This document shows positions 1-64,000 of a DNA stretch of 64,000 nt, in pieces. The position numbers and the translations under genes are program-made. This DNA is from a virus (taxonomy: Duplodnaviria > Heunggongvirae > Uroviricota > Caudoviricetes). Under the pieces are notes generated by a model. The model was not told the origin of the DNA. It saw nothing but the letters and a program-made list of their open reading frames with translations, and searched no databases. The DNA lies in IMG/VR virus record IMGVR_UViG_2939142107_000001, positions 1 to 64,000 of that record; one strand, given 5' to 3'. Positions within the stretch are counted from its first letter, which is position 1, and every line of letters starts with the position of its first letter.

Positions 1-861
1 ATGAATCAATCTTTTATCTCCGATATTCTTTACGCAGACATTGAAAGTAAGGCAAAAGAACTAACAGTTAATTCAAACAACACTGTGCAGCCTGTAGCGT
101 TGATGCGCTTGGGGGTATTCGTTCCGAAGCCATCAAAGAGCAAAGGAGAAAGTAAAGAGATTGATGCCACCAAAGCGTTTTCCCAGCTGGAGATAGCTAA
201 AGCCGAGGGTTACGATGATATTAAAATCACCGGTCCTCGACTCGATATGGATACTGATTTCAAAACGTGGATCGGTGTCATCTACGCGTTCAGCAAATAC
301 GGCTTGTCTTCAAACACCATCCAGTTATCGTTTCAGGAATTCGCTAAAGCCTGTGGTTTCCCCTCAAAACGTCTGGATGCGAAACTGCGTTTAACCATTC
401 ATGAATCACTTGGACGCTTGCGTAACAAGGGTATCGCTTTTAAGCGCGGAAAAGATGCTAAAGGCGGCTATCAGACTGGTCTGCTGAAGGTCGGGCGTTT
501 TGATGCTGACCTTGATCTGATAGAGCTGGAGGCTGATTCGAAGCTGTGGGAGCTGTTCCAGCTTGATTATCGCGTTCTGTTGCAACACCACGCCTTGCGT
601 GCCCTTCCGAAGAAAGAAGCTGCACAAGCCATTTACACTTTCATCGAAAGCCTTCCGCAGAACCCGTTGCCGCTATCGTTCGCGCGAATCCGTGAGCGCC
701 TGGCTTTGCAGTCAGCTGTTGGCGAGCAAAACCGTATCATTAAGAAAGCGATAGAACAGCTTAAAACAATCGGCTATCTCGACTGTTCAATTGAGAAGAA
801 AGGCCGGGAAAGTTTTGTAATCGTCCATTCTCGCAATCCAAAGCTGAAACTCCCCGAATAA
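1..861 (+). CDS. repA: Plasmid replication initiator RepA, P1-type (286 aa). The window begins at its start codon, so the upstream origin and incC are not in the window.
   Basis: 286-aa ORF. It is followed at once by the array of 19-bp iterons typical of P1 incA. Sequence and length match my recollection of P1 RepA. Confidence 0.9.
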   Translation: MNQSFISDILYADIESKAKELTVNSNNTVQPVALMRLGVFVPKPSKSKGESKEIDATKAFSQLEIAKAEGYDDIKITGPRLDMDTDFKTWIGVIYAFSKYGLSSNTIQLSFQEFAKACGFPSKRLDAKLRLTIHESLGRLRNKGIAFKRGKDAKGGYQTGLLKVGRFDADLDLIELEADSKLWELFQLDYRVLLQHHALRALPKKEAAQAIYTFIESLPQNPLPLSFARIRERLALQSAVGEQNRIIKKAIEQLKTIGYLDCSIEKKGRESFVIVHSRNPKLKLPE

Positions 862-1150
862 GTGTGCGCTGGAGGGCAGCTGCATTCAAAAAATGTGTGC
901 TGCCGGGAAGGCTTGTCTAATTTCCCGTTTTTGATGTGCGCTGGAGGGGGATGCCCCGCAGTTTGCCAAGACTTTCCCTCCAGCACACATCTGTCCACCC
1001 GTTTTTCCCTCCAGTGCACATGTAATTATCTGCCTTTCCCTCCAGCACACATATTTGATACCAGCGATCCCTCCACAGCACATAATTCAATGCGACTTCC
1101 CTCTATCGCACATCTTAGACTTTTATTCTCCCTCCAGCACACATCGATGC
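862..1150. repeat. incA: incA copy-control locus: nine 19-bp iterons of type GATGTGTGCTGGAGGGAAA. Three are in one orientation (862-950) and six in the other (972-1146).
   Basis: The repeats are directly visible, for example gtgtgcgctggagggcag, atgtgtgctgccgggaagg, gatgtgcgctggaggggga, then ctttccctccagcacacatc, ttttccctccagtgcacatg, ctttccctccagcacacata, atccctccacagcacataa, cttccctctatcgcacatc, ttctccctccagcacacatc. Confidence 0.85.
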
Positions 1151-1418
1151 TGCCGGGCAAGCCGTTCTCACCAGTTGATAGAGAGTGAAGCCTTGCTGCC
1201 CGTTGAAGCAGGAAATCACCAAAATGATTCAGGCTACAACCTGAACGTAGAAGAAATCCGCGTCGTTTATGCGTGGAGGATGCCAAAGCATGTTGTGACA
1301 CACCTGGCAAAGGAGTAAACATGCAGAGAATGCTATGTACAAGCATCTGCGCATACATTATTATTTTATGCAGCATTTTTAATTTAATTCAAAAATACAG
1401 CATAAAGGATGACTTTCG

Positions 1419-2615
1419 ATGAGTGATTCCAGCCAGCTTCACAAGGTTGCTCAAAGAGCAAACAGAATGCTCAATGTTCTGACTGAACAAGTACAGTTGC
1501 AAAAGGATGAGCTACACGCGAACGAGTTTTACCAGGTCTATGCGAAAGCGGCACTGGCAAAATTGCCTCTACTGACTCGTGCGAACGTTGACTATGCCGT
1601 AAGTGAAATGGAAGAAAAGGGTTATGTTTTCGATAAACGCCCTGCTGGCTCTTCAATGAAATATGCGATGTCAATTCAGAACATCATCGACATATATGAA
1701 CATCGCGGAGTGCCAAAATACCGGGATCGCTACAGCGAAGCGTATGTGATTTTCATCTCCAATCTTAAAGGCGGTGTGTCAAAAACTGTATCGACGGTTT
1801 CTCTGGCGCATGCAATGCGTGCTCACCCTCATCTTCTGATGGAAGATTTAAGGATTCTGGTTATTGACCTTGATCCGCAATCTTCAGCAACGATGTTTTT
1901 AAGCCATAAACACTCTATTGGTATCGTAAACGCAACATCTGCACAGGCTATGTTGCAGAATGTAAGCCGTGAAGAGCTGTTAGAGGAGTTTATTGTTCCT
2001 TCTGTTGTACCTGGGGTTGACGTTATGCCTGCGTCGATTGACGATGCCTTTATTGCATCCGATTGGAGAGAGCTGTGCAATGAGCATCTACCGGGTCAGA
2101 ACATCCATGCAGTACTGAAAGAAAATGTGATTGATAAGCTGAAGAGCGATTATGACTTTATCCTCGTTGATAGTGGTCCTCACCTTGACGCCTTCCTGAA
2201 AAATGCTTTGGCCTCGGCCAATATATTGTTTACACCTCTGCCGCCTGCAACGGTTGATTTCCACTCATCGCTTAAATACGTTGCCCGTCTTCCTGAGTTG
2301 GTGAAACTCATTTCGGATGAAGGCTGCGAGTGTCAGCTTGCAACTAACATTGGTTTTATGTCCAAGTTGAGTAACAAGGCAGACCATAAGTATTGCCATA
2401 GCCTGGCTAAAGAAGTGTTCGGTGGGGATATGCTTGATGTTGTCCTCCCTCGCCTTGACGGTTTTGAACGCTGCGGCGAGTCTTTTGACACTGTTATTTC
2501 AGCTAACCCGGCAACGTATGTTGGTAGTGCTGATGCATTGAAGAACGCGCGAATTGCTGCGGAAGATTTTGCTAAAGCAGTTTTTGACCGTATTGAATTT
2601 ATCAGATCTAACTGA
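1419..2615 (+). CDS. parA: Partition ATPase ParA, P1 type Ia (398 aa). The par promoter/operator inverted repeat lies about 1330-1418 upstream.
   Basis: 398 aa, with a deviant Walker A motif KGGVSKT. It is followed by parB and parS. The length matches P1 ParA. Confidence 0.9.
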   Translation: MSDSSQLHKVAQRANRMLNVLTEQVQLQKDELHANEFYQVYAKAALAKLPLLTRANVDYAVSEMEEKGYVFDKRPAGSSMKYAMSIQNIIDIYEHRGVPKYRDRYSEAYVIFISNLKGGVSKTVSTVSLAHAMRAHPHLLMEDLRILVIDLDPQSSATMFLSHKHSIGIVNATSAQAMLQNVSREELLEEFIVPSVVPGVDVMPASIDDAFIASDWRELCNEHLPGQNIHAVLKENVIDKLKSDYDFILVDSGPHLDAFLKNALASANILFTPLPPATVDFHSSLKYVARLPELVKLISDEGCECQLATNIGFMSKLSNKADHKYCHSLAKEVFGGDMLDVVLPRLDGFERCGESFDTVISANPATYVGSADALKNARIAAEDFAKAVFDRIEFIRSN

Positions 2616-2631
2616 GGAGTAAGAAACCCCC

Positions 2632-3633
2632 ATGTCAAAGAAAAACAGACCAACAATTGGGCGAACCCTTAATCCTTCAATATTAAGCGGATTTGATAGT
2701 TCTTCATCCTCTGGCGATCGAGTCGAGCAGGTATTCAAGTTATCAACTGGTCGCCAGGCCACATTTATTGAAGAGGTAATACCTCCGAACCAGGTAGAAA
2801 GCGATACCTTTGTTGATCAGCATAACAACGGGCGTGACCAGGCATCTCTTACGCCAAAATCATTAAAAAGTATCCGAAGCACTATTAAGCATCAGCAATT
2901 TTACCCTGCAATAGGTGTTAGACGGGCTACAGGGAAAATTGAAATTTTGGATGGTTCCCGGCGTCGAGCTTCTGCCATCTTAGAGAACGTAGGGTTGCGG
3001 GTTTTAGTCACGGACCAGGAGATCAACGTTCAGGAAGCGCAAAATTTAGCGAAAGACGTTCAGACAGCATTGCAGCACAGCATTCGAGAAATAGGTCTGC
3101 GTTTGATGCGAATGAAAAATGATGGGATGAGTCAGAAGGATATTGCAGCCAAGGAAGGGCTGTCTCAGGCGAAAGTCACGCGTGCTCTCCAGGCAGCGAG
3201 TGCTCCGGAAGAATTAGTCGCCCTTTTCCCTGTGCAGTCGGAATTAACCTTTTCGGACTACAAAACGCTTTGTGCTGTTGGCGACGAAATGGGGAACAAG
3301 AATTTAGAGTTTGATCAGCTTATTCAAAACATATCCCCGGAAATAAACGACATCTTATCCATTGAAGAAATGGCCGAAGATGAAGTTAAAAATAAAATCC
3401 TGCGCTTGATAACAAAGGAAGCCTCACTACTCACGGATAAAGGTTCTAAAGATAAGTCCGTAGTTACTGAATTATGGAAATTTGAGGACAAGGATCGCTT
3501 TGCAAGGAAGCGCGTGAAAGGCCGTGCATTTTCTTATGAGTTTAATCGACTTTCAAAAGAGCTACAGGAAGAACTCGACAGGATGATTGGGCATATCCTT
3601 AGAAAGAGCCTCGATAAAAAGCCGAAGCCTTAA
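2632..3633 (+). CDS. parB: Partition protein ParB, centromere-binding (333 aa).
   Basis: 333 aa, immediately downstream of parA and upstream of the parS-like site. It has a ParB/Spo0J-like central region (GSRRRAS). Confidence 0.9.
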   Translation: MSKKNRPTIGRTLNPSILSGFDSSSSSGDRVEQVFKLSTGRQATFIEEVIPPNQVESDTFVDQHNNGRDQASLTPKSLKSIRSTIKHQQFYPAIGVRRATGKIEILDGSRRRASAILENVGLRVLVTDQEINVQEAQNLAKDVQTALQHSIREIGLRLMRMKNDGMSQKDIAAKEGLSQAKVTRALQAASAPEELVALFPVQSELTFSDYKTLCAVGDEMGNKNLEFDQLIQNISPEINDILSIEEMAEDEVKNKILRLITKEASLLTDKGSKDKSVVTELWKFEDKDRFARKRVKGRAFSYEFNRLSKELQEELDRMIGHILRKSLDKKPKP

Positions 3634-3654
3634 ACTTTCGCCATTCAAATTCCA

Positions 3655-3740
3655 CTATTAACCTACTGTTTTTAAAGTAAATCCATCTAAAATTTCAAGG
3701 TGAAATCGCCACGATTTCACCTTGGATTTTACCTTCCTCC
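3655..3740. promoter_or_regulatory. parS: parS centromere. ATTTCAC heptamers (boxA) and TCGCCA hexamers (boxB) flank an AT-rich site that looks like an IHF site.
   Basis: Core tttcaaggtgaaatcgccacgatttcaccttgg at 3693-3726. It has inverted ATTTCAC/GTGAAAT arms and TCGCCA. The AT-rich tttaaagtaaatccatctaaaattt lies upstream. Confidence 0.8.
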
Positions 3741-3785
3741 CCTACTCCCGAAAAAAATAAAAAAATTGCTTGTCACGAGAAAGTC

Positions 3786-3807
3786 AACAAGTGACTTTCA
3801 ATAAAAT
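3786..3807 (+). promoter_or_regulatory. Putative Lpa-dependent late promoter upstream of the head gene. Motif AACAAGTGACTTTCAATAAAAT sits inside a 9-bp inverted repeat GAAAGTCAAC/GTGACTTTC.
   Basis: The motif recurs upstream of R (24464), lyz (39364) and prt (43085-43112, minus strand). Confidence 0.4.
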
Positions 3808-3837
3808 CTCTTCCGAAAAGGGATTCACACAAGTGCC

Positions 3838-5565
3838 TTGTGTTTAAGGAAGAGTAAATTGAGTAACTTACGCGAATACCAGAATCGTATTGCAGATATC
3901 GCAAAACGCTCTAAAGCTGTGCTTGGCTGGGCAAGCACTGCGCAGTTCGGTACTGATAACCAATTCATTAAAGATGATGCCGCGCGTGCCGCATCTATCC
4001 TTGAAGCTGCACGTAAAGACCCAATTTTTGCGGGTATCTCTGATAATGCCACCGCTCAAATCGCTACAGCGTGGGCAAGTGCACTGGCTGACTACGCCGC
4101 AACACATAAATCTATGCCACGTCCGGAAATTCTGGCCTCCTGCCACCAGACGCTGGAAAACTGCCTGATTGAGTCCACCCGCAATAGCATGGATGCCACC
4201 AATAAAGCGATGCTGGAATCAGTCGCGGCAGAGATGATGAGTGTTTCTGACGGGGTTATGCGTCTGCCTTTATTCCTGGCGATGATCCTGCCTGTTCAGT
4301 TGGGGGCAGCTACCGCTGATGCGTGTACATTCATTCCGGTTACGCGTGACAAGTCCGAAATCTATGAAATCTTTAACGTAGCGGGTTCTTCTTTTGGCTC
4401 TTATGCTATTGGTGATGTTCTGGACATGCAATCCGTTGGCGTGTACAGCCAGTTGCGCCGCCGCTATGTGCTGGTTGCAAGCTCCGACGGCACCAGCAAA
4501 ACTGCAACCTTCAAGATGGAAGATGTCGAAGGTCAGAATGTCCCGATTCGCAAAGGTCGCACAAACATCTACGTTAACCGTATTAAGTCTGTTGTTGATA
4601 ACGGCTCCGGCACTCTGCTTCACACATTCAATAACAAAGCAGGCGAACAAATCACTGTTACTTGCTCTTTGAATTACAACGTTGGTCAGATTGCCCTGTC
4701 GTTCTCCAAAGCGCCGGATAAAGGCACTGAGATCGCCATTGAGGTGGAGATCAATATAGAAGCAGCTCCTGAGCTGATCCCACTTATCAACCACGAAATG
4801 AAGAGTTACACCCTGTTCCCAAACCAGTTCGTCATCGCGGCTGAGCACACGGTACAGGCGGCGTATGAAGCACAGCGTGAATTTGGTCTGGATCTTGGCT
4901 CCCTACAGTTCCGCACCCTGAAGGAATACCTGTCCCATGAGCAAGATATGCTTCGTCTTCGTATCATGATTTGGCGAACTCTTGCGACCGACTCCTTTGA
5001 TATTGCACTGCCAGCTAACCAGTCCTTTGATGTGTGGGCAACCATCATTCGAGGCAAATTCCAGACGGTATATCGCGGTATTATTGAGCGTATTAAATCT
5101 TCTGGTGCGATGGGGATGTATGCCGGTGCTGATGCGGCATCTTTCTTCAAACAATTGCCGAAGGATTTCTTCCAGCCAGCAGAAGATTACATCCAGACCC
5201 CATACGTCCACTACATTGGCACTCTGTTCGGCAACGTCAAAGTGTTCGAAGTACCAGAAGGTATTTGTACGAACCTGACCGCCGACGGTATCCAGTTCAG
5301 CCCAATGGATGTGCTGTGCTACGTCCGTGATGAAAATCCGGGCAAAGCGGGCTTCGTAACTGGTGATGCAGTCCCGGCTGTCCCATTCCAGCATCCGACC
5401 ACCCCGGCACTAGTCAACCGAACCACTCTGTGGGGTTCGGCTATCAACGATATGCACCCACGTAACGGCGCTGACTACTTCACGCGTGTAACTCTGACTA
5501 TGGCCAAAAATGGCGGAATTAACTTCCTGACCGGTAACATGATTGATGCCGGTGACTCTGAGTAA
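3838..5565 (+). CDS. Major head (capsid) protein, P1 gene 23-like (575 aa, about 63 kDa). A TTG start at about 3859 downstream of AAGGAAG is also possible.
   Basis: It lies next to parS, as gene 23 does in P1. The size fits the 62-kDa head-protein precursor. No domain search was possible. Confidence 0.55.
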   Translation: MCLRKSKLSNLREYQNRIADIAKRSKAVLGWASTAQFGTDNQFIKDDAARAASILEAARKDPIFAGISDNATAQIATAWASALADYAATHKSMPRPEILASCHQTLENCLIESTRNSMDATNKAMLESVAAEMMSVSDGVMRLPLFLAMILPVQLGAATADACTFIPVTRDKSEIYEIFNVAGSSFGSYAIGDVLDMQSVGVYSQLRRRYVLVASSDGTSKTATFKMEDVEGQNVPIRKGRTNIYVNRIKSVVDNGSGTLLHTFNNKAGEQITVTCSLNYNVGQIALSFSKAPDKGTEIAIEVEINIEAAPELIPLINHEMKSYTLFPNQFVIAAEHTVQAAYEAQREFGLDLGSLQFRTLKEYLSHEQDMLRLRIMIWRTLATDSFDIALPANQSFDVWATIIRGKFQTVYRGIIERIKSSGAMGMYAGADAASFFKQLPKDFFQPAEDYIQTPYVHYIGTLFGNVKVFEVPEGICTNLTADGIQFSPMDVLCYVRDENPGKAGFVTGDAVPAVPFQHPTTPALVNRTTLWGSAINDMHPRNGADYFTRVTLTMAKNGGINFLTGNMIDAGDSE

Positions 5566-5591
5566 GCACGGGAAGTTCTCCGTTTAACATA

Positions 5592-5610
5592 GCGCCCCCG
5601 TGCGGGGCGC
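5592..5610 (+). terminator. GC-rich hairpin gcgcccccgtgcggggcgc between the head and sheath genes. It has no U-tract and may be an attenuator or RNA-stability element.
   Basis: Perfect 7-bp GC stem. Similar hairpins occur at 24441-24465 and 49892-49910. Confidence 0.3.
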
Positions 5611-5625
5611 ATAACAGGGAAAGTT

Positions 5626-7215
5626 ATGTCTCAATATTCAATTCAACAGTCATTAGGTAATGCATCCAGCGTCGCGGTTAGCCCGATCAATGCCGATGCG
5701 ACGTTATCTACCGGTGTTGCATTAAATAGCAGCTTATGGGCTGGTATTGGCGTATTTGCGCGTGGCAAGCCGTTTACTGTTCTTGCGGTTACTGAGTCCA
5801 ATTACGAAGATGTTCTCGGCGAACCGCTGAAGCCGTCTTCCGGCTCACAGTTCGAACCAATTCGCCATGTGTACGAAGCTATTCAGCAAACGTCTGGTTA
5901 TGTTGTCCGTGCTGTTCCGGATGATGCGAAGTTCCCGATTATTATGTTCGATGAATCAGGCGAACCGGCTTACAGTGCGTTGCCATACGGTTCTGAAATT
6001 GAACTTGATAGCGGCGAAGCCTTTGCTATCTACGTTGATGATGGTGATCCGTGTATTTCACCTACCCGTGAGTTAACCATCGAAACGGCAACAGCGGACA
6101 GCGCGAGTAATGAACGCTTCATCTTAAAACTGACCCAGACGACTTCGCTTGGTGTGGTAACGACCCTGGAGACACACACTGTGTCTTTGGCGGAAGAAGC
6201 GAAAGATGACATGGGCCGCTTGTGTTATCTGCCTACGGCTCTGGAAGCTCGTTCTAAATATCTGCGCGCGGTTGTTAATGAAGATCTGATTTCTACAGCG
6301 AAAGTAACAAACAAAAAATCGTTGGCGTTCACTGGTGGTACCAACGGTGATCAGTCGAAAATCTCAACCGCTGCGTACCTGCGTGCGGTGAAAGTGCTGA
6401 ACAATGCGCCGTACATGTACACCGCTGTTCTTGGCCTGGGCTGCTATGACAATGCGGCTATCACCGCATTAGGTAAAATCTGTGCAGATCGCCTGATTGA
6501 TGGCTTCTTTGATGTCAAACCGACATTAAGGTACGCAGAAGCACTAACAGCTGTTGAGGGTACCGGTTTACTTGGTACCGATTATGTAAGCTGTTCTGTC
6601 TATCACTACCCGTTCTCCTGCAAAGACAAATGGACCCAATCCCGTGTGGTCTTCGGTCTGTCTGGCGCGGCGTATGCGGCGAAAGCTCGTGGCGTCAAGA
6701 AAAACTCTGATGTCGGCGGTTGGCATTACTCACCGGCTGGTGAAGAACGTGCCGTCATTGCTCGTGCGTCAATTCAACCGCTGTATCCGGAAGATACCCC
6801 GGACGAAGAAGCAATGGTCAAGGGCCGTCTCAATAAAGTATCTGTTGGCACCTCTGGCCAGATGATCATCGACGATGCTTTAACTTGCTGCACGCAGGAT
6901 AACTATCTGCACTTCCAGCACGTCCCATCCCTGATGAATGCAATCAGCCGTTTCTTTGTCCAGTTAGCCCGACAGATGAAGCATAGCCCGGACGGTATTA
7001 CTGCGGCTGGCCTGACTAAAGGGATGACCAAACTTTTAGATCGCTTTGTCGCCTCCGGCGCTCTGGTGGCTCCTCGTGATCCCGATGCTGACGGTACAGA
7101 ACCGTATGTGCTGAAAGTTACGCAGGCGGAATTCGATAAATGGGAAGTAGTCTGGGCCTGCTGCCCGACTGGCGTAGCCCGTCGTATCCAGGGCGTACCG
7201 CTGCTTATTAAGTAA
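5626..7215 (+). CDS. Tail sheath protein, P1 gene 22-like (529 aa, about 57 kDa).
   Basis: Position matches P1 gene order 23-22-21. The size fits the 57-kDa sheath protein. Confidence 0.55.
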   Translation: MSQYSIQQSLGNASSVAVSPINADATLSTGVALNSSLWAGIGVFARGKPFTVLAVTESNYEDVLGEPLKPSSGSQFEPIRHVYEAIQQTSGYVVRAVPDDAKFPIIMFDESGEPAYSALPYGSEIELDSGEAFAIYVDDGDPCISPTRELTIETATADSASNERFILKLTQTTSLGVVTTLETHTVSLAEEAKDDMGRLCYLPTALEARSKYLRAVVNEDLISTAKVTNKKSLAFTGGTNGDQSKISTAAYLRAVKVLNNAPYMYTAVLGLGCYDNAAITALGKICADRLIDGFFDVKPTLRYAEALTAVEGTGLLGTDYVSCSVYHYPFSCKDKWTQSRVVFGLSGAAYAAKARGVKKNSDVGGWHYSPAGEERAVIARASIQPLYPEDTPDEEAMVKGRLNKVSVGTSGQMIIDDALTCCTQDNYLHFQHVPSLMNAISRFFVQLARQMKHSPDGITAAGLTKGMTKLLDRFVASGALVAPRDPDADGTEPYVLKVTQAEFDKWEVVWACCPTGVARRIQGVPLLIK

Positions 7216-7224
7216 GGGAATACA

Positions 7225-8040
7225 ATGAGCAAAAACTTTTTTCAATCCGGGGCATTTTTGGGGAATGGACTGTCCCGTTTCGCTTTGAACTCTGATCCTG
7301 TGCAGCTGATGGAGTCTGCCCGAGCAAGCGCCGAACCGCCAACAGATCCGGTTATTAATAATAATCCGGAACCGGCGGCACAGACTAACGATAACGTTCC
7401 ATCTGCCCCGGCTCCAGAGCAAATCCTGGAAGGGAAAGACGGTAAAGAATGGACCGTCGAACAGGCGCACCAGATGATTCTGGAAGCTGCAAATCGAAGT
7501 GCTATGCAGAATGCGTTGAGTGATGCGGCCGACGCCGTTTTCTCCTGGGCTGATAGCGGTGATCTGACTTTCGACTCCCTTGATGGTTTCGTTCAGGCTA
7601 TCGCTGGTATCTCTGATGACGACGACTCCGAAGTTACAGAAGAACAGGACGATGCCTATAACGAAGCATGGGCAAATGTTGCTGACTTCCTCGCAGCATG
7701 CGGTGTAGATGATGACCTGATCGAAGCACTGGCTGACGATGAAGACGACGACGCAGCTGCTGATGTTGGTGCCTCTATCGCTGGTTTAGATAGCGACGAC
7801 CGTGATGAACTGGAAGCGGCGTTTGTTGTTGCTGGCACTTCTGATGAAATGCTGACTGAAGCATTTAAGAAGGTTGTTCGTAACGGTGAGATCAAACTCA
7901 TCCGTAAACGCCTGCGGAAAAAACGTCTGACTGCGGCTCAAAAATCGGCGCTGAAAAAAGCGCGTCGAAAAGCCCAGACCGGCGCGGCAAAACTTGCCCG
8001 CAAAAAGTCAATGAAACTGCGCCGTAAGCGCCTTGGCTAA
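7225..8040 (+). CDS. Strongly acidic protein (runs of D/E) with a poly-basic K/R C-terminal tail of about 45 aa. It sits at the P1 gene 21 position.
   Basis: 271-aa ORF with an RBS (GGGAATACAATG context). Its composition is DDDDSEV, DDEDDDAAAD, then KRLRKKRLTAAQKSALKKARRKAQ. Confidence 0.5.
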   Translation: MSKNFFQSGAFLGNGLSRFALNSDPVQLMESARASAEPPTDPVINNNPEPAAQTNDNVPSAPAPEQILEGKDGKEWTVEQAHQMILEAANRSAMQNALSDAADAVFSWADSGDLTFDSLDGFVQAIAGISDDDDSEVTEEQDDAYNEAWANVADFLAACGVDDDLIEALADDEDDDAAADVGASIAGLDSDDRDELEAAFVVAGTSDEMLTEAFKKVVRNGEIKLIRKRLRKKRLTAAQKSALKKARRKAQTGAAKLARKKSMKLRRKRLG

Positions 8041-8075
8041 AGGAGGAGGCCGGAGAACTCCGGCCTTTAACTTGA

Positions 8076-8657
8076 ATGGCACCTATACCTTATGGGGTTT
8101 ACAGCCAGGCTGATGGTGTATCGCCATTTCTGAAAGTTACTTTAACGAACTCTCAGTACCAGGTTACCGGATATATCAGCCAGGGGGCAGCAATGAACAT
8201 GGCCCAGAATTGGGAAGCGCCGTTTACCGGTATGTCCATGGGGTCTGTTGCTGGTGCTTTCAGTGGTTTTGCGCAGGTTGGTACTGAAACAACGTCGGTG
8301 GCCCGTTGGAACAGCTTAATGGTTTGGGAGGGGGGAACACCGCCGACTTTCACGCTGCCAGTAACTTTCATCGCTTTGTTTGACCCATTCACGGAGGTTT
8401 CAGGAGCTATCGCCGCATTGTCAGCGATGATTAGCCCGGAACTTAAAGATGCCAGTATTGGTGGTCGAATCCCGGAGCGTGTGACGCTAAACATTGGTCG
8501 CCGGATCAACATCATTGATGTCGCTATCCAGGACATAAGTTTCGATCTCGATGCACCCAGGGACAGCAATGGGCATTTCCTGAAAAACACCGTCAACCTC
8601 CAGTTGACCGGTTCTTCGATATATAACAGCTCCGATATTGTTCGGGCGTTCCAGTAA
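8076..8657 (+). CDS. Structural/morphogenesis protein (193 aa). By synteny it matches the pmgG/bplB region.
   Basis: ORF in the late operon, preceded by the hairpin ggccggagaactccggcc at 8048-8065. Confidence 0.5.
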   Translation: MAPIPYGVYSQADGVSPFLKVTLTNSQYQVTGYISQGAAMNMAQNWEAPFTGMSMGSVAGAFSGFAQVGTETTSVARWNSLMVWEGGTPPTFTLPVTFIALFDPFTEVSGAIAALSAMISPELKDASIGGRIPERVTLNIGRRINIIDVAIQDISFDLDAPRDSNGHFLKNTVNLQLTGSSIYNSSDIVRAFQ

Positions 8658-8668
8658 AAGGATTTTAT

Positions 8669-9178
8669 ATGGGGCACAATAACACTAAGGGAAACCGTAA
8701 ATTTATTAAGGGCCGCTATACTGCCAACGCGGCCAAAGGCGAACGACTGGTATCTTCTGAATTCCAGCTCACTTTTGCAGGCCATGAAGATATCAGCGTA
8801 CTGGTTCGCACGTCGCAAATTCCTGAAATGACCCGCGAGGATGTGGAGGACTATGGTCCGAATGGTGTGAAGTTCAACCAGCACGGTCCAATTCGAAACT
8901 CTGGGGAAATCCAGGTCCAGTGCGTGGAGACTATCGAAGGCGATATTCTTCAGTTCATTAAAGATCGCATTGCGGCGAAGGACTATGTTGATATCACGAT
9001 GGCTGCGACCCCTGAATCCAAATCTTCCGGGGTTAACGCTGTGACAAAAGCTGCTACAACAATTGAAATGTTGGACTGCAAAATCTACAGTGATGCAATC
9101 GACTTTAGTACCGAAGATGTGACTGCCGCTGTGCGCCCGTCACTTCGTATCGTTTACAACTGGATTGAGTGGGATTAA
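8669..9178 (+). CDS. Structural/morphogenesis protein (169 aa).
   Basis: Tightly spaced after the previous ORF, and followed by a strong intrinsic terminator. Confidence 0.5.
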   Translation: MGHNNTKGNRKFIKGRYTANAAKGERLVSSEFQLTFAGHEDISVLVRTSQIPEMTREDVEDYGPNGVKFNQHGPIRNSGEIQVQCVETIEGDILQFIKDRIAAKDYVDITMAATPESKSSGVNAVTKAATTIEMLDCKIYSDAIDFSTEDVTAAVRPSLRIVYNWIEWD

Positions 9179-9197
9179 GAGTCATCCCTTGTATTTT

Positions 9198-9222
9198 AAA
9201 GCTCCTTCGGGAGCTTTTTTGT
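9198..9222 (+). terminator. Rho-independent terminator aaagctccttcgggagcttttttgtg.
   Basis: 8-bp stem with a ttcg tetraloop, followed by a T6 run. Confidence 0.65.
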
Positions 9223-9261
9223 GCTTAAATTATGCCGGTATAGATAGATTTTGAGCATGTT

Positions 9262-9558
9262 ATGGAAATTGATTTTTCATACTCTCCTGAGACGATAGAA
9301 AGAAGATTCGAAATAATTGGATGCATAACTATTTCAGATGAGCATTATTGGGTTCTCTATGATGCCAATACATGGTTATGTGCCTTAGCAGAATGTCAGC
9401 CATCGTTATGTGTAGGGGAGGGGGCTTTTCGACATAAGGTGCTGGCTACACTTGAAGTGAACACGTTACGATATTGGTGTGTAGAAATACTTAGTGATAA
9501 CAAAGAATTGCATTTATTATTGCTGAATAAGTGTGCTTCTCTGCGCAGAAAAGCATGA
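9262..9558 (+). CDS. Hypothetical 98-aa protein at the start of the AT-rich inserted cassette.
   Basis: AT-rich codon usage unlike the backbone. A hairpin plus T-run follows at about 9676-9722. Confidence 0.4.
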   Translation: MEIDFSYSPETIERRFEIIGCITISDEHYWVLYDANTWLCALAECQPSLCVGEGAFRHKVLATLEVNTLRYWCVEILSDNKELHLLLLNKCASLRRKA

Positions 9559-9724
9559 GAAAACCCAACCGCTCTCCAGGAATTATCAGAAGAATATATG
9601 CGGAAAGTTATAGCTAGCTATTGAAAAGCTAAAGTAGATCGGTTAGATTTGCCTTACTCATCTACCATGTGTAGAAAGAGCGATCGAACCCGATACATAG
9701 CAATATGTGTCGGGTTCAGCTTTT

Positions 9725-10204
9725 TTATGTCCCAAGTGCTCTTTTTCTGCTTTGTTTGAGTGTTCTGATTTTACTGTCATAGGTTACAACATAGGCTGTT
9801 TTGAGAAGCCAATAGTCTCTACGTGCGGATAGCACAACAACGTAGTTTTCACACTCATTCCAGATTACCCACTCTTCAGTTGGTCCTCGTCTTTCAGACC
9901 AACATGATATATCGCAATGGTTATAATTCCTTATCATATGCGCGATCCAGCGAATTCGCTTGCACCGTTCAAGATCGGGTATACGTTCTTCTTCTTTTTT
10001 TCCCTCTGATACTAAATGCCAAAATCCGAACTCTTTCCCATCATATTCCGGTGAATAACGTAATCGAACAGGGAGACCCTTAAACGTTATATTAGAGATT
10101 AAAATGTCTTCTCTGACAACATCATATACATCGTCTATATACTCTTGCCAACTTCCATTGAAGTACAATAAATCTGGCATTTGAAGCATCAGCGAGCCTC
10201 CCAC
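9725..10204 (-). CDS. Hypothetical 159-aa protein. It is the small partner of the DUF3800-like gene, and its start overlaps the end of that gene by 16 nt.
   Basis: AT-rich, and translationally overlapping with the upstream gene. No recognisable motif. Confidence 0.55.
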   Translation of the reverse strand: MGGSLMLQMPDLLYFNGSWQEYIDDVYDVVREDILISNITFKGLPVRLRYSPEYDGKEFGFWHLVSEGKKEEERIPDLERCKRIRWIAHMIRNYNHCDISCWSERRGPTEEWVIWNECENYVVVLSARRDYWLLKTAYVVTYDSKIRTLKQSRKRALGT

Positions 10205-10893
10205 ACGAAAATATTAAATTTACTTTCTGTTGGAAGAGTGCTTTTTAGTAACTCCCTGTTTGTATGTGATTTTATCCTGTTTATGACTTGGATTTTTCCC
10301 GCGTTGCTATTCATTCCTCGATGAACGTAGCCTAACGCACCAATGAAAAGATCCGTTAGCTGCAATTGTTGCACTTCATGAGATCGTATATGTTGAATTC
10401 TGTTTATCGACTCATGATTGTAATCATAGCGATCATTGTGAAGAACCCCTCTTAATTTCTCAATTTTTTCAATACCTAAAGTATCTTTTATATCTAGGTA
10501 GATATTGTATGTGTTGTTACTTTCTATTATGTTTTTTAAGACATAAAAAAACATCTTATAATAGAAAGTATTATGATCTTGATGGAATCGAGCATGGTCC
10601 AGTTGCTCTTTATCAGGAACAACAACACCTCTAAAGCGCAATGCTGGGTTGCTGAAGAAGTAATCTACGACATCTAAGTAAAATTCAACTTTGGACGCAG
10701 ATACTTTAGTCCACTTGATTTCGAAATCAGGTTTTAGATTGTGTTTTAATTTTAATTCCTTGATGTCTCTAGCAATTTTTTTTGTGATAGAGCCAGGACA
10801 CCAAAGTGCACCCAATACCATGACTTTATTATGATCATTTAGTAGGTGACAGGATTCATCGCAGAATACATTAAATGTTCTTCGGTTCAACAT
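10189..10893 (-). CDS. DUF3800-like protein (234 aa). It has an N-terminal FCDES motif and a C-terminal QLTDLFIGAL motif.
   Basis: The D-E-S motif near the N-terminus and the Q-L-x-D-L motif near the C-terminus match my recollection of Pfam DUF3800. The gene is AT-rich and absent from the canonical P1 order. Confidence 0.55.
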   Translation of the reverse strand: MLNRRTFNVFCDESCHLLNDHNKVMVLGALWCPGSITKKIARDIKELKLKHNLKPDFEIKWTKVSASKVEFYLDVVDYFFSNPALRFRGVVVPDKEQLDHARFHQDHNTFYYKMFFYVLKNIIESNNTYNIYLDIKDTLGIEKIEKLRGVLHNDRYDYNHESINRIQHIRSHEVQQLQLTDLFIGALGYVHRGMNSNAGKIQVINRIKSHTNRELLKSTLPTESKFNIFVWEAR

Positions 10894-11061
10894 GTTAACT
10901 CCACTTATTGTTAGGTAGAATTGTCCGTTAGTTGTTTATTAATTGCAATAAAGGGACGTCCAGATTTGACAACTATGTCCTCTTACCAGGACACCTATGA
11001 GTTTGCCTCATGGCAAACTAGAGGTGTTGAAAGTATGCATGGTTATAATTAGAGCAATTCA

Positions 11062-11907
11062 TTACCCTCTGAATCCTGCCGGTATACCCCATTGTTCGTT
11101 ATCTTTATTTTTGGCTAAAACCGCATTAAGAGCTTCGTTTACCGTCATGCAATGCGGCAGATTATCGAAGTTTGATATCCCGCCAATATCAGGAGAACGC
11201 TTGTTCTTCAGGAAAGCATATTTCCGCGAAGCCGCCTCTACTTTCTGCTTGAACTCATGTTTTTGAGCGCGTTTTTTGGATAACCGCAGATTGTCTGCCT
11301 TTGCTTTTGCCTCAGCGATCCAGGAAGTCAAATTTTTGAGCCTGGTCGTTCCGGCACCGCCGGAAACTGATCTTTTTGTTTTTTTAATTTGTGACTTCTT
11401 ATTCTTTATTGCCACGTCATCCTGACAGGGGGAGGGGGTATCATTTTGACATGGGGGTGTGGATAAAAAATTAAATAAAGCCAATGTCTTAGCGAGAACA
11501 GCTTTAACCTTGGTTGCCGCTGAAGAGATCTTTAATTTGCTTTCAATCAGCGCATTTTTGGCTTGTTGTGCGAAGGCCAAAAAGGATGGTGTAAACCGGT
11601 ACAGGTTAGCGCGACGTTCATGGTGATCGCCGATAACAATCTCTACAGACAGAATTCCTTTGTTTACAGCTTCACGGAATGCACGAACGACGGTTGATTG
11701 GCTATAACCAGTTTCTGCCGCGATCAGGCGGTGAGGCTTGTGAATGAAGTATTCACTGGTTGTTGCCGCTAGATTTGCACATTGCGACAGGATATGCCCG
11801 GCGCTACGGGATAGACCGGAGTGTGTTACAAAGCAGGCCAATTCATAGCCAGAAAAAGTAAAATCGCTCATCGTTATACAGCTCAGGAAAGTGACTTTAG
11901 CCAGCAT
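11062..11907 (-). CDS. repL: RepL-like lytic-replicon initiator (281 aa), downstream of kilA in the C1-controlled operon. Alternative start MSDFTF at 11871.
   Basis: Synteny Op53-kilA-repL. It has a winged-helix region STVVRAFREAVNKGILS. Confidence 0.55.
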   Translation of the reverse strand: MLAKVTFLSCITMSDFTFSGYELACFVTHSGLSRSAGHILSQCANLAATTSEYFIHKPHRLIAAETGYSQSTVVRAFREAVNKGILSVEIVIGDHHERRANLYRFTPSFLAFAQQAKNALIESKLKISSAATKVKAVLAKTLALFNFLSTPPCQNDTPSPCQDDVAIKNKKSQIKKTKRSVSGGAGTTRLKNLTSWIAEAKAKADNLRLSKKRAQKHEFKQKVEAASRKYAFLKNKRSPDIGGISNFDNLPHCMTVNEALNAVLAKNKDNEQWGIPAGFRG

Positions 11908-11936
11908 TACAATGCTGGTGGTTCTTACTACGTCTG

Positions 11937-12737
11937 TTAGCGCGTTGCCGCGACAGGTACCAGCACACCAGCATCAAGCAATCGCTTCATCAGCCACTGC
12001 TGACCTTTGCCGGTTATACGAGTCGTGAAAGAAATCCTGCTTCCATTGCTTGTATCGATCACGGTTTCTTTAAGGGTGAAATACCCACGGGATATGTATT
12101 CTTGTTTGGGGACGTTCCTGCGTTCACCGGTTGCGATCAGAATTCCGTTATCACGCAACCAGGTGAAGAGATAGTTTTGGCCCAGGCCGAGCACTTTGGC
12201 ATAGTTGCCGATTAGAACCCCGCTAGCGGTAGCAACGCGTTCGGCGAATTCGACTTTAGGTGCATCCATAAGCATTTTTTGCTCCAGCCGTTGCTTTTGC
12301 TCTGCCAGGTCGGCAGCCAAACGGAGAGCTTCAGGGAGACTCTGCGGAATAGCTGGTTGTAATCTTCCGGCTCGATAGTCGATAAATGTCTGGTTTACCT
12401 TCAGCCGAAATGCGGGAGAAATCCAGCCTGCGTACTCCACAGCGAGCAATTCATGGGCAAAAGTGCCGCCGCCACGGCCTTCGAACGAAACTATGCAATT
12501 CTGCATAGTTTCTTTTTCAAGCTCTTCGATGAGCTGTTTGGCTGACAGCGTTCTTAGCCATTGAGCTGGCGCTTTATGGGCACCGAGTCCGCTCGCTCTG
12601 TGTAGAGCATTAAGGTTGTAACGGCCAGCGCAGTCGGTCGTAATTTCAACACCACAAATAACAGGCAGAGTGGTTGAAGGATCGACATTTTGATGAAGGT
12701 TTGATATATTCATATCCGCATTGAATGTTTGTTGCAT
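11937..12737 (-). CDS. kilA: KilA (266 aa): N-terminal KilA-N domain plus C-terminal antirepressor (ANT/KilAC-like) domain.
   Basis: Length equals P1 KilA. It has a C1 operator upstream. Its C-terminal domain is paralogous to Ant1 at 12901-13935. Confidence 0.7.
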   Translation of the reverse strand: MQQTFNADMNISNLHQNVDPSTTLPVICGVEITTDCAGRYNLNALHRASGLGAHKAPAQWLRTLSAKQLIEELEKETMQNCIVSFEGRGGGTFAHELLAVEYAGWISPAFRLKVNQTFIDYRAGRLQPAIPQSLPEALRLAADLAEQKQRLEQKMLMDAPKVEFAERVATASGVLIGNYAKVLGLGQNYLFTWLRDNGILIATGERRNVPKQEYISRGYFTLKETVIDTSNGSRISFTTRITGKGQQWLMKRLLDAGVLVPVAATR

Positions 12738-12806
12738 TTTTTCTCCAAATTTGCATCAACCTTCAATCACCAGCTCGAAATGGTGATTCTTTGCACTTAG
12801 AAAACG

Positions 12807-12824
12807 AAATTTATTAGAGCAAAT
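12807..12824. promoter_or_regulatory. C1 operator (Op53-like) aaatttattagagcaaat upstream of kilA-repL.
   Basis: It matches the reverse complement of the C1 consensus ATTGCTCTAATAAATTT with one mismatch. Confidence 0.6.
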
Positions 12825-12900
12825 TTTTCTGACTCGATCCAGATCGGGTTGGACGATCTGCTCAGAAACCTGCCAGTTAGCTGGCAGGTTTTTTCTTTTG

Positions 12901-13935
12901 TTAACCTATTGCTACTGGTTTTAACAAACCAGCATCAAGTAGCTTGCGAGTTAACCACTGCTGGCCTTTACCCGTTAATTGGGGCGTCAGCCGTATCTGG
13001 TAGCCATTTTCATCATCCAGCACCACTTCTTTCACCGTGAAATACCCGGCGTTGATGTACTGTTGGCGCGGTACGTTTTTGCGCGCTCCAAAAGCCATGA
13101 GAATGCCGTTCTGGCGCAACCATGAGAAAAGGGCGTTTTGCTTAAGTCCAACGACCTTTGCAAAGTTCCCGATCAGGATTCCATTGGCCACTGATACCCG
13201 GTCGGCAAAATCGACTTTAGGGGCTGCGGCCACCAGCTGTTGTTCCAACTGCATTTTCTGTTCTGCTAACTCGGCAGCCAGGCGTAGGGCTTCTGGTAAT
13301 GTCTGGGGGATCGATGGGGTAGGGGAGTTTGCCTGCTGTAACTCTTCCAGTTTGTCGATCAGCGAACGGCGGACCGCTTTTGACTCGCGCGCGGCAACTC
13401 GCAGGGCTTGTTTGTAGGTCATGGTTATAATATCTATTTCTGCGCCGTTTTTTTGACCTACGAAAATTTCGTAGGTTTCTCCTTCAAGCTCATCCTTAAC
13501 TCTGGCAATGAAATCATTGTTGCGAACTGGTTTTTCGCTACATAATTTCCGTGCCTCATTGACCATCTTCAACAATGTTTGGCTGTCGATTGTGTCTCCG
13601 GTGTTTGGGATGACATTCAGGGCTGGTGCTGGCGTAGCTGAAGCAACAGGTGCTGGTTTTTCAACATTTAAATTATTACCGGTCATTCTATGTGCCTCCT
13701 TTCTCATTTCTGCTGCCACTGTTGCGTAACGTAGACGTCCTTGTTCAATCAAATAATCCCTGATCTCGGCTATCAGTAGCCTGTTGATCACAGCCTTATC
13801 TGTTCGGGTATAAAAACGTCTGGTTATCATGAAATAGTTAGCAATTGCGCCGGGGATCTCCCGTGTCGGCATACAGGCAGTATGCAAGGCGATCGCTTCG
13901 ACTATTTCATTACGGGTGACGAGAGGTGTTTTCAT
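12901..13935 (-). CDS. ant1: Antirepressor Ant1-like (344 aa), the effector of the immI region.
   Basis: The C-terminal region is about 65 percent identical to the KilA C-terminus. It lies downstream of the icd-like ORF and the c4-like region, matching the P1 immI order c4-icd-ant. Confidence 0.65.
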   Translation of the reverse strand: MKTPLVTRNEIVEAIALHTACMPTREIPGAIANYFMITRRFYTRTDKAVINRLLIAEIRDYLIEQGRLRYATVAAEMRKEAHRMTGNNLNVEKPAPVASATPAPALNVIPNTGDTIDSQTLLKMVNEARKLCSEKPVRNNDFIARVKDELEGETYEIFVGQKNGAEIDIITMTYKQALRVAARESKAVRRSLIDKLEELQQANSPTPSIPQTLPEALRLAAELAEQKMQLEQQLVAAAPKVDFADRVSVANGILIGNFAKVVGLKQNALFSWLRQNGILMAFGARKNVPRQQYINAGYFTVKEVVLDDENGYQIRLTPQLTGKGQQWLTRKLLDAGLLKPVAIG

Positions 13936-14153
13936 AAACCCCCCTGAACGTCGGCAGAGAAGGGGAGGCTCCAGTAACTAAGTGAATTGCGCGAGTTAGT
14001 TGAAAAACGGGCAGTAAAAATGCAGGGGCCATCAGGCAATTGAGAGCGTGCTTCGTCTTCTGTTGCTGCGATAACGAAGTGATAGTGGTGTTTTTTACAG
14101 GAATAGAAACGCCAGATGAATTCTTGGCGTGCGCAAGGATTGGCATTAACCAT
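13932..14153 (-). CDS. icd: Icd-like small protein (73 aa). Its end overlaps the ant1 start.
   Basis: 73 aa, the same length as P1 Icd, and it overlaps ant1. Confidence 0.45.
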   Translation of the reverse strand: MVNANPCARQEFIWRFYSCKKHHYHFVIAATEDEARSQLPDGPCIFTARFSTNSRNSLSYWSLPFSADVQGGL

Positions 14154-14159
14154 AGTTAC

Positions 14160-14440
14160 GGCCTCGTAAGTTGATAAACAACCTGCGACCCGCTGCTAAA
14201 CAGGTGGCAGGACGTGACGGGGTTAGCAGACTGGCACTTACGAAACCAGCAGGCCGAAGCCTCCCCATCACGCCCCACCATAATTCGGGCGTAACGTGGT
14301 TTACGGACACAAAAATACCGCAATATCGGAAATCTGCGGTTGTCCGCGTAAGTATTCAGGCTGCTAAACCCGGTCGCAGAATTTGCTACGACGGCGGAAC
14401 TATAAGCCTGAACGATTAAAAGGTCAATATGATGCGAAAA
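14160..14440 (-). ncRNA. c4: Candidate c4-like antisense RNA and its target repeats in the leader of icd-ant. Boundaries are approximate.
   Basis: Non-coding on the minus strand between Op51 and icd. It contains repeated GCTGCTAAAC / GGTTAGCAG-type complementary elements at 14187-14197, 14213-14222 and 14358-14369. Confidence 0.35.
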
Positions 14441-14465
14441 GATAGCATTCGCGACTTAAAAATAC

Positions 14466-14483
14466 AAATTTATTAGAGCAGAT
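14466..14483. promoter_or_regulatory. C1 operator (Op51-like) aaatttattagagcagat at the head of immI.
   Basis: Consensus match, located upstream of the c4/icd/ant transcription unit. Confidence 0.55.
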
Positions 14484-14763
14484 TAGTGTCGTGCAATAGA
14501 TATATTATTTGTGATGAAAAATAATGCAGAGGGATATTGTAACTTTAAGATGGATATCAATAGTCGATACATAAATTAAGTTAGCAATAAACTATTAACT
14601 TAAGAAATAATGCAGATGGTGAACTTGTCTCTGACTTTTCAGCTATACACAATAAGTTAGGGATAGCTTATAAAAAGTTGATTAATTGATATAAGTCAAT
14701 GGGAGTATTCTTGTTTACTTTTCGTTCTCGTGGTAACTTCTCGCCGGTTTTTGTTTTTCTGGG

Positions 14764-15285
14764 ATGATTCTTATGTCTAAAAAGTATACTTTATGCGCTC
14801 TTGTTGTATCTGCAATTCTTCTTTCTGGGTGTCAATCTAGCGGTGCTGATTATGCTGCCGATGTTTATGATACCGCTCAATTGAATTCGAAGCAGGAAAC
14901 AAAGACAGTCAATATTATCTCTGTGCTTCCAGCTAAAGTGAAAGTTGATAATAAAGCTAATAAAGAAGCGGCACAGACATTTGGTGCGGTACTGGGAGCT
15001 GTTGCTGGGGGCGTTGCCGGTTATAATGTTAAAGGCACATCGACACTGGGTGCTGTAGCTGGCGGTACTGGTGGTGCGGCTCTTGGTGCAGCGGCTGGTT
15101 CTTTGGTTAGTGATAAAACAATTGTTGAAGGTGTTTCACTGACTTATAAAGAAGGAACTAAGGTGTTCACTTCAACTCAAGTTGGTAAAGCATGCCAGTT
15201 TACAACGGGGCTTGCTGTGCTTATTTCAACTAAAGATAATGAAACTCGAATTCAGCCAAATGCTACTTGTCCAGAAAAGAAATAA
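14764..15285 (+). CDS. Lipoprotein with a lipobox LLSGC and a glycine-zipper region (GAVLGAVAGGVAGY...). It sits at the sim position and is a candidate superinfection-exclusion protein.
   Basis: Signal peptide plus Cys. AT-rich. Probable start at MSKKYTL, position 14773. Confidence 0.6.
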   Translation: MILMSKKYTLCALVVSAILLSGCQSSGADYAADVYDTAQLNSKQETKTVNIISVLPAKVKVDNKANKEAAQTFGAVLGAVAGGVAGYNVKGTSTLGAVAGGTGGAALGAAAGSLVSDKTIVEGVSLTYKEGTKVFTSTQVGKACQFTTGLAVLISTKDNETRIQPNATCPEKK

Positions 15286-15288
15286 TTT

Positions 15289-15828
15289 ATGAATAAAATT
15301 ATTTTATTTCTAATCTTTTCTACGTTTAGTGTAGGCACTGCCTTGGCTAACTCGTTGCAAAGTCAAATTGCTGCTATTGCTCAAGCGGAAAATGAAGGGC
15401 GAGCTAAAGAGCAGCAAGCTGAGGATGCCAGAAAAGAACTTATTCGCCAACAAGCACAAGCTGAACGTATTAGAAGAGAAAAAGCAGCATCTGCCGCTGC
15501 TGCACGCGAAAAACAGCGTGTTGCTGCAGAAAATGAACGTAGAGCGAAACGAGAAGCCGAGCTAGCAAATGACAAGAAGCGAGATCAAGCTTATGAGGAT
15601 GAGCTTCGCAAGCTGCAACTCGAAAGCATGAAACTCGAACTGCAAGCAAAAGCGGCTCGTGTCCAGCGAGAAAACGATTTTATAGAGCAGGAGTTGAAGG
15701 AGAGAGCAGCTAAGACAGATGTAATTCAGTCTGAGGCTGATGCAAATAGAAATATTTCTACAGGAAGTAAAGATTTACTGCAAAGCGAAGGAAAAGCTAG
15801 AGAGAAGAAAGCTAGCAGTTGGTGGTAG
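15289..15828 (+). CDS. Secreted protein with a signal peptide and charged coiled coil (179 aa).
   Basis: N-terminus MNKIILFLIFSTFSVGTALA, followed by a long E/K/R/A-rich helix. AT-rich. Confidence 0.6.
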   Translation: MNKIILFLIFSTFSVGTALANSLQSQIAAIAQAENEGRAKEQQAEDARKELIRQQAQAERIRREKAASAAAAREKQRVAAENERRAKREAELANDKKRDQAYEDELRKLQLESMKLELQAKAARVQRENDFIEQELKERAAKTDVIQSEADANRNISTGSKDLLQSEGKAREKKASSWW

Positions 15829-15884
15829 TAATCACTACGATTGCGAGCATACTGTCACAAATGACAACTCGTAGAATCTGTTAA

Positions 15885-16475
<591 letters not shown>

Positions 16476-16485
16476 GGGAGCTGAT

Positions 16486-17097
16486 ATGGGGCTTAATGTT
16501 GCTTCAGTAAAGTCTTATGTATCTTCGGCATTAACGACGACATTATTTGGCTCCGGCGTTGGTGAGCGGGAAGTTGGTAAGCTGACGTCAATCATCATGA
16601 ACAAAATGCTGTTCGCGCAAGGATGGCAGTTCTCTGTCGAAGTTGATGGTCTGGAGGGGGCAGACTTCTTTGCTAAAGACATTACCTACCACGATTACAG
16701 CATCGAATATGAAACGATTAAAATCGGCGGAGGGAATATCCTTCAGCCAACGGAGCGTTCGCCTGGGCAGATAACAATGATGGTCAGGGATACCGTTGAT
16801 GGCCTCGTTTTGGACTGGTTTAAGACGGCAAAAAGTCGGGTGATCAATCCGGACGGTACCGGGAATATACCGTCTAAATATTTGCTCAATGTGCGTATTT
16901 ATCGGTTGCTGTCCTCCGGTTTAACCAAACTGGAAAATGAGATGACGGTATTCCCGGTCACTACCGGCGATGTCACCTATGCGCGAGATCAGGTTACTGA
17001 ATTTAAGTCATTCCCAATGACCTTCGCATTGCACAGCACGTTTAACCAATCCTCAAGTTCTTTGGCTTCCCTTCTGGGCTTTAGCTTTTCTCTTTGA
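16486..17097 (+). CDS. Tail tube protein, Tub-like by synteny (203 aa).
   Basis: Order pmgC-tub-pmgB-sit as in P1. Confidence 0.45.
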   Translation: MGLNVASVKSYVSSALTTTLFGSGVGEREVGKLTSIIMNKMLFAQGWQFSVEVDGLEGADFFAKDITYHDYSIEYETIKIGGGNILQPTERSPGQITMMVRDTVDGLVLDWFKTAKSRVINPDGTGNIPSKYLLNVRIYRLLSSGLTKLENEMTVFPVTTGDVTYARDQVTEFKSFPMTFALHSTFNQSSSSLASLLGFSFSL

Positions 17098-17111
17098 ATT
17101 AAGGAGCAAGG

Positions 17112-17993
17112 ATGCTTTTACCTCTTTTCCCGCTACCATCGCGGCCAACTGAATTGATCCAGTTCCGTCAGCCAAATATTGCTGATGCGATGCGTTTCAA
17201 CTCGATAACACCGGAGGAACAAGAACAACAGACAACGGCGTATTTAAAAGCCTTGCTGGCTGAACCCGCGAAACATGATCCCCTGACATGGACGGCGCAG
17301 GACCGGATTACCGCGTTATGGTGGATATTTACCGGCTCCCGTGAAACACCGGTCGAGACATTCACCTACACCTGTAAACATTGCGGTAAAGAGCATTATT
17401 ACGATTGCGATATGAATGCTCTGGCTGAAGATATCCAGGTCCTGGAAGTGGAACCTTTCATTGACGATATTGAGGTGTCTGTAGAGGGAGTACCTTATCA
17501 ATGGCGTATCGTGCCGCTTGATGGTTGGGCAATGGAAATGCTGGAGATGCGCCGTGCAGCATTGCCACCTGAAGACGACGCGGAATTCAAAGAAGCGATC
17601 GTTGATTTGCGTTTTTGGGAATTCGCTTATCAGTGTGAGCTTTATAACGATGTTAGCGGTACTCGTGAAGATCAGGCTGAGCGTCGTTATGAAACGATTA
17701 AACGGATGGCCATTGATACTGAATTTATGAAGCTGGCGGCACACATCCGACTGGCTCATGAAAAGCTCGAGCATGGTTTACCGTGCTACATCGATAAAGG
17801 TGAAATGCGTCTTCGTCTCCCGCCGCATAAATGCCCAAATCAGGATAAAAAGGAGTCCACAGAGGGTGCATATACCCGTCTGTGGGTGCCCTTTCGGGCT
17901 ACCGACTTCATTCCACAGGTGGGGATTGAAAAGCTATCAGACCTTAGTGTCCAACCTGGTTTTGTATGGGGGTATACCGATTCAGGACGCTGA
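17112..17993 (+). CDS. Tail morphogenesis protein, PmgB-like (293 aa).
   Basis: Synteny only. Confidence 0.45.
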   Translation: MLLPLFPLPSRPTELIQFRQPNIADAMRFNSITPEEQEQQTTAYLKALLAEPAKHDPLTWTAQDRITALWWIFTGSRETPVETFTYTCKHCGKEHYYDCDMNALAEDIQVLEVEPFIDDIEVSVEGVPYQWRIVPLDGWAMEMLEMRRAALPPEDDAEFKEAIVDLRFWEFAYQCELYNDVSGTREDQAERRYETIKRMAIDTEFMKLAAHIRLAHEKLEHGLPCYIDKGEMRLRLPPHKCPNQDKKESTEGAYTRLWVPFRATDFIPQVGIEKLSDLSVQPGFVWGYTDSGR

Positions 17994-18074
17994 AAGGCTT
18001 ACTGAATCCTATGCGTTTTTCCTGTTGGAGAAACTGGAAGAAAAACTTAAACCGAAACGGTAGGCGATAAGATC

Positions 18075-21000
18075 ATGGAAAGAAAAAACGCCAATATTGA
18101 CGATATTATAAGGACAGTTGAAACCGCCAGCGCGAAAGAGCTGGAAGAGCTTGCAGGTATTCGGGAAGCTGTTGAAGATTTGAAAGGGGAACGAGTTGCA
18201 ACTGTTGACCCAGTATCTCGCAGTGTGTCGGCATTAAATCGCACAATCGAAAATTCACGTCCTGACTTTGTGACCAATGCGCCATCAGTGGACCCTATTG
18301 TTGACGCAATAAAACGGCTTAATTTAGGGGACGTTTCTCGTATACGGGAGGACAAAGTCACTAACCGTGAACAGCAGGCTGCACCAACAGCGCACAATCC
18401 CCCAAATAGACGAAGAGAGGCAATAACAGAGGATGTTAAAGCACAGCGGTTAGAAACGGTCAAACTCGCTCGTGATTTGAAAGGGGAACGCGTTGCAACG
18501 GTTGACCCAGTATCTCGCAGTGTGTCGGCATTAAATCGAACAATCGAAAATTCCCGGCCAGACTTTGTGGCCAATGTGCCATCAGTAGACCCTATTGTTG
18601 ACGCAATGAAACGGCTTAATTTAGGGGACGTTTCTCGTGTAGTTCAGGAGGGCATTGCTCAACAGGAACAGCAGGCCAAATCAACTACACCAAAGGGTAA
18701 AAAACGACGCAGGAAGGCTATACCAGAGGATATAAAGGCACAACGGACCGAAGCAGCCGAACACGCTCGCGAAATGTTCGATCAAAAAGGCGGTGCGCAA
18801 AAAAGCCAAAACCAACGCGATGCGCGTGGTCGTTTTATTGGAAAGTTAGGGAGTAAGGCCGCAACGGAAGATGCCCGTGCTGAACGTGCTGAAAAGGCCA
18901 GGCGCAAAGAGGATGATGAGCGTCTAAATGCTGAATCAGGTTTATTAAAAAAACTGTCAAAAGTAGCTGAAGGCATAGGTAACCCTTCAGAGACTCGTGC
19001 CGTTGATGCGTTAGGTTATGCCGTTGCTGGTCCATTGTGGGCAGCAGGGAAGGAGCTTGGCGGGATATCAAAAGAAGTTGGTGGATCGCTTAATGGTGCC
19101 AGAAAGTCTATTGCCGATGTGATTCGTGGCAATGACGATAACAGCCGTAGAAAAGGTTTTTTTAGGCGTAAATCGCAAAATAGTGCCGATGTCGTTCAGG
19201 TTAACACCCAAAAACGGACAGTTCAGGAACTTCAGGAGCAGACCAGCGAAATTAAAGAGGGCAATGACAAGATTCTCAGCGCCCTTGATCAGATAGCCAA
19301 AAACACCGGGAAAAAGAAGGGCGGCTTGCTGTCCAAACTATTTAGCCTGTTAGGGAAGGGGGCCGGTGGCGTCGCGTCGTTGTTAATGGGGCGTGGCATG
19401 CTGAAAAAAGCTGGAGCACTCGCTTTTGGCGCTCTGGGGGCAAAGAAACTTGTAGGAATGCTACGCGGTGGTGGCAAGAAGACTATCGCCCATGAAGGTG
19501 GAGATTTGGCTGCCCGGGCAGCAGGTAAACTTGGATTAAAGGCAGTTGGTAAAGGGGCGTTACGCGCAATTCCCTTAGTCGGCACAGTGGCTGGAGGTAT
19601 TTATGATGCGGTAACCGGTTGGAATGATACAGAAGCGCAACGTCGAGCGTTTGGGCTTAAATCAGGACAAGATCCATCATTCCAGCAAAAAGCCGCTTAT
19701 ACGTTAGCCAATGTTCTTGATATGGGGGGACTGGTATCTGGTATTAGCAGCGCCATTGGTGAGGTTCTCAAATCACTTGGATTTGAGGATATCGGCAATA
19801 TGTTGCAATCATTTTCGACGGAAAGTATTGCCCAGGCCATTGATAGTGGGATTACCAACTTAGAAACATATATTTCTAACCTTGGCGACACCATTTCTAC
19901 CAAGTTCGAAGATTACACAGCAAAGATTGGTGATGCTGTTTCAGCATGGTTTAGCGATACATCTAATAAGCTGCTTGAAAAGCTGGATGCCATCAAAGAC
20001 TTCTTTACTGTTGATAACCTGAAACAGGTTTTCAGTGATGCAATTGATAGTGCAATTGATTTCATTAAGAACCCAGGGAAACACATTAAAGAGGCGGCTG
20101 GTAATATTTGGGATGGGGTTAAAAATTTACCTGGTAAAGCATTAGATGCAGCGGTTGATGCCGTTAAAAATACCCCTGCGGCAATGATTGTATCAAAAAT
20201 ACCCAATCCGATCGGCGAGGCTAATGCGAAAGAAATCACTCCAGAGTTAAAAGCTCCGGTTAATAGCGAGGCTAATGCGAAAGAAATCGCTCCAGAGTTA
20301 AAAGCTCCGGTTAATAGCCACCAGGAGACATCTGATTCTAAAACTGAATCCGATGCCAAACAGACTAATATTGCTACCCGCGTGATAAATGCGGCACTGG
20401 ACACAGCGAAAGATAGCAATAAAACAGTTAAACAAACTGCCAATCAGATTATCAATGCAAATGCCGTAGAAACGGGCAATAGCGCGTTGCAGAAAATTGA
20501 TAAAGCTATTGGTCAAAATAGCTCGTCATCATCCTCGCTTAATACCACTGGCACCAGGAATGACATTCAGAAAGCTGCGGATACCTACAATAATGGCAAC
20601 TTGTATGTAAAAGTCGGAAGTCTTGGCGCTGAAGGTAAGGCAAATCTCGATAAGTTGGCTCCGTATTTTGCTGAACTAGAGAATAAATATGGCCTTCCTG
20701 AAGGTACTCTTTACGCGATTGCTGCAACTGAATCTGGTGGTAATCCGTATGCAAAATCCCAAACCGGTGCTCTGGGAATGTTTCAGTTCACGGGGATTGC
20801 TCGTGAAGAGACTGGCTTAGCTGAAGGTGAATCGTTTGATCCTGTGAAATCGGCAGAAGCTGCGGCTCTTCTCATGAGCAAGTATCTGAAGCAAGCCAAT
20901 GGAGACTTAAACGAGGCCATCACTGCATATAACGCTGGGTTTGGCACTATCAATAAGTGGAAAAAAGGCACAGGTGACTTATCGAAAGAAAACCGTGAGT

Positions 21001-21815
21001 ACGCGATCAAGGTCAATACTCATCGTGCTCGCTATTTAGGTGGTGAAATCTATACACCTGGAGCAGGAGCACAGGGTGGGGCGCAATATGGAGTGAGGGG
21101 ACCACTGCCTGATAACGCTGTTATCGATCAGTCTACTGGCCTGGCGTTTACCCCTGGTGATAGCCCGTTTGAGAAAGGCGGTCTGGTAGACAAAATCGGC
21201 AATGCTGTTGGCGTTAACGATCTGGTCAACAAATTCATGAATGGCCGGGGTATGCGTCGGGAAGTCGTTCAGGGAACGCTCGAAGAACGTGCACGAGGGA
21301 AGGGGACCGCAACAGCAGCTGGCAATGTGTATGTTGATACTCCGATGCCAGTTGAAGAGGTGCGTCCGGTGGCCAGCAACTCAAGTTACTTTGACCAACT
21401 CGGCGCACAAATGGGGATTGATGGACTATTCGATAAACTCCGCAACTCGCCGGGGATGCGGAAAAATAATGCGACTGAACCAGCCTCCACGTCCAAGGTG
21501 ACGACTGCCGCCAACGATTTGCAGCAACCAACCGGTCGTATGCAGATAGACGGGCAGGTTATTAGTGACCTTGGCGGTTCCGGTGCCAAGCCGACAATGC
21601 AGTTGGCTGATAATACCGTTTCACTTGATGGTGAAACGAAGCGGCTGTTTGCGCAGATGACCTCATTGCTTGCCAGGATTGAAGAGCACACCAAAGACTC
21701 GGCGAAAGGCCAGGGAACTGTCGTAAAGGTCAGCACGCCTCAGCCGGGCGTTATGCGCACGGTACCACTGTCAATTGATGATCCGTTGATGAATGACTAC
21801 GCGAGAGTTGATTGA
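18075..21815 (+). CDS. sit: Sit: structural injection transglycosylase and probable tape-measure protein (1246 aa), with an SLT lytic-transglycosylase domain.
   Basis: The motif GLPEGTLYAIAATESGGNPYAKSQTGALGMFQF (SLT catalytic Glu) lies at about aa 870. The protein is long and Gly/Ala-rich. It carries internal duplications (18160-18330 versus 18480-18650, and a tandem 57-bp repeat at 20215-20320). Confidence 0.8.
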   Translation: MERKNANIDDIIRTVETASAKELEELAGIREAVEDLKGERVATVDPVSRSVSALNRTIENSRPDFVTNAPSVDPIVDAIKRLNLGDVSRIREDKVTNREQQAAPTAHNPPNRRREAITEDVKAQRLETVKLARDLKGERVATVDPVSRSVSALNRTIENSRPDFVANVPSVDPIVDAMKRLNLGDVSRVVQEGIAQQEQQAKSTTPKGKKRRRKAIPEDIKAQRTEAAEHAREMFDQKGGAQKSQNQRDARGRFIGKLGSKAATEDARAERAEKARRKEDDERLNAESGLLKKLSKVAEGIGNPSETRAVDALGYAVAGPLWAAGKELGGISKEVGGSLNGARKSIADVIRGNDDNSRRKGFFRRKSQNSADVVQVNTQKRTVQELQEQTSEIKEGNDKILSALDQIAKNTGKKKGGLLSKLFSLLGKGAGGVASLLMGRGMLKKAGALAFGALGAKKLVGMLRGGGKKTIAHEGGDLAARAAGKLGLKAVGKGALRAIPLVGTVAGGIYDAVTGWNDTEAQRRAFGLKSGQDPSFQQKAAYTLANVLDMGGLVSGISSAIGEVLKSLGFEDIGNMLQSFSTESIAQAIDSGITNLETYISNLGDTISTKFEDYTAKIGDAVSAWFSDTSNKLLEKLDAIKDFFTVDNLKQVFSDAIDSAIDFIKNPGKHIKEAAGNIWDGVKNLPGKALDAAVDAVKNTPAAMIVSKIPNPIGEANAKEITPELKAPVNSEANAKEIAPELKAPVNSHQETSDSKTESDAKQTNIATRVINAALDTAKDSNKTVKQTANQIINANAVETGNSALQKIDKAIGQNSSSSSSLNTTGTRNDIQKAADTYNNGNLYVKVGSLGAEGKANLDKLAPYFAELENKYGLPEGTLYAIAATESGGNPYAKSQTGALGMFQFTGIAREETGLAEGESFDPVKSAEAAALLMSKYLKQANGDLNEAITAYNAGFGTINKWKKGTGDLSKENREYAIKVNTHRARYLGGEIYTPGAGAQGGAQYGVRGPLPDNAVIDQSTGLAFTPGDSPFEKGGLVDKIGNAVGVNDLVNKFMNGRGMRREVVQGTLEERARGKGTATAAGNVYVDTPMPVEEVRPVASNSSYFDQLGAQMGIDGLFDKLRNSPGMRKNNATEPASTSKVTTAANDLQQPTGRMQIDGQVISDLGGSGAKPTMQLADNTVSLDGETKRLFAQMTSLLARIEEHTKDSAKGQGTVVKVSTPQPGVMRTVPLSIDDPLMNDYARVD

Positions 21816-22171
21816 TGGCCAACAATAACGAAATTGATCCTTTGCTGACGCTGGAGTTATCCGGCGTAAAAACGTATGAGTCCCAGGAGGAGGCCTGGGG
21901 CGCTCGTTTATATGAGTGGCTAAACACTTATCAGGGTGAGGTATACGGAGATCCGTCATGGGGCAATGTTTTACCGCAGTTTAAACACGAACCGACCAAC
22001 TTGTCGCATGTTCAAATTGCGGTTGAGGCAATGCTGTTGCAAAAACTGACGGTAGATTTACCTGACATACCGATTTCTGGCTTGTCAGTAGCCGAGGGAG
22101 ATGCTTTTGATAAGTTGAAAATATCCATTCGTATCAGGGATATAACTATCACACAGGACGTGGTGCTATGA
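21812..22171 (+). CDS. PmgA-like small baseplate/tail protein (119 aa). Its start overlaps the sit stop.
   Basis: ATGA overlap and synteny. Confidence 0.45.
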   Translation: MMANNNEIDPLLTLELSGVKTYESQEEAWGARLYEWLNTYQGEVYGDPSWGNVLPQFKHEPTNLSHVQIAVEAMLLQKLTVDLPDIPISGLSVAEGDAFDKLKISIRIRDITITQDVVL

Positions 22172-23601
22172 GTAAAACAACACCGACTAAAGACAGTATT
22201 CGTGCAGAGTTTGAAGAGCTTGTCGAGAAAGATTCATTCTGGTCGAAGTTTGTCGGCTCTCAATTTGTCTCGATGCTGACATTGTTTATTACCCAGATTG
22301 TCTACAGGTGCTTTCAGTATGCCGATGCGGCGCTGGCTGAAGGCTTTATATCGACCGCGACGCGGCGTTCCTCTATCCTGGCAGCGGCAGAAACGAATAG
22401 TTACGTTGGTACCAAGCCAACACCGTCATCGGGGATGATTGAGATCACCGCCACAAGTGAAGATGCCCCAGCGGTAATCCCCAAAAACATGCCTTTAATA
22501 TCTGACGACCAGTACCCTTACATGACTATGGATGTATGCAGGTTGGTTGACGGCACCGGTACGGTAGAAGTGGCACAGTTGGAAATCCAGGAGGTGACAT
22601 ATACCGTTACGGCAGCCAAAGAATTTCTGGAAGTCGTGTTATCAAAGGCTCTTACTGCTGTCTGCTATAAGCTGGAAGTATTCGTGACGACCGATGGTAA
22701 GACCACGCAGTGGTCTTCCAGCACTATGTTCCGGTTAGCCGGTAGTAAAAGCCAGGTCTACGTTGAGTTTTATAAACCATCCGAGCAGTTGGGGGTTCGA
22801 TTCGGCGATGGGCTAATTGGGCAAATACCGCCAGAAGGTTCGACAATTACGCTTAAGGTATGGTGCACCAACGGCGATATAACCCTGGTTGCTGGCCAAA
22901 ACCTGACGCCTGTCGATTCTGCGGCTAATTTAGCTAATTTGATTTCAGTTAAGACAACGACACCTATAACCGCAGGTACCGATGCTGAAACAACGGAGAT
23001 CACACGTAACCGTGCACAATATTACCTTGCCTATGATGATCAGGTCGTATGGGGCGGGGACTATACGTATTTTCTGGTTCGTAACATCCCGGGGCTGTCC
23101 TGGGTAAAGGCATGGGGCGAAGGCCAGCAAGAGAAATTAGATGGTGCTTATAATGTTCAGAATATCAATAAGATATTTATTTCAGGATGGCATCCAAATA
23201 AAAGCCAGTCAGAGCTTGAAGAAATGATCCTGACTGCCTTTAAGAAGGTACCGAATGAACTGAACAAGAAATTCTCTTATAAAGAGGTCAGAAAACTACC
23301 ATTTAAGATAACCATCACCGGGCGGATATCGGCAAGCCTGACTATTGAGAACGTGACTGATGAGTTGAAGTCGGCACTGGAAACAAAATTTGGGCGCGAC
23401 TCAAATTTCTTTGATCCGAACGGTGTCGGCAAGTACATCCTGATCAAGAAAAAAGACGTTTGGGCATTTATCGAAACGCTGGGTTATTTCCGCGACTTTT
23501 ATCTGGAATTTGTCGAGTGGAATGAGTCCAACGGCTTTTACGATTTCGTTTATCTGGATACAGAAAACTCCACCTTTAATATTTCGTATGAGGAGGAGTG
23601 A
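22168..23601 (+). CDS. Baseplate protein, BplA-like (477 aa).
   Basis: Translationally coupled (ATGA), synteny. Confidence 0.5.
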   Translation: MSKTTPTKDSIRAEFEELVEKDSFWSKFVGSQFVSMLTLFITQIVYRCFQYADAALAEGFISTATRRSSILAAAETNSYVGTKPTPSSGMIEITATSEDAPAVIPKNMPLISDDQYPYMTMDVCRLVDGTGTVEVAQLEIQEVTYTVTAAKEFLEVVLSKALTAVCYKLEVFVTTDGKTTQWSSSTMFRLAGSKSQVYVEFYKPSEQLGVRFGDGLIGQIPPEGSTITLKVWCTNGDITLVAGQNLTPVDSAANLANLISVKTTTPITAGTDAETTEITRNRAQYYLAYDDQVVWGGDYTYFLVRNIPGLSWVKAWGEGQQEKLDGAYNVQNINKIFISGWHPNKSQSELEEMILTAFKKVPNELNKKFSYKEVRKLPFKITITGRISASLTIENVTDELKSALETKFGRDSNFFDPNGVGKYILIKKKDVWAFIETLGYFRDFYLEFVEWNESNGFYDFVYLDTENSTFNISYEEE

Positions 23602-24437
23602 TGCAACGTTCCTGGTTTAATAATCGGCTTACATCAGCTAAGCAAAAGTCATTGCTCTATAAATCATTGGCTGATTTGGTTCAGTCAATGATGGACACCT
23701 TTGTTGACCCATGGTTGGAGCGAATTACCAACCGGAAGTCTATTTTTTCCATGAGCAAGGAGGATCTGGAGACCAGGACAAATGAACTTGGCCAGTTCTT
23801 TACTATCAGAACCTCAAACTCATCTTCCGTTCCGATGTTGTTACAACAGCGGCTTGATGAGATTCACTTTAAGGGGACTGAACGCCCTATAAACCAGACA
23901 ATTTACCGCGAATTTAATGGTATTTCTGTTTTATGGGATCCGATATATGCACCGGTGGACCTTGAACGTCATCCCTATGGCACAGTTCTAATACCAGAAA
24001 GCACACTGGAAACTACCGGCGGCACATTCGGCGAGATGTTTCTGACTTCCAGAGGGATGATCAGTATTCCCATAAACGACCTGGCCCGGACAATGGGTAT
24101 TACTGGCACGATAGATCAGTCCGCAATTACAGAAGAAATTCTCAGAAAGTTTAATCAGTTCGTAAAGCCTCTACTGCCACTGCATATAGTGTTTGATGGG
24201 CTTACGCTCTATTTGTCGGTTGTTGTGAATGAACAGGCCGACATGATCACTTTGAACGAGATTTCTGATACCGAAAAAGCGTACTGCTGGTTTGAAACTT
24301 CGGATACAACTTCGCTTACTGGAGTTACGTCGATTAGCGCCCCGATCACCGCAACGCCTGGTGGCACTATTGTGAAAGCGACACCTACGTTTGATCGCAC
24401 ACGCGCAGATGATTTGTTGCTGGATAGCGACGCCTGA
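23598..24437 (+). CDS. Baseplate/tail-fibre attachment protein, gene 16-like (279 aa).
   Basis: Translationally coupled, synteny. Confidence 0.45.
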   Translation: MMQRSWFNNRLTSAKQKSLLYKSLADLVQSMMDTFVDPWLERITNRKSIFSMSKEDLETRTNELGQFFTIRTSNSSSVPMLLQQRLDEIHFKGTERPINQTIYREFNGISVLWDPIYAPVDLERHPYGTVLIPESTLETTGGTFGEMFLTSRGMISIPINDLARTMGITGTIDQSAITEEILRKFNQFVKPLLPLHIVFDGLTLYLSVVVNEQADMITLNEISDTEKAYCWFETSDTTSLTGVTSISAPITATPGGTIVKATPTFDRTRADDLLLDSDA

Positions 24438-24515
24438 CAATCACCCCGTCCGCAGGGCGGGGTGACAAGTTACTTCTCTTACAATGAGGCTTCACAACAT
24501 TGATTAGGGAAAATC

Positions 24516-24950
24516 ATGTCTGACGTCTCAACAAACCTCTATAAGAGTCAGTTGTTGGACTATTACTATCAGCGGCGCGCTGAATCGTCCATTAACAAAG
24601 GCTCTCGATTTTTAATCAGCAAGGCCGTTTTCGGTACCAGTTCACTGGTTACTAAGAAAGGAGATGGCACTTATGAGATTGGAGAACTGCCAAAGGCTTT
24701 CGATCTGGCAGAACTGACCAGTAAATTTTGCACCATCAACCTCGTCCCAACCTACTCAGGCGGGATAATTACTGTCCGAATGGACCTTGATCAAAGCCAG
24801 TTGCAGAAAGGGAAAAACTACCCATTCAACACTCTGGTTGTTCTGGATAACGAGAACAAGCCAATCGCCATTATTTGTGTCCAGGAAGACTCGCTGTATG
24901 TGGGCAAAACATATACCGCAGTTATGGCCATAAACACGACTACAGCATAA
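24516..24950 (+). CDS. Tail-fibre operon protein R-like (144 aa).
   Basis: It sits immediately upstream of the tail-fibre gene. A GC hairpin and the AACAAGTTACTT motif precede it. Confidence 0.45.
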   Translation: MSDVSTNLYKSQLLDYYYQRRAESSINKGSRFLISKAVFGTSSLVTKKGDGTYEIGELPKAFDLAELTSKFCTINLVPTYSGGIITVRMDLDQSQLQKGKNYPFNTLVVLDNENKPIAIICVQEDSLYVGKTYTAVMAINTTTA

Positions 24951-27900
24951 GGATATGCTTGATGAATGACGTTACAGTTGTCACATCGGTTACTTACCCA
25001 TCACCCGAGTCGTTGGCTCTGGTGGCTGATGTGCAATACCACGAACCATATCTGTCAGCCGCGCTAAACCGAAAATTCAGGGGAATTGTTGACCCTGGAT
25101 TTTATGCCGGTTTTTTTCCTAAGCCTGGCGGTGGGATGAACCTGTTAATCACCTCAGTGGATGGTGATAAAACCGCTGGCGCGGCGTCAGTGAATATTGG
25201 TGAATTCTACCAGGTAACTATTCAGCAGCGTAAGGATATTTCTCTTGCACTTAGCGCAGGTAAGAAATATGCAATTGTGCTGAAGGGAAGATACCTCCTT
25301 GGAGAAGATTCTTATCAGGTTAATACCGCGTCACATATTCATGCGGCTGAATTTGTTGCCAGAACCTATACCGATTCATATCAGTTAGGAGATGGGGAAC
25401 TGCTTGTTTGTACGGTGAATATCCCTGCTGGCGTATCTGCTATTACTAAGGAAATGATAGATGTATCCGACCGCATCGATCTCGCGATAGGCATTGAAAT
25501 TTCCGACTCTGTAACCAGTACCAGAAGTGATGTCGCTGCAAGTTCGCTGGCGGTTAAAAAAGCCTACGATCTGGCTAAAAGCAAGTATACGGCGCAGGAT
25601 GCAAGCACAACACAAAAGGGATTAGTTCAGCTCAGTAGCGCAACTAACAGCGACAGCGAAACAATGGCGGCTACCCCTAAAGCCGTTAAGTCTGTAAAAG
25701 AGCTGGCTGATACCAAAGCGCCAATAGAAAGCCCGAGTCTGACAGGAACGCCAACCGCGCCGACGGCAGCGCAAGGTACAAACAGCACGCAGATCGCAAA
25801 TACAGCCTTTGTTAAGGCAGCTATAACGGCACTTATCAACGGTGCACCTGGCACACTGGATACGCTTAAAGAAATAGCTGCTGCGATCAATAACGACCCG
25901 AATTTCAGCACAACTATCAACAATGCTCTGGCTCTTAAAGCTCCTTTAGCAAGTCCTGCATTAACGGGAATACCTACTGCGCCTACCGCTGCACAGGGTA
26001 CGAATAACACGCAGATTGCTACGACCGCTTATGTAAGAGCTGCTATCTCTGCATTGGTCGGCTCATCACCTGAAGCTCTTGATACCCTGAATGAGCTTGC
26101 AGCAGCACTGGGCAATGACCCGAACTTTGCGACAACAATGACAAATGCGCTGGCAGGCAAACAGCCTCTGGATGCAACTTTAACCGCGCTTGCTGGTCTT
26201 GCGACAGGCGCAAATAAATTGCCGTACTTTACCGGTACAGACACTGTTTCCCAGACTGATTTAACGTCAGTCGGTCGCGATATCCTGGCTAAAACAAGCA
26301 CACTGGCTGTTATCCAATACCTTGGTTTAAGAGAAATCGGAACCAGCGGCGAAAAGATCCCCCTGTTGAGCACAGCTAATACCTGGAGTTCTCAACAGAC
26401 TTTCAAAGGTAAGACAGCGTTTTCAGCCGCTGCTACATTTAGTGCCGGGATAGCAGGAGCCATCGAGCCGGAAAAAATTGGCGACCAGACGGTTGATCTT
26501 AACAACCTGACCATCAGCTCAGATGTCGGGGCAATTAAATATTATTATTGTCCAACCTTTGGAGGTGGTGCAAATATCACCAACAAGCCTGACGGCGTAA
26601 ACGGTAACTTTTTGCTCCGTGTAGAGTCGACTCGCAAAGTTTCTGCTTCGGATTATGCGAACATGCAAACGCTGATCAGCAACGACACAAAACGTATATA
26701 CGTTCGCTTTGTTGTTAATGGAAGCTGGGCAGCGTGGAGTCAGGTTGTTGTTTCCGGATGGGGTCAGGATGTAAGTGTTAAGTCTCTTAGTGCCGTGGCT
26801 CTTAGTGGATCTTTGACAGGTAATGCATCCACCGCCACAAAACTGCAAACAGCACGCACAATCGGCGGAGTGTCGTTCGATGGTAGTGCCAATATCGACC
26901 TGCCGGGCGTGAATAAAGCAGGTAATCAGAGCACTACCGGCAATGCTGCAACCGCTACGAAACTGCAAACAGCCCGCACAATCAACGGTGTTAAGTTTGA
27001 TGGTTCTGCGAACATTTCGATACCAACAATTACGTCCAGAGGGCGTGTTACTGCGCTCACCGATACAACACAAGGTGCTGCTACTGGATTGCAGATGTAT
27101 GAGGCGTACAACAATAGCTACCCGACCGCGTATGGCAACGTATTGCACATGAAAGGTGCGAGTGCTGCTGGTGAGGGCGAGTTGCTTATTGGCTGGAGTG
27201 GTACGAGCGGTGCACATGCGCCGGTTTTCATTCGCTCCCGAAGAGATCACACTGATGCGGCATGGTCAGCGTGGGCGCAGGTATATACATCAAGGGACTC
27301 CATTCCTGGTGTGAATGCCACTGGCAATCAGAATACAACTGGCAATGCAGCAACTGCTACAAAACTACAGACGGCAAGAACTATCGGCGGAGTTAGCTTT
27401 GATGGTACTGCGAATATTAATTTACCTGGTGTTAACGTTGCGGGTAATCAGAATACATCCGGTAACGCGGCTACAGCGACCAAGTTACAAACCGCTAGAA
27501 CTATAAATGGGGTGTCGTTTGACGGTTCTAAAAACATTGAGCTAACTCCAAGGTCTATAGGCACGATCAACTCAATAACAATGTCTTTTAGTGGTGGTGC
27601 TGGATGGTTCAAGCTGGCAACTGTAACCATGCCACAGGCCAGTTCCGTGGTTTACATAAGCCTGATTGGTAGTTCTGGATATAATGTTAACTCCCCTATG
27701 CAGGCTGGTATATCTGAACTTGTTCTTCGTGCGGGAAATGGGAATCCAAAAGGTCTTACTGGTGCGTTATGGCGACGGACATCGGTTGGATTTACTAATT
27801 TTGCATGGGTGAATACATCCGGTGATACCTATGATGTTTATGTTGAAATAGGTAATTTCGCCACGGGTGTAAATATCCAGTGGGATTATACCAGTAACGC

Positions 27901-29662
27901 CAGCGTAACGATTCATACATCACCATCTTATACAGCGAATAAACCAACAGGCCTGACAGATGGAACTGTATATGTAATTTACAGTTCGCACATTAAACCG
28001 ACCGCCACGGATGTCGGCGCATTACCAATAACCGGAGGAAATCTCAACGGCGGTTTAACGGCTACTGGTGAGATCATTTCAAAATCGGCGAATGGTCTGC
28101 GTATTGCCTACGGAAACTACGGATTCTTTATCCGAAACGATGGTTCAAACACATATTTCATGTTGACCAATTCGGGTAACAGCCTGGGAACCTATAATAA
28201 TTTAAGGCCGCTTATCATTAACAATGCCAATGGTACTGTTACGATCGGTAATGGACTCAATGTTACTGGCGGCATCAATGGTAGTTTGAACGGTAATGCT
28301 GCAACTGCAACAAAACTGCAAACAGCACGCACAATAGGCGGAGTGTCATTCGATGGTAGTGCCAATATCGACCTGCCAGGTGTGAATAAAGCAGGTAATC
28401 AGAGCACTACTGGCAATGCTGCAACTGCAACAAAACTGCAAACAGCACGCACAATCGGCGGAGTGTCGTTCGATGGTAGTGCCAATATCGACCTGCCGGG
28501 CGTGAATAAAACAGGTAATCAGAGCACTACCGGTAATGCAGCTACGGCTACCAAATTGCTAACAGCGCGTACCATTAATGGGGTTTCATTTGACGGTTCT
28601 GCGAATATTTCACTGTCACCAGCAAATATTGGTTGCCCGGCATCTCCTACTGGTTGGTTAAAAACAGGTAATAACGGTGAGTCAATAACGACAGCTCAGT
28701 TAGTTACTTTGTTGCAAAATAATGGGGCATTCAATACGAAAGCATGGTTCGCTCGTTGTGCATGGTCGTATGCAACTAGTGCATCCATACCAGACAGTGA
28801 AACTGGTTGTGGCATTATTCCACTGGCGGGTGCTGTGATAGAAGTATTCAGCAATAATACCGACAATTACACTATTCGAATAACAACAGCCACGACGACA
28901 AGTGTCTCTGGTGCACTCACTAATGCGGAGTTTATCTATGTGTTTAACGTGTCTGGCAGCACAAGTTATTCACCTGGATGGCGCAGAGCGTATAACACTA
29001 AAAATAAACCTACTACTACTGACCTTGGCTTGAGCGATGAAAGTGGATACGTTGGGCGCCTGATAAGCACTAGGGTTTTCACGTCATCAGGTACGTACAT
29101 CCCGACGCCAGGAACAAAACGGCTCAGGGTCACAATAACGGGCGGCGGTGGCGGAGGGGGCGGCTGCAAGGCTACATCCAATAATGAAACGTTTTTCGGT
29201 GCTGGCGGTGGGGCCGGTGGAACAATAATTTCAATAATGACCCCGACACAGAATAGTTATCCAGTCACTATCGGCGCAGGTGGGGCCGGTGGTGTTAGTG
29301 CGACGAACGGCACCAGGGGCGGGAATAGCGTATTCGCATCGTTAATTGCTCCTGGTGGCGCAGGCGGCGGGAAAGTGGGTGTTACAAACACAAACGGCGG
29401 TAACGGAGGTGTGCCGAGTACTGGCGATATCCGCATCACTGGTGGAGATGGAGGCGACGGTCAGTCCGGAAATATCAGCGTCAGCGGTGAAGGCGGAACA
29501 TCGCACTGGGGCGGCGGTGGACGCGCAGGCGCTGGCGGTGGTGTTATCGGTAAAGCATATGGTTCAGGCGGAGGTGGCGCATACGATGCCGGTTATAGCG
29601 GAACCAGTATGACGGGCGGGAAAGGTGCTTCAGGGATTTGTATTATCGAGGAGTTTGCATAA
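24875..29662 (+). CDS. Tail fibre S (1595 aa from the TTG in the ORF track). The likely true start is the ATG at 24962 (MNDVTVVTSV..., AAGGA 8 nt upstream), giving about 1566 aa.
   Basis: It has eight near-identical modules of about 40 aa, NxxGNQxTTGNAATATKLQTARTIGGVSFDGSANIDLPGVN, and a glycine-rich C-terminus that includes a GGGGGGGG run. A Tfa gene follows it. Confidence 0.8.
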   Translation: MCPGRLAVCGQNIYRSYGHKHDYSIRICLMNDVTVVTSVTYPSPESLALVADVQYHEPYLSAALNRKFRGIVDPGFYAGFFPKPGGGMNLLITSVDGDKTAGAASVNIGEFYQVTIQQRKDISLALSAGKKYAIVLKGRYLLGEDSYQVNTASHIHAAEFVARTYTDSYQLGDGELLVCTVNIPAGVSAITKEMIDVSDRIDLAIGIEISDSVTSTRSDVAASSLAVKKAYDLAKSKYTAQDASTTQKGLVQLSSATNSDSETMAATPKAVKSVKELADTKAPIESPSLTGTPTAPTAAQGTNSTQIANTAFVKAAITALINGAPGTLDTLKEIAAAINNDPNFSTTINNALALKAPLASPALTGIPTAPTAAQGTNNTQIATTAYVRAAISALVGSSPEALDTLNELAAALGNDPNFATTMTNALAGKQPLDATLTALAGLATGANKLPYFTGTDTVSQTDLTSVGRDILAKTSTLAVIQYLGLREIGTSGEKIPLLSTANTWSSQQTFKGKTAFSAAATFSAGIAGAIEPEKIGDQTVDLNNLTISSDVGAIKYYYCPTFGGGANITNKPDGVNGNFLLRVESTRKVSASDYANMQTLISNDTKRIYVRFVVNGSWAAWSQVVVSGWGQDVSVKSLSAVALSGSLTGNASTATKLQTARTIGGVSFDGSANIDLPGVNKAGNQSTTGNAATATKLQTARTINGVKFDGSANISIPTITSRGRVTALTDTTQGAATGLQMYEAYNNSYPTAYGNVLHMKGASAAGEGELLIGWSGTSGAHAPVFIRSRRDHTDAAWSAWAQVYTSRDSIPGVNATGNQNTTGNAATATKLQTARTIGGVSFDGTANINLPGVNVAGNQNTSGNAATATKLQTARTINGVSFDGSKNIELTPRSIGTINSITMSFSGGAGWFKLATVTMPQASSVVYISLIGSSGYNVNSPMQAGISELVLRAGNGNPKGLTGALWRRTSVGFTNFAWVNTSGDTYDVYVEIGNFATGVNIQWDYTSNASVTIHTSPSYTANKPTGLTDGTVYVIYSSHIKPTATDVGALPITGGNLNGGLTATGEIISKSANGLRIAYGNYGFFIRNDGSNTYFMLTNSGNSLGTYNNLRPLIINNANGTVTIGNGLNVTGGINGSLNGNAATATKLQTARTIGGVSFDGSANIDLPGVNKAGNQSTTGNAATATKLQTARTIGGVSFDGSANIDLPGVNKTGNQSTTGNAATATKLLTARTINGVSFDGSANISLSPANIGCPASPTGWLKTGNNGESITTAQLVTLLQNNGAFNTKAWFARCAWSYATSASIPDSETGCGIIPLAGAVIEVFSNNTDNYTIRITTATTTSVSGALTNAEFIYVFNVSGSTSYSPGWRRAYNTKNKPTTTDLGLSDESGYVGRLISTRVFTSSGTYIPTPGTKRLRVTITGGGGGGGGCKATSNNETFFGAGGGAGGTIISIMTPTQNSYPVTIGAGGAGGVSATNGTRGGNSVFASLIAPGGAGGGKVGVTNTNGGNGGVPSTGDIRITGGDGGDGQSGNISVSGEGGTSHWGGGGRAGAGGGVIGKAYGSGGGGAYDAGYSGTSMTGGKGASGICIIEEFA

Positions 29663-30072
29663 TGAATACGTCATATGCAGTTATTGAAAATGGGATGGTT
29701 GTGAATGTCATTGTCTGGGATGGCGAGGCTGAATTCACAGTGCCGGATAATCAGCAGCTCATTAATATTTCTGATATCAGTGAGCAGCCCGGAATCGGCT
29801 GGGTGTATTCAGACGGGGGATTTACTGCGCCACCCACTCCGGAACGTTCTCATGATGAACTGGTAGCTGACGCTGAACAGAAAAAAAAGTCGCTGATTGA
29901 TACCGCAATGGCTTCCATTAGTCTTATTCAACTGAAATTACAGGCCGGACGGAATCTTACGCAGGCTGAAACCACCCGTCTTAACGCTGTGTTGGATTAT
30001 ATCGATGCGGTGACCGCAACGGATACCAGCACTGCACCAGATGTCAATTGGCCAGCGTTCCCGGAGGCGTAG
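29638..30072 (+). CDS. Tail-fibre assembly chaperone (Tfa/U family). The probable start is MNTSYAV at about 29661.
   Basis: It has a Tfa-like N-terminus and lies directly downstream of the fibre gene. Confidence 0.7.
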   Translation: MYYRGVCIMNTSYAVIENGMVVNVIVWDGEAEFTVPDNQQLINISDISEQPGIGWVYSDGGFTAPPTPERSHDELVADAEQKKKSLIDTAMASISLIQLKLQAGRNLTQAETTRLNAVLDYIDAVTATDTSTAPDVNWPAFPEA

Positions 30073-30421
30073 CCCATTAAAAAAATATCTGGAGCGCTGG
30101 AAGTAACGACTGGTTCCAGTGCATCCAGATAAGATGATTACTGTTCATGCTTCAAGAGCGAGCGCATACTGCATCCAGGCCAATCTAACTTTCATTCGAC
30201 CAGAGTGTCACCTCTCAAAAGCATTTTTTAACTCTGGTCGTTCAGCCTTTTTGCCGCTCGCCTTATCCTCAAAAATTAGCTCACATCCTGCGCTTTCAAG
30301 GGCATTTCGTTGCTAAGCAGTGTTTTGTTCATTTGTTGATACGCGTACATAGCCTATTAGCATATTTTCTACTCACTATCGTTATTTATAGCAAGCTGCG
30401 GATTTTGATTAACAGAAACCA

Positions 30422-30772
30422 GTGTGTGTGGAAATCACAAAGTGCATACCGTGCCCCAATGATGTTTTATTGAAAAGCGGGGGTACTTTAATGTTTGATT
30501 TAACAATATTTTTTATAACCATCCTTGGAGGCGTGCATTCGTTTCTGAATGGGGTTCGTGAAAAACGTTACGAAGCGTCATGCAGGCAATTGATGGCCGA
30601 GTGTATTGCTGCCGTACTTGCAGGCTTTATAGGCATGTATTTCGCGGAATATAAGGGTATGGATGAAAGTCTTCAGAATTGCGTGACTATTATTTGCAGC
30701 ATCAATAACAAGCTCATTCTTGAAAAGTCACAAAGGATTATCGATTCGTACCTCAATAGAAATGCCTCTTAA
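30422..30772 (+). CDS. Holin-like membrane protein, a paralogue of the next gene. The probable start is MFDL at about 30491.
   Basis: The TM helix FFITILGGVHSFLNGVREKR parallels FLLSVIGGIGTFLMDVRDGR in 30840-31169. Confidence 0.4.
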   Translation: MCVEITKCIPCPNDVLLKSGGTLMFDLTIFFITILGGVHSFLNGVREKRYEASCRQLMAECIAAVLAGFIGMYFAEYKGMDESLQNCVTIICSINNKLILEKSQRIIDSYLNRNAS

Positions 30773-30839
30773 GCAACAAATGACCGGTTGAGAAGTTACT
30801 TTGCATACCATTACCTCCTGACAACGTAGGAGGGAACTT

Positions 30840-31169
30840 GTGCTTGACACACAGGAATTAGCTCCAGTTGCTATTGCGTTCCTGCTTTCAGTAATTGGTG
30901 GGATAGGCACGTTCCTGATGGATGTCCGAGACGGTCGCCAGTCTGGCAATTTGTTGGGATTGGTTACGGAGATCTTTGTTGCAGTGACAGCTGGCGCGGT
31001 GGCGTACCTATTGGGGCAACACGAGGGCTGGGAGTTATCAATTACGTACTTAATGGTAACGATAGCCAGCAATAACGGTCATGAGGTGATTTCAGGGATG
31101 AAACGAGTGAATATCGATAGCATTCTGAATGTTCTTACAAGTTTGGTGAAAAAGGGAGGCGGGAAATGA
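30840..31169 (+). CDS. lydA: Holin LydA-like (109 aa, multi-TM).
   Basis: Three predicted TM segments. It is the first gene of the dar/lyd operon by synteny. Confidence 0.5.
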   Translation: MLDTQELAPVAIAFLLSVIGGIGTFLMDVRDGRQSGNLLGLVTEIFVAVTAGAVAYLLGQHEGWELSITYLMVTIASNNGHEVISGMKRVNIDSILNVLTSLVKKGGGK

Positions 31170-31609
31170 TTGGCTGGGGTGTATGCGTTCTTGCGTTAGC
31201 CTTAGCCGATCGCTGTTTGCTAAAACGCAAGGACATCACGCATTTAGAACTTGGTGATGTGGAAATTAAACCGGGTTTCATCCGAGTGCCGTTCAAATAC
31301 CGGTCTAAATTCCCGTTTTTGCGCGGCGCAACGGTCAGATATTGGATCCGCGATGTTCAGAAGCCGACGACAGTGATTGAAGGCGAACAACGTTGTCTGA
31401 CGTCGGCTGAACAGGGCGAAAACAGTGAATGGTTGTACATACCCACTGAATATATGGGTATAGGAGATCGACTGTGGCATTTCAACGTCATGGTTACGCA
31501 TGGCGACTCGTTCATTAACCCGTTGTATCGGATTTTCCCTGTTACTCAGCAAATCCGCAGAAGTTACGTAATAAATCTCGCACAGGATGTGTCAGATGAC
31601 GAAAAATAA
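31166..31609 (+). CDS. lydB: LydB-like antiholin candidate (147 aa).
   Basis: ATGA-coupled to lydA, synteny. Confidence 0.4.
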   Translation: MIGWGVCVLALALADRCLLKRKDITHLELGDVEIKPGFIRVPFKYRSKFPFLRGATVRYWIRDVQKPTTVIEGEQRCLTSAEQGENSEWLYIPTEYMGIGDRLWHFNVMVTHGDSFINPLYRIFPVTQQIRRSYVINLAQDVSDDEK

Positions 31610-32198
31610 GTATGCAACGGTCGATTTTGACCAGGTTAATGAAAAGGGGCTGAAATCCCTTATCGCGGCGATCAATAAAACCGGGGTTACGGTAATTGAG
31701 GTTGACTCCAGCAACCGCGCAACAACGAAAGATGGCGTTAAAGTTAAAACCGCAAAGCTGGTTCTTAACGACGGACAAATTCTTGCCATACAGGTAAACG
31801 ATACTGGCGATATATCGTCTGTGAAACTGAATGGAAAAGCTATTCCTAACGCTCAGTCGCCGGATATCAAGACGCTTGGTACCGTCATGGGACAAGCGGC
31901 CCGCAAAAACTCCGCAAAATTCCAGAAATCACTGATCGCCAAAGCGAAGCGTGTTGCCAATCCGGTAGACAAGAAACCGGCAGTTAAATCCAACTTTCAG
32001 CGCCTGCAAGAAGCAAAACAGCGGAATGCTCAGGTGGTTGCCGCTTATAAGTCCGCGCAGAATTCGGTGTCTTTCAATCAACAGCAGATCACTGATTTGC
32101 GGGCGAAGCTGGATAAGGAGACGGGCCGACTCAATAACGAAAAGGCACGGAATGGCGAACTCAAACGTCGTCTTAAGCAACTGAAAGCAGGAAATTAA
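31587..32198 (+). CDS. hdf: Hdf-like head-morphogenesis protein (203 aa). It shares the KNSAKFQ motif with the DarA N-terminal region.
   Basis: The motif AARKNSAKFQKSLIAKAKR parallels LAEKNSAKFQRAQKKKKAL in DarA. The protein has a coiled-coil C-terminus. Confidence 0.45.
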   Translation: MCQMTKNKYATVDFDQVNEKGLKSLIAAINKTGVTVIEVDSSNRATTKDGVKVKTAKLVLNDGQILAIQVNDTGDISSVKLNGKAIPNAQSPDIKTLGTVMGQAARKNSAKFQKSLIAKAKRVANPVDKKPAVKSNFQRLQEAKQRNAQVVAAYKSAQNSVSFNQQQITDLRAKLDKETGRLNNEKARNGELKRRLKQLKAGN

Positions 32199-32199
32199 C

Positions 32200-34119
32200 A
32201 TGGAACAGTTCAATATCAATAAAGGGGTGACGATCAAGCCCGGGCTTGACGTGCTTCCCCCGCCAGTGACTGATGATGAATATCGCGCATTAATGGCCGG
32301 TGAGGACCGCTATCTGATGACGGAATCCAATACCCTGGAGGAAATCGAGGCTACGTTCTTCTATGACACGCCGATCCACTGGTGTGCTACGGATTTACTG
32401 GAGGCGATTAGTTCTACTCGTTTGCAGTTACACCGGACCATGCAGGCATTTGTCCGGGCATTGAACCAGAAGCTGAATGGTACCGGAATCTCTGCGGGGA
32501 GTGATAAAACGGGGGATGTGGCCCAGAACGGTGCACGCGCGATCGGCGGTGCTGAAATTGGCCGGGCACGTAACGTTAACGGGCTGCCGGTCCTGCCAGC
32601 CATTATTCCGCTCAGTGATGGTCAGACTATCAGCATTTTGTTTCATAGCCCGACAGCGGAAAACCGGATCACCAATAGCGATACGCTGGTTGCTTTCCAG
32701 TTCTTACTGAATAAAAAAGACGTTACTCACACCGTTGCTCCGATGAGTGGACGTGATATGACGCTGGCGCAGGTCACCATGAAACTTGCCAACCTTGCAG
32801 AGAAAAACTCGGCAAAATTCCAGCGTGCGCAGAAGAAGAAAAAAGCCCTGGTTGATGAAATAACCCAACTACAGGCTGACAGTGACCAGAAAGAGGATGC
32901 CATGAGCGACCTCGCGGATCAGGTGGCAGCGGTAGAAGGCCAGAAGGCAGATCTGGAGCAGAAAATTAACGCGGTTGCTTCGGAAGCGGATTCTCTTTAT
33001 CAAGAAAATGAGCGTTTGCAGGCGGAGATTGATCAGCTCAATCGTACTGGTGGGCGCGATACCATTGCTCCAGCGGGGATGACTGGTGGGCACTCTCGCG
33101 CGCTAACGGATCGCCTTGCCAGTATCAAAAATCGTATGCATATGGACGGGGAAGCGACGCTCAGTAATGGTGCATCAATGAAGCAATTCATTGGGGATGG
33201 CGAAGGGTATATCCAGTTAACCGATCCGGATGGCAGCGTATACATGATCAAGGCTAAATCCATACAGGGTGTGGACATGGCAGATGCGATCGGCAAGCTG
33301 TTTAAAGCCTATAAAGCGGGTAATGTATCGGAATATTTGGTCCAGCCAGAAGAACATAAACCAGAAAACGTCGAACCTGAACCAGCGGAGGATACCGGTA
33401 GCTCTTCGCCTGAACCAGAAGTCTCTGTAGGTGCATATCGATATGCCCTGCAAATGCGTCCGGCGGCCCCTGGCGCGATACCTGAAGGTAACAAAGCAAT
33501 TCTTCCGCGCCCTGATGAAGGTGACCCGTATTATGAATATGCACGCTACGGCATTGCTACTTACGATACCCCGCTTTCTGATCAGCAAATGAGTGAGTAC
33601 GACCTGAAGTTATTGCCTCGCGAGGATTCTTTCGACTTCCTGGCGAAGACACTTACTAATGGTCCGTTTGGCAAATATGCACAAAAAGCTCTGGAGCTAG
33701 CCACCAGCTCACCAGACGAGTTCCGCGTAATGCTGAAAACTCAGTTTCAAAAAACTTTCCCCAATATTGCGTTTCCAGGGGGCGCTGGCATCGAGAAAAT
33801 GGTGCAGAGCATGATCAATGCATTGCAGGCCGAAGTCGGTGAGATTACTCAACCAGAACCGGTCCCGGCACAGCCTGATGAAACGGTTAGCGAAGCAGAT
33901 GCAGAGGCTAATAAAGCCATTGAATATCTCAATAGCGTGATGGATATGCAAAGCACTGACATGGCGGAGATCCGTAACGCCCGGGGTAATGTCCGGGAAG
34001 CGATTGCAGCCCTTCAGGCTGCCGGGCGTTTTGAGGAAAACGAAGAGCTGGTTAATGGCGCAGCTCGCCACCTGGCTGATCTGCTGGTAGCAATCCAGAA
34101 AGCGGGGGTAGCGGCATGA
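32200..34119 (+). CDS. darA: DarA-like capsid-internal antirestriction protein (639 aa).
   Basis: Size and position within the lyd-dar operon. It is acidic and coiled-coil rich. Confidence 0.6.
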   Translation: MEQFNINKGVTIKPGLDVLPPPVTDDEYRALMAGEDRYLMTESNTLEEIEATFFYDTPIHWCATDLLEAISSTRLQLHRTMQAFVRALNQKLNGTGISAGSDKTGDVAQNGARAIGGAEIGRARNVNGLPVLPAIIPLSDGQTISILFHSPTAENRITNSDTLVAFQFLLNKKDVTHTVAPMSGRDMTLAQVTMKLANLAEKNSAKFQRAQKKKKALVDEITQLQADSDQKEDAMSDLADQVAAVEGQKADLEQKINAVASEADSLYQENERLQAEIDQLNRTGGRDTIAPAGMTGGHSRALTDRLASIKNRMHMDGEATLSNGASMKQFIGDGEGYIQLTDPDGSVYMIKAKSIQGVDMADAIGKLFKAYKAGNVSEYLVQPEEHKPENVEPEPAEDTGSSSPEPEVSVGAYRYALQMRPAAPGAIPEGNKAILPRPDEGDPYYEYARYGIATYDTPLSDQQMSEYDLKLLPREDSFDFLAKTLTNGPFGKYAQKALELATSSPDEFRVMLKTQFQKTFPNIAFPGGAGIEKMVQSMINALQAEVGEITQPEPVPAQPDETVSEADAEANKAIEYLNSVMDMQSTDMAEIRNARGNVREAIAALQAAGRFEENEELVNGAARHLADLLVAIQKAGVAA

Positions 34120-34481
34120 CACTATCAGCTATTGAGTTAATGGACCTCAGCGACAAGTTGGATTCTCTGATGTCCAAAGCTGCTACCGCGAGTGGCATGG
34201 AGTTGCTGGATATCAGCGATGAAATTGACCAGATCATGCAACAGATGGGGTACGGCGCGTCCGGCGGCGGTAGTGGCGAGGAAAAACAACCTTCGGTACA
34301 TGATGGTGTGCCAAAACTGGTTGCTGATTTCCTGGCTGATAAATTCGTCGATCAGAGCACCGATGCATTTATCGGTACGTTGCAGGACTTGAGTCAATAT
34401 GTTGGCACATACATCGATCTGGACCAGGTTAAACAGCACACGGCGGCATGGATAGCCGCCAACATTAAAGAGGCAGCATAA
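34116..34481 (+). CDS. ddrA: DdrA-like small protein (121 aa).
   Basis: ATGA-coupled to darA. Confidence 0.45.
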   Translation: MTLSAIELMDLSDKLDSLMSKAATASGMELLDISDEIDQIMQQMGYGASGGGSGEEKQPSVHDGVPKLVADFLADKFVDQSTDAFIGTLQDLSQYVGTYIDLDQVKQHTAAWIAANIKEAA

Positions 34482-34493
34482 GGCGTAACAGGG

Positions 34494-37481
34494 ATGAGCT
34501 TAAGCGATCAGGTGGTAATGGCCACCAGCATAGAAACGCTGATCGAGCTGCTAAAAAACCTGCCCAATTACGGGCGGGTTTCGTATGTGGTGACAGCGAA
34601 GGGAGACGAGGTAAAAACAGCGTTTGATATCGTCGATGCCTCAGCTCTTTTGGTATCCAATACTCTGGACGGGAAAATTAACCCTGACTATCCCCAGGAA
34701 CTTCAGCCGCGCGACCGGACCCGCGCATCCAATCTTCTTCAGGTCAACCAGATATCCAAGGATTTGCGTCCTGCCCAGCTTACCGATTCCGGTTTATCCA
34801 GCCATGGCGCGCCGATAATTGGTGAGGACAATGCCGTTGAGTCAGGTAATGGACGGACCATGGGGATCATCAAAGCCTATCAGGACGGCAATGCGGATCG
34901 GTATCGTGAGTACCTGATTGATCATGCGACCGAATTCGGCATACGACCTGAAAAGGTTGAATCAATGGCGGCTCCGGTACTGGTGCGCCGACGGTTAACT
35001 AAGGTTGACCGCGTTCAGTTTGCCAAGGACTCAAATATTTCTGATCTTCAGGAAATGGCAGCCAGTGAAAAGGCTTTTGTTGATGCTGACAGCATAACTC
35101 CGGCGATGATGGCGCTGTTTAACCCATCAGAAAGTGGAGATCTGCTTAGCCGCAGTAATGACGCGTTTATTCGCGGATTCATGACGCAAGTTGGTGCCAC
35201 ACAGGCTGCTGGCCTTGTAACGGAAGATGGGCGACCAACACGGCAACTTGTAGACCGTATACAAAACGCGATCTTTGCCAAGGCATATAAGGATGCGCGC
35301 CTGGTAAGGATGGTTGCAGAAGAACCTGATCCGGATATGCGTAATGTTCTGACGGCGCTTAATGCGGCAGCCAATGATTTTGTCCAGATGCAGGCTTTGT
35401 CAGGAGAAGCGCACAAGCAGGCTGTGACAACTATTGTTGATGGCATTGAGACAGCGGATAGCCTCGATAAAAAGGCGCTGGCGGCATTGAAAGATGCGGT
35501 AGACCTGGTAAGGCAATCGAAGGAGTCAGGCCAGCATATTACCGATGTTATTGCTCAGGGGGATATGTTCAGCGAAACGGCCCCGGAAGTGAAAGCACTC
35601 GCGTTGTTTATCGTCGCGAATAACCGTAGCGCGAAGCGTATGGCCACCGCCTTTAAGTTGATGGCGCAACGTATCAATGATGAGTTACAGCACCAGGGCC
35701 AGGCGCTCGGGGATATGTTTGGCGGCGGCGATGTGTCGTTACAGGATATCCTTCGCCAGGTGTCTCAGGAACTGGAAAACGAAGGCATGCAAGGGATATC
35801 CGGCGGTCTTTTCGAGTCCGTTTCCGGCGGTAGCTACAACGGTGTTGCTCCGTATACCAGTTTGCTATTACATCGGGCATCCGGCATCAAAGACATTATT
35901 CATCTGATCAGGCTGCTTTCCCGCACAGATCCCCAGGATGAACAGCTTGTACAAGTGCTTGCGCATTTTGTTCGAATGCCTGTTGCCGACGTGAAAAAAT
36001 GGTGCCGATTATTCGGTATCAGCAATTCGTTACTTCGCGGCTTGTTAAATCACGCATCCTCCCTTGGGCGCGATGGCTTTGATGAGATAGCGCAGGCGAT
36101 AAAAAACGGAGATATGCCACCAGCTATTGACTGGTTTTCCATTCGCCCAACCAGGGTGAAAGCATTCCTTAGCGCGGCGCATACGGCATCACCATTGGCA
36201 GAAATGGTTCAGAGGCTGTCGCTCATATTCACAGATCATACCGCGTTGGGTGATCTGACTCTTGACGAGATGAAAGAAGCATCCATTCAGTGGGCCGATC
36301 AACAAAATGAGGTTAACTCTGACTTCTTGCCAGCATTCAGGAAGGCCGTTAGTAAAGCGGATGATGCCCGTGGAATTCTGAAGGCATTTAAGGCATTGCA
36401 AAGTCGGGTTAATAAACATGTCGGTGATATCGATGGGGTAACGGCGGAAGGCAGGGATATCCTTAAAGAGCACGGCATAACGCCAGAGTTTATTGATGAG
36501 ATCAGGACTGATATGCAGCGTGAGGTCGTATCGTCCCTGCAAATCGTAGCCAGAGCGTTGGCGGATGCTAATCCGAAGAGTGCGGCCATTGTTAACCAGG
36601 TTATTGGTGATATTGAAGCATCGGAGGGCATGGGGGCGCTGAAACTCTTCCTTTCGCGAGCGTTTAATCCTAACGGCAATATTCTCCCTGGCATTATTGG
36701 TGAGGCTAAAAAGTATGTCAGCGAAGAAGAACTTGAGCATCTTGACCAACTACTTAAGCGATTCTCATATAACCCGCAGACACGCTGGCAAATGAATCAG
36801 CGAAGTATGGGTTCGGTCCACGAGAAAGTGTTATCTGCCATGAACAGTGCGATCGCCAACTCATCCGTATCTGAAGAAAAAGCTCTTGAGTGGGCCGACT
36901 CTTTTATCACGGAAGAAGTGGAAGAAGCCCGCGCTGGACAGAATGGTGGGATAAACCTGCGCAAGGAACTTGCTGATATTTATCGCCTGACTGGCGGGAA
37001 AATATCGACCTTATCAAAGGTGGTTCACCACCAGGGAAGGGCATATGCAAATCTAAATGGTGTTGTTGCTGTCAATTTGAACGATGAAAATGCAAGAGCA
37101 CTGTGGCACGAGCTGGGTCATCATCTTGAGTACAGTAACCCCGGTTTGTTAGAGAAAGCCCGGTCATTCCTGAAGGCCAATGTTGAAGGGGGTAAGCTAT
37201 CTTTCGTCAATATCGGTGGGCGTGGCAAGCCTGAATGGTGCTTCAGATCTCGATTGAGTAATATTTATATGGCGAAGGTATACCCGCCAGTCTCAGTGAG
37301 TAACTCCGGGAAAATTCGGCAGAAATCACCGACTATTTCCAAAACGTCAGCAACGGAAGTATTCTCTATGGCTCTTCAGTTGTATCATGACAAAGAGGCC
37401 GCTGCCGCATCACTGATGAATGGTGACGGATTGCTGGAACTGTTATTAGGTGTGGCAAAGGAGCTAAATAATGCAGATTAA
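34494..37481 (+). CDS. ddrB: DdrB-like large capsid-internal protein (995 aa).
   Basis: Size and synteny. Confidence 0.55.
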   Translation: MSLSDQVVMATSIETLIELLKNLPNYGRVSYVVTAKGDEVKTAFDIVDASALLVSNTLDGKINPDYPQELQPRDRTRASNLLQVNQISKDLRPAQLTDSGLSSHGAPIIGEDNAVESGNGRTMGIIKAYQDGNADRYREYLIDHATEFGIRPEKVESMAAPVLVRRRLTKVDRVQFAKDSNISDLQEMAASEKAFVDADSITPAMMALFNPSESGDLLSRSNDAFIRGFMTQVGATQAAGLVTEDGRPTRQLVDRIQNAIFAKAYKDARLVRMVAEEPDPDMRNVLTALNAAANDFVQMQALSGEAHKQAVTTIVDGIETADSLDKKALAALKDAVDLVRQSKESGQHITDVIAQGDMFSETAPEVKALALFIVANNRSAKRMATAFKLMAQRINDELQHQGQALGDMFGGGDVSLQDILRQVSQELENEGMQGISGGLFESVSGGSYNGVAPYTSLLLHRASGIKDIIHLIRLLSRTDPQDEQLVQVLAHFVRMPVADVKKWCRLFGISNSLLRGLLNHASSLGRDGFDEIAQAIKNGDMPPAIDWFSIRPTRVKAFLSAAHTASPLAEMVQRLSLIFTDHTALGDLTLDEMKEASIQWADQQNEVNSDFLPAFRKAVSKADDARGILKAFKALQSRVNKHVGDIDGVTAEGRDILKEHGITPEFIDEIRTDMQREVVSSLQIVARALADANPKSAAIVNQVIGDIEASEGMGALKLFLSRAFNPNGNILPGIIGEAKKYVSEEELEHLDQLLKRFSYNPQTRWQMNQRSMGSVHEKVLSAMNSAIANSSVSEEKALEWADSFITEEVEEARAGQNGGINLRKELADIYRLTGGKISTLSKVVHHQGRAYANLNGVVAVNLNDENARALWHELGHHLEYSNPGLLEKARSFLKANVEGGKLSFVNIGGRGKPEWCFRSRLSNIYMAKVYPPVSVSNSGKIRQKSPTISKTSATEVFSMALQLYHDKEAAAASLMNGDGLLELLLGVAKELNNAD

Positions 37482-37788
37482 AATCGCGGCGCCATTAGGC
37501 GGAGATGCCATTATCGAATTTGATGATAATGAAGAAGTTTCCGGGCGTTTAAGCATTATCTCCGGTGACATTACCGAGGACATGATCGCTGAAGCCATAG
37601 CTGGGGCAAATCCCAATAGCTATATGGGATTCGTTAACACCCTTGATGCTCCCGCAAGTGATGTTCTCCGAACGCTGCATCTTTACGCTGGCTGGTTTGT
37701 TGATTGGCCAGCAGTAGAGGGTGGCGATGAGGACGACGACGATGACGACGATGATTTTGGGGATCATGTAGACCAGATCGTATATTGA
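37471..37788 (+). CDS. Small acidic protein (105 aa) whose tail contains a run of eight consecutive aspartates.
   Basis: Tail sequence GGDEDDDDDDDDFGDH. It is the last gene of the operon, before a bidirectional terminator. Confidence 0.5.
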   Translation: MQIKIAAPLGGDAIIEFDDNEEVSGRLSIISGDITEDMIAEAIAGANPNSYMGFVNTLDAPASDVLRTLHLYAGWFVDWPAVEGGDEDDDDDDDDFGDHVDQIVY

Positions 37789-37789
37789 A

Positions 37790-37821
37790 GAAATCCCGCC
37801 AATCGGCGGGATTTTTTTTAA
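37790..37821. terminator. Bidirectional rho-independent terminator aaatcccgccaatcggcgggattttttttaa between convergent genes.
   Basis: 10-bp stem and a T8 run. Confidence 0.7.
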
Positions 37822-38612
37822 TCGCTTTCCACTTCTTCCGTAGTGTTTTCTTGCAGTTCTGTTAATGCAGCACGACACAGGTTCCGGGCATTGGCTATAG
37901 CCACACTTTTGACTTCATCCGTCATCGTGCAGGTAATGTACTGATCGAGTTCTTCAGCGCGGATGATGCTTTTGCCAATCAGAAACTGTATTTGCCAGAG
38001 CAGATCAGCATCCATAATCAGAATTTCTGCCGGGCCTTCAGGACCAGCCGGGAAGGAAACATAAGACTGTTTGCCCAGGCCGATAACTCGACAACTTGCT
38101 TCAAGAATTGCGCGATTGAGGTCTGACTTTGTAACTGAAACAGGTTGATTTTCACCTGTGATTACGCCGTTGACATGGATGTGGAATGGCATGTAGCTTG
38201 AAATTCGCTCTACTTTCCATACGCCAGCAAGCGATCCTTCATGCAGCACAATGGGGGTAACCGCGAGTTTCATCTCACCATATAACTGCTGGCAGATAGC
38301 TGGATTGCTGAATACATCCAAAGGTTCACACTCAAACAGCGGCGCAATCTGTATGAGGTCCATCATGGTCATACCAGGGGTACGAGCAGTAATGAATCTG
38401 CGCATGCCAGTATCCATTGTGCGCCAGATAGCTACACCATGCTTTTTGCTCACTTCTTCAGTAAAGCCAAGGTGGCACATGATGGTTTTTTCGATAGCCA
38501 GATCAGAGATAGAAACCTTTTCGCCAGGTACACCATCATTATTGATGGTCACTTCTACACTCTGGCCATTACGCAGGCGGTATTGAATGGTTTTAGTATT
38601 TTGTGCTGTCAT
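37818..38612 (-). CDS. Hypothetical 264-aa protein upstream of ssb.
   Basis: ORF with backbone-like GC content. No motif recognised. Confidence 0.5.
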   Translation of the reverse strand: MTAQNTKTIQYRLRNGQSVEVTINNDGVPGEKVSISDLAIEKTIMCHLGFTEEVSKKHGVAIWRTMDTGMRRFITARTPGMTMMDLIQIAPLFECEPLDVFSNPAICQQLYGEMKLAVTPIVLHEGSLAGVWKVERISSYMPFHIHVNGVITGENQPVSVTKSDLNRAILEASCRVIGLGKQSYVSFPAGPEGPAEILIMDADLLWQIQFLIGKSIIRAEELDQYITCTMTDEVKSVAIANARNLCRAALTELQENTTEEVESD

Positions 38613-38814
38613 AGTCTTTTCTCTGCTTAAAAACTGATGTATTGCGCCTTCAGGTTGGTTAGGAATGTTTTCCCACCAGCGAAAGCAATATCTCGGGGTG
38701 TTCTATTCGTTAAAAGCGCGTGCCATTGCCAACTTTGGCGTTTGTTTGCGAGTTCGTGCTTTTGTCGGCGTCTTGACCACCGCTTTTCTTTCAGTCGTTT
38801 TTTACTCATAAACT

Positions 38815-39303
38815 CTAAAACGGAATATCGTCGTCAAAGTCCATTGGAGGTTCGTTATTGGCGTTGCTCTGAGGTTTACCGCCACCACTGTATTGCTGGT
38901 GGTTTTGAGGTTGGTTCGATTGCCCCCAGCCATTTGAGGACTGTGAATCGTCACGGCGAGCGCCGATCATTTGCATGGTGCCGCCCTGGCTGACGATAAT
39001 TTCCGTCGTGTAACGTTCTACACCGGCGTCATCTGTCCACTTACGGGTTTTAAGTTTCCCTTCGATGTAGACCTGAGAACCTTTTCGTAAATACTCACTC
39101 GCAATTTCAGCAAGTTTCCCGAACAAAACGACTCTATGCCATTCTGTTTGCTCTTTCTGTTGGCCCGTTTGCTTGTCGCGCCATGATTCATTTGTTGCGA
39201 TGCTTAGTCTTCCGACCGCTCCGCCATTTGGTATATACCTGATCTCCGGGTCTTGCCCCAGGGTACCAATCAGGATGACTTTGTTTACACCGCGTTGTGC
39301 CAC
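38815..39303 (-). CDS. ssb: Single-stranded DNA-binding protein (162 aa).
   Basis: It has an OB-fold N-terminus, a Gly/Gln-rich linker and the acidic C-terminal tail DFDDDIPF typical of SSB. Confidence 0.92.
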
Positions 39304-39323
39304 TTATCTTACCTAATAAAATA

Positions 39324-39343
39324 AAATGATTAGAGCAATAATG
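39324..39343. promoter_or_regulatory. C1 operator-like site aaatgattagagcaataatg immediately upstream of ssb, in the lyz-ssb divergent region.
   Basis: Core ATTAGAGCAAT. Confidence 0.45.
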
Positions 39344-39471
39344 TATATCTTTGAAACGTAGCTAACAAGTGATTTGCATTATCCTGTGCCTTCTAAAGGG
39401 ATCGAGTCAGTCGGTATTGGCTGTGAATGGGTGTTTGTCCTGGAGCGTAAAAATTCGCTTATGAGGTCTTT

Positions 39472-40029
39472 ATGAAGGGAAAAACAGCCGCAGGAGGCGG
39501 TGCAATTTGCGCTATCGCGGTGATGATTACCATCGTAATGGGTAATGGCAATGTGCGAACCAACCAGGCGGGGCTTGAGCTGATTGGTAACGCTGAAGGT
39601 TGCCGACGTGATCCATACATGTGCCCGGCGGGGGTATGGACTGACGGGATCGGTAATACACACGGGGTAACGCCGGGTGTGCGAAAAACCGACCAGCAAA
39701 TCGCCGCTGATTGGGAAAAGAATATCCTGATCGCTGAACGCTGTATTAATCAGCACTTCCGGGGCAAAGACATGCCCGATAATGCCTTTAGTGCAATGAC
39801 AAGCGCGGCATTCAATATGGGATGCAATAGCTTACGGACCTACTACAGCAAAGCGCGAGGCATGCGAGTCGAAACGTCCATCCACAAGTGGGCGCAGAAA
39901 GGGGAATGGGTGAATATGTGTAACCATCTCCCTGATTTTGTGAACAGTAACGGCGTGCCCCTGCGAGGTTTAAAGATTCGCCGTGAAAAAGAACGCCAGC
40001 TTTGCCTGACGGGACTGGTCAATGAATAA
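39472..40029 (+). CDS. lyz: SAR endolysin Lyz (185 aa), a T4-lysozyme-like glycosidase with an N-terminal signal-arrest-release TM.
   Basis: N-terminus GGGAICAIAVMITIVMG, then EGCRRDPY...GIGNTHG (catalytic E-D-T). The length matches P1 Lyz. Confidence 0.9.
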   Translation: MKGKTAAGGGAICAIAVMITIVMGNGNVRTNQAGLELIGNAEGCRRDPYMCPAGVWTDGIGNTHGVTPGVRKTDQQIAADWEKNILIAERCINQHFRGKDMPDNAFSAMTSAAFNMGCNSLRTYYSKARGMRVETSIHKWAQKGEWVNMCNHLPDFVNSNGVPLRGLKIRREKERQLCLTGLVNE

Positions 40030-40276
40030 ACTCCGGCAGCTCCGCAGACTTTCGACAATGAAGTTATCGCTGGCAGCGATAGTTTTCGACTCGATTTTCA
40101 TGGCGGTATATGTGCTTAATGAAACGTGGCCACTGGAACCGCTATTGTATGCCGGGCTTCGGCTGTGCCTGACATTTTTGAGCATGGCCGCGAGATTGAT
40201 GCAGCAGAAAGAAACCGCTTCAGATTGTCCACGCCGCGCGGTGCGCAAATATATGGCACGCAGGCGAAGTCGATAA
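40022..40276 (+). CDS. Small two-TM membrane protein overlapping the lyz stop. It may be a holin or lysis accessory protein.
   Basis: Hydrophobic segments LSLAAIVFDSIFMAVYVL and LLYAGLRLCLTFLSMAARL. Confidence 0.4.
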   Translation: MNKLRQLRRLSTMKLSLAAIVFDSIFMAVYVLNETWPLEPLLYAGLRLCLTFLSMAARLMQQKETASDCPRRAVRKYMARRRSR

Positions 40277-40320
40277 TAGTTAACGAGAACCCCGGCACTC
40301 GCCGGGGTTATTTTTGGTGG

Positions 40321-43051
<2,731 letters not shown>

Positions 43052-43118
43052 TTAATTAGAATAATTCGTATCGTGTTTGAACGGAAATTTAACACTAGTC
43101 ACTTGTTAAGGATTACCA

Positions 43119-46100
43119 ATGAACAAGCTATCTATGGGAGTGTTTCGCTGTTCAAGTGTCAGCGAAATATTGAAATACATTAGGGCAATAACATCTCACC
43201 GAGCGCCGATTAAATACGGCGTGGAAAAGGTGGAAGGCAAAAGCTATGACCGACTGCGCCGTGAGGCGAATCAGAAGGCGATAGATTTGCTTAATTCGCT
43301 GGTGGACGGCGCGACACTGACAGATGAACAGCGCCAGATCCTGGCTGGGTACACCGGTGAAGGCGGCATTGGCGGGTCCGTCTCCGAATATTACACACCA
43401 AAGCCGATCGCTGAAGGTGTCTGGGAGATCATGAAGCTCTACGGCGCGGACGTAGGTAACACTCTGGAACCATCGGCGGGAACCGGCGTTTTTAATGAGA
43501 CAAAACCGGTTGGTACGGTGATGACCGCGACTGAGATCAGCAGTGTTTCCGGTCGTATAAACCAGCTGTTACATCCGGAAGACAGCGTACAAATTTCCCC
43601 GTTCGAACAACTGGCTGTAAGCACGCCTAACGATTCATTCGACCATGTTGTGGGTAACGTTCCGTTCGGCGGTCGTGATAACACACGCAACATCGATAAG
43701 CCTTACGCAGAAGAAACGGACATGGGGTCTTACTTCATGCTCCGCATGTTGGACAAGATAAAGCCTGGCGGATTCATGTGCGTGATTGTGCCGCCGTCCA
43801 TTGTTTCAGGTTCAAACATGAAGCGGTTACGCCTGCGCCTATCCCGTAAAGCTGAATTTCTTGGTGCCCACCGCTTGCCTACCGGTACTTTTGACGCAAA
43901 CGGGACCAGTACGGTCGTTGACGTGGTGCTGATGCGCAAACATCCGGCGGAGATGGCTGAGAAAATCCCCCTGGTGGATGAGAGCACTCTTGAATCGGCA
44001 AATGTGCTTTGGCCAACGTTTATTTCTGGCAAGTGGTTTGAAAAGGATGGCCGCCGGTTTGTTCATGGCACCCAGGAAAAGGGCTTCCAGGGGCGTATTG
44101 AGGTTCGTGCCGACGGTCAGATTGATAACCAGGCTCTTAAAGCGAAGCTGATTCATCGTTTCGAAAGCCGTATCGACTGGTCTTTGCTCGATATGGCTGA
44201 ACCGTCACCGACCGCAGATGTTGTTGATGAAGGGGAAATGCGCCTGATTAATGGCGTATGGCAAAAATATGCTGGTGGTCGCTGGATTGAAGCTGATGCC
44301 GGGAAGGAGCTGAAGATTGAGGTTGCCAGTTATGGCGCGGATAGCTGGGAGGCTCTTCAGCGTAACCTGACTACAACAGAAGGCCGTCTCGGTATGACAT
44401 TTACCCAGATGGCAAATGTCCGCGATAAGTACACCACATCAATCAGCGACGATATGGTGCAGCTGGTGGACTGGATTAACAGCCAGCCTGAAAAATACCG
44501 TGAACGCTTGTATCGTGGAGCGATGATTGGCCGGATGTTAATTGAATATCAGGATATGAAGGCCGCCGGGCATAGTGCTGAACAAATCGAACAGCAGCGC
44601 CTTTCTCTGGTATCCCGTTTGCAGGCAGAGATTGACCGTTTTGGTAACCCCGGTCGCGGTCCGATAGCGAAATTATCGGGGAGCGGTGCGCGCGCCTGGT
44701 TTGCTTTCCGTGGTGCAATTAAGCTGGATGGCACTATTTCTGACGAGCTGACAGGAAAACTGGTTACGCATGATTCCAGCGCCAGTTATGACTCTACCAG
44801 CTATCAGGACACCCTGCGTTATCTCTACAGTGATCTCACTCGCGATCCAATCCAGCTCGATGATTTCCGCCTTGCGTTTACCGGCGAACTGCCAGCCAGT
44901 GATGACGAGTTGCTTAATTTATTGGCCAGCACCCCTGGCATTGCGGTTTCACCGTATGGCGGGATTGTTCCGTTCGCCCGCGCCACCAGCGGCGACATTA
45001 ACGAGATAGTGGCTCCAAAACAGGAATTCCTCGCCACGCTCCCCGACGGTCCAGTAAAGAACAACGTCCTTAATCAGCTGGCAGCGATCGAAGAGAAGCG
45101 CATCAAGACGCCAGCAGAGAATATCCGGTTTAAGCTCAATAGCCGTTGGTTCGACCGTTCCGTCATTCTGGAATTTTTGCAGGAAAACGGCTATCCGGAT
45201 CTGCGCTATGTGCAGTCAGTGCAGCTGGAAGGCGACGAAATGGTTTCTGACACCTATCACGGTGGTGATGGTCTGTTCGTCGGGCACCGATACGGTGTCG
45301 TCCAGCGTAAGGATAAAGAAACAGGCGAGATCCGCTACGAGTGGGACCGTAAATCAGGTGAAAACGCGACCGGGTTCCCGGCACAGCTGGAAAAGTATCT
45401 CAATGGTGCGCGTATCGGTGGCAAAGATAGCGCGACGGCGAACGGCTACCGCGAGCAGATGGCACTGCTTGAGGACCAGTTCAATAAGTGGATCAAGACG
45501 CACGATCGCTACGATGAGCTGGTTGCCAAATACAACGATGTGTTCAATAGCAATATCCCGTATGAACACTCTGGCGATCCGCTTGGGTTGAAGGGATTAA
45601 GCGGTAAGCGCCAGCCATTTGATTACCAGAATAGCGAGGTGCGCCGACTGTCCGAAGATGGGCGCGGCATCCTGGGCTTCGGCACCGGGCTGGGTAAAAC
45701 CACGACCGCGCTGGCGCTTGAGGCGTTCAACTATGAGAACGGTCGCTCCACCCGTACTGCGTATGTAGTGCCTAAATCAGTGCTGGAAAACTGGTATTAC
45801 GAAGCAAAAGAATTCCTGAGTGAAGAGGCATTCAGTAACTACCTGTTCGTCGGTCTTGATGTGCTGATGGATGGCGATCAGATTCGCCAGGTGCCGGTGC
45901 TCGATGAGAACGGTAAACCTGTTCTTGGTACTGATGGCACTCCAGTTATGCGCGATGCCCTAAAACTGGCAGATGAAGCCACTATCACGGCGCGGATGAA
46001 CGCGATCCCGCACTCAAATTACCGTGCAGTCGTGTTTACCAAAGAACAATACGCCCGCATTCCGCTACGTGATGACACCGTAGATGAGCATGCACAGGAT

Positions 46101-49100
46101 ATGCTTTATGACTTCGTTGCCGCCGGACGCGTAGCCAGCGCAATGGACTCCGACTCCCACCGCAAAGAGGCCGCGCGTCGCCGGGTATTGTCGGAGTATT
46201 CAGATACCGGCACCGAAAAAGCAGAGAAGTATCCGTACTTTGAGGATATGGGCTTCGATAGTGTGATCGCTGACGAAGGTCACAACTACCGCAATAGCTA
46301 TAAAAATGGTCGCGAAGCGTCACAACTGGCCTATCTGCCCACCAGCGCGGTGGCGCAATCGGCGCGAGATATGGCAATTAAAAACGCGTACCTGATGAAA
46401 AAGAATGGCGGGCGCGGGCCGGTTCTCCTGACTGCAACGCCAGTCGTTAACACCCCGATCGATGCATACAACATGCTTTCTCATGTTCTGCCGAAGGAAT
46501 ACTGGCAGAACATGGGGATCTACGGTCCTGATGACTTCGTTAAATTCTTCGGCAAGACCAGGCTGGAAACGGTACAGAAAATTAGCGGTGAAGTTGAAGA
46601 AAAAATGGCGCTGATGGGCTTTGAAAACCTTGATGCGCTGCGCGGTATATTCCATCGCTGGGTAACGCTTAAAACGGCGGAAGACGTTAAGGATACCGTG
46701 GAGATCCCGGAGCTGGACGAACACCAGCAGGATGCACCACTTACTGAAGAACAACTGGCGGCGTATGAAGAATTGCGTCAGCAGGCGGAAGCGGCGGCCA
46801 AAGCCAACAATGGCGTAACGACCTCGGTCAATGAAGACGGCGTGATTGAGCACGAGAAAGCCCGTCCGATCTTCTCAATAATCAGGGATATGGACCGCGT
46901 ATGTACTGACATGGACCTGTACTATCGCCGGATCACCTATCGTTTCCTGCCGGAGTACGCCGATGCGGTGCAGCAGCTGGCGGACAGTTTGCCTAAACAA
47001 GCCACCAGCGAAGACGACGACAGTGATGATTCAATCACGCAGCAATCGCAATACTCCCTGATAGATAAGGGCGAGTTTATTCAGTTGCAGGTTCCGGAAG
47101 CGTTCGAGCAGGAAGTGAATAAGCGCCTGGCCAGGTTTGGCATTGACGAACAGACCGTAACTCACCCCGTTACGCCCAAATACGCGAAGCTGATCGCCAC
47201 GCTGAAGGAGTTTTTCCCGGAAGGTAAGCAAATCATCTTCACCGATGAAAAAACGCAGCACCAGAAGCTCAAGCGCATTATCTGCAATGCTCTAAACCTT
47301 GAACCTTCAAAGGTGGGGATCCTGAATGCTCAGACGGTTGCCGAGGCAGGTAAAACCGGTAAGAAACTGAAAGCGGTTAAACCGCCGAAAGAGCTACCGG
47401 ATGAACCAACAGATGCACAGATAGCGAAATACAACGAGCAAATGGCTCTGTATGACGCCTATATCGCGCAGCAAAATGAAATGTCGTTGGGCGGTCTGGA
47501 AAAGATTGCAGCCGACTTCCAGGAGGGCCGGACTCCGATCATCATCTGCAACAAAAAGGCAGAGGTGGGTATCAACCTGCATCGAGGAACGACGGATATC
47601 CACCACCTGACGTTGCCGTGGACACCAGCCAGTATCGCACAGCGTAACGGTCGCGGTGCCCGAGTTGGTTCCAACCGTGCAAGCGTTCGCGTTCACTACT
47701 ACTGCGGCAAGGGGTCTTTCGATGAATACCGACTGAAGACGCTGAAGCGTAAAGCAGGCTGGATCTCCGATATCCTCCGTTCAGATAAGTCAGAAATGGA
47801 GAACGCCGACGCCAATGACATGATCGAAATGCAGATGTATACCGCGAAGGATGACGGCGAACGTCTGGCAATGATGCAGGTTCAAATGGATAAGGCGAAA
47901 GCTGCGAAACGCGCTCGCCAGAAAGAACAGGCTACTATCGACCTTCAGAACTACATCAAGGCGCAGCACGCAGCTGGCGAGGATGTGGAGGTACTTACCG
48001 CTGAATTAGAGCGAAGCAAAGCGGAACTTGAAAAGACCACCGCCGAGGTAGCTAAATTCAAACAGGCGGCAATGGCCAAGGCAGCGGATAACGCAGACTG
48101 GAAGGCCCGCTGGGGGAGTGTCCATCACACAGACCGTATGTTGTTAGCACAGTATCGCGCGTCGTTGAAAAGCGCCATTCAGCGCAAGGCTAATATCTCT
48201 CAGGCCATCTCCCGCTATGAGAAATTATTGAACCGTACTCAGAAGGCCGCGACGGATATCAAACGCCTGCGCCCGCTGGTGGAGGATGCAATAAATAAAG
48301 GCATTCTGGATGTTGATCCTGATCTGGTTAACCATGCGAATGAGTTCCTTGTTATCGGCGATCGCTCATGGCGTGTAGGCCAATACTACGATTGTGCCGG
48401 TGATATCGTTCGCATTAAGTCGCTGGACTTCGACAGCCAGCGCGCAGACGTGGAGATCATCTTTACCTTAAGAGGCACCAAATCGGGTAACTGGGATGTG
48501 AAGACGCTGGATAAACAGGTGGATGTAACTCCCGATGAAGATGCTGTTATGCAGAAAATCAGTGGTGGCGTCTCCATCGCCGGGATTAACGACATCATTT
48601 CCTGTGACGATTTCTACCGTTTCCAGCAGCGCGGCATGATCAAAATCACTGACTCATACGGCGTTCAGACTACAGAGTCAGGCTATAGCATTGATTTTGT
48701 TGGTACCTATACGGACCCACTGAAGCATGCGGTTTACCCGGATCGCCGTGACGGCGCGCTGAAGTCGTCAATTGCAAAATGGGTGCTTGGTATGATGTCG
48801 GAAGGGAATAACCGCCAGATCCGTTCGGCAGAAACATTCCTGGTTGAATTGTTTGGCTCCAATTATGGCGATGTAATCGCGTCATACGGAGATACGCTAT
48901 CCCCTGAAGCAATTCAGGAGAAAATAGCGGATGCGATCGCAAAAATGCCGGAGAAAACAAGCCAGGGGGCTACTCGTAACGGGGATTCTGAACTTGAGGT
49001 CACCAATGCCATTTTCGGTACCCATGAGTTCCGGGCGTCAGATTATGAGATCACCACAGCACAGTTTGGCACCATTGGCATTTACAGCAATAAAGCCGAG

Positions 49101-49886
49101 ATCAAGCAGGCAATGGACGCAGCAAACGCGCGCATCGCAGCAGAACGGGAAGCCAATCTGAATCATGCAGTCGCCGCACTGACTCAATCGTGGGTAACAG
49201 CAATCAGGGAGGCCGCCACCACAGGGAAAATCACACCTGCAATTGCGGATGTCGTAAACGCCGGCTCTAAATTTATGGATGCCTATCAAATGGATGCGGT
49301 GCAGTTGCCATCAGCCTATGGCCAACTCAGCTATCGCATGACCTACAACCTGGTATCAATGTTTTCCGACCTTGCCATCCTTGGGCTGGTGGATCTTAAC
49401 GAGGTTACGCCGGAATTGCTCAGCATGCGCAAGAATCATGTGGAGATATTGCAGAGAATTAACACGGTTCTTGCCGGGCGCACCGATGAAGAGAAACAGG
49501 CCGACGCTGATCGGATAAACCTGGCCCTTGGCAACATCACGGAGGAAGAAATTGCCGCCAGAAACGAGAAACAAGAAGAGTTATCATCAATACAGGGTGA
49601 TGCCACCAGCATAGCTCAGTCTCTTGGTCTGAATTATCGCGTATCCACCGCCGACCTGAAGATGATGTACGCACCGAAATTCGCCGCTGGCGAGGTATTT
49701 GGGCTTCAGGAAGCCTCAGGCATGAAAGGCGTTCTTTTCCGTGCGAAAGACGCAATCAAGGCGAAATTCGGCGCTCGCTGGCTGCCAGCGAAGGCGAAGA
49801 ACAGCGATTTCCCGGGTAACTGGTGGATTATCGAGACAAAACACAACGTGGCGGACGTTCTGGCCGTCATCCAACAATACGCATAA
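43119..49886 (+). CDS. darB: DarB: giant antirestriction protein (2255 aa) with an N-terminal N6-adenine methyltransferase domain and an SNF2/DEAD-like helicase domain.
   Basis: The length is identical to P1 DarB. Motifs seen are NVPFGG (MTase motif IV-like), GFGTGLGKTTTAL (Walker A) and DEGHNYRN (DEGH box). Confidence 0.85.
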   Translation: MNKLSMGVFRCSSVSEILKYIRAITSHRAPIKYGVEKVEGKSYDRLRREANQKAIDLLNSLVDGATLTDEQRQILAGYTGEGGIGGSVSEYYTPKPIAEGVWEIMKLYGADVGNTLEPSAGTGVFNETKPVGTVMTATEISSVSGRINQLLHPEDSVQISPFEQLAVSTPNDSFDHVVGNVPFGGRDNTRNIDKPYAEETDMGSYFMLRMLDKIKPGGFMCVIVPPSIVSGSNMKRLRLRLSRKAEFLGAHRLPTGTFDANGTSTVVDVVLMRKHPAEMAEKIPLVDESTLESANVLWPTFISGKWFEKDGRRFVHGTQEKGFQGRIEVRADGQIDNQALKAKLIHRFESRIDWSLLDMAEPSPTADVVDEGEMRLINGVWQKYAGGRWIEADAGKELKIEVASYGADSWEALQRNLTTTEGRLGMTFTQMANVRDKYTTSISDDMVQLVDWINSQPEKYRERLYRGAMIGRMLIEYQDMKAAGHSAEQIEQQRLSLVSRLQAEIDRFGNPGRGPIAKLSGSGARAWFAFRGAIKLDGTISDELTGKLVTHDSSASYDSTSYQDTLRYLYSDLTRDPIQLDDFRLAFTGELPASDDELLNLLASTPGIAVSPYGGIVPFARATSGDINEIVAPKQEFLATLPDGPVKNNVLNQLAAIEEKRIKTPAENIRFKLNSRWFDRSVILEFLQENGYPDLRYVQSVQLEGDEMVSDTYHGGDGLFVGHRYGVVQRKDKETGEIRYEWDRKSGENATGFPAQLEKYLNGARIGGKDSATANGYREQMALLEDQFNKWIKTHDRYDELVAKYNDVFNSNIPYEHSGDPLGLKGLSGKRQPFDYQNSEVRRLSEDGRGILGFGTGLGKTTTALALEAFNYENGRSTRTAYVVPKSVLENWYYEAKEFLSEEAFSNYLFVGLDVLMDGDQIRQVPVLDENGKPVLGTDGTPVMRDALKLADEATITARMNAIPHSNYRAVVFTKEQYARIPLRDDTVDEHAQDMLYDFVAAGRVASAMDSDSHRKEAARRRVLSEYSDTGTEKAEKYPYFEDMGFDSVIADEGHNYRNSYKNGREASQLAYLPTSAVAQSARDMAIKNAYLMKKNGGRGPVLLTATPVVNTPIDAYNMLSHVLPKEYWQNMGIYGPDDFVKFFGKTRLETVQKISGEVEEKMALMGFENLDALRGIFHRWVTLKTAEDVKDTVEIPELDEHQQDAPLTEEQLAAYEELRQQAEAAAKANNGVTTSVNEDGVIEHEKARPIFSIIRDMDRVCTDMDLYYRRITYRFLPEYADAVQQLADSLPKQATSEDDDSDDSITQQSQYSLIDKGEFIQLQVPEAFEQEVNKRLARFGIDEQTVTHPVTPKYAKLIATLKEFFPEGKQIIFTDEKTQHQKLKRIICNALNLEPSKVGILNAQTVAEAGKTGKKLKAVKPPKELPDEPTDAQIAKYNEQMALYDAYIAQQNEMSLGGLEKIAADFQEGRTPIIICNKKAEVGINLHRGTTDIHHLTLPWTPASIAQRNGRGARVGSNRASVRVHYYCGKGSFDEYRLKTLKRKAGWISDILRSDKSEMENADANDMIEMQMYTAKDDGERLAMMQVQMDKAKAAKRARQKEQATIDLQNYIKAQHAAGEDVEVLTAELERSKAELEKTTAEVAKFKQAAMAKAADNADWKARWGSVHHTDRMLLAQYRASLKSAIQRKANISQAISRYEKLLNRTQKAATDIKRLRPLVEDAINKGILDVDPDLVNHANEFLVIGDRSWRVGQYYDCAGDIVRIKSLDFDSQRADVEIIFTLRGTKSGNWDVKTLDKQVDVTPDEDAVMQKISGGVSIAGINDIISCDDFYRFQQRGMIKITDSYGVQTTESGYSIDFVGTYTDPLKHAVYPDRRDGALKSSIAKWVLGMMSEGNNRQIRSAETFLVELFGSNYGDVIASYGDTLSPEAIQEKIADAIAKMPEKTSQGATRNGDSELEVTNAIFGTHEFRASDYEITTAQFGTIGIYSNKAEIKQAMDAANARIAAEREANLNHAVAALTQSWVTAIREAATTGKITPAIADVVNAGSKFMDAYQMDAVQLPSAYGQLSYRMTYNLVSMFSDLAILGLVDLNEVTPELLSMRKNHVEILQRINTVLAGRTDEEKQADADRINLALGNITEEEIAARNEKQEELSSIQGDATSIAQSLGLNYRVSTADLKMMYAPKFAAGEVFGLQEASGMKGVLFRAKDAIKAKFGARWLPAKAKNSDFPGNWWIIETKHNVADVLAVIQQYA

Positions 49887-49891
49887 CAGGA

Positions 49892-49910
49892 GCGCCCGGT
49901 TCGCCGGGCG
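49892..49910 (+). terminator. GC hairpin gcgcccggttcgccgggcg after darB. It has no clear U-tract.
   Basis: 8-bp GC stem. Confidence 0.3.
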
Positions 49911-49919
49911 TCGCATAAT

Positions 49920-50360
49920 ATGGCCACACTATCTGATACAATAAAACCGAATAAAACATATCTTGAGGCGGTACTCCGTACAGCGTTGTTAGGAAAGACA
50001 GAAGACGAATACGTTGATTTCTTCCTGTCAGGGCTACGCGGGCGATTACTGAAAAATCCCCGCCTGTACCGCAGCTATGGTCCATACTGGCCGGAAATTA
50101 AAAAATTATTACTGGAGCGCGGTTATGGTAATTTCGGTCGTCTCGTTGACCGTGACGTTCGCAAAATTTACCGTTATGACCGCCCGGCTCTAACACTCAT
50201 AGCCGCGACGCTCTACAGCCAGGAGCGTTTTGATAATGGTCAGATATACTCAGCCTGGCATTTACTGCCAGTGCCTGAAGAAGTTGACGACCAGGACTAT
50301 GAATTTGAGTCTTACGATTTGGAAGTTGAAGCCTTGGCACAGGCTGGAGAGAAAACTTGA
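49920..50360 (+). CDS. ulx: Ulx-like protein (146 aa), a DarB packaging partner by synteny.
   Basis: Immediately downstream of darB, as in P1. Confidence 0.5.
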   Translation: MATLSDTIKPNKTYLEAVLRTALLGKTEDEYVDFFLSGLRGRLLKNPRLYRSYGPYWPEIKKLLLERGYGNFGRLVDRDVRKIYRYDRPALTLIAATLYSQERFDNGQIYSAWHLLPVPEEVDDQDYEFESYDLEVEALAQAGEKT

Positions 50361-50605
50361 AAAAGCGATACTACACAGTAAAGCATGGGACGCTACGAGC
50401 ATTACAAGAGTTTGCTGATAAGCATAACGTTGAGGTGCGCAGGGAAGGGGGAAGTAAAGCTCTGCGCATGTACCGCCCGGACGGGAAATGGCGTACGGTC
50501 GTCGATTTCAAAACTAACAGCGTTCCCCAGGGCGTCCGCGACCGGGCATTCGAAGAATGGGAGCAAATCATCATAGATAATGCATTGCTCCTGAATGCTG
50601 ATTAA
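50357..50605 (+). CDS. Lxc-like small protein (82 aa).
   Basis: ATGA-coupled to ulx, synteny. Confidence 0.4.
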   Translation: MKKRYYTVKHGTLRALQEFADKHNVEVRREGGSKALRMYRPDGKWRTVVDFKTNSVPQGVRDRAFEEWEQIIIDNALLLNAD

Positions 50606-50663
50606 GTTTGTCTAGCCCGGTTAATACCGGGCTGGTTTAGACATCTTAAGTGGGTGTTAATTT

Positions 50664-51173
50664 TTAATTATGGTTAATCATATCTAACAGTATTTTTAGC
50701 TTCCTGCATGTGTTATCAATATCTTTACATAATATGACATCAAGGATGTTTGGTAGTCCTAATACCATATGAGAAATGAAACCCTCGCCAACTTGTAGAT
50801 TATGGGTAGTCTCATCTGGATTCACGTATTCAATGGTTTTAGTTTTATTTATCCCATAATCTTTATAACAGATGATTACAGGAATGTTCTTCTGTTCAGC
50901 AATCTGCAACTCTATTCCTAGCCCTGTTGATGGAAAACTACATTCTGCAATTATTACATCAGATTTCTCAACCATATCTCTGTCCCAAATGTAACAAAGT
51001 CTAGATTTGTTACTTTCAGGGCGCTTTGATAATTCTGGGTCACTATTTATCAAAGCATATTTTACGTTGTTATTTTGAGATAGACCTTTTGCAAGGCTGT
51101 GAATCCAATTACTGTACTCATGGAAAATTTCCCTTGGAACATGAGTTAAAGCGCATGCGATATATATATTCAT
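50664..51173 (-). CDS. Nucleoside 2-deoxyribosyltransferase / DNPH1-like protein (169 aa). It is the second gene of the AT-rich operon that replaces res/mod.
   Basis: N-terminus NIYIACAL (compare IYLAGP). Motif SDVIIAECSFPSTGLGIELQIAEQKNIPVI fits the [D/P]SxGxxxE[L/I]G...KPV catalytic-Glu signature of the NDT family. About 33 percent GC. Confidence 0.55.
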   Translation of the reverse strand: MNIYIACALTHVPREIFHEYSNWIHSLAKGLSQNNNVKYALINSDPELSKRPESNKSRLCYIWDRDMVEKSDVIIAECSFPSTGLGIELQIAEQKNIPVIICYKDYGINKTKTIEYVNPDETTHNLQVGEGFISHMVLGLPNILDVILCKDIDNTCRKLKILLDMINHN

Positions 51174-52213
51174 TAAGAAGCAGACCTTACGTTTGGGATA
51201 AGAAATTGGTGTCCAGTAATTTCAGATGAAATTGCATCTATAAACTGTGACGGAGATTGTTGAATAAATTCAGCAATAATCCAGTTTTCTTTTTCATTTA
51301 GTAACTGTCTTAGCTTAAGTGGGTCATACCGACATAGCTCACTTAATCGATGCATAGCTGCTAGGGTTATAACCAATGGCGATATTGAAACAGAAGTATG
51401 CTCAGATTGATTGTTTTTACGTTTGAGATACCAAAGAGTCTCTGCGCCATTGATATAGTAAAGATCTCTTCTTATTTTTTGATGAAATTCAGTTAATTGC
51501 GGCATGTTGGACGATTGATTTTCATTAAAATCAAGTAATGATTCTACTGATTTTATTTTGTACTTTTCTCTTTCAAACAATTCGAACGCTGGCGGTAGAA
51601 TGTCGAAAACTGTGTCGAACCGAAAATCCTTGGATAAAATCGCAGTGAAAAACAGGCTATTGTCTGACTCATTCAAAACGAACTCAGCATCGATCAGTGG
51701 AATAAATATATCATCAGTTACATCATAAGTAAGGCAATATGTACGATGAATATATGGCAATCCAGAAAAAAGGTTTTTTATATTGTACACCCCCTCATGA
51801 GAGGTGCCGTCAATATATTTTGAAAAAGACGGAAGTATACCCTCATTTTTTATTTTTACTTTTATATCAGATAAGTTATCAATTTGGGCTGTATTTTCAC
51901 CCCTAGCAACACCATGATGCTGTTTGAAGTTTATATTGCGAGATGAAAGTAACGCCTTTACTGCATTCATGAATGAATAATAGTGCAAAAGTGGGGCTGA
52001 TTGGTTGGGTAAACCATTGGCCGCCTGATTAAATACTTTTGCTTGCTCCCAATAAAAAAGAGCCTCATCTTTTTCGTTTCGCTTTAACCAGAGTTCGACA
52101 AAATCCCAATGACTGTATGTAAGTACATTCCTTGCGGTTAGGTCAGGGTTTAATAATGCTTTATGAGGCTTCATGACCTTGTTCCTAATTTTCAGCGGCT
52201 TAATATTCATCAT
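51173..52213 (-). CDS. Unknown 346-aa protein, the first gene of the same operon. Its TAA stop overlaps the ATG of the downstream gene (TAATG).
   Basis: Long AT-rich ORF with 1-nt translational coupling. No motif recognised. Confidence 0.55.
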   Translation of the reverse strand: MMNIKPLKIRNKVMKPHKALLNPDLTARNVLTYSHWDFVELWLKRNEKDEALFYWEQAKVFNQAANGLPNQSAPLLHYYSFMNAVKALLSSRNINFKQHHGVARGENTAQIDNLSDIKVKIKNEGILPSFSKYIDGTSHEGVYNIKNLFSGLPYIHRTYCLTYDVTDDIFIPLIDAEFVLNESDNSLFFTAILSKDFRFDTVFDILPPAFELFEREKYKIKSVESLLDFNENQSSNMPQLTEFHQKIRRDLYYINGAETLWYLKRKNNQSEHTSVSISPLVITLAAMHRLSELCRYDPLKLRQLLNEKENWIIAEFIQQSPSQFIDAISSEITGHQFLIPNVRSAS

Positions 52214-52303
52214 TGTAATAATCCTCCACCCAAAGTTACTAGATTGTAAAATATATATTTTTGTTCCACAACAAAAATCTCTATTGGCTACTGACGTAAT
52301 TAA

Positions 52304-53092
52304 TTATAAATAGTTTTCTTTGCCGGTAAGTAAGCCTTGAGGAACTCGCTTGTCGGCTAGACATTGGGTTCCGCGAATTATGTTAATCAGAGGGCTTAGT
52401 AACGATGGTTCCTGGCGGGCCTCAACTTCTCCAGCCATTGCCCTGATGTAGTCGGCGCTTGCAACGTTGTTATATTCCGTTGCGAAGCAGCATAACAACG
52501 ACAGAACGTGCTCTGTCGTTATTTCGCTCCAGTTGATGTTGAAAAATTCATCGCCTTTTTTGTCGTGTTCGGAATCGAAGATGCTTTGGTGGAGGATGTA
52601 TTTGCCGGATTCTTTGCGCGGTAACTTGATCGCTTTCTGGCGTTCCAGCTCCTTGTAAATCTGCATTGCTTCAATTAGTACCGGCCTGCCGTTCATGAAG
52701 GGATCGCGCAACCTTACACGCTGGCCAACTCGACCCGTAATAAAGCTGTTTTCCTCTTCCACCAGCACGATAAAACCCTTTTCCTCTTTTTCTTGCAATT
52801 CGCGCAGCAGCTGGAGTTCCATATCGCGGCGGCGTTCAGGGTAGCTGGTCCGCTCAGCCATTATCAGCTCATTGTTGATCCATGCGGCAGTCATTGACGC
52901 CGGTTTGCCGACGCTCATCGAAACAACGCATATTTTCTTATCCATAGCGCCCCTTATAAAAAAGAAAAGCCACCAGCGGCGGCTTAGCAATACAACTGAA
53001 GGTAGCGCCCGGTACTCAGACTGTGCCGTCCATGGAATATTTGAAAAGGGATCCATCCGTACCGGGCATGTGATGATTCTGACTGAAGTCAC
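52304..53092 (-). CDS. Hypothetical protein at the P1 mat position. The likely start is MDKKICVV at 52944 (213 aa).
   Basis: Backbone-like GC content. Synteny cre-cra-ref-mat. Confidence 0.4.
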   Translation of the reverse strand: MTSVRIITCPVRMDPFSNIPWTAQSEYRALPSVVLLSRRWWLFFFIRGAMDKKICVVSMSVGKPASMTAAWINNELIMAERTSYPERRRDMELQLLRELQEKEEKGFIVLVEEENSFITGRVGQRVRLRDPFMNGRPVLIEAMQIYKELERQKAIKLPRKESGKYILHQSIFDSEHDKKGDEFFNINWSEITTEHVLSLLCCFATEYNNVASADYIRAMAGEVEARQEPSLLSPLINIIRGTQCLADKRVPQGLLTGKENYL

Positions 53093-53134
53093 TTGTCAGT
53101 TGTCAATTATTTCAGATTAAAAATAATATATTTA

Positions 53135-53800
53135 TTAGTGCATGATGTTTGCCATCTCATAAGCGTCAGCCAGCAACTCCATCTCTGACTTGTTCAGCAA
53201 GGTGAATTCTTTCTTGCCTCCAACCACACCATCGGCATGAACAGGGACCAGCCAGGGGTATTTTTCTCTTACTTCAGCCGGTGCTGCATGCTGGTGGTGC
53301 CATCTACAAAGTGGCAATTGCTTTTTGTGACAACCAGGCGCGGTACGACCGGAGATATGGTGCAGAGACACCTCTTCAGATATTACTCCATGCATATAGC
53401 AGGCAATGCAGGGGAGAGCACCAAGAGCATTGGCTATGCGCCGCTCCTCCGCCGTCGGTGTTCGTCCCTTCAAGCCACGAGATTTTATTTTTACCGCGCT
53501 TTTCCGCGTTTTGCTGGCTGGTGGGCGCTCTTTCTGTTTAGCGATACGGCGGTCGATAGTATTCCGCATTTTCTGATATTGAGATTCTCGCCAGGCCGGA
53601 TCAGCCAACTTCTCCCGTTGCCGAGCGATCGCTCGTTCTCTGGCTGCCTTCTGCCACTTACGGTGCTGTTCAATTTTTTGTTCGATTGTTTTCATATGGC
53701 AAAAAAAAGGCGGCCTGATGGCCGCCAATGATGTCAAGGAGTTAAGTAATGGCAACGTCTTCGTAGTTGACAAAAACTGCGGCTCAATTATAGCAATCAA
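53135..53800 (-). CDS. ref: Ref (recombination enhancement function) HNH endonuclease. The likely true start is MKTIEQKIEQ at about 53692 (186 aa).
   Basis: HNH-like Cys/His cluster CIACYMHGV...HHISGR...CHKKQLPLCRWHH. The length from MKT equals P1 Ref. C1 operators lie upstream. Confidence 0.8.
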   Translation of the reverse strand: MIAIIEPQFLSTTKTLPLLNSLTSLAAIRPPFFCHMKTIEQKIEQHRKWQKAARERAIARQREKLADPAWRESQYQKMRNTIDRRIAKQKERPPASKTRKSAVKIKSRGLKGRTPTAEERRIANALGALPCIACYMHGVISEEVSLHHISGRTAPGCHKKQLPLCRWHHQHAAPAEVREKYPWLVPVHADGVVGGKKEFTLLNKSEMELLADAYEMANIMH

Positions 53801-53814
53801 TTAGAGCAATGGTA
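53787..53814. promoter_or_regulatory. Tandem C1 operator-like sites aattatagcaat/caattagagcaatggta upstream of ref.
   Basis: Core ATTAGAGCAAT plus a degenerate neighbour. Confidence 0.5.
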
Positions 53815-53941
53815 GATATTTTGTTTATCGCGAATCACATTTTTTCACTTCAGTACCTGTGTGCTATACTCCTTCTTGATTGATTGGATGCGGAATACAA
53901 ACCCGCTCTTTTGTGCAGCCTGGCTCCTTGCCAGGCTTTTT

Positions 53942-54253
53942 TTATTTCATCATGGAAGCTGTTAATGCTTTGGACCTTGCTGAACTGATTGAGAGGGCTT
54001 TGTCAACGTGCCCCAAAAATTCGCCAAACTCAGACATCACTTTAGCAAAACCGCGCCGTGCTTCTTCCTCGGTGGCATTCATCACGAAATGTTCAGCACT
54101 ACGCATACTTCTGACAGGGAACGCAACGGATATTGAGTCAATATCAGGCATTCTATCGCTCAGCTTTACAGTGACAATGACGGCTGGCGACTGAATATTA
54201 GTGCTCACTGACAGCACTACATATTTTCCGTCGATGTTGAAATTCTTTCTCAT
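53942..54253 (-). CDS. Cra-like small protein (103 aa) between cre and ref.
   Basis: Synteny only. Confidence 0.35.
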   Translation of the reverse strand: MRKNFNIDGKYVVLSVSTNIQSPAVIVTVKLSDRMPDIDSISVAFPVRSMRSAEHFVMNATEEEARRGFAKVMSEFGEFLGHVDKALSISSARSKALTASMMK

Positions 54254-54270
54254 ATGTCGCCATAAATATC

Positions 54271-54289
54271 AAAGAATTAGAGCAATCAT
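54271..54289. promoter_or_regulatory. C1 operator-like site aaagaattagagcaatcat between cre and the downstream gene.
   Basis: Core ATTAGAGCAAT. Confidence 0.45.
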
Positions 54290-54303
54290 TTACGCGTTAA
54301 TGG

Positions 54304-55335
54304 CTAATCGCCATCTTCCAGCAGGCGCACCATTGCCCCTGTTTCACTATCCAGGTTACGGATATAGTTCATGACAATATTTACGTTGGTCCAGCCACCA
54401 GCTTGCATGATCTCCGGTATTGAAACTCCGGCGCGGGCCATATCTCGCGCGGCTCCGACACGGGCACTGTGTCCAGACCAGGCCAGGTACCTCTGACCAG
54501 AGTCATCCTTAGCCCCGTAAATCAATCGGTGAGTTGCTTCAAAAATCCCTTCCAGGGCGCGAGTTGATAGCTGGCTGGTGGATGATGGCGAGGCAACACC
54601 ATTTTTTCTGACCCGGCAAAACAAGTAGTTATTCGGATCATCAGCCACACCAGAGACGGAAATCCATCGCTCGACCAGTTTAGTTACCCCCAGGCTAAGT
54701 GCCTTCTCTACACCTGCGGTGCTAACCAGCGTTTTCGTTCTGCCAATATGGATTAACATTCTCCCACCGTCAGTACGTGAGATATCTTTAACCCTGATCC
54801 TGGCAATTTCGGCTATACGTAACAGGGTGTTATAAGCAATCCCCAGAAATGCCAGATTACGTATATCCTGGCAGCGATCGCTATTTTCTATGAGTGAACG
54901 AACCTGGTCGAAATCAGTGCGTTCGAACGCCAGTGCCTGTTTTGCACGTTCACCGGCATCAACGTTTTCTTTTCGGATCCGCCGCATGACCAGTGAAACA
55001 GCATTGCTGTCACTTGGTCGTGGCAGCCCGGACCGACGATGAAGCATGTTTAGCTGGCCCAAATGTTGCTGGATAGTTTTTACTGCCAGACCGCGCGCCT
55101 GAAGATATAGAAGATAATCGCGAACATCTTCAGGTTCTGCGGGAAACCATTTCCGGTTATTCAACTTGCACCATGCCGCCCACGACCGGCAAACGGACAG
55201 AAGCATTTTCCAGGTATGCTCAGAAAACGCCTGGCGATCCCTGAACATGTCCATCAGGTTCTTGCGAACCTCATCACTCGTTGCATCGACCGGTAATGCA
55301 GGCAAATTTTGGTGTACGGTCAGTAAATTGGACAT
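54304..55335 (-). CDS. cre: Cre tyrosine recombinase (343 aa).
   Basis: Full-length match to my recollection of P1 Cre (MSNLLTVHQNLPALPVDATSDEVRKNLMDMF ... catalytic RHRY residues). Confidence 0.97.
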   Translation of the reverse strand: MSNLLTVHQNLPALPVDATSDEVRKNLMDMFRDRQAFSEHTWKMLLSVCRSWAAWCKLNNRKWFPAEPEDVRDYLLYLQARGLAVKTIQQHLGQLNMLHRRSGLPRPSDSNAVSLVMRRIRKENVDAGERAKQALAFERTDFDQVRSLIENSDRCQDIRNLAFLGIAYNTLLRIAEIARIRVKDISRTDGGRMLIHIGRTKTLVSTAGVEKALSLGVTKLVERWISVSGVADDPNNYLFCRVRKNGVASPSSTSQLSTRALEGIFEATHRLIYGAKDDSGQRYLAWSGHSARVGAARDMARAGVSIPEIMQAGGWTNVNIVMNYIRNLDSETGAMVRLLEDGD

Positions 55336-55744
55336 TTAACACTCAGATAATGGTTTTAAGTAAAGTGTACAGGATCGGCTCTGCCTTTACCTGTTTATGG
55401 TTCTCGTCATAGAAACGCCAGCGACCGCGCGTGCGTTCTATTTTCTCTTCACCGCGCGATAATGACAGTTGACAACTATCACGATCAAACCCTTTTGCCC
55501 GCCAGTAACCACGGTTTTTCTCAAGCTCAAGATGAGTGGACACTTTAGCAGCTGAATATCCCATTTTTCACCTCTGATTGATTGGTGGTGCTAAGTGCGC
55601 TACGCGAAATCTGGAGCACTAACACTGCCAACATTTCGCAGATTTTACGTAGCGCAACCTTGATCAAATGATCACTATTTGACCTGTAAGGTATTGAACT
55701 GTATGGATTTACAGGTAAATTGATCATGTTCAATAACCCTTTAG

Positions 55745-55778
55745 ATAACTTCGTATAATGTATGCTATACGAAGTTAT
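55745..55778. other. loxP: loxP site ATAACTTCGTATA-ATGTATGC-TATACGAAGTTAT.
   Basis: Exact 34-bp loxP: 13-bp inverted repeats flank the 8-bp spacer. Confidence 0.97.
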
Positions 55779-55821
55779 TAGGTCTGAAGAGGAGTTTACG
55801 TCCAGCTGCGCATAAAAATCA

Positions 55822-55845
55822 ATAATTATTAGAGCAATAAATTTT
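55822..55845. promoter_or_regulatory. C1 operator (Op99-like) ataattattagagcaataaatttt.
   Basis: Reverse complement AAATTTATTGCTCTAATAAT matches the C1 consensus. Confidence 0.6.
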
Positions 55846-55902
55846 GAGAGAAAAATCCCACTCCACCAGCCAAAAACTGGATTGTTTTTCATAGTTGTTT
55901 GA

Positions 55903-55922
55903 CAATTGCTCTAATAAATTAT
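55903..55922. promoter_or_regulatory. C1 operator (Op99-like) caattgctctaataaattat in inverted orientation to the previous one. It overlaps the putative promoter TTGACA (55897-55902)-N17-TAGTTT, which is directed toward coi-c1.
   Basis: Consensus ATTGCTCTAATAAATT. Confidence 0.6.
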
Positions 55923-56080
55923 AGTTTTGCCGCCGTTTCGTAATACGACTTTGGATTCACTATTTAATGTGTCTTCAGCGTTGTAGAGCGGCTCAGAAGG
56001 AAATGAGCAAACAGGGAAACCTTATACAACGGCATTACAGCTATGCATTGCTCATCTTACACACAGCGCAATGTTGTTAG

Positions 56081-57275
<1,195 letters not shown>

Positions 57276-57358
57276 TTAGATTACCCCAGCATGGATCATG
57301 GGTGAAACAGTAGGTCAGAGCTTCAGGCTCTGTGTTGTCAATACAGTGAGGCATAATT

Positions 57359-57568
57359 ATGGCTTTCATTCCACCAACCATCGACGACGTTAGACATTGC
57401 TCTAACGCTTTATCTGTAGACCCCGCCGAAACCGACGCTGCCCGCGCCATTGCTGAACACTACTCAAAGATATCCAATCAGGAGTACCGCATCACCCAAG
57501 ACGACCTGGATGATCTCACTGACACAATCGAATATCTCATGGCCACTAACCAGCCAGACTCACAATAA
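57359..57568 (+). CDS. coi: Coi, C1 inactivator (69 aa).
   Basis: 69 aa, immediately upstream of c1. It contains the internal C1 operator gacattgctctaacgcttta (57394-57413). Confidence 0.7.
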   Translation: MAFIPPTIDDVRHCSNALSVDPAETDAARAIAEHYSKISNQEYRITQDDLDDLTDTIEYLMATNQPDSQ

Positions 57569-57678
57569 ATGCACTAATAAATCTATTATTTTCGTTGGAT
57601 CCTTCTATAATGGTGGCCAACAACTCCCAGTGTAATCCGCTGTGAGTTGTTGGCCATGTCAATTCTGGAGGAGGATCA

Positions 57679-58530
57679 ATGATAAATTATGTCTACGGCG
57701 AACAACTGTACCAGGAGTTCGTCAGCTTCAGGGATCTCTTTCTAAAAAAAGCTGTTGCACGCGCCCAACACGTTGATGCCGCCAGCGACGGTCGTCCTGT
57801 TCGCCCGGTTGTCGTTCTGCCGTTCAAAGAAACGGACAGCATTCAGGCTGAAATTGATAAATGGACTTTAATGGCGCGGGAACTGGAACAGTACCCAGAC
57901 CTCAATATCCCAAAGACTATTTTATATCCAGTGCCTAACATCCTTCGCGGTGTGCGTAAGGTTACTACTTATCAGACAGAAGCTGTGAACAGCGTCAACA
58001 TGACCGCTGGCCGCATTATTCATCTGATTGATAAGGACATTCGCATCCAGAAAAGCGCGGGGATCAATGAGCACAGTGCGAAATACATAGAGAACCTGGA
58101 AGCAACAAAAGAGCTAATGAAGCAGTACCCGGAGGATGAAAAATTCCGTATGCGTGTACACGGCTTTAGCGAAACAATGCTGCGCGTCCATTACATTTCC
58201 AGTAGCCCTAACTACAATGATGGTAAATCAGTTAGTTACCATGTGCCGCTGTGTGGTGTGTTTATCTGCGATGAAACTCTCCGTGATGGAATCATCATCA
58301 ACGGTGAATTCGAGAAAGCAAAATTTAGCCTTTATGACTCTATAGAACCGATCATCTGCGACCGCTGGCCGCAGGCAAAAATATATCGCCTGGCAGATAT
58401 TGAAAATGTAAAAAAACAAATTGCCATCACTCGCGAAGAGAAAAAGGTCAAATCAGCCGCATCAGTTACGCGCAGCCGTAAAACTAAGAAGGGGCAGCCA
58501 GTAAACAGCAACCCCGAAAGCGCGCAATAG
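57679..58530 (+). CDS. c1: C1 primary immunity repressor (283 aa).
   Basis: 283 aa, with an N-terminus MINYVYGEQLYQEF matching P1 C1. Numerous cognate operators are in the window. Confidence 0.9.
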   Translation: MINYVYGEQLYQEFVSFRDLFLKKAVARAQHVDAASDGRPVRPVVVLPFKETDSIQAEIDKWTLMARELEQYPDLNIPKTILYPVPNILRGVRKVTTYQTEAVNSVNMTAGRIIHLIDKDIRIQKSAGINEHSAKYIENLEATKELMKQYPEDEKFRMRVHGFSETMLRVHYISSSPNYNDGKSVSYHVPLCGVFICDETLRDGIIINGEFEKAKFSLYDSIEPIICDRWPQAKIYRLADIENVKKQIAITREEKKVKSAASVTRSRKTKKGQPVNSNPESAQ

Positions 58531-58555
58531 TTTTCCATCCGGCATGGTCAAATTG

Positions 58556-60040
58556 TTATTCATTAAGCCATGCCAGAGCTTCATCAACCTGCGCTTCGTC
58601 TTCGACGCTAAGCACTTCATCTTGGGGAACATAGTTCGCCAACATAGCGAAACAATATGTATCCCAATGGTCCGGTGAGTGCAGGTTGAGTTTTTTCTTC
58701 ATATCTTCCTTTGACATCACCTTCCATTGACCTGCGGAATTTATCCCTACCGGTATCTTTGATGCTTCCTCTATAGTCGCAGCCCCCTTATCAAGCCTCA
58801 TACGCCCTGATTTTACAGCTTCTGCCGCCTGAATATTCGCGAAAGCGCGCATATCGAAATAAAGGCTTTTATCTTCACGGCTGTGCATCTTTTTACCCCA
58901 GCGGATACGCTGGACGGTAATGCCATAGCGTTCGTACATTAGATCAGCCGTCGATTTCCCCAAGCCATCGCCATCAATAGCTATGGTTATGTTCGGGAAC
59001 CGTTCTGGGTTACATTCTGCGAAAATCTTGGCGGCTAACTGCGTTTCTGTAACGTCTGTGTATTCCAGCATACGATAGTTGATTACACGGCGTTTATTTC
59101 GCTGGCCGGACACCATCATGATATTAATAACGGACTTATCTCGTCCTGTGCCACCAGCAACGTCAACACATGCAACCCAGCCCCATCCTTTGGCAATCTT
59201 GACCTTTCGCCGCGTCGCCCGCTCAACCTCATCACGACCAAGAAGAAAGCCATCTTGAGATTTGGGAAATTCACCACGTACTTTGATCATGTACATGGGG
59301 TTATCACGACCGCCATACTCCGCAAGTTTTGCTCGTATAAATTTTGCATCTACAAGCGGAGATTCTTCACTATTCAGTATTATCGCAGTAAACAATCCAT
59401 CAGGATTTCCCGGGCGAATAGCTAGTCTGTGGTGTGAATCGTAGAAATAGCCTGAAGGTCGCGTAGGCTGGGAAAGAAGCAGAATACGGTTATCCTTACC
59501 GGTCAGCGCACCTGTTATCACACTGAATGCTTTATCACTCACACCCGACGCTTCGTCGATGATATACAAGAGATGATCGGCGTGTTCACCAGCCAACGCC
59601 TCCTCATTTCCGGGGCGACAGGACTTTATCAATATTGTCCAAACACCCTTGCCAGTCACCTCAAAAAAAGACGTTTCTGTAAGAATGAAATACTTCGACA
59701 ACCACGGGAATCTGCTAACAGCAGTAGCCCAATTGCTCTTTATGTATTTGAAAATACCATCAAGGACTTGCTGTCTTTTGTTAGCGACCAGAATGACGCG
59801 AGCGCCGGGGAAAAACATGATGAAGAGTATTGCAATGATACTCGTCATATCCGATTTACCAGTACCATGGCCGGAGGTCACACTTGTCCAACTGCCGTCC
59901 TGCTGCGTGGACTCAATGATCTCATCCTGCTGCCAGGTTGGTGTCTTCCCAAACAACACATCAGCGGCCGCAATCCAGTCATAACGATATAGCGCCACCA
60001 GCTCGCGCCAACGTGGGTCCGTTACGCAACTTCTGGCCAT
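58556..60040 (-). CDS. pacB: Terminase large subunit PacB (494 aa).
   Basis: Walker A-like GHGTGKSD. It lies downstream of and overlapping pacA. The length equals P1 PacB. Confidence 0.8.
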
Positions 60041-61233
60041 TAATCATCATCCCCGTACAGTTTGCGGGTAACTTCTTCGTCTTCCTCCTCGTCTTCGTCC
60101 AGATCCTGTTCAAGCCATGCTTCGTTTGATATGCCTTCCGCATCGACATCACCATAACCACCTGTATCGACGATATCGGCAATTTCTTCTCTACGATGCT
60201 CAATCCACAATGCCGCATCAGCGCGGCGGCTGGCGGCCCGTTCTCGCGCGATTTTATCCAGATCTTCAAGTGATGGAGCGCCAGATGCTGTTTGGTTTTC
60301 CTCATCATCGGTATTGGTCTTAGGAGCACGCAGATCGGCTTTGATTTGCTCCAGCATCAGGGGCGGCACTTTTCCTCCATGCGCCTCGATGAATTCAGCC
60401 GCTTCCAGCACTGACCAGTTATTTTCACGCTTTCGTTCGTATGCCAGCTTAACAATGCCAGCTTGCCCCATAGATAAAGCGTGCTTTTCCGCCTCCCGGC
60501 TTTCTTTTCGATAGTTATTCCGGATGCTGTAAATGGTGTTGATCAGGCTGCTTATCTGCGCGGAACAGCTGTTTAGCATGCTCGCGATACGGTATTCAGG
60601 CGGAGTACCTTCATCATCGTCTTTTTGCTGATCGCGCATTTCCTGCACTAGGCGAATACACGTATCCCTGGCGTTCTCCAGCATAAGGAGATGAGAAAGA
60701 GACTTTTCCAGAAGAGTGGTTTCCAGAACATCGGCCCCGGACCGACGCAACATAGCGCGCGCGGCCTTCCGCGCTTCAACGTTATCTATCAGGTAATCGC
60801 CAGCTTCGAATTCAAAGCGTTCACCATCATCATCCAGGGTGTCGCGTTCCAGGCGATCACGTAAGGTCCGGTGGGCGCGGGTGATCACGTCATGATCATC
60901 TGAACGATCATTTATGCGCTTATTTTGGCGCTTCGCATTCTCGACTGCGGCACTGACAACGGCATTAACTCTTTGTTTTTCCGCTATTTCAGCCGAAATG
61001 TGATCACCTGCATGTTGATCATTAGAGTGATCAATGATCATGCTTTTTAGTGGCTTCCTGACTGGCTTATTTGGCTTGCGGCTGTCCGTAGTCCTGGTGT
61101 CTTCTTTGAAGGCACGGAGATAACGACGTGCGGTATTAGGGTTAAGATTAAACTCGGCGGCATACTGTGCGATGGTGTAACCACCATCTCGCGCCAGGCG
61201 AGCAAAATTCTTCTTGTGATCGTCCCAGGTCAC
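60040..61233 (-). CDS. pacA: Terminase small/pac-recognition subunit PacA (397 aa). It contains the pac site.
   Basis: 397 aa. The N-terminal coding region contains clustered TGATCA hexamers. Confidence 0.8.
60880..61045. other. pac: pac packaging-initiation site. Two clusters of Dam-methylatable TGATCA hexamers (3 at 60882-60911 and 4 at 61001-61041) flank the presumed cut region.
   Basis: The two hexamer clusters are gtgatcacgtcatgatcatctgaacgatca and tgatcacctgcatgttgatcattagagtgatcaatgatca. Confidence 0.7.
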
Positions 61234-61318
61234 TTATGCTTCCTTTCGTAAAAACTCTTTTTGACGCGAGGGTAACGAAAGTCACATGTCAAAAGGCCCG
61301 GAACGGGCAAGCAATCAA

Positions 61319-61771
61319 TCAGATACGTGCGGATGTGGCATTACCGTAATGACGGTGCTGACGGGCCACCTTATTGAAAAGTTGACGCGCCATTACCCAA
61401 GGCTGGTGCTCCCGGCGTTCCTTTTCGTCCTGCGTCATATAGAGTTCGTTCTGGAGTTTTTCATCAAACCGGCGCGGAGCGCGGCTACGGCGAAAGAATT
61501 CAGGATTCAGAGAGTGGATCTGAAATCTACGTGGGCGTGTACTGTCATCTATCAAAACAGACGAATACTTAGACACAGCGATAGCCTTTAAGCGCAGATA
61601 AACATCGCGCTTATCGACATCCAGATGCGGGTATTCCTTTTCAAGAATTGCTGCGAGTTCTTTCGCTGATAGAAGAGATTTAGTGCGGATCATGTAATCC
61701 GCAATCTCGTACGATGTTATTCGTGAGTGATTTATTTCCATGAAGTGGCGTCCCTGCCAGTTAAGTAACAT
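61319..61771 (-). CDS. lpa: Lpa, late promoter activator (150 aa).
   Basis: 150 aa. A C1 operator lies upstream at 61844-61862. Confidence 0.75.
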   Translation of the reverse strand: MLLNWQGRHFMEINHSRITSYEIADYMIRTKSLLSAKELAAILEKEYPHLDVDKRDVYLRLKAIAVSKYSSVLIDDSTRPRRFQIHSLNPEFFRRSRAPRRFDEKLQNELYMTQDEKERREHQPWVMARQLFNKVARQHRHYGNATSARI

Positions 61772-61843
61772 CCTGTCACCTACTGATTAGCCCATGTCAA
61801 CTAATCAACGTGGAATATAATACCCTAGATTAAAGAAATAGCA

Positions 61844-61862
61844 ATACATTAGAGCAATTTTA
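61844..61862. promoter_or_regulatory. C1 operator-like site atacattagagcaatttta controlling lpa.
   Basis: Core ATTAGAGCAAT. Confidence 0.5.
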
Positions 61863-62903
61863 TCTAACACTCGACGAATGACTTGTGATAACGCCCACTC
61901 CAAGCGCGTAATCAAAGAACAATCGTTGATGCATCGCCAACCTACCGTGCGTCTTCTCCCAATTATCGCGGTCACGCTCAATATCACGCTGGCATGACTG
62001 GCACAGAGGAATTGCGTAAATGTCATGCGCGCATAATCGACTATGACGAACGATATAAGGCGTAATGTGAGCGCCAGCTCCCGCAGCTCCACACCCACAG
62101 CATGGACGGGAAGCAACAAAGTCCATGTACTCAGGTAATTTTAGCGATTGCAGTTTTGGTATTTTGAAATGCGCCATGCCAGGGTCGGAGTCAACATCCA
62201 CAGGGCATACTTTTGCACGCATCGGCGCGGCGCGTTCTTCCATCATCTGAACATATGCTGTAGCGCGATCGTCATACGGGCGAATATCCGCCTCTTTCAG
62301 AGGTCCGCTATCCTGCGGAGTAGCCTTCATCTTATTTATTGATATGCGGCAGACTTCTTCCGGCATCAGGTGCATCATGTTGCGCATGAAAGCCCACCAG
62401 CACAGCTCCTGAATACTTAAATCATGGCTATTTGAAAGGCCCATTTCCTGACGGGCGACATCCAGTATCCAGTTAACGCGATTATTGTGCAGCGTTTCTT
62501 TCAGCTCATTAAAACCACGCATCCGGTAATGGTTATCGTGATGCCAGCACAACAACACCGCGCTATTGTCTCGTTCAGCGTGGACAATATGGTTGTCACA
62601 CCAACTACGATCTGCGGCCTGGCATTGACCCTCTTTCCTACGCAACCACGCCACCAGCGCGTCAATTCCACCAATACGGCGAAACAGTTCATCGCTGTTA
62701 AAAAACGGCTGCAACGCCTCATTTGTTGCCATGGTTTGCTCGGTAACAACGAGGCCGTCTTCCATGTGCTCGATTAACTCACGCGGCACCGGCTCCATAA
62801 TAAATTTACGGCCAGCCTCCACCAGCTTTCTGACCTCCTGATCCACTTTGAACGTGGCGAGGCCAAGCTCTTTCTGTACAAATGGAGTAATTACGGCTTT
62901 CAC
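61860..62903 (-). CDS. PdcB-like protein (347 aa), Cys-rich.
   Basis: Synteny doc-pdcA-pdcB-lpa. It contains CCGCG and CxxC clusters. Confidence 0.45.
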
Positions 62904-62930
62904 ATCACACCTTTAATCACTGATTGGGCT

Positions 62931-63131
62931 TTATCTGCTGCCCGGCATTCTCTGTTTAAGCACAACCATTTCCTGACGGCATAACACAGCAATAGCTGTC
63001 CTGGCACCAATTTGCTTACCAACCAGGTATTGCTTTACCTTGCGGCGACTCACGCCATCAAGAAGCATCTTTAACGCTTCACGGGACAACTTGTTGTATT
63101 TGCGTGCCATTAATCTACTCCGCAGAACCAT
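62931..63131 (-). CDS. PdcA-like small HTH protein (66 aa).
   Basis: Small basic ORF downstream of doc. Confidence 0.35.
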
Positions 63132-63495
63132 ACAATCTACGTAACGTGTCGGCGACAGAAGATACAGATATCTCGCCAGTCGCAGCGCCTACGGTAAGGT
63201 CTGCCAGTTCAGGTGAATCAAATACCTGCACCCCGTTACGGCGTAGAAATAGCAGCGCACTGTTTAGCGCGGTACGCTTATTGGCATCATTGAATATATG
63301 CCCTCTCGCTGTAGCCACCAGGTAGGTGGCGGAGACTTCGAAAAGGTCGGTGATCTCTTCGTAGGCAACTCTGGCCTGAACTCTCCCGATAATGGCCTCT
63401 GCCCTACCCGGATCAGACATTCCCGGCAGGCCGCCGTAGCGGCTTATATTCGCATCATGAAGCGCAATAAGTTCTTCCGGTGATATATGCCTCAT
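63115..63495 (-). CDS. doc: Doc toxin (Fic-fold kinase, 126 aa).
   Basis: It has the Fic motif [11 protein letters not shown]. It is 126 aa and overlaps the phd stop. Confidence 0.92.
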
Positions 63496-63722
63496 TATCG
63501 GTTAACCAGTTCCTTGTTGGTGGAGTCCAGGGTGTCAAACAGGGATGCAAATTCAGCATCCAGCGCCGCTTTTTTGTAGGCTTCGAAAGTAGCCTTGCTG
63601 ACAATTACTGCTGGCTCACGGCCTCTGCGGGTGATTTCAACCTCTTCCCCGGCTTCAACATTGTTGAGCACTTCAGAAAGGTTGCCACGCGCGGTACGGA
63701 AGTTAATGGATTGCATAAACAC
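63495..63722 (-). CDS. phd: Phd antitoxin (75 aa).
   Basis: Small ORF coupled upstream of doc (ATGA overlap), with an [19 protein letters not shown]-terminus. Confidence 0.85.
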
Positions 63723-63788
63723 CTCGTGTACTCGTTATGTGTACACAATTATAAACTTCACAGGCATAAAGCACCAGCCCTTTGCAGC

Positions 63789-64000
63789 TTAAATAACCGG
63801 ACAATCATCAAACTCCCCACTTCTGGCATCATTGATGACATGAGTGATCACACCAAAAACAGCATTACTGCCCGTGTATCCATCGTCATCTACTGGTAAC
63901 GCCTCTTTCTTCCCGGTGCTTAAATCCTCCAGGTGCTGGCGCGGATACTTCCTGTATCTCTTTATGCGATATTCACCCTCCATAGCGCACACAAGCAGAG
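63789..64000 (-). CDS. humD: HumD (UmuD' homologue). Only the C-terminal part is present, and the N-terminus lies beyond the window end.
   Basis: The C-terminal ...EYRIKRY...GVITHVI resembles the UmuD C-terminus. Synteny humD-phd-doc. Confidence 0.45.
   Translation of the reverse strand, partial: LLVCAMEGEYRIKRYRKYPRQHLEDLSTGKKEALPVDDDGYTGSNAVFGVITHVINDARSGEFDDCPVI

What the first reader, a model, noticed from the sequence alone, without database searches (positions are those of the whole stretch)
9230..10990. Inserted AT-rich cassette with a DUF3800-like protein and overlapping partner between the structural genes and the lytic replicon
Between the terminator of the head/sheath operon (9198-9222) and repL there are three AT-rich genes absent from the canonical P1 order, where rlfA/rlfB/pmgF lie. 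They are:
- a 98-aa ORF on the plus strand with its own hairpin terminator;
- on the minus strand, a 234-aa protein with an N-terminal FCDES and a C-terminal QLTDLFIGAL motif (DUF3800-like);
- a 159-aa partner whose start overlaps the end of the DUF3800-like gene by 16 nt.

DUF3800 proteins are uncharacterised and recur in phage and defence-island contexts. A tight two-gene operon in a variable region of a temperate phage is a typical signature of a prophage-encoded anti-phage or superinfection-exclusion module.
Basis: partly seen in the sequence, partly recalled or inferred. Interest (0 to 1): 0.7.

Follow-up and report, generated by a model that had tools for sequence, protein, structure and literature searches.

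The report
P1 rlfAB module with hidden sRNA
The "inserted cassette" is phage P1's own pmgF-rlfB-rlfA segment: an optional, mobile two-gene candidate anti-phage module (an RNase H-like DUF3800 protein plus a small partner) that also carries an unannotated small RNA gene conserved across more than ten bacterial phyla.

Summary
The ORFs, AT-richness, terminator and motifs are real. The claim that they are absent from canonical P1 is wrong: they ARE pmgF, rlfB and rlfA (97% identical to P1, 98% to P7). RlfA is DUF3800 with an RNase HII-like predicted fold. RlfA and RlfB hit PADLOC's untested candidate system PDC-M04 (E 8e-96, 1e-52). The pair is non-essential for P1, sits in a known variable low-GC slot, and occurs in only ~14% of P1-like plasmids. 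In other bacteria it is typically embedded in type I restriction-modification operons or at prophage/island edges, never next to repL. A is followed by B in every one of about 154 loci with enough sequence downstream to check.

New here: the "hairpin terminator" between pmgF and rlfB belongs to a ~69-nt small RNA gene (window 9657-9725, + strand) convergent with rlfB. It has its own sigma-70 promoter, a sequence-invariant 5' hairpin and a terminator. It accompanies the pair in 75 of 78 genomic loci, shows strong covariation, matches no Rfam 15 family, and also occurs free-standing in diverse phages, in phi3T beside a DUF3800-VIII RNA. Function is untested; a three-part defence or abortive-infection module is the best reading.

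The parts
9198..9222 (+). Intrinsic terminator after bplB; left edge of the variable slot
   Evidence: Hairpin plus T-run found. Homology to P1-likes that lack the cassette ends at 9220.
9221..11047 (.). Variable low-GC cargo slot between bplB and repL. Here it holds pmgF, the sRNA gene, rlfB and rlfA.
   Evidence: Breakpoints at 9220/11048 against MH422554, RCS47 and 673R5, and at 11095 against SJ46. GC is 0.33-0.41. Other P1-likes carry Hok/Gef, IS605 or Ail/Lom there. The literature lists it as variable region 5 (PMC9603915).
9262..9558 (+). pmgF (98 aa), function unknown; not part of the mobile rlfAB unit
   Evidence: Identical position and annotation in P1. Matches phrog_7349. Its N-terminal 65 aa are 45% identical to the 198-210-aa proteins in the same slot of RCS47 and SJ46. 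Non-essential (PMC10695390).
9621..9649 (+). Sigma-70-type promoter of the small RNA (-35 TTGAAA at 9621-9626, -10 TAGATT at 9644-9649)
   Evidence: Promoter scan. The same position in 77 loci from more than ten phyla gives an unaligned consensus TTGACt-N17-TAtAtT that ends about 8 nt before the RNA.
9657..9725 (+). Conserved ~69-nt small RNA gene convergent with rlfB. It has a 5' hairpin CUCAUCUAC-CAUGU-GUAGAAAGAG (9657-9681), a terminator hairpin (9686-9717) and a U-tract (9720-9725) that ends at the rlfB stop codon.
   Evidence: - Ten enterobacterial copies have 86% mean column identity, although their B proteins are only 49-76% identical.
- Covariance model R1 finds it at the 3' end of B in 75 of 78 genomic loci and 17 of 19 others.
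- 92% of cells are paired, against 32-46% in slid controls; 16 of 18 pairs show compensatory changes.
- The strand is set by A.C 71 versus G.U 4, plus the promoter and U-tract.
- MFE is -29.7 kcal/mol, z = -6.7.
- No Rfam 15 match.
- Not annotated in P1.
9725..10189 (-). rlfB (154 aa from the ATG; the ORF list gives 159 aa from GTG at 10204): the fast-evolving partner, PDC-M04B
   Evidence: - PADLOC PDLC04355, E 1.1e-52; annotated rlfB in P1.
- 1775 clusters at 50% identity, almost all single-domain proteins of 150-190 aa.
- AF2 model pLDDT 92.5.
10189..10893 (-). rlfA (234 aa): DUF3800 protein with an RNase HII-like fold, PDC-M04A
   Evidence: - Pfam PF12686; PADLOC PDLC04353, E 7.8e-96.
- AF2 model pLDDT 88.9, pTM 0.88.
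- Invariant D12, E13, D134, D137, Q178 and D181 in 28 sequences from several phyla.
10894..11047 (-). Cargo-specific leader upstream of rlfA, containing the PrlfA promoter predicted in the P1 annotation (about 10920-10948 by coordinate transfer)
   Evidence: P1 annotation. Fold z = -2.6. Found only with P1-like elements, in 120 of 5426 complete E. coli genomes. It is not shared with non-P1 copies of the module, whose DNA similarity stops at 10903.
11043..11059 (-). C1 repressor operator Orlf (Op55), directly after the repL stop; right edge of the slot
   Evidence: P1 and P7 annotation. The core ATTGCTCTAAT is conserved in all P1-likes, and divergence begins right after it.

Best explanation
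Window 9221-11047 is the pmgF-rlfB-rlfA segment of phage P1/P7. It is an optional, low-GC cargo slot between the baseplate gene bplB and the lytic replicon gene repL.

Within it, 9621-10903 is a self-contained mobile module of three parts:
1. rlfA, a DUF3800 protein with an RNase HII-like fold and an intact acidic motif set.
2. rlfB, translationally coupled to rlfA: a small, faster-evolving protein, possibly of the RelE/colicin-D RNase fold.
3. A previously unannotated ~69-nt small RNA gene, transcribed convergently from its own promoter and terminating at the rlfB stop codon.

The protein pair is PADLOC's candidate system PDC-M04.

Shown: identity, architecture, conservation, linkage, genomic contexts and RNA structure.

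Inferred: the module most likely works as an anti-phage or anti-mobile-element defence of the abortive-infection / toxin-antitoxin type. In this reading, one or both predicted nucleases are held in check or directed by the small RNA and released on infection. In P1 it would serve as accessory cargo that protects or stabilises the lysogen, not as a replication function. Which component senses, what is cleaved, and whether the RNA binds RlfA or RlfB are all unknown.

The confidence given covers the whole statement. Identity and architecture alone are about 0.95; the defence function is about 0.5.
For: - Identity with P1 and P7 genes.
- DUF3800 match and PDC-M04A/B matches.
- RlfA has an RNase HII/H2A/HIII/PIWI-like model with invariant acidic residues. 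This agrees with published predictions for DUF3800 (PMC7736814, PMC10910872).
- B follows A in 79 of 80 genomic and 75 of 79 viral loci; the exceptions lie at contig ends. The stop/start overlap is ATGA or TGATG in most.
- A is always more conserved than B: median 50% versus 34% identity, 133 of 133 pairs.
- Contexts of relatives: hsdM-hsdS-A-B-hsdR; RT and pAgo neighbours; prophage edge next to an integrase; an integrative mobilisable element.
- 34 of 80 loci have type I R-M genes on the same strand. HsdS and HsdR are the commonest immediate neighbours, alongside other R-M types, GmrSD, KwaB, AIPR and MazF.
- No repL in any of the 13 relatives' loci whose genes were listed with Pfam families.
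- Non-essential for P1 lytic growth (PMC10695390). Replaced in other P1-likes (PMC6906374). Present in about 14% of P1-like plasmids.
- sRNA: conservation, covariation, promoter, terminator and strand. It is kept even where B is truncated.
- DUF3800 genes are already known to associate with eleven different structured RNAs (PMC5737381). In phi3T the new RNA lies 58 nt upstream, on the same strand, of an Rfam DUF3800-VIII RNA.
Against: - No experiment shows defence. PDC systems are explicitly untested.
- In P1 the operon lies co-oriented behind repL and a C1 operator, and it is induced with early lytic genes in one transcriptome (bioRxiv 10.64898/2025.12.28.696737). That fits a lytic-cycle role at least as well as lysogen-expressed defence.
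- The sRNA also occurs free-standing in many phages with no RlfA-like gene in the fetched stretch, so it has a life outside this module.
- No base-pairing target for the sRNA in the rlfAB mRNA was found.
- No RNA expression data are available.
Confidence: 0.55

Rival explanations
1. Lytic-replication accessory, the original P1 reading ('replication-linked function'). RlfA would be an RNase H-type enzyme that processes R-loops or RNA primers at oriL inside repL, with RlfB as its helper.
For: Adjacent to and co-oriented with repL, downstream of the C1-controlled kilA-repL operon and of operator Orlf. RNase H-like fold. Co-induced with repL early in infection.
Against: Knock-down of rlfA or rlfB does not impair P1 plaque formation. 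About 86% of P1-like plasmids with the same backbone lack the genes, and those phages have the same repL. Hundreds of homologous pairs lie in R-M operons, prophages and islands, with no repL in any of the 13 loci whose genes were listed with Pfam families. The name was given by position only.
Confidence: 0.08
2. A selfish addiction (toxin-antitoxin) module with no defence role. RlfB (RelE-like) or RlfA would be a toxin, and the convergent sRNA or the other protein the antidote. It would stabilise whatever operon or element carries it.
For: Translational coupling with the larger gene first. Weak RelE/colicin-D-like fold of B. A convergent sRNA ending at the 3' end of the downstream gene resembles type I TA layouts. 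B is truncated in about four loci where A and the sRNA stay intact. Embedding in R-M operons would fit stabilisation.
Against: The sRNA overlaps B by only about 0-25 nt, and its conserved part is not antisense to any coding sequence. No complementarity to the mRNA beyond chance. A is a highly conserved enzyme with invariant catalytic-type residues, unlike a typical antitoxin. P1 already has phd-doc. TA and abortive-infection defence are not mutually exclusive.
Confidence: 0.15
3. A phage counter-defence or host-takeover function used in the lytic cycle, for example destroying RNA-DNA hybrids or guide RNAs of host systems. The sRNA would be a phage regulatory RNA.
For: Location behind a C1 operator among early genes. 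The sRNA is common as a free-standing gene in phage genomes, including large phages with tRNA arrays.
Against: Most A-B-sRNA modules lie in bacterial chromosomes, co-oriented inside R-M operons and defence islands. The family was picked up independently by 'guilt by embedding'.
Confidence: 0.1
4. The conserved non-coding element is only a bidirectional transcription terminator shared by pmgF and rlfB, not an RNA gene.
For: Hairpin 9686-9717 with a T-run on the plus strand scores as an intrinsic terminator. It lies between convergent genes.
Against: A second hairpin, with an invariant loop and bulge and no U-tract, is conserved in sequence across more than ten phyla. A sigma-70 promoter sits at a fixed distance in 77 loci. 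The element is more conserved than the adjacent coding DNA. It occurs free-standing in phages. pmgF is absent from all non-P1 copies.
Confidence: 0.04

Closest known systems
Phage P1 rlfA / rlfB / pmgF (P7 rapA / rapB / upf52.1)
   Same: Same genes: 97-98% DNA identity, same order, same flanking bplB terminator, C1 operator Orlf and repL.
   Different: Nothing structural. The published names imply a replication-linked or morphogenetic role that rests on position only. The small RNA gene between pmgF and rlfB is not annotated in P1.
PADLOC candidate system PDC-M04 (Payne et al. 2024, 'guilt by embedding')
   Same: Both proteins match the A and B profiles strongly (E 7.8e-96 and 1.1e-52). Relatives are embedded in type I R-M operons, which is how the candidates were derived.
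   Different: PDC-M04 is defined as two proteins and is untested. Here a third, non-coding component is found to be almost universally linked. The P1 copy is not embedded in an R-M system: it sits in a phage-plasmid cargo slot.
DUF3800-associated RNA motifs I-XI (Weinberg et al. 2017; Rfam, e.g. RF02969, RF03075, RF02968)
   Same: A structured RNA encoded next to a DUF3800 gene, with a Rho-independent terminator at its 3' end and no obvious cis-regulatory position. In phi3T it lies in tandem with a DUF3800-VIII RNA.
   Different: No Rfam 15 model matches it even at E<=1. It is linked to one DUF3800 subfamily that also has a protein partner. It also occurs without any nearby RlfA-like gene in phages. 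I could not check it against motifs that may be missing from Rfam, because the paper's supplements are not held.
PrrC / RloC anticodon nucleases embedded in type I R-M operons
   Same: The same genomic habit: a latent nuclease gene inserted between hsdS and hsdR (my knowledge of EcoprrI-prrC; layout seen here). RlfB's nearest structural neighbours include the colicin D tRNase.
   Different: No sequence or fold relationship to the PrrC ABC-ATPase/nuclease. There are two proteins plus an RNA instead of one protein. Any functional coupling to the R-M enzyme is untested.
Type 2 RNase H (RNase HII/H2A)
   Different: Only 7-13% identity, no Pfam RNase HII match, extra invariant Cys/His (CDESCH, C32) and QxxD motifs. 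Substrate unknown.

Membership tests
Pfam DUF3800 (PF12686) | Profile match above the curated gathering score | tested here: met
   54.2 bits against a cut-off of 21, E 3.5e-14, residues 8-189.
Pfam DUF3800 (PF12686) | N-terminal DE motif and C-terminal QxxD motif | tested here: met
   D12-E13 and Q178-x-x-D181 are invariant in 28 diverse homologues. The motif definition is as quoted in PMC7736814.
Pfam DUF3800 (PF12686) | RNase H-like fold (as predicted in the literature) | tested here: met
PADLOC PDC-M04 | Protein A and protein B profile matches | tested here: met
   PDLC04353 E 7.8e-96; PDLC04355 E 1.1e-52, plus 11 further M04B models.
PADLOC PDC-M04 | The two genes adjacent on one strand | tested here: met
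   TGATG overlap in the window. Adjacent in 79 of 80 and 75 of 79 relatives.
PADLOC PDC-M04 | Embedded in, or next to, known defence systems | tested here: inconclusive
   Met for relatives: 34 of 80 loci have type I R-M genes on the same strand, and HsdS/HsdR are the commonest neighbours. Not met for the P1 copy itself, which lies between bplB and repL.
PADLOC PDC-M04 | Anti-phage activity | not testable with these tools
   The source paper calls the PDC systems untested. No paper in the library reports a test.
Type 2 RNase H (RNase HII/H2) | Sequence-family membership and the DEDD catalytic tetrad in equivalent positions | tested here: inconclusive
   The fold matches. D12, E13, D134 and D181 lie at the end of strand 1, the end of strand 127-133 and in helix 175-191. 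There is no sequence-profile match, and I could not superpose coordinates.
RelE / colicin D / BECR-fold RNase toxins (for RlfB) | Significant fold match and conserved catalytic residues | tested here: inconclusive
Rfam DUF3800-associated RNA motifs | Match to a curated covariance model | tested here: not met
   No hit at E<=1 in window 8900-11400 or in L018/L006/L037, and none at gathering score in L004/L010/L176/L177. The library does contain DUF3800-I, -VIII and -IX.
Rfam DUF3800-associated RNA motifs | Structured RNA with covariation, encoded beside a DUF3800 gene, often with a 3' terminator | tested here: met
   Covariation; linkage in 75 of 78 loci; terminator and promoter.
Type I toxin-antitoxin (antisense sRNA overlapping the toxin's 3' end) | Extended complementarity between the sRNA and the toxin mRNA | tested here: not met
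   The overlap with rlfB is limited to the U-tract and stem base. The conserved 5' hairpin lies outside any ORF. The duplex energy is no better than that of shuffled sequences.

The most novel reading that the evidence does not exclude
The ~69-nt RNA is the working partner of the DUF3800 nuclease: an inhibitor (antitoxin), or a scaffold or guide bound by the RNase H/PIWI-like RlfA or by RlfB. The free-standing copies carried by many phages (SPbeta/phi3T-like, Vibrio, Streptococcus and large tRNA-rich phages), in phi3T in tandem with a DUF3800-VIII RNA, would then be RNA decoys that disarm DUF3800-based defences, by analogy with RNA anti-CRISPRs. That would explain the long-standing puzzle of why many unrelated structured RNAs cluster with DUF3800 genes. 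It would also add an RNA-mimicry layer to the arms race outside CRISPR.
Probability: 0.15. Interest if true: 0.85.

Novelty: new variant of a known kind. Interest (0 to 1): 0.55.

Why it matters
The genes themselves are long known in P1, and the pair is already listed as an untested defence candidate, so the finding as first written is largely ordinary. What adds value is the third component. A deeply conserved, independently transcribed small RNA travels with the RlfA-RlfB pair across more than ten phyla, sits unannotated in one of the best-studied phages, and recurs on its own in many other phages.

DUF3800 proteins turn up with retrons, with Cas12 and Cas13 loci, and with eleven orphan RNA motifs, yet no function is known. 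P1 in E. coli offers an immediately tractable system of three small parts, non-essential and easy to delete or clone. It could be used to find out what a DUF3800 nuclease does, what its RNA is for, and whether phage-borne copies of that RNA are countermeasures.

Tried and rejected
- Rfam scans of the window region and of eight related loci, looking for a known RNA family at the element: none found.
- PDB sequence searches with profiles of RlfA and RlfB: nothing significant. NCBIfam: no hits.
- The labels 'replication protein' (phrog_16230) and 'oxidoreductase' (NCBI names for RlfB) have no support from any domain or fold result. I treat them as annotation by position or by error.
- I first read the conserved element as a 3' UTR structure on the rlfB strand and built model R1 in that orientation. 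The G.U versus A.C counts, the promoter profile and the U-tract overturned that strand assignment.
- Hypothesis that the invariant loop CAUGU pairs with the rlfA start region (ACAUG in P1): rejected. 'AC' before the ATG is not enriched in 75 loci.
- Hypothesis of antisense targeting of the rlfAB mRNA: the RNAduplex energy is no better than for 175 of 200 shuffles.
- Search for a conserved protein partner of the free-standing phage copies: none, and no DUF3800 among 93 flanking ORFs.
- The rlfA leader (10894-11047) as a candidate ncRNA: only modestly structured (z = -2.6) and confined to P1-likes.
- PADLOC and Pfam on the alternative cargo of the same slot in other P1-likes: no defence hits, only Hok/Gef and Ail/Lom.
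- The supplements of Weinberg et al. 2017 are not held, so a direct comparison with motif drawings was impossible.
Full report
**1. The observation**

The three ORFs exist at the stated coordinates:
- 9262-9558 (+), 98 aa;
- 9725-10204 (-), 159 aa from a GTG;
- 10189-10893 (-), 234 aa.

GC drops from about 0.50 to 0.33-0.41 across roughly 9050-11150. Terminator-like hairpins lie at 9198-9217 and 9686-9717. The 234-aa protein carries FCDES and QLTDLFIGAL and matches Pfam DUF3800 well above threshold (E 3.5e-14). The partner's conserved start is the ATG at 10189. It overlaps the upstream stop as TGATG and gives a 154-aa protein; the '16-nt overlap' comes from taking the longest ORF.

**2. What it is in P1 terms**

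Window 8000-13000 aligns end to end with canonical P1 (NC_005856, 97.4%) and with P7 (98.4%). In those records the three ORFs are annotated pmgF, rlfB and rlfA (P7: upf52.1, rapB, rapA). They lie between the bplB terminator and the C1 operator Orlf/Op55 that follows the repL stop.

The locus is nonetheless variable.
- Fifteen of 23 P1-like phage records cover only 63% of the query.
- Their homology stops at window 9220 and resumes at 11048, or at 11095 in SJ46.
- The slot then holds other cargo: a Hok/Gef toxin, an IS605 transposase plus a 198-aa protein, or an Ail/Lom outer-membrane protein.
- The right junction falls immediately after the operator core ATTGCTCTAAT.
- In PLSDB, the pmgG-bplB backbone occurs in 709 plasmids but rlfAB in only 100.

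Published comparisons already list 'rlfA, rlfB, pmgF' as one of eight variable, low-GC regions (PMC9603915) and describe its replacement (PMC6906374). A genome-wide CRISPRi screen scored all three genes non-essential (PMC10695390).

pmgF is separate from the rlfAB unit. Its first 65 residues are 45% identical to the ~200-aa proteins at the same position in RCS47 and SJ46. DNA similarity to non-P1 elements covers only 9656-10903.

**3. The two proteins**

Both hit PADLOC's candidate system PDC-M04 (A: E 7.8e-96; B: E 1.1e-52). NCBIfam has nothing. The PHROG label 'replication protein' for RlfB, and NCBI's 'oxidoreductase', have no support.

**4. Linkage and context**

- A B homologue directly follows A on the same strand in 79 of 80 species-level genomic loci from more than ten phyla, and in 75 of 79 viral contigs. 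All exceptions are at contig ends.
- The B start overlaps the A stop (ATGA in 57 loci, TGATG-type in 33).
- A is more conserved than B in 133 of 133 pairs, with a median of 50% versus 34% identity to P1.
- Individual neighbourhoods: hsdM-hsdS-A-B-hsdR in Methylomonas; hsdMS-RT-A-B-hsdR-x-pAgo on an integrative element in Algoriphagus; integrase-A-B at a prophage edge in Enterobacter; an integrative mobilisable element in E. coli; a lambdoid prophage moron in Serratia; islands next to tmRNA or fis elsewhere.
- No repL appears in any of the 13 loci whose genes were listed with Pfam families.
- Systematically, 34 of 80 loci have type I R-M genes on the same strand. Among immediate neighbours, HsdS (16 of 70 upstream) and HsdR (8-10 of 72 downstream) are the commonest families. 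Other R-M types, GmrSD, KwaB, AIPR, MazF and integrases also occur.

This is the 'embedding' signal from which PADLOC's PDC list was derived. The source paper states that the 145 PDC systems are untested (bioRxiv 10.1101/2024.01.29.577857). I found no paper that tests PDC-M04, or that gives any biochemistry for DUF3800.

**5. The third component**

Aligning the DNA after the rlfB stop showed about 70 nt that are more conserved than the coding sequence. Ten enterobacterial copies have 86% mean column identity, while their B proteins are 49-76% identical.

A covariance model built from these ten copies found a full-length match at the 3' end of B in 75 of 78 genomic loci and in 17 of 19 others. 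There were only two off-target hits.

On the 77-sequence alignment:
- 92% of cells are paired, against 32-46% when partners are slid;
- 16 of 18 pairs show compensatory double changes;
- 173 double-change cells, against 35 expected (0 of 500 shuffles reach this). The alignment was fitted to the model, which favours the structure, but the slid controls share that bias.

The element has two parts. One is a hairpin with a covarying stem. The other is a hairpin whose stem, 5-nt loop and bulge are nearly invariant in sequence across phyla: in rlfB sense CUCyUUCUAC-ACAUG-GUAGAUGAG.

Three observations put the functional strand opposite to rlfAB:
1. Leaving out one terminal pair, A.C/C.A cells outnumber G.U cells by 71 to 4.
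2. The conserved A-run becomes a U-tract after the first hairpin.
3. The unaligned 60 nt upstream in 77 loci give a TTGACt-N17-TAtAtT consensus ending about 8 nt before the structure.

In the window this gives the following layout:
- promoter 9621-9649, also found by the blind scan;
- RNA about 9657-9725 (+);
- 5' hairpin 9657-9681;
- terminator hairpin 9686-9717;
- U-tract 9720-9725, abutting the rlfB stop codon at 9725-9727.

The RNA folds at -29.7 kcal/mol, z = -6.7. No Rfam 15 family matches it at E<=1 in four separate searches, although Rfam holds DUF3800-I, -VIII and -IX. P1's detailed annotation has no feature there. P1-likes that lack rlfAB also lack the core. Loci with a truncated B keep it.

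**6. The RNA outside the module**

The 24-nt core has 116 exact matches in IMG/VR. Of the 80 loci returned, only 15-16 have A-B next to it; in two of these the RNA is inverted relative to the usual arrangement. About 58-65 have no RlfA-like ORF in the fetched stretch, yet the full two-hairpin element is present.

In those loci:
- The element is free-standing, and flanking ORFs mostly share its true strand (69 of 97).
- The neighbours have no common family and include no DUF3800.
- Only 6 of 44 have the sigma-70 promoter.
- Some lie in tRNA arrays of very large contigs, or near ROOL RNAs.

Cultured phages with the core include Bacillus phi3T/SPbeta-like phages, Vibrio phages 1.084.O and 1.121.O, Streptococcus Javan423/425, a Geobacillus phage and two Mammaliicoccus phages. 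In all of them it lies in unannotated intergenic DNA. In phi3T it lies in the yonK-phi3T_55 gap, 58 nt upstream, on the same strand, of an Rfam DUF3800-VIII RNA that scores above the gathering threshold. The same pairing occurs in viral locus L209.

Limits: I looked only at the 1-14 kb fetched around each hit, so a DUF3800 gene elsewhere in those genomes is not excluded.

**7. Mechanism**

*Shown:* a mobile three-part module: an RNase H-fold DUF3800 protein, a coupled small protein and a convergent sRNA. It has a strong association with R-M and defence loci, it is dispensable for P1, and its presence among P1-likes is patchy.

*Inferred:* it most likely acts as an anti-phage or anti-MGE abortive-infection / TA-like system in which the RNA restrains or directs a nuclease.

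*Against a lysogen-expressed defence:* its position behind a C1 operator, and its co-induction with early lytic genes in a P1vir infection.

I found no base-pairing target for the sRNA in the operon. The replication-linked reading is poorly supported.

**8. Novelty and verdict**

As written, the finding describes known P1 genes in a known variable region that match a known, untested defence candidate.

The conserved sRNA gene appears undescribed as far as Rfam 15 and the searchable literature show. Its free-standing copies in phages turn an ordinary annotation into a testable lead on the unexplained DUF3800-RNA association. I could not compare it with the original motif files of Weinberg et al., so prior description under another name is not excluded.

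Noticed in passing
L003 1796-1951; L012 1651-3755; L013 1615-3253; L014 1729-3074 (same slot as window 9221-11047): Other P1-like phages fill the bplB-repL slot with different cargo: a Hok/Gef toxin (MH422554); an IS605 transposase plus a 198-aa unknown protein (RCS47); an Ail/Lom outer-membrane protein mis-annotated as 'RepL' plus two unknowns (SJ46); and unknowns (673R5). None hits PADLOC.
   Followed up: partly
window 9725-10189 (-) and its homologues P0122, P0127, P0128, P0132, P0136: RlfB homologues are named 'oxidoreductase' by NCBI and 'replication protein' by PHROG 16230. No domain, profile or fold result supports either name.
   Followed up: partly
L296 (phage phi3T KY030782) 3340-3536; L209 3639-3899: In SPbeta-like phages the new RNA and an Rfam DUF3800-VIII RNA lie in tandem on one strand about 60-120 nt apart, in a ~700-nt gap with no annotated gene (between yonK and phi3T_55 in phi3T) and no RlfA-like ORF in the fetched stretch of L209; the phi3T stretch was not scanned for DUF3800.
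   Followed up: partly
L205, L207, L212, L217 (viral contigs of 48-336 kb): Free-standing copies of the RNA lie within or beside long tRNA gene arrays. In L205 and L212 they are a few kb from ROOL RNAs. Some copies are followed directly by tRNA-like sequence, which suggests co-transcription and processing.
   Followed up: no
L180 8026-8104 and L213 7487-7565: In two viral contigs the RNA lies downstream of an A-B pair but in the opposite orientation to the usual convergent arrangement. This fits an independent gene, not a 3' UTR element.
   Followed up: no
L006/L007 10699-10872 (Methylomonas), L028, L070, L089: The B gene is truncated (57-80 aa) while A and the small RNA stay intact. This suggests that A plus the RNA is tolerated without B.
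   Followed up: partly
window 10189-10893 (-), RlfA residues C11, C15, H16, C32: An invariant or nearly invariant Cys/His cluster (the CDESCH motif plus C32) sits next to the predicted catalytic Asp-Glu. It could be a metal site that canonical RNase HII lacks.
   Followed up: no
window 10894-11047 (-): The 154-nt leader between the C1 operator and rlfA has two hairpins (fold z = -2.6). It is found only with P1-like elements (120 of 5426 complete E. coli genomes) and not with other copies of the module.
   Followed up: partly
window 14300-14750: A second sharp low-GC stretch (0.31-0.36) lies just beyond the ant/icd region, ahead of four plus-strand ORFs of 173-203 aa (14764-17097).
   Followed up: no
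L010 14464-14569: The E. coli integrative mobilisable element that carries an A-B-sRNA module also has a traJ-II RNA (Rfam, 84 bits), a relaxase and a NACHT-domain giant gene.
   Followed up: no

What the first reader, a model, noticed from the sequence alone, without database searches (positions are those of the whole stretch)
50606..52303. AT-rich two-gene operon with an NDT/DNPH1-like protein at the position where P1 has res-mod
The order lxc-[X]-mat-ref-cra-cre is otherwise P1-like. Where P1 carries its type III R-M genes, this window has a roughly 1.6-kb cassette at about 33 percent GC against a backbone near 50 percent.

The cassette encodes a 346-aa protein with no recognisable motif. 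Its stop overlaps by one nucleotide (TAATG) the start of a 169-aa protein.

The 169-aa protein carries the hallmark of the nucleoside 2-deoxyribosyltransferase / 2'-deoxynucleoside-5'-phosphate N-hydrolase fold. This is an N-terminal IYIA strand plus a PSTGLGIELQIAEQKNIPVI segment with a conserved glutamate.

This locus is the defence hotspot of P1-like phages, and the cassette composition marks recent horizontal acquisition. A nucleotide-N-glycosidase-like effector paired with an unknown sensor-sized protein could be an abortive-infection, nucleotide-depletion or NAD-processing defence module. Alternatively it could be a nucleotide-modification enzyme that supports the adjacent Dar antirestriction functions. 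To my knowledge this two-gene architecture is not a described defence family.
Basis: partly seen in the sequence, partly recalled or inferred. Interest (0 to 1): 0.88.

Follow-up and report, generated by a model that had tools for sequence, protein, structure and literature searches.

The report
Candidate two-gene phage-defence cassette in P1-like plasmid
A foreign, AT-rich two-gene operon sits in the cargo slot where P1-like phage-plasmids carry anti-phage systems; it pairs a HEPN-fold YaaC-family protein with a DNPH1-like nucleotide N-glycosidase, is conserved as a pair across many bacterial phyla, and is probably an undescribed nucleotide-targeting defence system, though no experiment has tested it.

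Summary
Two translationally coupled minus-strand genes (346 aa and 169 aa, TAATG overlap) form a 35%-GC cassette that exactly fills the lxc–mat gap of a P1-like phage-plasmid (window = NZ_CP031654.1).

- The gene between ref and cre is c8, not cra.

The 169-aa protein folds (pLDDT 95) like DNPH1, BcmB, MilB and NDT enzymes. It keeps the Asp, phosphate-binding Ser and nucleophile Glu at DNPH1 spacing.

The pair is co-conserved: 48 of 51 informative loci found with the enzyme, 71 of 82 found with YaaC, and co-divergence r=0.75. In three loci YaaC is replaced by a dCTP-deaminase-like protein.

The slot is a defence hotspot. It holds EcoP1I in P1, CapRel in SJ46, and SIR2, PIN or DUF2971 candidates elsewhere. 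Chromosomal relatives lie in defence islands.

Neither protein hits PADLOC v2, and no paper found describes the pair.

Best reading: a new candidate nucleotide-depleting defence module. Its function is inferred, not shown.

The parts
51173..52213 (-). Gene 1: 346-aa YaaC-family protein (RefSeq WP_077902034.1). It has a split HEPN-fold helical core (about residues 35-91 plus 279-333) interrupted by a ~185-aa beta-rich insertion. It has no conserved Rx4-6H. Instead it carries an invariant H288-R289-x-S291-E292-x-x-R295-Y296 and a conserved C-terminal helix.
50664..51173 (-). Gene 2: 169-aa NDT-superfamily, DNPH1-like predicted nucleotide N-glycosidase (RefSeq WP_024245513.1, annotated 'hypothetical'). 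Y4, D64, S82 and E88 are the candidate catalytic and phosphate-binding residues. Family-specific invariant motifs are NSDPQL (43-48) and YxNPDxxxHxLQxGxG (116-131).
   Evidence: ORF. PF05014 at E=1.8e-4, 22.1 bits, below the 28.8 cut-off. Invariant residues. PDB profile hit to Rcl/DNPH1 at E=7e-5 with aligned D, S and E. AF2 pLDDT 95.2. Foldseek hits to DNPH1, BcmB, MilB and NDT.
51171..51175 (-). TAATG stop/start overlap (1 nt), which implies translational coupling of the two genes.
   Evidence: Sequence read. Across homologous loci the genes overlap or lie within about 35 nt.
52214..52303 (-). 90-nt leader between the mat stop and gene 1. It has a GGAGG Shine-Dalgarno 9 nt before the ATG and a weak promoter-like TTGTGG-17-TACAAT. 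The cassette lies downstream of mat on the same strand, so read-through from Pmat/LPmat is also possible.
   Evidence: Sequence. The consensus scan found no promoter above threshold here, so the promoter is only a suggestion. Pmat annotation in P1.
50606..50663 (.). 58-nt spacer between the convergent lxc and gene 2. It contains a strong stem-loop (core AGCCCGG/CCGGGCT, about 50610-50642). This is a likely transcript-end structure. It has no T-run, so it is not a canonical intrinsic terminator.
   Evidence: RNA fold gives -21.2 kcal/mol, z=-6.75, and 0 of 200 shuffles fold as well. Other cargos (SJ46, RCS47) have their own different hairpins at the same place.
50357..50605 (+). Left flank: lxc (modulator of C1), the conserved boundary of the cargo slot.
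52304..52945 (-). Right flank: mat (maturation control), the conserved boundary of the cargo slot.

Best explanation
This is a horizontally acquired two-gene operon carried as cargo in the lxc-mat defence slot of a P1-like prophage-plasmid. It most likely protects the lysogen against other phages by attacking the nucleotide pool.

**Enzymatic part.** The 169-aa protein is a DNPH1-like member of the nucleoside 2-deoxyribosyltransferase superfamily. It is predicted to cut the N-glycosidic bond of a (deoxy)nucleoside 5'-monophosphate or related nucleotide through a covalent Glu88 intermediate. D64 and Y4 would assist, and S82, H11 and R14 would hold the phosphate.

**Partner.** The 346-aa YaaC-family protein is its obligate partner. 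It has a non-canonical HEPN fold with a large inserted domain. I infer that it gates the enzyme or supplies it with substrate, acting as a sensor or regulator that binds a nucleotide or nucleic acid, rather than acting as a classical HEPN RNase.

**Shown:** gene structure, folds, conserved catalytic-type residues, strict co-inheritance of the pair, the hotspot, and defence-island contexts.

**Inferred:** defence function, substrate, direction of control, and whether the outcome is abortive or not.
For: **1. Location**
- 709 PLSDB plasmids share the flanks.
- The interval holds this cassette in 76 of them. Elsewhere it holds SIR2, RelA/SpoT, PIN, DUF2971, EAL, GNAT or DUF4145 genes, or nothing.
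- P1 has EcoP1I res/mod there.
- SJ46 has its RelA/SpoT gene there. That gene is the experimentally validated CapRel^SJ46 (PMC9712102) and hits PADLOC PDC-S33 at 7e-87.
- SIR2, PIN and DUF2971 cargos hit PADLOC PDC-S25/ThsA, PDC-S34 and PDC-S31.

**2. Enzyme**
- The model is confident and has a DNPH1/BcmB/MilB/NDT fold.
- D64, S82 and E88 align with D, S and E of Rcl at identical spacing. Numbering them D69/S87/E93 and calling them catalytic comes from my own knowledge.
- These residues are invariant or near-invariant.

**3. Pairing**
- Of 54 genome loci found with the enzyme, 51 are informative. 48 have YaaC directly upstream (43 intact) and 3 have a dCTP-deaminase-like gene instead.
- 71 of 82 loci found with YaaC have the enzyme directly downstream.
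- Across 98 unique pairs, Mantel r=0.746, with 0 of 999 permutations reaching it.

**4. Alternative partner**
- It is a full dCTP deaminase/dUTPase-fold domain with its catalytic-type motifs (2qxx, E=6e-19).
- The enzyme linked to it is nested within the YaaC-linked ones: 68% identity against a family mean of 53%.
- dCTP to dUMP followed by dNMP N-glycosidase makes a coherent nucleotide-destroying pathway.

**5. Context elsewhere**
- The E. coli chromosomal allele lies in an integrase-bounded island with BrxR, JetD_C, McrA-HNH and the Dpd cluster.

**6. Precedent**
- NDT-like effectors are used by retron Ec86, which depletes adenine nucleotides (bioRxiv 10.1101/2023.08.16.553469).
- dCTP deaminase and dGTPase defence works by nucleotide depletion (review PMC13276650).
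Against: - There are no phenotype data of any kind.
- Neither protein matches any PADLOC v2 model. This fits novelty but equally fits a non-defence role.
- PF05014 is hit only below Pfam's cut-off, and sequence similarity to DNPH1 is remote (E about 1e-4, 15% identity).
- Both proteins are unusually conserved for defence genes, at about 50% identity across phyla. That fits a small-molecule enzyme pair but is atypical for sensors of phage proteins.
- Only a fraction of homologous loci have recognisable defence neighbours.
- YaaC lacks the HEPN catalytic motif, and its insertion has no structural relative, so the sensor role is a guess.
- The founding YaaC of B. subtilis is, to my knowledge, a solo chromosomal gene of unknown function.
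- No promoter passed the consensus scan upstream of gene 1, so expression in the lysogen is unproven.
Confidence: 0.55

Rival explanations
1. The roles are reversed within a defence system. YaaC (HEPN fold) is the effector, for example a non-canonical RNase that uses the invariant H288/R295 pair. The small NDT-like enzyme is the regulator, antitoxin-like component or signal generator, for example by releasing or destroying a base or ribose-phosphate ligand that controls YaaC.
For: - YaaC has a block of invariant polar residues (HRxSExxRY) on one HEPN helix, with H and R seven residues apart, which places them on the same helical face.
- Divergent YaaC genes occur without the NDT-like gene, next to AbiTii or Mrr, or solo. 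YaaC can therefore stand alone.
Against: - The defining Rx4-6H motif is absent (1 of 32 sequences).
- The NDT-like protein keeps a complete catalytic-type residue set under strong constraint.
- The same enzyme also works with a completely unrelated partner that is itself a nucleotide enzyme. That is easier to explain if the NDT-like enzyme is the common executing step.
Confidence: 0.15
2. It is a toxin-antitoxin/addiction module that stabilises the plasmid prophage and has no role against phages.
For: - It is a compact, translationally coupled two-gene operon on a low-copy plasmid prophage.
- It is frequently found on mobile elements.
- HEPN-containing pairs are classic TA modules.
Against: - The slot's other occupants are defence genes rather than stability genes.
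- Many homologues are chromosomal, in defence islands.
- Neither protein has the small, labile, DNA-binding antitoxin architecture.
- TA and defence functions are not mutually exclusive. CapRel is a fused TA that defends.
Confidence: 0.1
3. It is a nucleotide-metabolism or counter-defence function that benefits the phage itself. Examples would be salvage or sanitation of dNMPs, degradation of host immune signalling nucleotides, or support of the neighbouring Dar antirestriction genes.
For: - The closest solved relatives (DNPH1, MilB, BcmB, NDT) are metabolic or biosynthetic enzymes.
- The cassette lies next to ulx and darB.
- High sequence conservation across phyla is typical of metabolic enzymes.
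Against: - Distribution is patchy and HGT-like. It is in 2% of complete E. coli genomes, and at 50% clustering only 34 representatives reach E<=1e-30.
- It has integrase, IS and defence-island contexts.
- It occupies a slot otherwise used for defence cargo.
- It is present in many genomes with no P1 or Dar genes.
- No biosynthetic partners such as hydroxymethylases or kinases were seen next to it.
Confidence: 0.12

Closest known systems
DNPH1/Rcl (2'-deoxynucleoside 5'-phosphate N-hydrolase; 5-hydroxymethyl-dUMP hydrolase) and the bacterial CMP/hmCMP N-glycosidases BcmB and MilB
   Same: - Same fold. These are the best Foldseek hits, with TM up to 0.77 normalised to the target.
- They are the best sequence-profile hits in the PDB, at E=7e-5.
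- Same P-S-x-G-x-G-x-E motif, and an upstream Asp at the same spacing (18 and 6 residues).
- A Tyr sits in strand 1.
   Different: - Identity is only about 15%.
- The protein has extra, invariant family-specific segments: NSDPQL and a beta-hairpin YxNPDxxxHxLQxGxG.
- It lacks the GSIRGG phosphate loop and has T10-H11-V-P-R14 instead.
- It is always encoded with a partner gene on mobile or defence islands.
- Its substrate is unknown.
Type II retron effectors (Retron-Eco1/Ec86, Sen2, Ec73): an NDT-like domain plus winged helix, held in check by RT-msDNA
   Same: - An NDT-superfamily N-glycosidase with a conserved Glu is used as an anti-phage effector that depletes nucleotides (bioRxiv 10.1101/2023.08.16.553469; review PMC13276650).
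   Different: - The cassette has no reverse transcriptase, no ncRNA (Rfam found nothing) and no wHTH lobe.
- There is no sequence match to PADLOC retron-effector models.
- The partner is a HEPN-fold protein.
HEPN-containing Abi and TA systems (HEPN-MNT, AbiD/F, AbiJ and others), including AbiJ-NTD1 fusions to nucleoside 2-deoxyribosyltransferase noted by Anantharaman et al. 2013
   Same: - A HEPN fold is present in a two-gene conflict-type operon.
- That survey already predicted NDT domains as toxin modules in Abi-like architectures (PMC3710099).
   Different: - YaaC lacks Rx4-6H and has a ~185-aa insertion splitting the HEPN bundle.
- The partner is not an MNT nucleotidyltransferase.
- YaaC is not mentioned in that survey. 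A full-text search for YaaC plus HEPN found no paper.
Nucleotide-depletion defences (dCTP deaminase/AvcD, dGTPase)
   Same: - The predicted logic is the same: destroy a DNA precursor so the phage cannot replicate.
- In three loci the enzyme's partner is a dCTP-deaminase-like protein.
   Different: - The enzyme folds differ. The defence dCTP deaminase is, to my knowledge, a cytidine-deaminase-fold protein, whereas the partner here is dUTPase-fold.
- There is no PADLOC hit.
- The chemistry is glycosidic-bond cleavage rather than deamination or triphosphate removal.
CapRel^SJ46 and EcoP1I (occupants of the same slot in SJ46 and P1)
   Same: - Same lxc-mat position in a P1-like element. CapRel also has the same orientation as this cassette.
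- Both are proven defence systems.
   Different: - The proteins and mechanisms are unrelated: tRNA pyrophosphorylation for CapRel and type III restriction for EcoP1I.

Membership tests
Pfam PF14175 YaaC-like | Significant match to the family HMM above the curated cut-off | tested here: met
   157.6 bits against a cut-off of 27, E=6.3e-46, covering residues 34-332 and profile positions 18-307 of 307. RefSeq names it 'YaaC family protein'.
HEPN superfamily | Up-down helical bundle of the HEPN type | tested here: met
HEPN superfamily (catalytic RNase members) | Conserved Rx4-6H motif in the C-terminal helix region | tested here: not met
   Only 1 of 32 aligned homologues has any Rx4-6H in the last 90 residues. 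The invariant residues are H288, S291, R295 and Y296 instead.
Nucleoside 2-deoxyribosyltransferase superfamily (PF05014 and relatives) | Flavodoxin-like alpha/beta fold shared with NDT and DNPH1 | tested here: met
   AF2 pLDDT 95.2. The top 32 Foldseek PDB hits are all NDT-superfamily enzymes with prob 1.00.
Nucleoside 2-deoxyribosyltransferase superfamily (PF05014 and relatives) | Match to the Pfam model above the gathering score | tested here: not met
   22.1 bits against a cut-off of 28.8, E=1.8e-4. About 40% of the listed homologues do carry a precomputed PF05014 hit.
Nucleoside 2-deoxyribosyltransferase superfamily (PF05014 and relatives) | Catalytic Glu nucleophile after the Gly-rich turn | tested here: met
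   E88 is invariant in 28 sequences. It aligns with the Glu of PSLGVGYEL in Rcl/DNPH1.
DNPH1/Rcl-type nucleotide N-hydrolases | Asp and phosphate-binding Ser at the DNPH1 positions, plus Tyr in strand 1 | tested here: inconclusive
   D64 and S82 align with the Asp and Ser of Rcl at identical spacing. Y4 is invariant, and the Pfam match starts at residue 4 / profile position 2, but no residue-level alignment of the N-terminus to DNPH1 was obtained. The GSIRGG phosphate loop is absent.
DNPH1/Rcl-type nucleotide N-hydrolases | Hydrolysis of dNMP to base plus deoxyribose 5-phosphate | not testable with these tools
   This needs an enzyme assay.
Retron type II (NDT-effector) systems | Reverse transcriptase and msr/msd ncRNA adjacent to the effector | tested here: not met
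   The cassette has only two ORFs, with spacers of 58 and 90 nt. There is no Rfam match and no PADLOC hit.
CBASS with NDT-like effector | CD-NTase cyclase gene in the operon | tested here: not met
   There is no third gene and no PADLOC match for either protein.
HEPN-MNT toxin-antitoxin | Minimal nucleotidyltransferase (MNT) partner | tested here: not met
   The partner has the NDT/DNPH1 fold, not a nucleotidyltransferase fold.
Known or candidate defence systems in PADLOC-DB v2.0.0 | HMM match of either protein | tested here: not met
   Zero families at E<=1 for both proteins. The DCD-like variant also has none. Newer DefenseFinder or PADLOC releases could not be searched.
Cargo of the P1-like lxc-mat defence hotspot | Variable, mutually exclusive inserts between conserved flanks, including proven defence systems | tested here: met

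The most novel reading that the evidence does not exclude
The pair may be a non-abortive 'nucleotide-sanitising' immunity.

- The DNPH1-like enzyme would selectively hydrolyse phage-made deoxynucleotide monophosphates. Candidates are hm-dCMP or hm-dUMP, the class of substrate preferred by its nearest solved relatives DNPH1 and MilB. In the DCD-linked variant the substrate would be dUMP made from dCTP.
- The partner (YaaC or DCD-like) would deliver or gate the substrate.

That would make this the bacterial immune counterpart, and a possible evolutionary source, of human DNPH1. It would also give the widespread, uncharacterised YaaC family its first function.
Probability: 0.12. Interest if true: 0.85.

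Novelty: new variant of a known kind. Interest (0 to 1): 0.62.

Why it matters
If confirmed, this would add a new two-gene anti-phage system.

- **Prevalence.** It is carried by about 2% of complete E. coli genomes, mostly on P1-like phage-plasmids that also spread resistance genes. Relatives occur in more than ten bacterial phyla.
- **First functional context for two proteins.** These are the YaaC family (PF14175), shown here to be a split HEPN fold, and a prokaryotic DNPH1-like enzyme.
- **Wider role for NDT-type enzymes in immunity.** N-glycosidases of this type would be shown to act in immunity outside retrons.
- **A hotspot worth mining.** The lxc-mat interval of P1-like elements also holds CapRel, EcoP1I, and SIR2, PIN, DUF2971 and EAL cargos.
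- **A testable biochemical clue.** The same enzyme pairs with a dCTP-deaminase-like protein in some genomes, which points to deoxypyrimidine nucleotide destruction.

Tried and rejected
**Library and structure searches that found nothing**
- PADLOC, NCBIfam and PHROGs gave nothing useful for either protein.
- A sequence-profile search of the PDB with the YaaC alignment found nothing.
- Foldseek of the YaaC model against the PDB was non-significant, so the inserted domain stays unassigned.
- hhalign of YaaC against the DCD-like partner showed no relationship.
- The consensus promoter/terminator scan found no signal flanking the operon.
- Rfam found no structured RNA.

**Leads that turned out empty**
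- Longer proteins carrying the same NDT-like domain (P0294-P0338) have no Pfam or PADLOC domains in their tails. They are not retron effectors.
- I considered using the '103-aa' calls of the NDT-like gene in E. coli islands as evidence that the enzyme can be lost while YaaC stays intact. The DNA is identical and the ORF is intact, so this was a gene-calling artefact and I dropped the argument.
- The QueC-family paper that mentions deoxyribosyltransferase concerns an unrelated PfkB fusion.

**Literature searches**
- Searches combined YaaC with defense, HEPN, phage and deoxyribosyltransferase, and deoxyribosyltransferase with anti-phage and antiphage.
- They returned only retron, Thoeris, TIR-like and AbiJ-NTD1 contexts.

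**Families rejected**
- Membership in retron, CBASS and HEPN-MNT families was rejected because defining components are absent.
Full report
**What is there**

The window is plasmid pCARB35_01 of E. coli UK_Dog_Liverpool (NZ_CP031654.1), a P1-like phage-plasmid, at the same coordinates.

Two ORFs lie on the minus strand between lxc (50357-50605, +) and mat (52304-52945, -):
- a 346-aa ORF at 51173-52213;
- a 169-aa ORF at 50664-51173.

The stop of the first overlaps the start of the second by one base (TAATG). The block 50606-52303 has 35.0% GC against 47.9% for the window.

Comparison with phage RCS47 fixes the boundaries. RCS47 has only 39 nt between lxc and mat. Homology ends exactly at the lxc stop and resumes at the mat stop.

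Phage P1 carries res, mod and an IS5 in this interval.
- the gene between ref and cre is c8, and cra lies beyond cre;
- the 346-aa protein is not motif-less (next section).

A GGAGG Shine-Dalgarno lies 9 nt before the first ATG. A weak TTGTGG-17-TACAAT lies in the 90-nt leader, but no promoter passed the consensus scan.

A strong stem-loop lies between the convergent lxc and the 169-aa gene (-21.2 kcal/mol, z=-6.75). It has no T-run. No Rfam family matches the region.

**The 346-aa protein**

It matches Pfam YaaC-like (PF14175) at E=6.3e-46, and RefSeq names it accordingly.

- HEPN toxins and kanamycin nucleotidyltransferase further down the list.

About 110-116 residues align. I infer that these are the helices at 35-91 and 279-333, so that residues ~92-278 form a β-rich insertion. 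That insertion has no significant structural relative.

The HEPN RNase signature Rx4-6H is not conserved (1 of 32 sequences). Instead the family has an invariant H288-R289-x-S291-E292-x-x-R295-Y296 block, plus conserved N310, W311, E315, Q323, D326 and E331.

I therefore file it as a YaaC-family, HEPN-fold protein, but not as a canonical HEPN RNase.

**The 169-aa protein**

Pfam's NDT model is hit below its cut-off (22.1 against 28.8 bits). Three further results support the assignment:
- Many homologues carry a precomputed PF05014 hit.
- A profile of 28 homologues finds Rcl/DNPH1 as the best solved relative (E=7e-5).
- The AF2 model (pLDDT 95.2) matches DNPH1, the CMP N-glycosidase BcmB, the hmCMP N-glycosidase MilB and several NDTs. 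Foldseek probability is 1.00 and target-normalised TM reaches 0.77.

In the HMMER alignment, WD64...PS82TGLGIE88L lies on QD...PSLGVGYEL of Rcl with identical spacing. From my own knowledge of Rcl, these are D69, the phosphate-binding S87 and the nucleophile E93. Y4, D64, G84, G86 and E88 are invariant, and S82 is nearly so.

The family also has its own invariant segments (NSDPQL; YxNPDxxxHxLQxGxG), which are absent from DNPH1.

The resemblance is closest to nucleotide 5'-monophosphate N-glycosidases rather than to nucleoside transferases.

**Co-conservation**

| Test | Result |
|---|---|
| 54 reference-genome loci found with the enzyme; 51 informative | 48 have a YaaC gene directly upstream on the same strand (43 intact, 5 split, truncated or IS-disrupted); 3 have a different partner |
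| 82 viral or metagenomic loci found with YaaC, with room downstream | 71 carry the enzyme |
| 98 unique pairs, pairwise identities of the two proteins | Mantel r=0.746; 0 of 999 permutations reach it |

The hosts span Alpha-, Beta- and Gammaproteobacteria, Myxococcota, Campylobacterota, Bacteroidota, Planctomycetota, Acidobacteriota, Cyanobacteria, Nitrospirota and Armatimonadota.

The 11 YaaC loci without the enzyme are the most divergent YaaC genes (34-41% identity). They are solo or lie beside AbiTii, Mrr-type endonuclease, DUF5677 or DUF2971 genes.

An exhaustive profile search of 1.84 billion representatives shows a small, tight enzyme family: 34 representatives at E<=1e-30. I saw no YaaC-enzyme fusion among the listed hits.

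**The alternative partner**

In L009, L022 and L053 the gene overlapping the enzyme's start is a 316-352-aa protein. Its features are:
- The N-terminal half is a complete dCTP-deaminase/dUTPase-fold domain (PF22769, E~1e-26). It matches the M. tuberculosis deoxycytidine triphosphate deaminase 2qxx at E=6e-19. I recall that enzyme as the bifunctional, dUMP-forming type.
- It keeps the SxDxR, RSSxxRLG and PGW-x-GH-x-P-LE motifs.
- It has a conserved C-terminal extension that ends in hydrophobic segments.
- It is unrelated to YaaC and unknown to PADLOC.

The enzyme linked to it in L009 is 68% identical to a YaaC-linked one, above the family mean of 53%. One enzyme family therefore works with two unrelated partners.

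A dCTP-to-dUMP enzyme followed by a dNMP N-glycosidase is a chemically coherent way to destroy dCTP irreversibly. This is the strongest hint at substrate class. It is an inference.

**Is the location a defence hotspot?**

Yes. In PLSDB, 709 plasmids match the flanks and 76 carry this cassette. The same interval elsewhere holds SIR2, RelA/SpoT, PIN, DUF2971, EAL, GNAT or DUF4145 genes, or nothing.

| Cargo in the slot | Test result |
|---|---|
| EcoP1I res/mod (P1) | Annotated type III R-M |
| RelA/SpoT gene, 373 aa (SJ46) | Phage SJ46 encodes the validated CapRel^SJ46 (PMC9712102); this gene hits PADLOC PDC-S33 at 7e-87 |
| SIR2 | PDC-S25 / ThsA-like |
| PIN | PDC-S34 |
| DUF2971 | PDC-S31 |
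| EAL | No PADLOC hit |

The cassette is found in 108 of 5426 complete E. coli genomes, almost always on plasmids. It is in none of the 50,697 INPHARED phage records.

**Context elsewhere**

A 59%-identical allele of the same pair sits in E. coli chromosomes. It lies in an integrase-bounded island with a BrxR-type regulator, JetD_C and McrA-HNH genes, and the Dpd 7-deazaguanine cluster.

**Mechanism**

*Shown:* an HGT-acquired, translationally coupled operon; a HEPN-fold YaaC protein without the RNase motif; a DNPH1-like enzyme with a conserved catalytic-type residue set; obligate pairing; and defence-type genomic company.

*Inferred:*
- The operon defends the lysogen.
- The small enzyme is the executing step and removes the base from a (deoxy)nucleoside monophosphate or related nucleotide.
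- YaaC gates or feeds it.

I give this 0.55. There are three main rivals:
- YaaC is the effector and the enzyme its regulator or signal generator (0.15).
- It is a pure addiction module (0.10).
- It is a metabolic or counter-defence function for the phage (0.12).

The unusually high conservation of both proteins across phyla argues for recognition of a small molecule or nucleic-acid feature rather than a variable phage protein.

**Known or new?**

NDT-type effectors are known in type II retrons and were predicted as Abi toxin modules in 2013. Nucleotide depletion is an established defence strategy.

The YaaC + DNPH1-like pair has no RT, ncRNA, cyclase or MNT partner. It matches no PADLOC v2 model, and no paper I could search links YaaC to phage, HEPN or NDT.

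There are limits to this search. Newer DefenseFinder or PADLOC releases, subscription journals and supplementary tables of recent screens were not searchable.

I rate it a new variant of a known kind: a solid, testable candidate rather than a categorically new mechanism.

Noticed in passing
L009:5009-6540, L022:4946-6531, L053:5046-6492: A second, undescribed two-gene architecture. A dCTP-deaminase/dUTPase-fold protein, with a conserved DDGGPSxWWRD extension and hydrophobic C-terminal segments, overlaps the start of the same DNPH1-like enzyme. Neither protein is in PADLOC v2. The Piscirickettsia copy is next to an Abi_2 gene.
   Followed up: partly
window 50606-52303 slot; L056, L156-L160: The lxc-mat interval of P1-like elements is a cargo hotspot with mutually exclusive inserts. 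These are EcoP1I, CapRel (SJ46), SIR2 (PDC-S25-like), PIN (PDC-S34-like), DUF2971 (PDC-S31-like), EAL-domain, GNAT and DUF4145 genes. Each insert has its own hairpin next to lxc. The EAL cargo has no PADLOC hit and sits about 1 kb from lxc with unannotated DNA between them.
   Followed up: partly
L151-L155 (E. coli chromosomal contigs), pair at 8001-9562: A 59%-identical allele of the pair lies between a phage-type integrase and the Dpd 7-deazaguanine DNA-modification cluster (QueD/PTPS, DpdD, PLD, DEAD helicase), with BrxR, JetD_C and McrA-HNH genes nearby. Some gene callers report the 169-aa ORF as 103 aa, which is an artefact.
   Followed up: yes
P0292-P0338 (representative library): A sister group of 250-565-aa proteins carries the whole NDT-like domain (motif PSTGTGQELERA) at the N-terminus. 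Long, charged, low-complexity tails follow it. They have no Pfam or PADLOC domain and their genomic context is unknown.
   Followed up: partly
L064:7088-8104, L148:5086-5949, L145:5166-5963, L142:2722-3567: Divergent YaaC genes that lack the enzyme are followed or preceded by AbiTii, Mrr-type endonuclease, DUF5677 or DUF2971 genes. I did not resolve whether these are alternative partners or just defence-island neighbours.
   Followed up: no
window 55600-56050: This is a second AT-rich patch (GC about 0.36) beyond cre/cra. It contains an unannotated 115-aa minus-strand ORF (55545-55892). RefSeq annotates nothing between 55564 and 56160.
   Followed up: no
window 52304-53092: The mechanical ORF for mat extends to a GTG at 53092 (262 aa). 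RefSeq and RCS47 annotate 213 aa (52304-52945), and P1 annotates 250 aa. The true start differs between records.
   Followed up: no
L047, L054: In two environmental genomes the pair is disrupted by IS/transposase insertions, so both genes are pseudogenised. This shows that the cassette is dispensable.
   Followed up: partly
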